From: Candidatus Helarchaeota archaeon
Lineage (GTDB): Archaea > Asgardarchaeota > Lokiarchaeia > Helarchaeales > RDOG01
Length of the DNA: 30,852 nucleotides
Assembly: GCA_029838215.1 (NCBI GenBank)
Contig: JALGVI010000035.1
Location: 1-30,852, forward strand
Direction of reading: 5' to 3'
Part shown: one piece after another, positions 1 to 30,852 of the stretch
How positions within the stretch are numbered: the first letter of the stretch is position 1
Layout: the number at the start of each line of letters is the position of its first letter
The notes under the pieces: generated by a model
What the model saw: only the letters and a program-made list of their open reading frames with translations
Databases searched by the model: none
Told to the model about the DNA's origin: nothing
Position numbers and translations under genes: made by a program

Positions 1-71
1 TCCGCCAAAAGCTTACCTATATGTGTCTTACCCGTTCCCATGAACCCGATTAAGGCAATATTGGTCTTCAC
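1..71 (-). CDS. aroK: Shikimate kinase, bacterial/NMP-kinase type (5' part only, runs off the window edge)
   Basis: Manual translation from GTG at 71: MKTNIALIGFMGTGKTHIGKLLA, the AroK-type LIGFMGxGKT P-loop. SD-like GAGGTGGAG just upstream; divergent from aroA. Confidence 0.85.
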   Translation of the reverse strand, partial: MKTNIALIGFMGTGKTHIGKLLA

Positions 72-169
72 GATCTCCACCTCTGAAGAATTTGTGATGA
101 AAACTTATAAACCAATTTAAAATAAGAACTTATTTAAAAAATGGCACCAAAAAAGGAATTTCAAACAAA

Positions 170-1382
170 ATGAATGACTCCATTGTCTTGAAGAAGATTG
201 ACGAAATAAATATGGAAATAGAAGCTCCTCCCTCGAAAAGCTTAACACATAGGATCATCTTTACAGCGGCACTAGCCAACGGCACGAGTGTTCTCATGAA
301 TGCTTTGAAAGCCGATGATACTATTCATTCCTTGAATGCTATTCGAGCACTTGGTGTTGCTGTCCAAGAAGAAAAAAATCGAATTCGAATTGGAGGAACC
401 AACGGACACTTCATTCCATGTTTAAAAGAATTAAACGTGGGGAATTCTGGTACAACGATGCGCTTCACGACTGGAGTAGCAAGCCTGATCGAAGCAGGTG
501 AATTAATAATTAGGGGAACCCCACGAATGCACGAACGTCCAATGGAGGATCTCATAAAATCCCTAAATGAACTGGGAGCATGCGTTGTTTCTCTCGAAAA
601 AAAAGGATTCCCTCCCATAAAAATCCTAGGTGGAGGAATTAAGGGTGGGAAAACTGCCTTAAAGGGAAACGTATCATCCCAATATTTTAGCGCCTTGCTC
701 CTTGCGGGAATCAAGGCCAAAAATCAAGTAGAAATCAAGACCATTGGAGAACTAAAATCAAAACCTTACATTGACCTAACCATTGATGTCTTGGAAAATT
801 TTGGAGCCACGATCGAGAATCAAGAATATGATTAGCTCTGCTTCCTATTTTTTGGCACTCGCTGCCGTTCTCCCAAGCAAGATACGCATTACGAATTTAA
901 AAAAGAATTCCAAACAAGGTGATGCTCGAATAGTAGAGATTCTTGAAAAAATGGGCAGCAAGATCAAGTGGGGATTAAATCATGTAGAAGTTATTGGACA
1001 CTCCCTAAAAGCCATCACGATCGACATGAAAGACATTCCTGATCTGGTTCCAACAATAGCAGTACTTGGGGCGTTTGCTGAAGGAGAAACTCAAATTACG
1101 AACGTAGGTCATCTTCGTTTCAAGGAATCCGATCGTTTAAACGCTATTGCAACTGAATTGAAAAAGATGGGTGCTCACGTTACGGAACTGGAAGATGGCT
1201 TAAAAATTGCCCGAGGCACCATTAAAGAGACTGAAATAGAAACTTATGACGATCATCGAATAACAATGAGCTTTGCAATCGCTGCCCTCAAGACCGGAAA
1301 AATAAGAATAAAAAATCCAAAATCTGTCGCAAAATCTTTCCCTGAATTCTTTCAAGTCATTCAACAAATCGCGGATAATTAA
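170..1382 (+). pseudogene. aroA: EPSP synthase split in two frames (170-835 and ~834-1382), with an apparent internal deletion
   Basis: First half has PPSKSLTHR, GNSGTTMRF, SSQYFSALL, SKPYIDLT; second half has SSASYFLA, QGD, DIPDL, KESDR, DDHRI. TAG at 833-835; the second half is in the +1 frame. Roughly 20 residues normally found between the halves (ending ..EGDY) are absent. Confidence 0.85.
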
Positions 1383-1384
1383 TT

Positions 1385-2482
1385 TTATCCAAATCCAAGC
1401 TTTTTCAAGTTTTCTACTCGAGAGCTCAAAGCGAGCAATAGAAGATCAACTACGACAAGAGCAGTCATGGCTTCGCATACTGGAATGATTCGGGGAATTG
1501 CAGACGGATCATGACGTCCTTCAATAATGATCTTGGTTTCCTCCATTCTTTTCATGTTTACAGTATGTTGCTCTTTTGCGATGGATGCAATCGGTTTCAC
1601 GGCAACACGAACTGTAAGGTCTTTTCCGCTTGAAATTCCTCCTAACATGCCACCTGCATGATTGGACGCAGGTATCACGATACCATCTTTGATAATGAAA
1701 GGATCATTATGCTCCGAACCGGTCATCCGAGCTGCTTCAAAACCCGTTCCAAATTCCACGCCTTTAGTCGCTCCGATCGACAAGAGTCCTTTTGCAAGAT
1801 TTGACGAGAGTTTATCAAATACGGGCTCACCAATACCTATTGGAATATTTTTCACGAGGATCTCTACGATTCCACCAATAGAATCTCCTTCATCCTTAAC
1901 TTTCTTCAACCTTTCTCGCATTTTCGCAACTTGCGCGCTATCTGGACACCAAAACTCGTTTCTTTCGATTTCATTGGTGTCAATCGATTCTGCTCGAATA
2001 CCTCCGTATTCTCGAGTGAAGCCTATTATCTCAATACCCAATGTCTTGAGTAACTTTTTCGCAATCGCCCCTGCAGCAACCCGTCCAACTGTTTCTCTTC
2101 CAGATGCACGCCCACCACCTCGCCAATCCACGTGTCCAAACTTTTTTAAATACGTGAAATCAGCATGTGAGGGACGTAAGAGGTCCTTGATCTCATCATA
2201 CTTAGAAGAATCAACATCTTTATTACGAATTATGAGACTGATGGGGGTCCCTAACGTTTTTCCTTGAAAAATTCCAGACAAAATCTCAACAGTATCCGGT
2301 TCTTTTCGTGAAGTAGTTGCTAGACTTTGACCAGGACGACGCTTTTCCAATTCTTTTTGTATATCTATACTATTTAATTCTAGCCCTGCTGGACAACCAT
2401 CGATAACAACCCCTAATGCCATTCCGTGGGATTCTCCCCACGTCATTATCCGAAATATTCTCCCAAAAATATTTCCACTCAT
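1385..2482 (-). CDS. aroC: Chorismate synthase
   Basis: Motifs TWGESHG, RRPGQ, RPSHAD, GGRASGRET, GGMLGGIS, GRHDP. Confidence 0.97.
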   Translation of the reverse strand: MSGNIFGRIFRIMTWGESHGMALGVVIDGCPAGLELNSIDIQKELEKRRPGQSLATTSRKEPDTVEILSGIFQGKTLGTPISLIIRNKDVDSSKYDEIKDLLRPSHADFTYLKKFGHVDWRGGGRASGRETVGRVAAGAIAKKLLKTLGIEIIGFTREYGGIRAESIDTNEIERNEFWCPDSAQVAKMRERLKKVKDEGDSIGGIVEILVKNIPIGIGEPVFDKLSSNLAKGLLSIGATKGVEFGTGFEAARMTGSEHNDPFIIKDGIVIPASNHAGGMLGGISSGKDLTVRVAVKPIASIAKEQHTVNMKRMEETKIIIEGRHDPSAIPRIIPVCEAMTALVVVDLLLLALSSRVENLKKLGFG

Positions 2483-2506
2483 TTCTTTTCCTCAAAAACT
2501 TTTTAC

Positions 2507-3226
2507 CTATAAGTTAAATGTTTTTTTTAAAGAAATAATTGTTGCATTGAACAAAGTATTGATTAGCAATTTAAAATTCTTCTCTCTAATTCCCTTTATG
2601 ATTTGGCTGAATAAGATATTAAAGGTGGAAGTTTCCTTACAAAAGACCCTGCGAGGATTGCAAAGAAGAGCGCCCTTAATAATTTTCTCACTTTTCCAAT
2701 CATTTTTTTTAACTTGTAAATAATTAATGGAGTTACCTAATTCCCATGGTAAATGAGCATCTGAACCTGCAATAAAGGGTTTCTGATATTTCTTTTGAAG
2801 GTTTTTAGCTTTTAAATTTTCAATTTTGGAACATCTAGAATTACAAATCTCAATCATGTCGATTAATTCGAATGGAATTTTCTTCAAATGATGGTGTTTT
2901 GTGGGATGAGCTAGTACCGAGATCCCATTTTGTTCTTTAATCGATTTCAAGACCTTCTTGATTTCCCTTTTTAAACATTTTTTACGAATAAAAAGTCCAA
3001 TTACATCCCCTGCATCAGTAGAATATTCAACAGCCGTGATCACGTGAATTCCCATCTTCTTTCCTAATTTTTGGGCATGCTGTGAATTAAATATTGAATC
3101 ATGATCCGTGATCACGAGTAATTTGATATTATGAGTTTTACAATATTTTAATAGAAATTTCACGGAGATGCTTGCATCAACGGAAGCATTTGTATGAACA
3201 TGAAAAAGAATTGGTATCCAGTTCAT
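2507..3226 (-). CDS. PHP-domain protein (metal-dependent phosphoesterase)
   Basis: HVHT, ITDHD, EY, LAHP, EICN, AGSDAH metal-binding motifs. Confidence 0.85.
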   Translation of the reverse strand: MNWIPILFHVHTNASVDASISVKFLLKYCKTHNIKLLVITDHDSIFNSQHAQKLGKKMGIHVITAVEYSTDAGDVIGLFIRKKCLKREIKKVLKSIKEQNGISVLAHPTKHHHLKKIPFELIDMIEICNSRCSKIENLKAKNLQKKYQKPFIAGSDAHLPWELGNSINYLQVKKNDWKSEKIIKGALLCNPRRVFCKETSTFNILFSQIIKGIREKNFKLLINTLFNATIISLKKTFNL

Positions 3227-3311
3227 GTGATTAACTCTTTTTATTAAGTTATCGAATCAATTATCTTTTTTTTCAAATAGCTCAAAAAAAAATTGCTAAA
3301 AATGTTTTTCA

Positions 3312-4385
3312 TTAAACGAAATAGTTACCCTTTGATATATAATTATATATTTCTTCTCCAGATGTCATCCAACCCTTCTTTTTTTGACAATATTGTAGTA
3401 TTTTTTCATATAATTTTAATAACTCTGGTTCTAATGAAGTTAAATTCGTATTATGCCATAAGATCGTGATTATTCCTTCATATTTTACGACTTGATCAAT
3501 TAATCTCTTGATAGTTTTCCATATTTCTTCTAAATTGAGACCCATGTATTTAAGAACCGTTACATCCATTATTGTTAATGGGAATTCCCAGATTTCTATG
3601 TATTTCTGAGTCAGTAAATTGAAGGGTTTAAATGGATGGCACATTCCATTTCTGAATCCAACGCTATCTGCATATCCAAACGTTGTATCATATTTAAAGC
3701 CAGCTTTCTCTAATATAACCCACGCGTCTGGCACTTTGAACCTGAGAAAATGGTTTCTATAACCTATAATTGGTTTTTTCGTTACGTTTTCCAATCTTTT
3801 CTTCTCTTTCATCAATGTATCAAAGTTTAAAAATGAATCCATTCCACCATGAAGTCCAATTTCCCAACCCCTGTCGATCATCTCTAAGAAATCTTCTTCT
3901 AGCGTTGTTACATCAAAGTTGTATTCTGGGTCATCCTTTTGTAATGAAAGGAAATAAAAGCTCGATTTAGAATTGTATTTTGCTTCTAAATCCATGATCC
4001 GCCTGAAGTTTCGATATTCGTTTTTTTGCTTCGAGATTTTACCTTGAAATACACGGAAAGCGGATCTTATCTTGAACTTATATAAGAAATAAAATAAAGT
4101 AAAAAGGGGATAATAAATTATGTCAACATCATGAGTTAAGCAAACTCCAAATTTCAGATTATCGGGATACTGAACCTTGAGACCATTTTTAATGAGATGT
4201 TTTGACACTTCCGGTTCGAAAACTTTTACATGCTTGGATGAACTATAACAAAAACGATCATATTCATCAAGAGAATTAGGTTCATATTCTTCTTTTTTTG
4301 TAAAGTAATCCCATATTTCTTTATCAGTTCTTAATCGATTCCAGAGTTGCATGGACATGGATGTCAAACCGCAAAATTTTTTCAT
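3312..4385 (-). CDS. Polysaccharide deacetylase family protein (CE4/NodB-like)
   Basis: LTHDVD, EIGLHG, GYRNHFLRF, YDTTFGY, GFRNGMCHPF, LWHN motifs. Confidence 0.85.
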   Translation of the reverse strand: MKKFCGLTSMSMQLWNRLRTDKEIWDYFTKKEEYEPNSLDEYDRFCYSSSKHVKVFEPEVSKHLIKNGLKVQYPDNLKFGVCLTHDVDIIYYPLFTLFYFLYKFKIRSAFRVFQGKISKQKNEYRNFRRIMDLEAKYNSKSSFYFLSLQKDDPEYNFDVTTLEEDFLEMIDRGWEIGLHGGMDSFLNFDTLMKEKKRLENVTKKPIIGYRNHFLRFKVPDAWVILEKAGFKYDTTFGYADSVGFRNGMCHPFKPFNLLTQKYIEIWEFPLTIMDVTVLKYMGLNLEEIWKTIKRLIDQVVKYEGIITILWHNTNLTSLEPELLKLYEKILQYCQKKKGWMTSGEEIYNYISKGNYFV

Positions 4386-4510
4386 TCATTTTTTAAAAGC
4401 AAATGTCTTTATTTAATTTCCTCATTTTTTTTCATAGCTTTCCATACTATTGCTTTAAAGATATTTATTTCATTTCCAGATATTTTATTCAAAACGATCA
4501 AAAAAGCTGA

Positions 4511-5296
4511 ATGAAAATGCACGTTTGCGTTGTTGGCGGAACGGGCGGCATGGGTAAACTCCTTGCTAAAGCCTTTCTAGACATAGAAGATTATTCAATT
4601 CAAATCATTAGCCGGGATATTAAAAAAGCGGAACGAGTCGCGAGAGAAATCGGCACTAACGTAAGCTATGGCATTTTGAATGATTGTAAAAACGCGGATA
4701 TTGTCATAGTATCTGTTCCTATAGATCACGTGCTAAGAACATGCCAAGATGTCGTTAAAATAATGAAAGATGGAGCACTCCTAATGGATCTTTCATCAGT
4801 AAAAGGAGGACTCGTTGATAAATTGAAAGTTCCATCACACGTTGAATACATTAGCTGCCACCCACTATTTGGCCCTCTCGGCGATATCCGGGAAGAAAAT
4901 ATCATCTTGATCCCCGTGAAAGGAAAAAATTGGTTCCCTAAAATTCAAGCACTCTTTCAAAAAATCGGAAGCCAGATTTCCGTTACAACTGCTGAAGAAC
5001 ACGATGAAATAATGAGCAAGATTCAGGTAATGTATCATTTTTCAAATCTGTGCCTTATAACGGCATTGGCAAAATCTCGCGTTTCAAGTGAACATTATAC
5101 AAGGTCATTTAAAAAAATCCGAAAATTCTTAAAAGGGTTCCAACAGAATTTTGACGTCATTTTCGAAATTCAACAGCATAATCCGAAAGCCATTAGAGCT
5201 CGAAAATTCTTTGCAGAAGTTGTCCAAGATTTAGCATCGAAAGAAATATCTGAATTGGAAAAAATCGTCAGGGAAAGCTACTCTCAAATCGAATGA
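4511..5296 (+). CDS. tyrA: Prephenate/arogenate dehydrogenase
   Basis: N-terminal GGTGGMG Rossmann motif; VIVSVP, DLSSVK, HPLFGP, EEHDEIMSKIQ. Confidence 0.85.
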   Translation: MKMHVCVVGGTGGMGKLLAKAFLDIEDYSIQIISRDIKKAERVAREIGTNVSYGILNDCKNADIVIVSVPIDHVLRTCQDVVKIMKDGALLMDLSSVKGGLVDKLKVPSHVEYISCHPLFGPLGDIREENIILIPVKGKNWFPKIQALFQKIGSQISVTTAEEHDEIMSKIQVMYHFSNLCLITALAKSRVSSEHYTRSFKKIRKFLKGFQQNFDVIFEIQQHNPKAIRARKFFAEVVQDLASKEISELEKIVRESYSQIE

Positions 5297-5408
5297 TGTT
5301 TCATTGGTGCCCTCCTAACTCGGTGCCACTCATTTCGTCCATTACGGATAAGATCCTGGACCTTAAGGTAGGAGAGCCCTTTTTTTAATAGTATACTATG
5401 TTTCATTG
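5296..5408. repeat. Perfect 11-bp direct repeat ATGTTTCATTG (5296-5306 and 5398-5408) flanking a 91-bp structured segment
   Basis: Read directly from the sequence. Interior has stems 5309-5317/5369-5377 and 5337-5341/5357-5361, then T7 at 5380-5386. Confidence 0.75.
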
Positions 5409-6236
5409 AAAATGAAAATTTCGATTGCCATTCCAACTTCAATCTTGGAAGAATCACCAGATTTAAGAAGTAAGACCATCAAGCTTGGACAAATTGCCCG
5501 TGCCTGTGCCATTTTTCGAGTAAATCAGATCTTCCTCATTGAAGATGAAATGTACAAGGATGTCTCATTAATAAAGACAATTCTGGAATACGTTGAATGT
5601 CCACAATATCTTCGTAAACGTCTATTTCCAATTTCGAATTCTCTTAAGTATGCCGGTCTTCTTCCACCGTTAGCAATACCGCATCACCAACTTGAAAGGA
5701 AAAGGCAAGCACTCCACCCTGGAGATTTCCGGGAAGGAGTTGTGTGTAAATCAACCAACAAGGAATCGAGCGTGGAGATTGGCTTGGAACATCCCATAAA
5801 AGTCCGCCCATCACGTCTAAAACTTGGGACACGCGTTACTGTAAAAATAACGGAAGTAGGCAAGACATTACGTGGCGAGATAATCAATTCGGACGAAATA
5901 CCGTTCTATTGGGGCTATAAAGTAAAGAGCTGTTCCCTGAAGAGCTTATTTAAGAAACAAAATAAGGGACTAAGGATAGGCTTGTCTCGAAAAGGGCGTT
6001 TCTTCGGAGATGAAAAAAATACTCTTTTACAAAGATTCGAGCAAGAACAATCAATTCTACTAATTTTCGGTTCTGCAAAAAAGGGAATACAGGCATTTTT
6101 TAAGCGAGAAAACATTAACATGATGAAAAACGTTGATTTTTTGATCAATTTGGTGCGTGATCAAGGAACGCGTACCATTCGAACCGAAGAAGCCATTCTT
6201 ATCGCCTTATCTTTAATTAATTCCATTATCCTCTAA
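5406..6236 (+). CDS. SPOUT-family RNA methyltransferase (MTH1/C9orf114-like)
   Basis: SIAIPTS, GQIARACAIFRV, LEYVECPQYLRK, GLLPPL, YWGY, QGTRTIRTEEA. Start may be the ATG at 5412. Confidence 0.9.
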   Translation: MKMKISIAIPTSILEESPDLRSKTIKLGQIARACAIFRVNQIFLIEDEMYKDVSLIKTILEYVECPQYLRKRLFPISNSLKYAGLLPPLAIPHHQLERKRQALHPGDFREGVVCKSTNKESSVEIGLEHPIKVRPSRLKLGTRVTVKITEVGKTLRGEIINSDEIPFYWGYKVKSCSLKSLFKKQNKGLRIGLSRKGRFFGDEKNTLLQRFEQEQSILLIFGSAKKGIQAFFKRENINMMKNVDFLINLVRDQGTRTIRTEEAILIALSLINSIIL

Positions 6237-7122
6237 TTCCTTCTTTTTTCATTATTTTTAATGCTTCATCGATTTGCGCCCTCGAATATTTATCTTTCAA
6301 TAACAAGGAAAAAACATCGAGATCATCAACGTTTTTACTTCGTCGGATGCAAATGATATCTTGGATTACTGGTCGAAGCTGATCTGTAACGCTTTGCGAT
6401 TCAAATATTTGACTTGCACGTTTCTGATAATTATAAAGAAGACTTGACTTCACCCATAACTTAGCTATTTTTCCCGTAATGAATGGACTGACCTTCGAAG
6501 TCCAAGTCCCTCCATGCGCGCACTCTCCTTTCCACGTTAAATCATTGGTGGCTTCATGAACGCATGGTATAAGCGGATATTTGGTGCACGTCATTGGTTT
6601 ATATGCATGAATCTTACAAGTTCTGGTATCTTTATTGAGAGCCACGCAATGAGGCTTGATGCTTCCCAAGAGTCTTAATTTAAATTTGTCTTTTGATGGA
6701 ATGAAATCATTTTCCGTCAACAATCCCTGCTTAATTATTCGTTCATGATCAATTTGTTCAACCGTGTATTGCCCATGACAACAACCAAAGACTGACCGAC
6801 AATCCTTCAAGCAGTCGGATGCCTTTATAGTCATTCGCGTCAAAAACAAATCTCTAATGGCATCATATAATTCTACTGCATTCTGCATGATTGAATCTAG
6901 GAAAATTCTCGCCAATAATTGTTGAAAATGCATCATTTCAATAGAAGTGGGTGGTCTGGCCGACCGCCTATCAAGCGAGAAAAGCCGTTTTGAAAAATCT
7001 TTGAATTCATTGTCAGGAAGGAGCAAAAATGGCATGATATCTAAAAAAATGCAAAAAACTGCTTTAAAATCGGGATTTTTGATGCTTTCAATTAAATAAT
7101 TTATCGATTTCAATTTTCTCAT
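6226..7122 (-). CDS. YkgJ-family Cys-cluster (Fe-S/Zn) protein
   Basis: CxxxC-x5-CC, then C-x8-C-x-IH-x-YKP-x2-C-x2-YP. Confidence 0.7.
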   Translation of the reverse strand: MRKLKSINYLIESIKNPDFKAVFCIFLDIMPFLLLPDNEFKDFSKRLFSLDRRSARPPTSIEMMHFQQLLARIFLDSIMQNAVELYDAIRDLFLTRMTIKASDCLKDCRSVFGCCHGQYTVEQIDHERIIKQGLLTENDFIPSKDKFKLRLLGSIKPHCVALNKDTRTCKIHAYKPMTCTKYPLIPCVHEATNDLTWKGECAHGGTWTSKVSPFITGKIAKLWVKSSLLYNYQKRASQIFESQSVTDQLRPVIQDIICIRRSKNVDDLDVFSLLLKDKYSRAQIDEALKIMKKEGIRG

Positions 7123-7481
7123 TTGACTTCCTGTTTTTGGAGCACCTGATCAATTACTCTTGCAGCCAAATTCATGAGTTCTCGTTGCTCCTCTGTCTTA
7201 AAATGTAAGATTAAAATCGCAATTTTATTGGCATTACGTGCAATTTTTTCGGCGATGGCTTTTGTTATTAAGGAATTCTTGGTGCCAAAAATAATTGGTG
7301 TCGAACTCGTCCCACTTCGTGCAACCATTTGTGGAACTGGGGTTCCGATTGCAATAGAACTTATCTTTTCGTCAGAATCGGTAAGAAATACTAAGAGTCC
7401 ATTATCAAATATGGTATAATATGCCTTTACCGTAATATTTGCTCGTGATGTCGTTTCTATTTCCCATTTTATCATCGACAA
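7119..7481 (-). CDS. Proteasome assembly chaperone 4-like small protein
   Basis: 120 aa; pattern of beta strands, SIAIGTP, S-x-x-I-x-G-x3-S, then helix KAIAEKIAR, recalled as PAC4/POC4-like. 4-nt overlap with the next gene. Confidence 0.5.
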   Translation of the reverse strand: MSMIKWEIETTSRANITVKAYYTIFDNGLLVFLTDSDEKISSIAIGTPVPQMVARSGTSSTPIIFGTKNSLITKAIAEKIARNANKIAILILHFKTEEQRELMNLAARVIDQVLQKQEVK

Positions 7482-7731
7482 GTCAAAATCCGTTAATTTT
7501 TTTTAACTAATAATGAGCAGAAAAATTATTTTACAAGTTCTTAAATAACTCATCTTACACATTAAAATCAATAATGGATATAAAAATATGAAGATTTAAA
7601 AAAAGGAAAAACTTACTAATGTTGGGATGGCGTGATAAAGCAAAATTCAAATATCTACTTAATATTCAGTAAGTATTCACAAAAATCGTCTAAAAATAAC
7701 TCGAGATAAATCATAATCGTGATGGTTTCCT

Positions 7732-9267
7732 TTGATAAACAATATCTGGATTATAAATAAAACAACTAGCGTTTGTCTACTCCAAAAATCCTACGAGAAC
7801 CAAACAAAACAGCTAGATAATGATTTATTCTCGGGCTTCATGACTGCGATTTTTAATTTCAGCAAGGAAATTTCTGATTTTGGTGAATCTGTCCACTCCA
7901 TCTCAATGGGACGCACTAAATTCTTCTATCAATCGACTGAAAATATTATCGTCGTAGTTTCTACTGATAGACGCATTAACGAAATCCTGATAGAGCCCGT
8001 CATGGAACGGATAATCACGGAGTTCCAAAAAAAAGGATATGAGGCACTCGTCACAAAAAGAGTGCAGGAAATCGGTCTTTTCGAAGATTTTAAGGCACCT
8101 TTGGATAACATCGTTCATGATGCAGAAAAAACACTTGGCTCTTTAATAACTGAAGAAGACGCGTACATCATCGAACAGAAGATATCTCCCCAACAACGCT
8201 CCCCAATCCTAAAAGCAGTTCAAGCCTCTGCAAGAACCGAAACCGAGAAGGCAGAGCTCCAAGCTTTGGAGGAAAACGTCATTGAAGCAATAGAAAATGC
8301 CGAACAAGCCATCTCTGAAGGTGACATTCAAGGGTCAATCATTTATTACGGTGTGGCAGCAGGACTTTTTCAACGATTGGGGGAAAATGAAAAAGCCGAA
8401 CTCTGCAATAATATGATTCGACAAGCAAAAGAAGTCCTTTCCAAGCAAGAAGCCAAGGTAATATTCACGTTCGATGAACGCCTTAACCCCATCATCCAAG
8501 AACTCAACCCAATCTTACCATTCGAATTAATTCAAGACTTACAGTTAAAAGAATCATTACAATTGGCATTCAATGCCGAACTTAATCGAAACTATGGTGA
8601 AGCAATGGCTTTTTATAGGTCAGCAGCCAACCGATTTCTCGAATTGAATGAATCTCAACTTGCTGAAAAATGTAACGAACGGATCCAACAAATATTCAAG
8701 CGACAACAATACGAAGAAAAAGCCGCAATTGCCACAATGGGTGGAGAAGTAAATCAAACACCTGTTGAATATTTCGATCCGGCAATGACACCCGAACCAA
8801 CAGAACTTAAACTCCTAATACCCGAAGAAAAAATCCCAGATGAAGAAATAAAAGCATATCTGATGAATGGGGCTCTTTCTGAATCAATAAATTCACCCGA
8901 GAAAGCCATTTCATTTTATGTAGAAGCTGCAAATAAATTCCGCTTTTATGAAGATGAACACAATGCTTCTTTGTGCCAAGTAAAAATTGATGAACTACGC
9001 GAAAAAATCAACGTGCAACAACAAATCTCCGAAATTGCACAAGGAAAGGAAATATTTCCCTATAAAGATATTGCAGAAGCCAAAATCCTAAAACAATTAA
9101 AAAGTGCCCAAGAGTTAGAAAAAGAATTCAAGTTCAGTCAAGCTGCTCTAAAATACAATCTTGCATCAGGAATGTTATCCCTGAAAAAAGATAAAAAAAT
9201 GAAAAAATACGCTAAAATATGCACGGAAAGAGCAAAAATACTAACACGTTTAAAGGAATATGTATAG
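7732..9267 (+). CDS. N-terminal longin-domain protein with four SNAP/TPR-like helical repeats
   Basis: N-terminus IWIINK..VCLL..LFSGFMTAIFNFSKEI..KFFY..IIVVVSTD is typical of Asgard longins. Four Y-x2-AA-x2-F..A-x2-C repeats follow. Confidence 0.7.
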   Translation: MINNIWIINKTTSVCLLQKSYENQTKQLDNDLFSGFMTAIFNFSKEISDFGESVHSISMGRTKFFYQSTENIIVVVSTDRRINEILIEPVMERIITEFQKKGYEALVTKRVQEIGLFEDFKAPLDNIVHDAEKTLGSLITEEDAYIIEQKISPQQRSPILKAVQASARTETEKAELQALEENVIEAIENAEQAISEGDIQGSIIYYGVAAGLFQRLGENEKAELCNNMIRQAKEVLSKQEAKVIFTFDERLNPIIQELNPILPFELIQDLQLKESLQLAFNAELNRNYGEAMAFYRSAANRFLELNESQLAEKCNERIQQIFKRQQYEEKAAIATMGGEVNQTPVEYFDPAMTPEPTELKLLIPEEKIPDEEIKAYLMNGALSESINSPEKAISFYVEAANKFRFYEDEHNASLCQVKIDELREKINVQQQISEIAQGKEIFPYKDIAEAKILKQLKSAQELEKEFKFSQAALKYNLASGMLSLKKDKKMKKYAKICTERAKILTRLKEYV

Positions 9268-9315
9268 AAGAATTTTTGCAATTCGAAGATAACTCAAAAA
9301 TCAGTTTGAATCCAC

Positions 9316-11274
9316 ATGCCCCTTTCAAGAGAAATTTCAATTTATTTTCCTTATAATAGTCTAAGATTAGGACAAGAGGAAGTAATAAACAAGATAAATC
9401 AGACAGTAAAAAATCAATCTCATTTAATTCTTGAAGCTTCAAATGGATTCGGTAAGACCATATCTAGTTTGGTTGCAATTCTACCTTTTATTAAAGAAAA
9501 TGATTTGAAGATTGTCTATTTATGTCGAACTCATTCACAAAATCAACGCGTAATTGGAGAATTGAAGGAAATCTCAAAAAAACTGGGTAGTGATGGAGAA
9601 TCCATTAAAATCGGAGCCCTGGGTTTGCGTGGCAGGGCTGCCATGTGTTTCCATCCATATGTTTTGGAGAATAACCCTGATTCTGGCACGATCCAACTGA
9701 TTTGTCGTCAAATGCGACGAATGAAACGCTGCAAGCTTTACCTAAATATGGAAAAAAACCCTGGTAACGTGCAGGATTTGTTGAATGAAATCACGCGATT
9801 CCCAATGGATGGGAGCGATCTGATCCAAATATGCAAGGTCTGGGAATTATGCCCCTATGTGATAAGTAAGCAGGCTCTATCTACTGGTGCACTTGATGTT
9901 ATTGCTTGTAATTTTCAATGGATGGTGAATCCCTTCATCCGAGACATTTTTTTGGAAAACTTACAAACAACTCTTGATAAAATCATATTAATTGTCGATG
10001 AAGCTCATAATTTGCCGCGTGTCTCAACTGACGTTGCGTCTAGCACTTTAACGCAATTTGCAAACCGCTTGATGATCAAAGAAGCAAAAGAACTGGACCT
10101 TTCTGAATTCGAAGATTTTGGCAGCGTTGTAGACGATATATTTGCGATATTTCAGAAGAAAAAATCTGAAGAAATGGATGTCTCCCCTGATCTCATAATT
10201 AAAAAATTCAAGGAAATCGGAATCGAAGATCTCCAACGATTTTTTCTTTCAATGATTTCTGAAGGTGAAGAATATAGGAATCATCTATTGTCCCAGAACA
10301 AGTTTCCACGATCATACCTATACTCTTCAGGATCATTTTGGCTTACATTTCTCGAAAAACTTACTAATGATTCGTATTACTATTGTATGAGCAAGGTAGA
10401 AACAAACACGGGAGATCACTCCTTAAAACTAGAAATAATTTCTCTGGATCCCAGTGACTTAATCCGTCCTTTGTTGGATCAGGTTCATTCATCAATTCAC
10501 ATGAGCGGCACCATTAATTTAGAAGCATATCGAGATATTATCAAATTCCCTGATAACACGACCATTTGTTCAATGTCATCGCCTTTTACTCGGGAACAAT
10601 CCATTGTTCTCTGCGTTCGAAACGTATCAACGAAAAATGATGCAAGGACACCCGAGATGTACAAAAGTCTAGTAACATGCTGTGACGAAGCCATCCGAGC
10701 CATTCCTAAGAATGTTGGTATATTCTGTGCGTCTTATGAAGTCTTGAATAATTTATTAAAGCAAGGTCTCAAAGACAAAATTAAAAAAAGCGGCAAAAAA
10801 CTATTTTCGGAACGGATGAATATGACCTCAAAGGAAAATGATGAAATGTTCATTCGATACAAGCGAGAAACCGAAAGAAAAGGAGCAGTCCTATTAGGTG
10901 TTTGCGGTGGACGAAATGCCGAAGGACAGGACTTCCCAGGAGATCTCATGAATGGGAGCATCATCGTTGGCGTGCCCTTTGCTCGCCCAACAAAAAAAAT
11001 TCGCGCAGGAATCAATTATTTTTCAAAATATTGGGGCGAAAATCGAGGAAAAGAACTCGGATATTTTGTTGATGCCTTTCAACGGGCATCGCAGGCTGCA
11101 GGACGACCAATTCGAAAACTTGACGATAAAGGAAGCATTATCTTTTTGGATCAACGATTCGCATCAAGATATTTCAAGCGCTTCTTAAGCTCGTGGCTAC
11201 GCGAGAAAATGCAACTCATTGACAATCAAAATGGAAATATCGAAGCTCACCTAAAAGCCTTCTGGGAAAAATAA
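9316..11274 (+). CDS. xpd: XPD/Rad3/DinG-family Fe-S DNA helicase
   Basis: Q motif (GQ), ASNGFGKT, four Fe-S cysteines, DEAH, MSGT, EGQDF, QAAGRPIR. The paralog assignment (XPD vs Chl1/FancJ-like) is uncertain. Confidence 0.85.
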   Translation: MPLSREISIYFPYNSLRLGQEEVINKINQTVKNQSHLILEASNGFGKTISSLVAILPFIKENDLKIVYLCRTHSQNQRVIGELKEISKKLGSDGESIKIGALGLRGRAAMCFHPYVLENNPDSGTIQLICRQMRRMKRCKLYLNMEKNPGNVQDLLNEITRFPMDGSDLIQICKVWELCPYVISKQALSTGALDVIACNFQWMVNPFIRDIFLENLQTTLDKIILIVDEAHNLPRVSTDVASSTLTQFANRLMIKEAKELDLSEFEDFGSVVDDIFAIFQKKKSEEMDVSPDLIIKKFKEIGIEDLQRFFLSMISEGEEYRNHLLSQNKFPRSYLYSSGSFWLTFLEKLTNDSYYYCMSKVETNTGDHSLKLEIISLDPSDLIRPLLDQVHSSIHMSGTINLEAYRDIIKFPDNTTICSMSSPFTREQSIVLCVRNVSTKNDARTPEMYKSLVTCCDEAIRAIPKNVGIFCASYEVLNNLLKQGLKDKIKKSGKKLFSERMNMTSKENDEMFIRYKRETERKGAVLLGVCGGRNAEGQDFPGDLMNGSIIVGVPFARPTKKIRAGINYFSKYWGENRGKELGYFVDAFQRASQAAGRPIRKLDDKGSIIFLDQRFASRYFKRFLSSWLREKMQLIDNQNGNIEAHLKAFWEK

Positions 11275-11290
11275 AAAAATGAGTTTTTTT
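11273..11290. terminator. Putative bidirectional T-tract terminator between convergent helicase and ahcY
   Basis: A7 at 11273-11279 and T7 at 11284-11290 in a 23-nt gap. Confidence 0.4.
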
Positions 11291-11297
11291 AAGAGAT

Positions 11298-12563
11298 TTA
11301 AGTGCCTTCATCCCATGAGGATAAATACTTTTCTTGTTCAGAAGTCAATTCATCAATTGAAATTCCCATTGCAGCAAGTTTTAAGCTAGCAACTATGTCA
11401 TCAACTTCTTTCGGCAGCACGTGAACTTTCACTTGAAGTGATTTCCCCTTCTTGATCATTTCTTCTACTGCCAGTGCTTGATTTGCAAAACTCATGTCCA
11501 TGACCTCACTCGGATGTCCCTCCGCAGCAGCCAAATTCACCAACCTGCCTTCAGCAAGGAGGATTAAAGTCTTGCCATTTTTTAGAGTATATTGAACGAG
11601 GTTCGGACGCAGAGTTTTCGTGCTTGTAGTCATTGATTCAAGTGCCGGAATGTTAATTTCCACGTTGAAATGACCGGAATTACACATGATGGCGCCATCC
11701 TTCATCAATTTTATGTGTTTTTTATCAATGACATGTTTATCTCCCGTTGAAGTAATGAAAAGATCACCTATCTTAGCAGCTTCAATTAGCGGCATTACTT
11801 GGAATCCATCATATAGTGCTTGTAATGCCCTTACCGGATTAACTTCCGTCACGATTGTATTTGCACCCAATCCTCGAGCTCGAGTGGCAATACCTTTAGA
11901 GCATTGACCATACCCTACAACAACAACGGACTTTCCTGCAATCAAAATTGCCGTAGCACGCAAAATACCGTCTATCGTACTCTGACCCGTACCGTAATGA
12001 TTATCAAAAAGCCGTTTTGTTGCTGAATCATTAACAGCAAAGACAGGATATTTTAAAGCACCGTCTTCATGCATGGCTCTGAGGCGGATTACACCTGTAG
12101 TTGTTTCTTCACATCCACCGATGATGTCATTCAGTAATTCAGTTCTTTTAGAATGTACGGTTGAAATAAGGTCAGCACCATCATCTAATGTCACGTGCGG
12201 TTTAATGTCTAATGCCTTATTTAAGCACCAATAGTACTCTTCCGTATTTTGTTCTCGAAATGCGTATACGTTCATTCCAGATTTGGCAAGTGATGCCGCT
12301 ACCGCATCATTAGTCGAAAGTGGATTAGAAGCAGTAAGTGCAACATCAGCTCCGCCAGCTACGAGTGTCCTAATCAAGACAGCCGTTTCTTTTGTTACGT
12401 GTAAGCATGCCGCAACCCTCATGCCTTTTAAAGGTTTTTCCTTTTCAAAACGCTCCCGAATTTTAATCAAAACGGGCATGTTTTTTTCTGCCCATTCTAT
12501 CAAGAGATCCCCTTCGGGGGCTAAATCAATGTCTTTTACTTTATAATCAGCCATTTTCATCAT
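11298..12563 (-). CDS. ahcY: Adenosylhomocysteinase
   Basis: CLHVTKETA, SNPLST, DDGAD, EETTTG, KRLFDNHYGTGQS, GHFNVEI, LAEGRLVNL, GHPSEVMDMSF. Confidence 0.98.
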   Translation of the reverse strand: MMKMADYKVKDIDLAPEGDLLIEWAEKNMPVLIKIRERFEKEKPLKGMRVAACLHVTKETAVLIRTLVAGGADVALTASNPLSTNDAVAASLAKSGMNVYAFREQNTEEYYWCLNKALDIKPHVTLDDGADLISTVHSKRTELLNDIIGGCEETTTGVIRLRAMHEDGALKYPVFAVNDSATKRLFDNHYGTGQSTIDGILRATAILIAGKSVVVVGYGQCSKGIATRARGLGANTIVTEVNPVRALQALYDGFQVMPLIEAAKIGDLFITSTGDKHVIDKKHIKLMKDGAIMCNSGHFNVEINIPALESMTTSTKTLRPNLVQYTLKNGKTLILLAEGRLVNLAAAEGHPSEVMDMSFANQALAVEEMIKKGKSLQVKVHVLPKEVDDIVASLKLAAMGISIDELTSEQEKYLSSWDEGT

Positions 12564-12679
12564 CTTTTTTGTATCAATACATTTTATGCTGTCTTTTAAA
12601 TATTTTTATATAGGATGTAAATAATTATAGAGTTAAAACATTCAATTTAGCAAAGAACTAGGCAAAATGAAAAATTCTG

Positions 12680-13597
12680 TTGATGAAAATCATGCTGAAA
12701 ACAAAAGATAAGGACCTGATAAAGCACCTAAATGAGGATTCATGGAAGAAAAATACCGCTTTAGCTAATGAACTAGGCATCACGCGGATGACTTTGCTAA
12801 ATCGAATAAAGAAATTAATTGATAATGAAATTTTGCTTAAATATACGATAATGGTTAATCCCTACTTATATTCAAAGAAAGTTTTTTACGAAATCAAGAC
12901 AAACCCACGCGAACCTGAGGTCTTGGACACGCTAAGAAAATTGCAATTTGAGGCCCTTGAAGGCATCATTGGCGATTATTCATTGATCATAAAACAGAAC
13001 TTCTGGAAGGATCAAGACTTCCTTCATAATCTGAATACAATGGATCAGCTAAATGTAGAGAATTACCGCTTGATTGAAATCTTTAGGACTTATAAGGAAC
13101 ATGGGCAGATTTTTCTTGAAAAACAACAATCTCAGATGAAACTTGGAGATCTGGATGTTAAAATCTTACAAGGTCTGAAAAACCAGGGAAAAGGACGAGG
13201 GAATACATCCGAATTGGCTAAAAGAATTGGAATACCCCAATCAACTATTTATAAAAAAATAAATGATTTTAGAAAAAAAAATCTTATAAAATTTAATATC
13301 TCTATTAATCCACTTGTTTTAGATTATAAAATTAAGTTTTATATGAGGATCAAGGTAGAGCCAGGATGCATTGAACGCGTGGTGAATGGTATTAGAGAAC
13401 ATCCCCAAGTCACGGATTTGTTTCGAACAGGAGAGAATTATGGCTTGTTATCAATCATAAGAGCAAGAACCATCGATGAGTTTAACATTATCATTAATGA
13501 ATTATACGAAAAAAACCCGATCAGCGATACCAGAACTACACTCGTACTCAATGGACTACACGATAACTATTTCTTCCCAAGTACTTTAATTCAATAG
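12680..13597 (+). CDS. Tandem (double) Lrp/AsnC-family transcriptional regulator
   Basis: Two HTH + RAM units (LANELGITRMTLLNRIKKL; LAKRIGIPQSTIYKKI..TGENYGLL). Divergent from ahcY. Confidence 0.85.
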   Translation: MMKIMLKTKDKDLIKHLNEDSWKKNTALANELGITRMTLLNRIKKLIDNEILLKYTIMVNPYLYSKKVFYEIKTNPREPEVLDTLRKLQFEALEGIIGDYSLIIKQNFWKDQDFLHNLNTMDQLNVENYRLIEIFRTYKEHGQIFLEKQQSQMKLGDLDVKILQGLKNQGKGRGNTSELAKRIGIPQSTIYKKINDFRKKNLIKFNISINPLVLDYKIKFYMRIKVEPGCIERVVNGIREHPQVTDLFRTGENYGLLSIIRARTIDEFNIIINELYEKNPISDTRTTLVLNGLHDNYFFPSTLIQ

Positions 13598-13618
13598 TAA
13601 TAAAAAATAAGAATTGCC

Positions 13619-14341
13619 TCAAGCACCAGTGCTAATCAATTTTTTTAGCTCAACTATCTTGGAAAGCCTCATTCTTCCTTTAAGACGGTCATTATTTTCA
13701 CAGACTGCACCCCGCACGCCAATTATATCAGGTCTTAATTGTTGAAGTGCTGGCACGTGGATCGCTCCAATAGAACCTGCAAGTGCTGTTTGGATTCCTG
13801 CTTCACGAGCTCCGTCAAGAAATTCTTGTAGCTTGGACATGGAAAGAAAATCAAACAAGTTTTTGCCGTCTTTCATTCCCGTATCAACCATTACTACATT
13901 AGCATCCGCTTGACGGGCGATTTCTGGTAATAATAGCGGATTCAAAGTGTGGAATCTTTCTGAATCAGCATATCCTGCCACGACAACTTGTACGGAAGCA
14001 TTATATTCCTTCACCGTTCGAATTACTGTTTTCATTAACTTGATGGCAGCATCTTGCGTTTGAGGTCCCTTTAATCCAACCTTGATATAATCGACATTAC
14101 AAGTAGCCGCACCAAGAGCCGCAAGAGCTGCCGTTCCTGGCAAATCTGGGACATCACCAATGGTTGCACTTAATTTCTGATGATTATTTTGATGAACGAG
14201 TTGTTCAATGGGTCTAATCACCCACGAAAAGTTGGCTCCAAGGCTTCCTTCCTCTGGATTCTTAACATCAATGATGTCTGCTTGACCTTTAATGGCAATC
14301 TTAGCTTCTTCAACTGTAAAGGGTGAAACCAACAGCTTCAT
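13619..14341 (-). CDS. mfnB: 4-HFC-P synthase (methanofuran biosynthesis)
   Basis: MKLLVSP, ADIIDVKNPEEGSLGANF, SATIGD, DYIKVGL, VAGYAD, MVDTGMKDGK, ALAGS, PDIIGVRGAVC. Confidence 0.92.
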   Translation of the reverse strand: MKLLVSPFTVEEAKIAIKGQADIIDVKNPEEGSLGANFSWVIRPIEQLVHQNNHQKLSATIGDVPDLPGTAALAALGAATCNVDYIKVGLKGPQTQDAAIKLMKTVIRTVKEYNASVQVVVAGYADSERFHTLNPLLLPEIARQADANVVMVDTGMKDGKNLFDFLSMSKLQEFLDGAREAGIQTALAGSIGAIHVPALQQLRPDIIGVRGAVCENNDRLKGRMRLSKIVELKKLISTGA

Positions 14342-14550
14342 TCCAATTCGGTTTCTCCTTCCATGATCATTTTTTTATTAGATAATCATGAATTATCGAA
14401 GTAATTTATAAAAAAGATTTTCCATACTATAACAGATGGATTGCAGAGGATTTTTCAAAAAATAAATCGGGAGTCGTGTAACTTACTTGTAACTCACAAT
14501 TATAAGAAGGACCATTGAAATAAGGATAAGAACATATTGGAGACTTAATA

Positions 14551-15078
14551 ATGGTTGAAGATAGAAAAAAATTCCCATTCAAGATCGTTGTTGTCGGAGA
14601 TCCAGCAGTAGGCAAGACATCTATCGTGCGGAGATTTGCCGATGATCAATTTGAAGAATCATATATCCATACGATCGGTGCGGATTTCAACGTTAAAGTC
14701 GTTAAATTAGGGGATTTAGAAATCATTCTCACGGTCTGGGATATTGGCGGTCATGAACATTTTAATGAGATCAGACCGTATTATTATGAAGGTGCCCATG
14801 CTGCAATTTGTGTTTTTGACCTAACTATGGAAAAGTCGTTTAAAAGCATTCCAAAATGGTTTAAAGATTTACGAGAATATTTACCTGAAGTTCCCTGCAT
14901 TTTGATCGGGAATAAGGCCGACTTGGATCATGAAAATAATGAAGAGAAAATCAAAAAGCTCATTAATGAATTTAAATTCGACTTTTATTCAAGAACCTCC
15001 GCAAAAACGTCTGAAAACGTTTCTAAAACGTTTGAAAAATTAGCAGAAATCTGCATGGAATATTACATAAATCAGTGA
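14551..15078 (+). CDS. Rab/Ras-like small GTPase
   Basis: G1 GDPAVGKT, G2 TIGADF, G3 WDIGG, G4 NKAD, G5 TSAK. No C-terminal prenylation motif. Confidence 0.93.
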   Translation: MVEDRKKFPFKIVVVGDPAVGKTSIVRRFADDQFEESYIHTIGADFNVKVVKLGDLEIILTVWDIGGHEHFNEIRPYYYEGAHAAICVFDLTMEKSFKSIPKWFKDLREYLPEVPCILIGNKADLDHENNEEKIKKLINEFKFDFYSRTSAKTSENVSKTFEKLAEICMEYYINQ

Positions 15079-15085
15079 GATTAGA

Positions 15086-16099
15086 ATGGCAACTGTTTTT
15101 GAACGTTTAGAAGAAAAAATGGAACAGATCATGAGAGTCTTGGAAAAAGTTATGAGTTCTCAGGAGGACACGTTAAAGATAATTGAAACAATGCAGAAAG
15201 AAACTAATCAGCTCCGTGCTGAAATGGAGCAATTACAAAGTTCAAGCACAGGTGAAGCCAGCATAAAATATGTTTCGGACGAATCCGAAAAATTAGAACA
15301 AAGAATGGCCGAATATTTCAACAATTTTTCTGATTTAATGGGATCAAAGATAGATGAATTATTAGAAGAATTTGAAAATCTCAAGAAAGCATCATTACCT
15401 TCAGGAAAAGAATTACCCGATATTTCAAGCTTTAAAAAGGAAGTTGAACGGTCGAGAGATGAATTGAAAATCGTAAATGACAATTTGCTCAGCCTACAAG
15501 ACGGGATTGGGTTCATTAGCAACTCACTTAATCAAATGAGAAGAGAAATCGCAAGCATTAAAAACATTCAAGTTCAAGCCGCAAAAATAGAAGAACCACT
15601 CGTTGAAGCAAAACCTGAAGAAATTCCCAGCATTAAAGATGAAAGAATCGAAAGTAAGCCAACTCTTGTAGAAACAATCTATAAAGGAGCAATAAGGACG
15701 GCAAAACCTAAAAAAATCGGAACTGAACCGGAATCCGCTACTCCCAGCCCTGTCGTCAAACAGATGTACATGGAAACCATTAAATCATTGCATGAAATAA
15801 AATCCGTGTCTCCTGGATCCATTAAAAGAAAAGAAGTTCCCCAAGAAGTTTTTGATCTTCTTGATAGTATTAAACCAAAAATACAGCTTCCTGCTCAAGA
15901 TTTAGCACGTTTCTTGGAATTCATTCGGGATAAAATCGTCAAGGTTTTTAAATTTCATCCAGCGCTATACGAATTGGGGACTTTTGCTCGAAAAATTAAA
16001 AAGTATCCCGTGGCCGCACCATTAGACGATGACATCAAGAACCTCTTGGAAGATAAAATTACAGAATGGAAAAAACGTATAAGCGGATACGCGATTTAG
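15086..16099 (+). CDS. Hypothetical coiled-coil protein with Pro-rich linker and C-terminal helical domain
   Basis: Heptad-like E/K/L-rich first ~165 aa; P/E/K linker; ~80-aa helical C-terminus. Tightly coupled to the GTPase gene. Confidence 0.7.
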   Translation: MATVFERLEEKMEQIMRVLEKVMSSQEDTLKIIETMQKETNQLRAEMEQLQSSSTGEASIKYVSDESEKLEQRMAEYFNNFSDLMGSKIDELLEEFENLKKASLPSGKELPDISSFKKEVERSRDELKIVNDNLLSLQDGIGFISNSLNQMRREIASIKNIQVQAAKIEEPLVEAKPEEIPSIKDERIESKPTLVETIYKGAIRTAKPKKIGTEPESATPSPVVKQMYMETIKSLHEIKSVSPGSIKRKEVPQEVFDLLDSIKPKIQLPAQDLARFLEFIRDKIVKVFKFHPALYELGTFARKIKKYPVAAPLDDDIKNLLEDKITEWKKRISGYAI

Positions 16100-16103
16100 A
16101 CCA

Positions 16104-16907
16104 ATGAAAGACATAAAAGCATTTATAAGCATAGATAGAGCTCTTTATCATACACCTCTTGAAAAAATTTATCAAAAGGCCGCGGAACTACGGGTTAAAG
16201 GACTTGAAATCCAACTAGAACATCCCGAACTCTGGAAACTCTATCCTGATCGAGTTGTCAAGTATCTCATTGACTTGAGTTCGAGTTATAATTTTTCATT
16301 TACAATTCATTCCCCAATCAAAGATCTGAATATATCAAGTTATAACAAGGCAATAAGACGTGCCTCACTCGAAGAATTAAAACGAACATTGGATATTGGA
16401 AACGCATTAAATGTCGATTATATCTTGATGCATCTGGGAAAAAATTCCTTTGTTTCACAAAGCCAGATGTCCAGAAACTATAAAAAAACTGCTATTTCTC
16501 ATTCTATTAATGCAATAAACGAATTAATTCAATACTGCCCTGGTGTCGTGCTTACAATTGAGAATATGACATGGTCCGAATGGCGCCTTTCATCAAAAAT
16601 CAAGTTTCTTGAGGTTTTTTACCAGAATGTTCCCGACTCTGTAAAATTCACTCTGGACATCCAACATGCTCAAGAAAGGAGTGATGTCTATGTCCTGAGG
16701 TTTTACGAGCGCTTTAAAGACCGCTTGATTTCCATCCATTTTGGTAACGTTTCTAAACAAAAACGCTTTCTAAAGAAGTTTCTAGAAAATTCTACAGGTC
16801 AATATTTCATTCTCGAACCGCATTCCTTACCGTTAAGCGCAAAACAAGAGCATATTTTTCCGTTAATAGAAGAAAATATTGGAAAATTAATGCAACTTTC
16901 AATGTAA
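16104..16907 (+). CDS. Sugar phosphate isomerase/epimerase / AP endonuclease 2-family TIM barrel
   Basis: TIHSPIKDLNISS, LMHLG, IENM, FTLDIQHA, IH motifs. Confidence 0.75.
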   Translation: MKDIKAFISIDRALYHTPLEKIYQKAAELRVKGLEIQLEHPELWKLYPDRVVKYLIDLSSSYNFSFTIHSPIKDLNISSYNKAIRRASLEELKRTLDIGNALNVDYILMHLGKNSFVSQSQMSRNYKKTAISHSINAINELIQYCPGVVLTIENMTWSEWRLSSKIKFLEVFYQNVPDSVKFTLDIQHAQERSDVYVLRFYERFKDRLISIHFGNVSKQKRFLKKFLENSTGQYFILEPHSLPLSAKQEHIFPLIEENIGKLMQLSM

Positions 16908-17187
16908 CAAAAAAACACGATAAAAACGATTCATAATTCAAGAAAACTGCAATATCCTGATTTTCTTGCTTGAATTTAGAATACCAAAACAAATAGCTTT
17001 AAATTTAGATGCAAAAGAAATATATGATAAATCATTCTTAATATGAAGTACTCTCAAAAAAGCAATTTAAAAGCAAAATACTTCGTCAAAAACAGGCTAA
17101 ATCAAGTCCATTTCATTTGGACGAATTTTTACCTGATTTTGATTCAAATTGGTTTTAATATACAACTAAAATAAGGAAGGCGTAACA

Positions 17188-17826
17188 ATGGGAATTGGAA
17201 AAGCATTTGGACTGGGATTATTAATATACATGGGATTAAATTTTCTCTCACACATGCTGCTCTTGCTTCTTTCAGGGATTACAGCACCAATACTGTTCTT
17301 CATTGGTTTCATGACAAACCCGATTAATTCAATTATCGATTTGATTACTATCTTGCTCGTTGGTCCTATTTATACTACAACTTTGATAGGAGCCCAAAAT
17401 AGCACGTTAATCCCTGCTGGAATGGCTATATATACGCACGTCGAAAGCATAATGACTGCTGGCTCAACTTTGAGCGTTTTGAACCTATTCACGAGCATCT
17501 TCAATTTGATTATCGCTATCGCACAACTCTTAATCTGGCTCATGCCATATCTGGTGACTTCGATCGTGGTTGGTTATTTCTCTGGATCAGCTGGCAATGG
17601 ATTTGCAAGCTGGTTTTTACTCATGGTGATTGTAGTGATCGTTTCTCTCGTTTTGGGTCTCGTACTGGTAATAATAACGGGGATTGCGACACTTGTCTCT
17701 AGCATGATACTTGGTCTTCAGACAATGGTTTTAAAACTTGTACTTTACGGCATTCCGGCGATTCTAGTGAACTCGTGTTTTTGGGGCGTCATTTGCATCG
17801 GTGGCGGCTTCAAGTGGGAAGAATAA
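17188..17826 (+). CDS. Hypothetical multi-pass membrane protein
   Basis: Several long hydrophobic stretches; SD-like AAGGAAGG upstream; T-tract downstream. Confidence 0.75.
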   Translation: MGIGKAFGLGLLIYMGLNFLSHMLLLLLSGITAPILFFIGFMTNPINSIIDLITILLVGPIYTTTLIGAQNSTLIPAGMAIYTHVESIMTAGSTLSVLNLFTSIFNLIIAIAQLLIWLMPYLVTSIVVGYFSGSAGNGFASWFLLMVIVVIVSLVLGLVLVIITGIATLVSSMILGLQTMVLKLVLYGIPAILVNSCFWGVICIGGGFKWEE

Positions 17827-17911
17827 TAGCTAAATAATTCCTTTTTTTCTTTTTCTTTTATTTTACCGCAAAATTTTATCCTTCAAACCAAAATGACCAT
17901 TATTATTGGAT

Positions 17912-19528
17912 CTAATGGATCGATCTTTCCTTTCCTTCCCAATATTTCTTACGAAGATCCTTTTTCAAGATCTTGCCCTGGGCACTTTTAGGCAATGATC
18001 GTCTAAACTTGATGGATTTTGGTGCTTTGTAACGAGCAATTTGATCCTTGACGTGCACAATGAGCTCTTCTTCAGTAATATCTTCGCCTTTTTTATATCC
18101 TTTCTTCAAGACTACGATTGCATGAACGGCTTCTCCCCATCGTTCATCTGGAATTCCAATAACGGCACATTCTAACACGGCAGGATGCGTGTAGATGGCA
18201 TCTTCCACCTCTTTGGAGTAAATGTTTTCCCCACCTGAAATGATCATGTCCTTTCTCCTGTCCACGCAATATATGTATCCGTCTTCGTCCATTCGCCCCA
18301 TGTCTCCCGTAAATAACCATCCATTTTTTATGGTCTGAGCCGTTTTCTCGGGCTGTTTCCAATAACCAAGCATCATGCCATCTCCTCGTGCAATGATTTC
18401 ACCTACTTCACCTGGCTTCACGTCATTGCCATTAACATCAACTATCCTAATATCCGTAGCAATTAAGGCTCTTCCTGCAGCCGTTAAAAGATACTCATTT
18501 CCAGGCTCGAGTGCCTTCCGGTGATCATCTGGTTCAAGCACTGCCATCACTGGACTATATTCCGTCTGTCCAAAATATTGATAAAAATCCGCATTTGGAA
18601 ACATGTCGAGAGCTTTTCTTAAAACCGATGGAGCCATTGGAGAAGCCCCATAAACAATCATCTTTATATTTGGCAAATATTCTCTATATTCTTCAATTTC
18701 AGGTGAATTAAGTAGTAAATTCAACATGGTCGGAACCAATCCGAACCCAATACATTCGTGTTTCACTAATGCACTTAAAAACTCTTTAGTAACGAATTGA
18801 TCCTGAACGATTATTGTATATCCTGATTGGACTGCTTGCATGGCAGAAATATTTGCTGCGGCATGAAATAGCGGCAGCGCGACCAAAATTCGTTCTTTTC
18901 CAGGCTCTATTTTTTGGGTGTTCAGTGCTATAGTAGCCAAATTATTCTGGAGAAGATTAAAATGGCTGAGCATGACCCCCTTTGGAAGCCCGGTCGTTCC
19001 TCCTGTATACATCAAGTATGCCATGTCCATGTTCGAAATGGGCTCCGAAGGAACCGGCTCTTCTTTCGAATAATTCCGAGCTAAATCATCGAAATTCTTG
19101 TATTCCGATGGAACTCCCGTCCCATCTTGGTCATAAACGATGATGTGGTGAATTTTCTTGCATTGCTCATTAATCGTATCAACATGATATAATAAATTAT
19201 TGCTAATGATCAGGACGTTTGCTCCACAATTGTTTAAAATATAGGCAATTTCTTTCTTTGATGACATGTAGTTAATGGGAACTACTGTTGCAATCTTCGT
19301 GATTCCGTAATAACTCGTTAGAATTGCATCAGAGTTGTATAATAAGAGAGCCACGCGATCTCCTTTCTTCACGCCGAGGTTTTGTAGGGCATGTGCCAAG
19401 GAATTGGCTCTTTCATTCAATTGTTGCCATGTTAAAACTCGCTCTTTAAAAATAACGGCAACTCTGTTTTTCAAGTGCGGCTGGCGACCGCATCGTGCAC
19501 AACAATCTCCAATCAACACGAAAATCAT
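17912..19528 (-). CDS. Long-chain fatty acid--CoA ligase (AMP-binding)
   Basis: GDRVALLLYN, YTGGTTGLPKG, PLFHA, YGASPM, FGQTE, TGDMG, DRRKDMIISGGENIY, KILK. Confidence 0.93.
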   Translation of the reverse strand: MIFVLIGDCCARCGRQPHLKNRVAVIFKERVLTWQQLNERANSLAHALQNLGVKKGDRVALLLYNSDAILTSYYGITKIATVVPINYMSSKKEIAYILNNCGANVLIISNNLLYHVDTINEQCKKIHHIIVYDQDGTGVPSEYKNFDDLARNYSKEEPVPSEPISNMDMAYLMYTGGTTGLPKGVMLSHFNLLQNNLATIALNTQKIEPGKERILVALPLFHAAANISAMQAVQSGYTIIVQDQFVTKEFLSALVKHECIGFGLVPTMLNLLLNSPEIEEYREYLPNIKMIVYGASPMAPSVLRKALDMFPNADFYQYFGQTEYSPVMAVLEPDDHRKALEPGNEYLLTAAGRALIATDIRIVDVNGNDVKPGEVGEIIARGDGMMLGYWKQPEKTAQTIKNGWLFTGDMGRMDEDGYIYCVDRRKDMIISGGENIYSKEVEDAIYTHPAVLECAVIGIPDERWGEAVHAIVVLKKGYKKGEDITEEELIVHVKDQIARYKAPKSIKFRRSLPKSAQGKILKKDLRKKYWEGKERSIH

Positions 19529-19561
19529 TTCCTGATATCGAGCTCTGTCTAGAGAAAAAAG

Positions 19562-19660
19562 TGGCGCCCCCGCCGGAATTTGAACCCGGGTCCCAGGAGA
19601 TCTGCTCTGATTTAACAGAATGACAGTCCTGGATGATAGACCGAGCTACACTACGAGGGC
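19562..19660 (-). tRNA. tRNA-Asp(GTC) with 21-nt intron at 37/38; CCA encoded
   Basis: Full cloverleaf: GCCCTCG/CGGGGGC acceptor, CAGGA/TCCTG anticodon stem, TTCAAAT T-loop. T6 tract downstream. Confidence 0.96.
19600..19620 (-). other. tRNA-Asp intron (canonical BHB)
   Basis: Central helix CTGT/GCAG, bulges CAT and ATC, intron stem TCTG/CAGA. Confidence 0.92.
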
Positions 19661-19942
19661 AGGGTAAATTTCAAGCTTAAAAGCTCAAGACAACCAGTTT
19701 CTCGTGCCACAAGGGCAAAACGCTCAACTAGTCGAAAACGTAACTCGAATTTAATATTTAAAGTTTTTTATTTAAGGTTTTGTTCCGGAAGATTTTATTA
19801 CATGATGCTTTGGCTAAAATTCTTCTCCGAAATCTATAAAAAATCGGTTTGTTTTATATTTCTAGACTTGGAGAAGGCAAGCCTTCTTCCTGTTCTAAAA
19901 GGTCCCTTGGTAGCTTAGACTGGCTAGAGCGCGGGGCTGTAG

Positions 19943-20011
19943 TATGTACACATGATAGACAGTGGAATGGCTCCATGGATGATATCATGACAGCATTAGT
20001 GACACGCAGTC
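19943..20011 (+). other. tRNA-Tyr anticodon intron, 69 nt, BHB-bounded, with internal K-turn hairpin
   Basis: Central helix CTGT/GCAG, bulges AGT and TCA. Internal CATGATA/TATCATG stem capped by tandem GA pairs and a GAT bulge. Confidence 0.9.
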
Positions 20012-20033
20012 ACCCTGAGATCGCTGGTTCGAA

Positions 20034-20064
20034 TTACTGATAACCTGACGTTTCAGTAAGAAAG
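20034..20064 (+). other. tRNA-Tyr T-loop intron (59/60), 31 nt
   Basis: Relaxed BHB: TTCG/AGAA helix with one G-A mismatch, bulges AAT and AGT, stem TACTGA/TCAGTA. Removal restores the TTCGAAT loop. Confidence 0.88.
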
Positions 20065-20095
20065 TCCGGCCCAAGGGACCATCTTTTATTTCATC

Positions 20096-20194
20096 GGGTC
20101 CGTAGCATAGCCTGGATAGTGCGTCAGCCTTCGGATATCTCATGTTTTAGAAGATAGTTGAAAGTCGGGAGTTCAAATCTCTCCGGGCCCACCA
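20096..20194 (+). tRNA. tRNA-Arg(TCG) with 21-nt intron at 37/38; CCA encoded
   Basis: GGGTCCG/CGGGCCC acceptor, A20 Arg identity, TCAGC/GTTGA anticodon stem, TTCAAAT T-loop. 14 nt downstream of tRNA-Tyr. Confidence 0.94.
20135..20155 (+). other. tRNA-Arg intron (BHB with short h' helix)
   Basis: Central helix CTTC/GAAG, bulges GGA and ATA. Confidence 0.88.
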
Positions 20195-20254
20195 AATTCA
20201 CTTATTATTCATAAAACCATTTCAACGATTTTGAATTATAGACTCGAAAACTAA

Positions 20255-20713
20255 TTGAGTGAGTTGAGCCACGTGACAGAAGTCAAGACAGGAAAAAAAA
20301 TCGCAATAGTGCGGTGTGAAAGAACTCAAGAATCTTGTCCGGGAACCTCTTGCCTGAGTTCATTTCAAGAGCGCAAGTATACTTTTAAGGAATATGATGA
20401 GAATGCAATGTTAGTGGGATTTTTTTCTTGTGGTGGTTGCCCAGGAAGACGAATCTTCCGGCTCATTCGCTCGATAAAGGAAGAAACGGGATTAGACGTG
20501 GTTCATGTCGCTTCGTGCATCTTAAAAGAAGAACCATTTCCGAAATGCTTGCACAAAAAAGACATTATTGAATCGATGAAAAAAATGGGTATTGAAGTCA
20601 TTTTAGGAAGCGATGATAAGTGGGAGATCGAAAAAAGAATAAAGAAAGAGCGAGGAGAAATCACTCAATTTGACGATGATGAAGAAATATTGAAAGGATC
20701 GTCTCATTGGTGA
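20255..20713 (+). CDS. CGGC-domain protein (putative metal/Fe-S binding)
   Basis: IAIVRC..CPGTSC, GFFSCGGCPG, VHVASC, KC motifs. Confidence 0.88.
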   Translation: MSELSHVTEVKTGKKIAIVRCERTQESCPGTSCLSSFQERKYTFKEYDENAMLVGFFSCGGCPGRRIFRLIRSIKEETGLDVVHVASCILKEEPFPKCLHKKDIIESMKKMGIEVILGSDDKWEIEKRIKKERGEITQFDDDEEILKGSSHW

Positions 20714-20748
20714 AAATTGCCCATCATTCCGTTTTATTTAGTAATTTC

Positions 20749-21060
20749 TTATGACGTGGATTCTTTAATCCAGTCCAGATACTGTTCGTATCCCATTTTT
20801 ATTGGAAGAAAAATGATTTCTGGGACTTCATACGAATGCATGCTTTTGATTCGCTCTTTTAACTGTTCAAATAGATCCGCACGCGTCTTTATTATCAAAA
20901 GATTCTCATTATCTTCTTCTAATTTTCCTTCCCACGTGTAAATTGACGTGATTTCCGGAATGATATTGACACAAGCTGCTAGCTTCTCCTGAACTATTTT
21001 ATGGGCAATTTCTTTTGATTGTCTTTTTGCACAAGTTACAAATACAACTCCGTATTCCAA
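20749..21060 (-). CDS. cutA: Divalent-cation tolerance protein CutA
   Basis: KLAACVNI, SIYTWEG, LLIIKT, HSYEVPEI, YLDWI. Confidence 0.95.
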   Translation of the reverse strand: MEYGVVFVTCAKRQSKEIAHKIVQEKLAACVNIIPEITSIYTWEGKLEEDNENLLIIKTRADLFEQLKERIKSMHSYEVPEIIFLPIKMGYEQYLDWIKESTS

Positions 21061-21186
21061 AAATTCACGCTCCTGTAAACATGAACATGTGTATAAAAAG
21101 AATTATTAGATAAAAAATTCTCTCAATTCTGAATTAGAATTAGCAATTTCTACTCGGTTTGCAGATGAATCTAGGAAATAAGAAAA

Positions 21187-22980
21187 ATGCAGGCTTTTGA
21201 TTTTACATCCCTCATTATATTCCTTATCGTTACCATCATATTTTGGGTGGGCATCCTCGTTGTAGATCAAATATTTAAATTGAGAACGAAAGGGTGGGAA
21301 GTTCAACCTGGTTTATTACTTGCGAAAACAAAACGATTTAATAATTTCATTGATGGCGTTGCTAGATATGCTCCAAAAGTCTGGAAATGGATTTGGAACG
21401 TGGGTGTCATCGTGGGATTCTTAGGAATTGTATTGATATTGATGTTACTTACTTGGAACATGTTCAATCCCTTTGGTGGCTTGGCGACTCCCACTCCAGC
21501 AGCTGAATCGGCGGTGCTACCCATTGTCCCCGGTTTGACGATTAGATTCGATACATTCCTTTGGTTTCTCATCCCTATCATCATTATCATGGTCTCTCAT
21601 GAAATGGCACATGGCATTGCCGCTCGCGTTGATGGAATTACCATAAGATCATCAGGAATCATCGTTCTCCTGATTTTATTCGGTGCATTCGTTGAGCCTA
21701 ATGAAAAACAAATTGAAAAAAAGAAACCAATCAAGCGAATGCGTGTCCTAGCAGCGGGATCTTTCGTAAACATCATTGTGGGTTTTTTTTGCTTGATGCT
21801 CCTTTCAAACTCCATCCTTTTCATGGCACCCTTTTATTCCATCACGCCATCAGGAGTCGTCGTGCAACAAGTAGAGACCACATCTCCCGTCTATTTACAG
21901 ATGGTACCAGGTTCTGTCATCACTGCAATTAATGATACCAAAATTACGTCTTATGAAGATCTACATGAGTTCATGCAAACCACGAACCCATTTGAATCAA
22001 TCACCATGACTTATTTTCTATTTCCTCCCTATACTCCCATTCCATCAACTACCACCATTCAATTAACCCAAAAAGCCGTTGATTTAGGTCATAATGCCGA
22101 TTCATTGGACCAAGGAGTTGCAAGCTATCAAATCTTGCAAGGAGAAACTACAAGTGAACTTGGCGACCTAACAAAAAATGGTAACTATTTCAACATGACG
22201 GGAAATTCGACTTACAATAATGCTTCACTTCTTCAATGTACAATTGATTTTTACGAATTAGACATCGTCCCAACATCAATTAGCCTGATGGAATTAGAAA
22301 TTAACATTTTTCTCAATGACACGTCTAATATAGGGACGGCCAGCTTCCAACTAAAAAATTCAGATCAAGTTAGCGTGGAACAGGCAACTTTTAATAGCAC
22401 CACTACAAGCAACAGCATTCAACAGTCATTTACTGCAGAAAACGTATCGAATTACATCTCGTCAAATAAAATAATATTAATTTTTGATGTACGCTCAAGT
22501 AGCGAGGATTATACTCTTTCAATTGGTTACATTTCAATTAATACGACATATTCTGCCAGTTATATTGGAAAAATTGGGATAATTGCTCCCAACTATTATG
22601 CTCCTACAGGACCTTTGGGGTTTCTGGTAGCACCTTTTGGCAGTCTCTTTCAAGGATTCCTATTAAAAACTTTGCTATACACGTTCATGTTGGCAATCGG
22701 CATTGGATTGTTCAATTTGCTTCCCATTCCACCCTTTGACGGAGATAAGCTATTCACGACACTCGTCGAGTCAGTTTCAGGAGGCAAAAAGAAACGCGTG
22801 TTGAAAAAATCTGAAGATGGAAAAAGTGAAGAAGAAGTCCTAACATGGTCTTTAGGACAGAAAATTACCATTTGGAGTGTTCGTGCATTTGCAATCTTTC
22901 TCCTTGTTTCTAGCATTATCTTAACGATCCTGTTTGTATTCGTATTTCAAACGCTAGATCTGTCCTTTTTATTTCCGTGA
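21187..22980 (+). CDS. Site-2 protease (M50) with PDZ domain and extra extracellular insertion
   Basis: HEMAH, GAFVEP, AAGSFVN, NLLPIPPFDG; PDZ-like segment GVVVQQVETTSP..GSVITAINDTKI. Confidence 0.9.
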   Translation: MQAFDFTSLIIFLIVTIIFWVGILVVDQIFKLRTKGWEVQPGLLLAKTKRFNNFIDGVARYAPKVWKWIWNVGVIVGFLGIVLILMLLTWNMFNPFGGLATPTPAAESAVLPIVPGLTIRFDTFLWFLIPIIIIMVSHEMAHGIAARVDGITIRSSGIIVLLILFGAFVEPNEKQIEKKKPIKRMRVLAAGSFVNIIVGFFCLMLLSNSILFMAPFYSITPSGVVVQQVETTSPVYLQMVPGSVITAINDTKITSYEDLHEFMQTTNPFESITMTYFLFPPYTPIPSTTTIQLTQKAVDLGHNADSLDQGVASYQILQGETTSELGDLTKNGNYFNMTGNSTYNNASLLQCTIDFYELDIVPTSISLMELEINIFLNDTSNIGTASFQLKNSDQVSVEQATFNSTTTSNSIQQSFTAENVSNYISSNKIILIFDVRSSSEDYTLSIGYISINTTYSASYIGKIGIIAPNYYAPTGPLGFLVAPFGSLFQGFLLKTLLYTFMLAIGIGLFNLLPIPPFDGDKLFTTLVESVSGGKKKRVLKKSEDGKSEEEVLTWSLGQKITIWSVRAFAIFLLVSSIILTILFVFVFQTLDLSFLFP

Positions 22981-23084
22981 AAAAACGATTTGCCTGAAAG
23001 GAGTTGTAAAAATCGACTCGACCAATAATCACGTGTTCTAGGTGCAAGAAAAAACAGGCAGTATATCTTCAGGCATATTCTGGC

Positions 23085-23966
23085 GTGAAATTGTGTCGAA
23101 AATGCTTCATCACGTCTCTCGAGAAAAAAATTGCAAAGACAATCTCTAAATATTCAATGCTTCAGGAAAATGACCGAATTGCAATCGGGCTTTCGGGAGG
23201 AAAGGATAGCATGGTTCTATTTCACGTGCTAAACAAGATTGAAGCTCGATTTCCTCATAGCGATATTTTTACGATCACAATCGACGAAGGAATTAAGGGT
23301 TATCGGGACGAAAGTCTTGAAATCGTGAAAGGAGTTGTGAAACAACATGATATTGAGCATTATCATTACTCGTTTAAAGATCTTTGCGGTCATACCTTGG
23401 ATGAACTCGTTCAAATTACCACAGAAAAGCAGTTACAAATTTTGCCTTGCACCATTTGCGGTGTAATGCGGAGACGAGCGTTAAATTTCGTGGCACGTGA
23501 ACACGGTGCATCTAAGCTAGCAATAGGACATAATCTTGATGATGAGGCGCAAACAGTTTTAATGAACGTGCTTAGGGCAGACCTCGAACGGCTCTATCGG
23601 TTGGATCCTATTCCAAGCCTAAAACATCCGGATTTAGTCCCTAGAATTAAACCATTACGCGAAATCCCTGAAAAAGAAACCAGTCTATATCTCTACTACC
23701 AAAATTTACCCTTCCACTCGGTAGAATGCCCCTATACACCTCAAGCACTACGACGTCAGATCCAAACCATTTTGAACGATCTCGAAGCGAAAAATCCAAA
23801 CATCAAGTTTAGCCTATTGAGATTCTTTGACAAACTCCACCCAATCTTACAAGAACATCCACCAATTACTAAAACTTTTAAATCCTGTTCAAGATGTGGC
23901 GAAGTAACGAATACTTCTATTTGTAAATATTGCGTTCTCATCGATCAACTCCTCAACAAGAAATGA
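23085..23966 (+). CDS. ttuA: tRNA 2-thiolation protein TtuA/Ncs6 (TIGR00269-like); real N-terminus probably starts at or before 23031
   Basis: SGGKDS PP-loop, CTICGVMRRRAL, GHNLDDEAQT, RIKPLR, CPY, C-terminal CSRC..CKYC. First CxxC of the N-terminal Zn finger is in frame upstream (23034-23045). Confidence 0.9.
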   Translation: MKLCRKCFITSLEKKIAKTISKYSMLQENDRIAIGLSGGKDSMVLFHVLNKIEARFPHSDIFTITIDEGIKGYRDESLEIVKGVVKQHDIEHYHYSFKDLCGHTLDELVQITTEKQLQILPCTICGVMRRRALNFVAREHGASKLAIGHNLDDEAQTVLMNVLRADLERLYRLDPIPSLKHPDLVPRIKPLREIPEKETSLYLYYQNLPFHSVECPYTPQALRRQIQTILNDLEAKNPNIKFSLLRFFDKLHPILQEHPPITKTFKSCSRCGEVTNTSICKYCVLIDQLLNKK

Positions 23967-24016
23967 TTCTTTAGAAATCCAATTACCCTCTCTCTTTTCA
24001 AGTCCATGCTAATACT

Positions 24017-24030
24017 GAAAAACTTTTTAT
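24017..24030 (+). promoter_or_regulatory. Putative BRE/TATA promoter of SRP RNA
   Basis: GAAAAA-C-TTTTTAT ends 23 nt upstream of the SRP helix-1 start. Confidence 0.55.
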
Positions 24031-24052
24031 GGTGTTGTTGTGGCAATATCTA

Positions 24053-24366
24053 GTGCGAATCACTAGGCGGAAAGCGTAGGCGGCTTTCCATAACAGCAAG
24101 TCTGTACGGCTGGCTGAATACCAATTGGAGGCTCGTGGAGCTCTAGCACGCCTTCCACTACCGTCCGACGATCCTCCGCCCTTGGGATGTGCCGTTACAG
24201 GCACCCTTTCGTAGGAAAGGGTCGTACTGTATTAAATGTCCGAACCCAGCGAGGCCCTGGCGGGAGCAGCGTAAGGGCTAAGGTCGCATGTTCAAGGTCC
24301 CCGGAGGGGAGGTCGCGTGGAAGAAACGACTGGAGTGAAACCCGTCGAATCTTGGGTGATTCGCAT
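24053..24366 (+). ncRNA. ffs: Signal recognition particle RNA (archaeal 7S)
   Basis: 12-bp terminal helix GTGCGAATCACT/GGTGATTCGCAT; Alu-like hairpins; helix 6 ACCCTTTC-GTAG-GAAAGGGT; helix 8 AGGCCC-TGGC-GGGAGCAGC; about 314 nt. Confidence 0.93.
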
Positions 24367-24372
24367 CACGGA

Positions 24373-24457
24373 GCGGAGTTAGTCAAGCTGGTAAGACGCA
24401 GGACTGCTAATCCTGTTCCCTCTGGGAGCGTGGGTTCGAGTCCCACACTCCGCGCCA
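24373..24457 (+). tRNA. tRNA-Ser(GCT), no intron, CCA encoded
   Basis: GCGGAGT/ACTCCGC acceptor, G73, long variable arm, CAGGA/TCCTG stem, GTGGG-TTCGAGT-CCCAC T-arm. Confidence 0.97.
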
Positions 24458-24501
24458 ATCAATTTCCTTTCATGCATCATAAAAAAACGTGAAGGTGCAT
24501 C

Positions 24502-25449
24502 ATGCTCAAAGTTCTTGACTTATTTTGCGGTGCTGGTGGCTTTTCTCAAGGATTCAAGCAAGCTGGAAAATTCCAGATCTCACTCGGCATCGATGTTAAT
24601 ACGACCGTCCTCAAGACTTATGAATTCAACCACCGTTCCACTCTGGCACTTCAGGAAGATATTGCTCAACTAAGAGCCGAAACAATCCTGAAAATTCTAA
24701 AGACACCACCAGACATAATAATTGCAAGCCCACCATGTGAGTCCTTTACAAATGCCAATATTACTAGACGCAAGGACCCGCTCATGCGGCTATACGATGA
24801 TGAAAAAGGACGTCTCGTGCTTCATGCAATCCGTCTAATCGGTGACCTACAACCGGAAGTATTCGTGCTCGAAAACGTCCCGCAATTGATGGAAGGCGAC
24901 CTAAAGGATGCATTGAAATTCGAATTTGAAAGAGTCGGGTACGAACAAATCTTCTTTAATATCGTTCATGCAGAGAAACATGGGTGTCCAAGTCGGCGTG
25001 CTCGGCTATTTATTTCAAATAGTGCCCTTAATTTACCCAAGAAGCCACGCATCTCCGTAAAATCGGCCCTGCGCGACATTCCGGATCCAAGAACGATTCA
25101 CGACCTTCCCAACCATGAATACGTCCCCGTGTCCGAGAAAAAAGAACGCAAGATTGCACGTCTGCGACCAAATACACCGCTCATTTATTATAAAAGCGCA
25201 AGAAAAATAAACACGAATTGGAAAAGACTGCCTGAAAACGACACTTGTTATACGATAATGGGAAACAGCCGATACATTCATCCCACGCAAAATCGCCTTT
25301 TGACGGTCAGAGAACAAGCACGCTTGATGAGTTGGCCAGATGATTATATCTTCTTCGGTTCACAAGCCGAGCAATTTAATCAGGTCGGAGAAGCAGTCCC
25401 TCCACTAATCTCAACTGAAATCGCTGCAACCATCAATGCTAAAACTTGA
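24502..25449 (+). CDS. C5-cytosine methyltransferase (orphan Dcm/Dnmt2-like)
   Basis: Motif I DLFCGAGG, IV SPPC, VI ENV, VIII RRARLF, IX/X LTVREQARLMSWPD..GEAVPP. Confidence 0.9.
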   Translation: MLKVLDLFCGAGGFSQGFKQAGKFQISLGIDVNTTVLKTYEFNHRSTLALQEDIAQLRAETILKILKTPPDIIIASPPCESFTNANITRRKDPLMRLYDDEKGRLVLHAIRLIGDLQPEVFVLENVPQLMEGDLKDALKFEFERVGYEQIFFNIVHAEKHGCPSRRARLFISNSALNLPKKPRISVKSALRDIPDPRTIHDLPNHEYVPVSEKKERKIARLRPNTPLIYYKSARKINTNWKRLPENDTCYTIMGNSRYIHPTQNRLLTVREQARLMSWPDDYIFFGSQAEQFNQVGEAVPPLISTEIAATINAKT

Positions 25450-25495
25450 CTTATTGGATGGTTCGAGAAAAAGAATACAAAAAAAAGAAGAAGGT

Positions 25496-27418
25496 TTAAT
25501 GCTCTCGCTTTTTTCGGCTCCAAAGTCCAATTGCAAGTGTCGTTCCAGTAATTACAAGGATTATTGAAAATCCCGGTATGGGGGCAGGGTTTTTTGGCAG
25601 CTGTGGTTCCGTTGTTTCGGTGATTTCAATAGACGTGTAGTCAGTCCTGTTTTCAGAATCTTGGATCTTAATGAGGTAAGTTCCCGCGTCTAAAGTCGGT
25701 AAACTAATCGTGCCGTGAATTTCTCCCGTTGAGCTGGTGGTTCCGGAGGCCAAAGTCGTGTTTTGTAGAACACCACCTGAGCTGTAAAAAAGAGTGACCG
25801 TGTACTGACAATTCGGCGTGAAATTATATGCCGTCAATTGGATGGAAGAATCGGTCTCTACTTGATAATCGCCAAGGTCGGCTATGGGCATGACCCACTC
25901 TGGTGCGTGAGACAGCGGGTCAGCGTATTCATGAACCTGAACGGCTATTACGGGAAGTCCTGGTGTTGCATTCGACAAGTCATAGATGAATCCTGACCCT
26001 GTTTCATTTTCTTCATAAGTCGTAAACGGCACGAACGAAACAGGGTGTAATGTCTGAAACAGGCTGTTATTGAGATCTGGGATTGATTCCAAGTTAAAAT
26101 CGAAAATTATTGCTGTCTGATTGATTGGAGTTTCCTCTTGTAAGCCTAACTGTTTCGTTCCTTCAAGAAGTAACGAATCTTTTTCAAAGACATTCACGAC
26201 TCCTTTATCGGTTTGAGGATCTCTCGTGATGTTTTCATCCAACCACCAGTTTATGGTGTTCGGAAGGCAGGCACTCCAACCGATCCCATCGATCCATTCT
26301 GAGAGATTTAATTGCACGTTGCCTGTTGTATCTGTCTCCAATCGAAACCAGAAATCAGGATCAAACATCCCTGGAATGCTAAATGGATATTCCATGCATC
26401 CTCCTGGACGATTATTAATCAAATAACCCCAAGACATGTTGATCGGCCAACCACCAGCCGTGTTCCACAGTGTCAGGTTATCGGTCCATGTCTTCAAGAT
26501 CAGTTTAAATCTTGTCAAGAATATTGAAAGATTATTTAGATGAAACTTGATTTCCGATTCTGAATCCGATATGTCAATTGCCTTACCTTTCGAGAGTCCA
26601 AAAATTATGTGTGTCTTATTATAGGCGATATCTCCTTTAGTATCGTTGATATGTGAAGCATTTTTTATCACTTGGTCTTCGACTCCAGTAATCACGAAAT
26701 ACTTTTTCACGCTTGCACCCGACACGTTTTTTGCCATATCTCGAATTGTTTGATGTTGTGCTTCCGTTAATGCCGTGCCCGTACGCCCCGTATCTCCATC
26801 TCTCGCACGACCCCAAAGAAGATAATTCCGATCTGCTTCCGTGATGTTTCCGTCACCATCCGCATCCCAACCCGAAGGTGGTGGTGGGTTAGGATTATTC
26901 TGTTCAGAGCCGTGACTCAGCCCTCCAAGACCGTGAAGCATTTCATGCGCCCAAGTTTCTGAATTTGTACCTTCGTCCACGCAAGCCGTATTAGAACCAA
27001 GAATGGAAACTCCATTTGCACCATCCCAAAAGTGCGTGGCATTTCCATCTTTTATATCGCATACAATTATATGAACACCGTCTGGATTTCTACTTTTTGC
27101 TTCTGTTGCAACTTTTTCTACATCTCCCGTCCCTAATTCGATATCTCCCTCTCCCATTCCGTCTGATGCAGGTGGTCTTGGATCTGGGAGTATGTTGATT
27201 TTCCCATCCCACGAGAAAATCACGTGGTGCACGTGATAGAGATCGTTCATTTCCTCAATGTTCTTTTGGATATCTTCTGTTGAAGGAACCTGACTTCCAT
27301 TCACCACGTTTATGTGAATTGGAACAACAGTAAAATCAGATTCTGGCTTTGGAGGATCTTTTGTTTGCAGGATATCATTTGCGACAATCGTCGATGTTGT
27401 TTGCAAGTTGATTAGCAT
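25496..27418 (-). CDS. Secreted, membrane-anchored metzincin-like Zn metalloprotease; real start probably near 27487
   Basis: HEMLHGLGGLSH Zn motif, DADGDGNITEAD Ca loop, beta-rich C-terminal domains, IPGF + TM helix + RKKR tail. Signal peptide is in frame upstream of the ORF-track start. Confidence 0.8.
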   Translation of the reverse strand: MLINLQTTSTIVANDILQTKDPPKPESDFTVVPIHINVVNGSQVPSTEDIQKNIEEMNDLYHVHHVIFSWDGKINILPDPRPPASDGMGEGDIELGTGDVEKVATEAKSRNPDGVHIIVCDIKDGNATHFWDGANGVSILGSNTACVDEGTNSETWAHEMLHGLGGLSHGSEQNNPNPPPPSGWDADGDGNITEADRNYLLWGRARDGDTGRTGTALTEAQHQTIRDMAKNVSGASVKKYFVITGVEDQVIKNASHINDTKGDIAYNKTHIIFGLSKGKAIDISDSESEIKFHLNNLSIFLTRFKLILKTWTDNLTLWNTAGGWPINMSWGYLINNRPGGCMEYPFSIPGMFDPDFWFRLETDTTGNVQLNLSEWIDGIGWSACLPNTINWWLDENITRDPQTDKGVVNVFEKDSLLLEGTKQLGLQEETPINQTAIIFDFNLESIPDLNNSLFQTLHPVSFVPFTTYEENETGSGFIYDLSNATPGLPVIAVQVHEYADPLSHAPEWVMPIADLGDYQVETDSSIQLTAYNFTPNCQYTVTLFYSSGGVLQNTTLASGTTSSTGEIHGTISLPTLDAGTYLIKIQDSENRTDYTSIEITETTEPQLPKNPAPIPGFSIILVITGTTLAIGLWSRKKREH

Positions 27419-27665
27419 TGGTGTTAGAAGAAGTCCAACCGAAAAAAGTGCTAATATTACTAAAACATTGTGATAAATGCGCTTCGTAATATCTCACCTT
27501 CGCAAATTTAATGGATAAATGATTTATTAAATAATTTTATAAAATCGATCTTAATGAAAATTTCGTGTTCAAAATAAAACCCAAATGAGAAAAAAGATTT
27601 AAATGGGAAAGAGGAAAGATAAAATCTCGAAATATTAAAAATAAATTACAATTGGAGGTTACTCT

Positions 27666-27875
27666 ATGACATCAGCGATAGAATATATCAAGGAAATTAT
27701 AGCGAAAGACGAAGTTAAAGGCATTAGATTTATTAAAACTCCTTGGGTGCGCGAATTCAAGAAAAAAAGTCATGATATCGAGTTTCTAGATGATGCAATA
27801 ATCTATTATGATAAAAAGGGGAAGGGGCACACGATAATTCCTCTTCATTCTTGCACGATGGAAATCCTAAAATGA
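27666..27875 (+). CDS. Hypothetical small protein (69 aa)
   Basis: Strong SD GGAGGT 6 nt before ATG; fills an otherwise AT-rich gap; T-tract downstream. Confidence 0.7.
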   Translation: MTSAIEYIKEIIAKDEVKGIRFIKTPWVREFKKKSHDIEFLDDAIIYYDKKGKGHTIIPLHSCTMEILK

Positions 27876-27993
27876 ATCTTTTTTAATTTCGCTTATACTT
27901 GTTCCTTTTTTTTTAAATTATTGATGAAATATCTTTTATAAGCAATTCGAACAAGATTTTCATGTAAAAAGAAAAAATTGAAGGAAAGAAGGA

Positions 27994-28737
27994 ATGGCAT
28001 TCAACACGGCTTTTGGCAGGAATCCAGACATTCCCTATACCGCTTATAAATTATATGTCAAGGATATTAAGGATGGGGACATACTCAGGACATCTGAGGA
28101 AAGGACTTATTTTCAAACTCGATTTAACTTGAAAACTTTTAGAGTTCGACTTCTAGGAACGATAATTTATCATCAAATCTTTGCAGGTGATGAGAATGCA
28201 GGACGAAAAGAATCGGTCTACGTGACAATTGATGATGGCACTGAGCAGATCCGATTAAAAACTTGGGATCCCGTGCTCTTGGAAAAAATGAAATCTCTCA
28301 AAAAAGGTCAAGTCATTGACGTGATCGGCACGGTTAGAGAATACAATGACGAAGTTTATATCAATCCCTTGATGATCTTCCCGATTAATGATCTGAAATA
28401 TGAATTATTAAGAGATCTAGATATAATTAATTTTAGGAAAACATTTAAACAAAGACCTGCAGAAAAGAGAAGAGCCCCGCAACCCACTTCTACTCAAACA
28501 TCCGAGTCTGCCCCTATGAAACCATCCTCTTCACCAGCTGATGAAGATTCACGAGATGACGAAATCCAAATAATTCTAGGTTTAATTGAAGAACTCGATA
28601 AAGGAGAAGGTGTGAAAATCTCACAAATCGAAGAAAAAAGCAGTCTTTCTGAAAAAGACATAAAAAATCACATTCAATATTTATATGAAAATGGATATAT
28701 TTACGAACCATCCTTGGATCGCTACAAAATCCTATGA
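27994..28737 (+). CDS. Replication protein A subunit, RPA32-like (OB fold + linker + winged helix)
   Basis: RVRLLGTI, IDDGTEQIRL, IDVIGTVREYND OB fold; S/P/T linker; C-terminal wH ..LYENGYIYEP. Confidence 0.85.
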   Translation: MAFNTAFGRNPDIPYTAYKLYVKDIKDGDILRTSEERTYFQTRFNLKTFRVRLLGTIIYHQIFAGDENAGRKESVYVTIDDGTEQIRLKTWDPVLLEKMKSLKKGQVIDVIGTVREYNDEVYINPLMIFPINDLKYELLRDLDIINFRKTFKQRPAEKRRAPQPTSTQTSESAPMKPSSSPADEDSRDDEIQIILGLIEELDKGEGVKISQIEEKSSLSEKDIKNHIQYLYENGYIYEPSLDRYKIL

Positions 28738-28753
28738 TAAAGGACGTTTATGA

Positions 28754-29182
28754 ATGAATGAAGACGATTATAAACATCTCCTCGCCCGCGCACGAGAAAT
28801 GATCCCTCAGGATATCTTTGAACACGAGCGCTTTTCAATACCTCCCGTGCAAATCCGAAGAGAAGGAAATAAAACCATTATAGAAAACATACGTGATATT
28901 GCCAACAGGATTCGTCGAGACCCTGAACACCTCATGAAATATCTCCTGCGCGAACTGGCAACGCGTGGATTTATCCGCTCTAAAGTTGGCGGAACGGACG
29001 TCGCCATTTTCCAAGGCAAATTTCATAATACTTCCCTGAACAACTTAATTGCCAAATATACGAAAAAATATGTCATTTGCGAGAATTGCAATAAACCCGA
29101 TACTCGATTCGTTAAAGAAGGACGGTACTTGTTCTTGGTATGCGAGGCATGTGGCTCTCGTCGGTCTGTCCCACAGATCTAA
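28754..29182 (+). CDS. eif2b: Translation initiation factor 2 subunit beta (aIF2-beta)
   Basis: YKHLLARA, ERFSIP, GNKTIIEN, RDPEHLMKYLLRELAT, YVICENCNKPDT..CEACG. Confidence 0.95.
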   Translation: MNEDDYKHLLARAREMIPQDIFEHERFSIPPVQIRREGNKTIIENIRDIANRIRRDPEHLMKYLLRELATRGFIRSKVGGTDVAIFQGKFHNTSLNNLIAKYTKKYVICENCNKPDTRFVKEGRYLFLVCEACGSRRSVPQI

Positions 29183-29191
29183 GAGGATATA

Positions 29192-29488
29192 ATGATGGAC
29201 GTATACATGAACATTCAACGTATGAAGAACGATACCATTGTCGCAATTTGTGATTCAAATTTAATGGGAAAGACCTTTCAAGATGGTCCATTAAAACTAG
29301 AAGTTAACGAGAGGTTTTATGGCACAAATCGCGTGAGTCTACAAGAAGGAATCAACGGGATCAAGCAAGGCACGAACATCAATCTGGTTGGAGAAGCAAT
29401 CATTACGGAAGCCATAAACCAAGGAATCCTTTCTAAATACGCCATAATTGAAATATCTGGGATTCCACACGCTATCATAATTGTTTGA
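29192..29488 (+). CDS. DUF424 family protein
   Basis: IVAICDSNLMGK..L..NERFYG..NLVG..I..A..GI pattern. Confidence 0.85.
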   Translation: MMDVYMNIQRMKNDTIVAICDSNLMGKTFQDGPLKLEVNERFYGTNRVSLQEGINGIKQGTNINLVGEAIITEAINQGILSKYAIIEISGIPHAIIIV

Positions 29489-29493
29489 ATTGA

Positions 29494-30636
29494 ATGCTCA
29501 TGAGTTTTTGTATTAATTGTGGGAAAATAGTTAGAAATCGAAAAGAGCTGCATGAAAATTTATGCATGGATTGTTATGTACAATCTCATCCACTTGTAAA
29601 TTTTAAGAAAAGTAAGCATCCCATTCTTTTTCTTTGTCCAGATTGTCTTAGTTTCAAGCTTTTTAAGAAATGGAATGATCCCACATCCGAGAACATGAGT
29701 ACCGATATAATGGAAGAACTAAATAATAACTTGGATTCATTTCTAACTCATCCCAATTCACTCTATGTTATCATTAGCTCTCTTAACCCAGATCCATTTG
29801 ACCTGTCATACGTGAAAGCACATAAAAACATCACGATTACTGTAATGATAAGAGGCAAGGTATTTCCCGAAACTTCTCCAATATCTTCCATAACCGAGCT
29901 CGTCCTAAAAACGGAGTTTCAAGTCTGCACGAGATGTAAAAACATTCGTGCTAACCAACACGCTGCTGAAATTACTATTCTAAAAAAAGGAAAATCCTTA
30001 ACTAAAGAAGAAATTAATTCGTATAGCTCTTTCTTGTCAAAAATGTTTGAGAAACATGCAACTCATGGCATGGGCGATTATGTCCTTACACCAAAAGCGA
30101 AAAAAAATAAGTTGATCTTTCAAATAGGTTCCGTAAAACTCGCTAAAAAACTTGCATCCAGCTTCAGGAGTAAATTCGGAGCTCTTGTTAGAGAGTCCTA
30201 TAAACACGAAGACCAAGAAAAATCTCGTGAAACCCGGAAAAAAATATCCATCCTCATCCGCCTCCTCCCATTTGAAATTGGTGATGTTCTTCTTCATGAA
30301 AATACTCCTCTCTTAATCCTAAAAATATTCGAAAAACAAGTTGAATGTCTTGATTTTTTCAAGAACACGAGCAAGAAATTTCCCACTAACTCCCTATTTA
30401 AAGCTAAACTCTTGTATTCTCATGATGATCTTGAAGAATTTTCGATCATCTCTCAATATCAAGATGTTCTTCAAATCATGGACGCTCAATTTCAAATATA
30501 TGATCTGACTCCTCCAACTCTTTTTAAAATCCCATCTAATAATTCGAAAATTAAAGGATTCTTTTTTAAAGATGCAATTTATATTCTGCCACCTGAGAAA
30601 CTTAGTGAGGAAAATGAATTCAAAAGATCAATTTGA
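29494..30636 (+). CDS. nmd3: NMD3-family ribosome biogenesis protein
   Basis: Four CxxC pairs (CINC, CMDC, CPDC, CTRC); IGSVKLAKK; R..I.IRL.PFEIGD. Confidence 0.88.
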   Translation: MLMSFCINCGKIVRNRKELHENLCMDCYVQSHPLVNFKKSKHPILFLCPDCLSFKLFKKWNDPTSENMSTDIMEELNNNLDSFLTHPNSLYVIISSLNPDPFDLSYVKAHKNITITVMIRGKVFPETSPISSITELVLKTEFQVCTRCKNIRANQHAAEITILKKGKSLTKEEINSYSSFLSKMFEKHATHGMGDYVLTPKAKKNKLIFQIGSVKLAKKLASSFRSKFGALVRESYKHEDQEKSRETRKKISILIRLLPFEIGDVLLHENTPLLILKIFEKQVECLDFFKNTSKKFPTNSLFKAKLLYSHDDLEEFSIISQYQDVLQIMDAQFQIYDLTPPTLFKIPSNNSKIKGFFFKDAIYILPPEKLSEENEFKRSI

Positions 30637-30852
30637 CGTGGCAATTTGTGGCGCTGGACCTGCAGGAGCAATGGCTGCAAAAATCGCTGCCCAACGCGGA
30701 TTAAAGATTGCTCTCATTGATAAAGCAGTATTCCCTCGCTATAAAGCATGCGGGGGAGCAATCCCTAAAGAATTTGTCGATGAAATCAAACTACCATCTG
30801 CCTTAATATGCCGAACATTCGACCATCTCGAATTACACTTTTACAATGACAC
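30614..30852 (+). CDS. Geranylgeranyl reductase family flavoprotein (5' part, runs off the window edge)
   Basis: Manual translation MNSKDQFDVAICGAGPAGAMAAKIAAQRGLKIALIDKAVFPRYKACGGAI: GxGxxG plus the PRxKxCGG signature. Overlaps nmd3 by 23 nt. Confidence 0.9.
   Translation, partial: MNSKDQFDVAICGAGPAGAMAAKIAAQRGLKIALIDKAVFPRYKACGGAIPKEFVDEIKLPSALICRTFDHLELHFYND

Follow-up and report, generated by a model that had tools for sequence, protein, structure and literature searches.

The first intron of a tRNA-Tyr(GUA) gene contains a kink-turn (K-turn) hairpin followed, at a fixed distance, by a four-nucleotide strand complementary to the anticodon arm of the same transcript, and this module has a defined structure, is conserved across archaea, covaries in its stems, and keeps an invariant geometry. 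Judged by comparison of homologous sequences, the element is real, ancient, and under selection for both structure and geometry. The best explanation, to which we assign a probability of roughly 0.5, is that the intron serves as a cis-acting, atypical H/ACA-like guide, lacking both an ACA box and a lower stem, for pseudouridine 35 (Psi35) of its own pre-tRNA; the protein binding, catalysis, and order of events that such a guide would entail are what we infer. Throughout, the window denotes the whole stretch of DNA that was analysed, 30,852 nucleotides in length.

The tRNA-Tyr(GUA) gene and its two introns

Read from the sequence, the tRNA-Tyr(GUA) gene occupies positions 19904-20081 of the plus strand, on which all parts of the gene described here lie, with C1 at 19904, G37 at 19942, and A38 at 20012. 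The 5′ exon from C1 to G37 (19904-19942) holds the anticodon G34-U35-A36 at 19939-19941 and has the C1-G72 pair of archaeal tRNAs, a D arm of GCUU/GAGC, and an anticodon stem of CGGGG/CCCUG; relatives align with it. Intron 1 (19943-20011, 69 nt) interrupts the anticodon loop at the canonical 37/38 position, and its removal restores the loop CUGUAGA, a canonical splicing (BHB) motif being drawable around it. The gene continues from A38 to the T-loop (20012-20033/34), where a second intron of about 31 nt (approximately 20034-20064) is inserted, and relatives from genus g10 have a T-loop intron as well. The 3′ strands of the T-stem (20066-70) and the acceptor stem (20071-77), A73 at 20078, and an encoded CCA at 20079-81 complete the gene, which ends as CCGGC-CCAAGGG-A-CCA with its terminus at 20081.

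This tRNA-Tyr gene escapes standard tRNA finders, and the element within it escapes canonical H/ACA descriptors. ARAGORN, run with and without its intron mode, did not call a tRNA-Tyr(GUA) gene at 19904-20081, and Rfam, at gathering and E-value thresholds, made no call for the gene and matched no family inside the intron. A BLAST search with the gene against 40 relatives recovered only T-arms of tRNA-Met; in place of BLAST, homologues were gathered by pattern and covariance-model searches. A home-made descriptor for canonical H/ACA sRNAs returned 11,051 matches in the host genome and was abandoned as far too loose. The gene sits within a cluster of RNA genes that also comprises an odd minus-strand intron-bearing tRNA, a tRNA-Arg with a 21-nt intron, an archaeal SRP RNA, and a tRNA-Ser, and the host genome belongs to the class Promethearchaeia (Asgard).

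Kink-turn hairpin, conservation, and spacing

The hairpin spans 19950-19990 and is closed by an A19950.A19990 layer, above which a 7-bp NC stem (C19951-A19957/U19983-G19989) leads to the tandem sheared pairs G19958.A19982 and A19959.G19981, a three-nucleotide bulge (G19978-A-U19980), and a C stem composed of C19960-G19977, A19961-U19976, a bulged G19962, and UGGA/UCCA, capped by an apical loop of AUGGC. These are the structural features of an L7Ae-type kink-turn (Kt-7 or box C/D type). Every base named in an initial annotation of this DNA was found in place in a sequence check, and the consensus K-turn hairpin that it described was borne out in its stems, tandem sheared pairs, and 3-nt bulge; the element as a whole is conserved, with covariation. 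Such a hairpin is rarely expected by chance: a loose K-turn-hairpin descriptor matched the 3.6-Mb genome 202 times when both strands were scanned, whereas shuffled sequences gave 79-92 matches, from which the expectation for a 69-nt intron is about 0.001-0.002. The z-scores of the folding energy are unremarkable, at -0.75 for the arm with the intron and -2.0 for the hairpin alone, and the case therefore rests on comparative data.

Across 44 relatives, the bulged strand reads AUGA in 40, and the non-bulged strand reads GA in 23 and AA in 20. The first sheared pair can form in all of them, the second is A.A instead of A.G in 20 of the 44, and most carry an extra unpaired nucleotide at position 3b. 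Given the A.A at the second sheared pair in about half of the relatives and the extra nucleotide in most, binding by L7Ae is no more than plausible.

An alternative reading takes intron 1 for a box C/D-type guide for 2′-O-methylation, like the euryarchaeal tRNA-Trp intron. The bulged AUGAU does resemble a C′ box, the non-bulged GA a D′ box, and the tRNA-Trp intron of the host genome itself looks C/D-like; however, the terminal box C/box D pair is absent, the C′-like box is separated from the nearest CUGA or CCGA by about 8 nt where about 12 would be expected, the D′-like GA is preceded by sequence that is base-paired within the hairpin, and Rfam finds nothing. Box content and spacing thus depart from the definition of the class, and this reading was rejected as almost certainly wrong.

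Conservation was assessed in two alignments. The first, A1, was an unfitted MAFFT alignment of 27 distinct sequences from relatives found by pattern search. The proposed structure pairs in 93.6% of its cells compared with 83.4% in shuffles, its covariation score was reached by none of 500 shuffles, and sliding the partner by a single column lowered pairing to 28-37%. Double compensatory changes were present at five of the seven pairs of the NC stem, all three of the C stem, and two of the three of helix B, the short helix on the 5′ side of the hairpin described below. A covariance model, R1, was built from A1, and the resulting 44-sequence model alignment, A2, gave the same picture of covariation. 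The expectation that the K-turn and both guide strands would covary in relatives was therefore realised for the K-turn stems and helix B, and helix A, formed by the proposed 3′ guide strand, has invariant target bases that leave no room for covariation.

Of the 151 Promethearchaeia genomes, the covariance model R1 matched 125, which represent 24 of the 29 genera, nearly every matching genome having one match, and the single match in the host genome is the element in the window. A further 18 genomes from other Asgard families also matched, some with K-loops and not K-turns. In every genome examined the element lies within a tRNA intron, of which it forms the interior, and is not an independent small RNA gene. 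A scan of species representatives with the pattern GAGC-N4-GGCUGUAG-N25-50-AUGA-N8-11-CAGY returned at least 118 stretches, and among the matches listed at least about 69 are archaeal tRNA-Tyr genes with the same layout, labelled as Woese-, Pace-, Nano-, and Aenigmatarchaeota, Thermofilales, Thermoproteales, Hermodarchaeota, and Promethearchaeota, and including Ignicoccus pacificus DSM 13166 and Thermogladius sp. KZ2Tp1. Stem complementarity and the non-bulged GA are present among these listed matches though the pattern imposed neither. In a sample of the DPANN phylum searched with the spacing fixed at 8 nt, 150 of 301 genomes matched, compared with one for a reversed control.

The most regular property of the module is its spacing. 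The distance from the K-turn GA to CAG, the C of which pairs with G34, is exactly 8 nt in all 44 Asgard sequences and in 68 of the 69 pan-archaeal matches listed, even though the pattern allowed 8-11 nt, whereas chance bacterial matches were spread over 8-11 nt. Once G1b and A2b are added to these 8 nt, the 3′ strand spans 10 nucleotides from K-turn to junction, and the corresponding ten layers in the window are two sheared pairs, seven Watson-Crick pairs, and A19950.A19990; relatives have G.U in place of the A.A, in addition to their unpaired nucleotide at 3b. All crystal structures of H/ACA ribonucleoproteins show a GA stem of 10 bp, which orients L7Ae toward Nop10-Cbf5, and the canonical rule places the K-turn or K-loop about 10 layers (range 8-11) above the pocket (PMC4652768), which is the distance found here.

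Proposed guide strand, three-way junction, and splicing fold

Directly 3′ of the hairpin, the strand CAGC (19991-19994) is complementary to G34-U33-C32-G31 of the anticodon arm (target-side strand at 19936-19939), and the resulting helix A is part of the minimum free energy (MFE) fold. This pairing, proposed in the initial annotation, was confirmed as complementarity, and CAGY is near-invariant, occurring in 43 of the 44 relatives in A2. Covariation could not be scored for helix A, as G31-G34 is invariant across all tRNA-Tyr examined and offers no variation; an optional fifth pair at position 30 in DPANN has G opposite C30 in only 3 of 10 cases and shows no clear covariation. The concern that CAGC might be a mere local duplication was not borne out: CAGC is itself the conserved element, and the second copy, GCAG at 20006-09, belongs to the splicing helix. 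Between guide strand and splicing helices lies a linker, AUUAGUG (19995-20001), conserved in relatives in neither length nor sequence.

Helix B occupies 19942-19949, consists of G37-C19949 and U19943-A19948 around a loop of AUGU, and contains the 5′ splice site (19942/19943). Its homologues are 3-bp helices in which G37 and intron bases 1 and 2 pair with the three bases immediately upstream of the hairpin, and they covary (GAU/AUC, GUA/UAC, GUC/GAC, GUU/AAC, and GGG/CCC). Many DPANN versions have no helix B, and there the hairpin begins two nucleotides after G37. With helices A and B in place, U35-A36 (19940-19941), the proposed target and its 3′ neighbour, are the only free nucleotides of a three-way junction, located where a stem as long as that of H/ACA RNAs begins, a geometry that rests on alignments A1 and A2 and upholds the earlier description of this dinucleotide as unpaired. 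A point against the guide reading is that, in the MFE fold of the window, U35 has a possible pairing partner in A19990.

The 5′ side had been described as a 7-bp pairing, with two G-U pairs, between this strand and a second, unspliced precursor. A self-complementary octamer, G37 plus UAUGUAC, does exist, but the 7-bp duplex with a second molecule lacks support: relatives keep only the outer two or three pairs (G37-C19949 and U19943-A19948 in the window), which form a helix in cis. The octamer fits a related possibility, namely that the excised and perhaps circularised intron is an atypical H/ACA guide that works in trans, either on further copies of pre-tRNA-Tyr, as the initial annotation proposed, or on a different RNA, for instance rRNA. 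The flanks of the hairpin would be single-stranded once the intron is released, and the covariation of helix B fits cis and trans pairing equally, given that both partners come from one gene. The loops of helix B, however, are 2-6 nt long in relatives, mostly 3-5 nt, with several resembling GNRA loops, and thus favour a cis hairpin; many DPANN versions lack any 5′ flank; and the 3′ guide matches the invariant anticodon arm of tRNA-Tyr, with no variable target. Action in trans is accordingly viewed as very improbable.

The remaining part of the intron concerns splicing. In the window, the intron fits the archaeal BHB type, with two 3-nt bulges (A36-G37-U19943 and U20010-C20011-A38), a central 4-bp helix in canonical hBHBh′ geometry between C32-U35 and GCAG at 20006-09, and splice sites after the second bulge nucleotide, the one on the 3′ side lying in the 3′ bulge (20010-20012). 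Flanking them are two outer helices, the anticodon stem and, on the intron side, U19945-U19947/A20002-A20004, where U19945-G-U19947 pairs with the ACA at 20002-20004. That triplet had been taken for the ACA box of an H/ACA RNA; it is present, yet it belongs to the BHB motif and is not conserved. It starts 11-12 nt after the stem and thereby departs from the canonical 14-16 nt, and at 13-16 nt from the stem none of the 44 relatives has ACA and 6 have ANA. There are no complementary 5′ and 3′ flanks to form the canonical lower stem of 7-9 bp, and on the 5′ side the hairpin flank passes directly into the tRNA exon.

Helix A and the BHB motif share bases of the anticodon loop, and helix B encloses the 5′ splice site, so the two folds must alternate. 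Drawn as described, the guide conformer has a nearest-neighbour energy of -13.6 kcal/mol and the BHB conformer -17.7, against -25.5 for the MFE fold, which contains helix A stacked on the hairpin; the energy model ignores contributions of the K-turn and of proteins. Use of helix A itself as the central BHB helix was considered and rejected, as it would put the splice sites 3 and 4 nt off the helix and leave a mature loop of 8 nt.

These relationships bear on whether the hairpin is a folding or splicing aid, in which L7Ae steadies the intron-side helix of a relaxed BHB or times splicing with no role in modification. The central BHB helix has only two or three of its four pairs in 29 of the 44 relatives, and in most of those other than the 12 considered next it is mismatched and overlaps CAGCCG, leaving the NC stem as the sole intron-side helix. 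Moreover, lineages bearing the module (Thermoproteota and DPANN) have splicing endonucleases of broad specificity (PMC5829648). Against this, a separate and complete central BHB helix located 3′ of CAGY occurs in 12 of the 44 relatives, all of which nevertheless keep CAGY, and the H strand lies 3′ of CAGY in 19. The window, genome G001, and 10 other relatives, whose complete canonical BHB makes no use of CAGC, keep both CAGC and the 8-nt spacing. CAGY is therefore more than just the splicing helix. Formation of helix A precludes the BHB helix and vice versa, and K-turn-type motifs are restricted to the tRNA-Tyr and tRNA-Trp introns among the 16 anticodon-loop introns of the host genome. A pure splicing aid is, on this balance, a rather improbable account.

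In the preferred guide reading, L7Ae would bind the K-turn hairpin at 19950-19990 before splicing, and the CAGC on its 3′ side would pair with G31-G34 within the same molecule, with a mini-helix closed by G37 and the first intron bases. U35-A36 would then be the sole free nucleotides at the three-way junction, ten stacking layers below the K-turn, and a complex of L7Ae-Nop10-Cbf5(-Gar1) would turn U35 into pseudouridine. Subsequently the RNA would refold, C32-U35 pairing with GCAG at 20006-09, the BHB would form, and the intron would be excised. Such a refolding step must be assumed, because the 5′ splice site lies inside helix B.

Measured against definitions, the element is not a canonical archaeal box H/ACA sRNA, having neither a lower stem nor an ACA. 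Its putative guide is nevertheless bipartite and keeps both the target U and its 3′ neighbour out of pairing, with a 5′ pairing of only 2-3 bp. In its sequence features it conforms to the structural definition of the atypical H/ACA-like class, apart from its lack of a gene of its own, and association with Cbf5-Nop10-L7Ae is predicted. The initial proposal of a self-targeting H/ACA guide accordingly survives in its K-turn, its 3′ guide, its free U35-A36, and the presence of the required proteins, and falls as regards canonical H/ACA membership.

Pseudouridine 35 enzymes and known systems

The host genome encodes Cbf5, Nop10, Gar1, and L7Ae, the last at G000:C71:9354-9614, and Cbf5 was found in all five genomes tested. 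A possible absence of Pus7/TruD had been named as a check on the guide hypothesis, and here the outcome speaks against a need for the guide: the enzyme, which makes Psi35 in Pyrococcus and in eukaryotes, is present in the host genome and in 60 of 61 relatives, as well as in 34 of 45 archaea from other phyla that carry the module. The host protein, encoded at G000:C61:12942-14246, is full length, has its catalytic Asp (GMKDKQ) as well as a basic amino acid within motif IIIa, and looks intact. No anticorrelation between the module and Pus7 was seen in the host genome, its relatives, or the other module-bearing archaea. As Pus7 looks intact and is widespread, a guide is not required for Psi35, and the situation is unlike that in Sulfolobales, where a crippled Pus7 has been replaced by a guide RNA (PMC2651775).

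The wide occurrence of Pus7 fits a different explanation, in which this protein works alone and the junction merely serves it as a scaffold: the intron would pair with G31-G34 and expose U35-A36, the K-turn hairpin would only rigidify the fold, and Psi35 would be intron-dependent as in eukaryotes. Consistent with this, Pus7 is present nearly everywhere the module occurs, the UA dinucleotide that archaeal Pus7 needs (PMC2651775) is exactly the unpaired one, and eukaryotic Psi35 requires both an intron and Pus7 (PMC12168002). On the other hand, the P. abyssi enzyme acts on U35 without any such structure (PMC2651775), and no connection of Pus7 to K-turns or L7Ae was found in the literature examined. 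A scaffold would also leave unexplained the K-turn in three phyla and the invariant 8-nt spacing, and we regard it as unlikely.

[quoted passage not shown] In the same species Cbf5 pseudouridylates uridines located 5′ of the hairpin on the same RNA, with 2-4 bp between the upstream bases and the 3′ guide, and P. furiosus proteins accept these lower-stem-less, ACA-less RNAs (PMC11077068). The ACA box is likewise dispensable for a typical unpaired UN, and pairing on the 3′ side of the pocket outweighs that on the 5′ side (PMC7075261). Guidance of this very modification is also documented: Sso1, a stand-alone H/ACA RNA, guides Psi35 of pre-tRNA-Tyr through the anticodon arm and the intron (PMC2651775), and deletion of sR115 in S. 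islandicus abolishes Psi35 (PMC11077068).

In the open-licence literature, no prior description of the K-turn/CAGY module in tRNA-Tyr introns was found, and the earlier statement that no intron-borne H/ACA counterpart had been described holds within that literature. A 2014 review names the tRNA-Trp intron as the only intron-borne guide (PMC4090602); Muller et al., applying a canonical descriptor to 48 archaeal genomes, reported no other tRNA-directed H/ACA guides; and a 2026 preprint on Asgard tRNA introns mentions neither Tyr nor K-turns nor guides. If the guide reading is correct, this would be the first pseudouridylation guide inside a tRNA intron acting on its own precursor, an H/ACA counterpart to the C/D guide of the tRNA-Trp intron, and a concrete function for a tRNA intron that ranks among the most persistent. 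Atypical H/ACA ribonucleoproteins would, in that case, extend from Crenarchaeota to Asgard and DPANN, and there would be an evolutionary route toward the intron-dependent Psi35 of eukaryotic tRNA-Tyr. The reading is directly testable, as the module occurs in the cultured Ignicoccus pacificus DSM 13166 and Thermogladius sp. KZ2Tp1 and Pyrococcus H/ACA proteins accept atypical guides. A broader and more tentative proposal, for which the odds fall somewhat short of even, is that the intron represents a ribonucleoprotein device of great age, present throughout archaea (Asgard, DPANN, and Thermoproteota), in which a cis-acting, ACA-less H/ACA-type guide would make Psi35 ahead of splicing. The stand-alone guides known from Sulfolobales, as well as the dependence of eukaryotic Psi35 on the intron, would then be derived states, and the universal retention of tRNA-Tyr introns in eukaryotes would trace to the same function.

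Among known RNAs, the element most resembles sR109, sR136, sR148, and sR563 of S. islandicus (PMC11077068), each a single K-turn hairpin with guide flanks and no lower stem or ACA; Pyrobaculum sR203-sR210 belong to the same atypical class, as summarised in PMC4652768. The atypical guides and the element alike leave UN unpaired at the base of the stem, and sR563 and sR109, which are self-modified by Cbf5 5′ of the hairpin, have the same cis topology as U35 here. The atypical guides are, however, stand-alone sRNAs that act mainly in trans on rRNA, whereas the element is located in a tRNA intron, joined to its target, and later spliced out. Its 5′ pairing is also very short (0-3 bp), unlike theirs, and its binding by Cbf5 is a prediction.

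The stand-alone guides Sso1, Sto1, Sac1, Mse2, Ape7, and sR115 of Sulfolobales and Aeropyrum share the target U35 and the pairing logic of the element: their 3′ guide base-pairs to the anticodon arm on the 5′ side of U35, their 5′ guide to G37 and intron bases, and their GA stem is equally long (10/5/9 fold). They differ in being encoded elsewhere in the genome, in hosts where Pus7 is crippled, whereas the host of the element has a Pus7 that looks intact. The C/D guide in the tRNA-Trp intron of Haloferax volcanii (PMC4090602) is, like the element, an L7Ae-type K-turn module directed to the anticodon region of the precursor that carries it, and it differs in belonging to the methylation class of Nop5 and fibrillarin, with another box architecture. 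Eukaryotic tRNA-Tyr has the same intron position and the same modified nucleotide, its universally conserved intron being needed before splicing, but its introns are short, contain no K-turn, and work with a protein-only enzyme, Pus7 (PMC12168002).

Splicing strand and proposed guide strand of the tRNA-Tyr intron

Within the tRNA-Tyr(GUA) intron, the segment containing the guide strand CAGC (TGACAGCA, window 19988-19995) and the segment containing the splicing strand GCAG (TGACACGCAGTC, window 20000-20011) look like a local duplication that would set guide and splicing strands apart. Comparable doublets (CAGCCAGCAGCC) occur in stretches L034 and L067, and the intron of the relative G001 reads CAGCC...ACAG.

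Two tRNA-Tyr copies lie ∼0.9 kb apart in one relative (L118, G020:C67:9730-10960), both carrying the K-turn module, with hairpin sequences that have diverged between the copies. In one MAG of the class, a 280-kb contig carries a tRNA-Tyr(GUA) gene that has no intron (L068, G110:C22:32580-33010), in addition to that genome's intron-bearing copy; the intron-less gene may reflect contamination, a second gene, or a mobile element. Genomes of 0.9-1.5 Mb are combined with DPANN-type tRNA-Tyr introns in many MAGs that carry the label 'uncultured Methanosarcinales' (records L161, L166, L174, L175, L201, L212, L214, L221, L236, and others), and these public labels are probably wrong.

Motifs of the stand-alone enzyme Pus7

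The Pus7 gene of the window's own genome, G000, lies at C61:12942-14246, within the stretch L050 (G000:C61:11442-15746). Its motif II reads D-K-Q, compared with D-K-E in the sister genus and D-K-R in G034, a relative of genus g10, and the basic residue of motif IIIa is retained. The archaeal Pus7 pair has been given as KR/RH (PMC2651775).

Other RNA genes and the tRNA-Trp intron

On the minus strand at window 19562-19660, ARAGORN reported a 'tRNA-???' of 99 nt whose anticodon has two bases (gt). This is probably a tRNA(GUC) gene that is interrupted by an intron outside the canonical position and mis-parsed by the program. The archaeal SRP RNA (window 24054-24365) is followed after 8 nt by tRNA-Ser(GCU) (window 24373-24457), an arrangement that suggests a co-transcribed RNA gene pair.

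The G000 gene for tRNA-Trp(CCA), which lies outside the window (G000:C75:7139-7278, minus strand), has a 63-nt anticodon-loop intron containing the box C/D-like motifs UGAAGA, CUGA, and GAUGAUG. It alone has box C/D-type K-turn motifs among the 16 anticodon-loop introns that ARAGORN called in G000, a set that excludes the tRNA-Tyr intron, which the program missed. These motifs suggest that the self-methylation guide of euryarchaeal type is also present, as a tRNA-Trp intron, in this Asgard archaeon.
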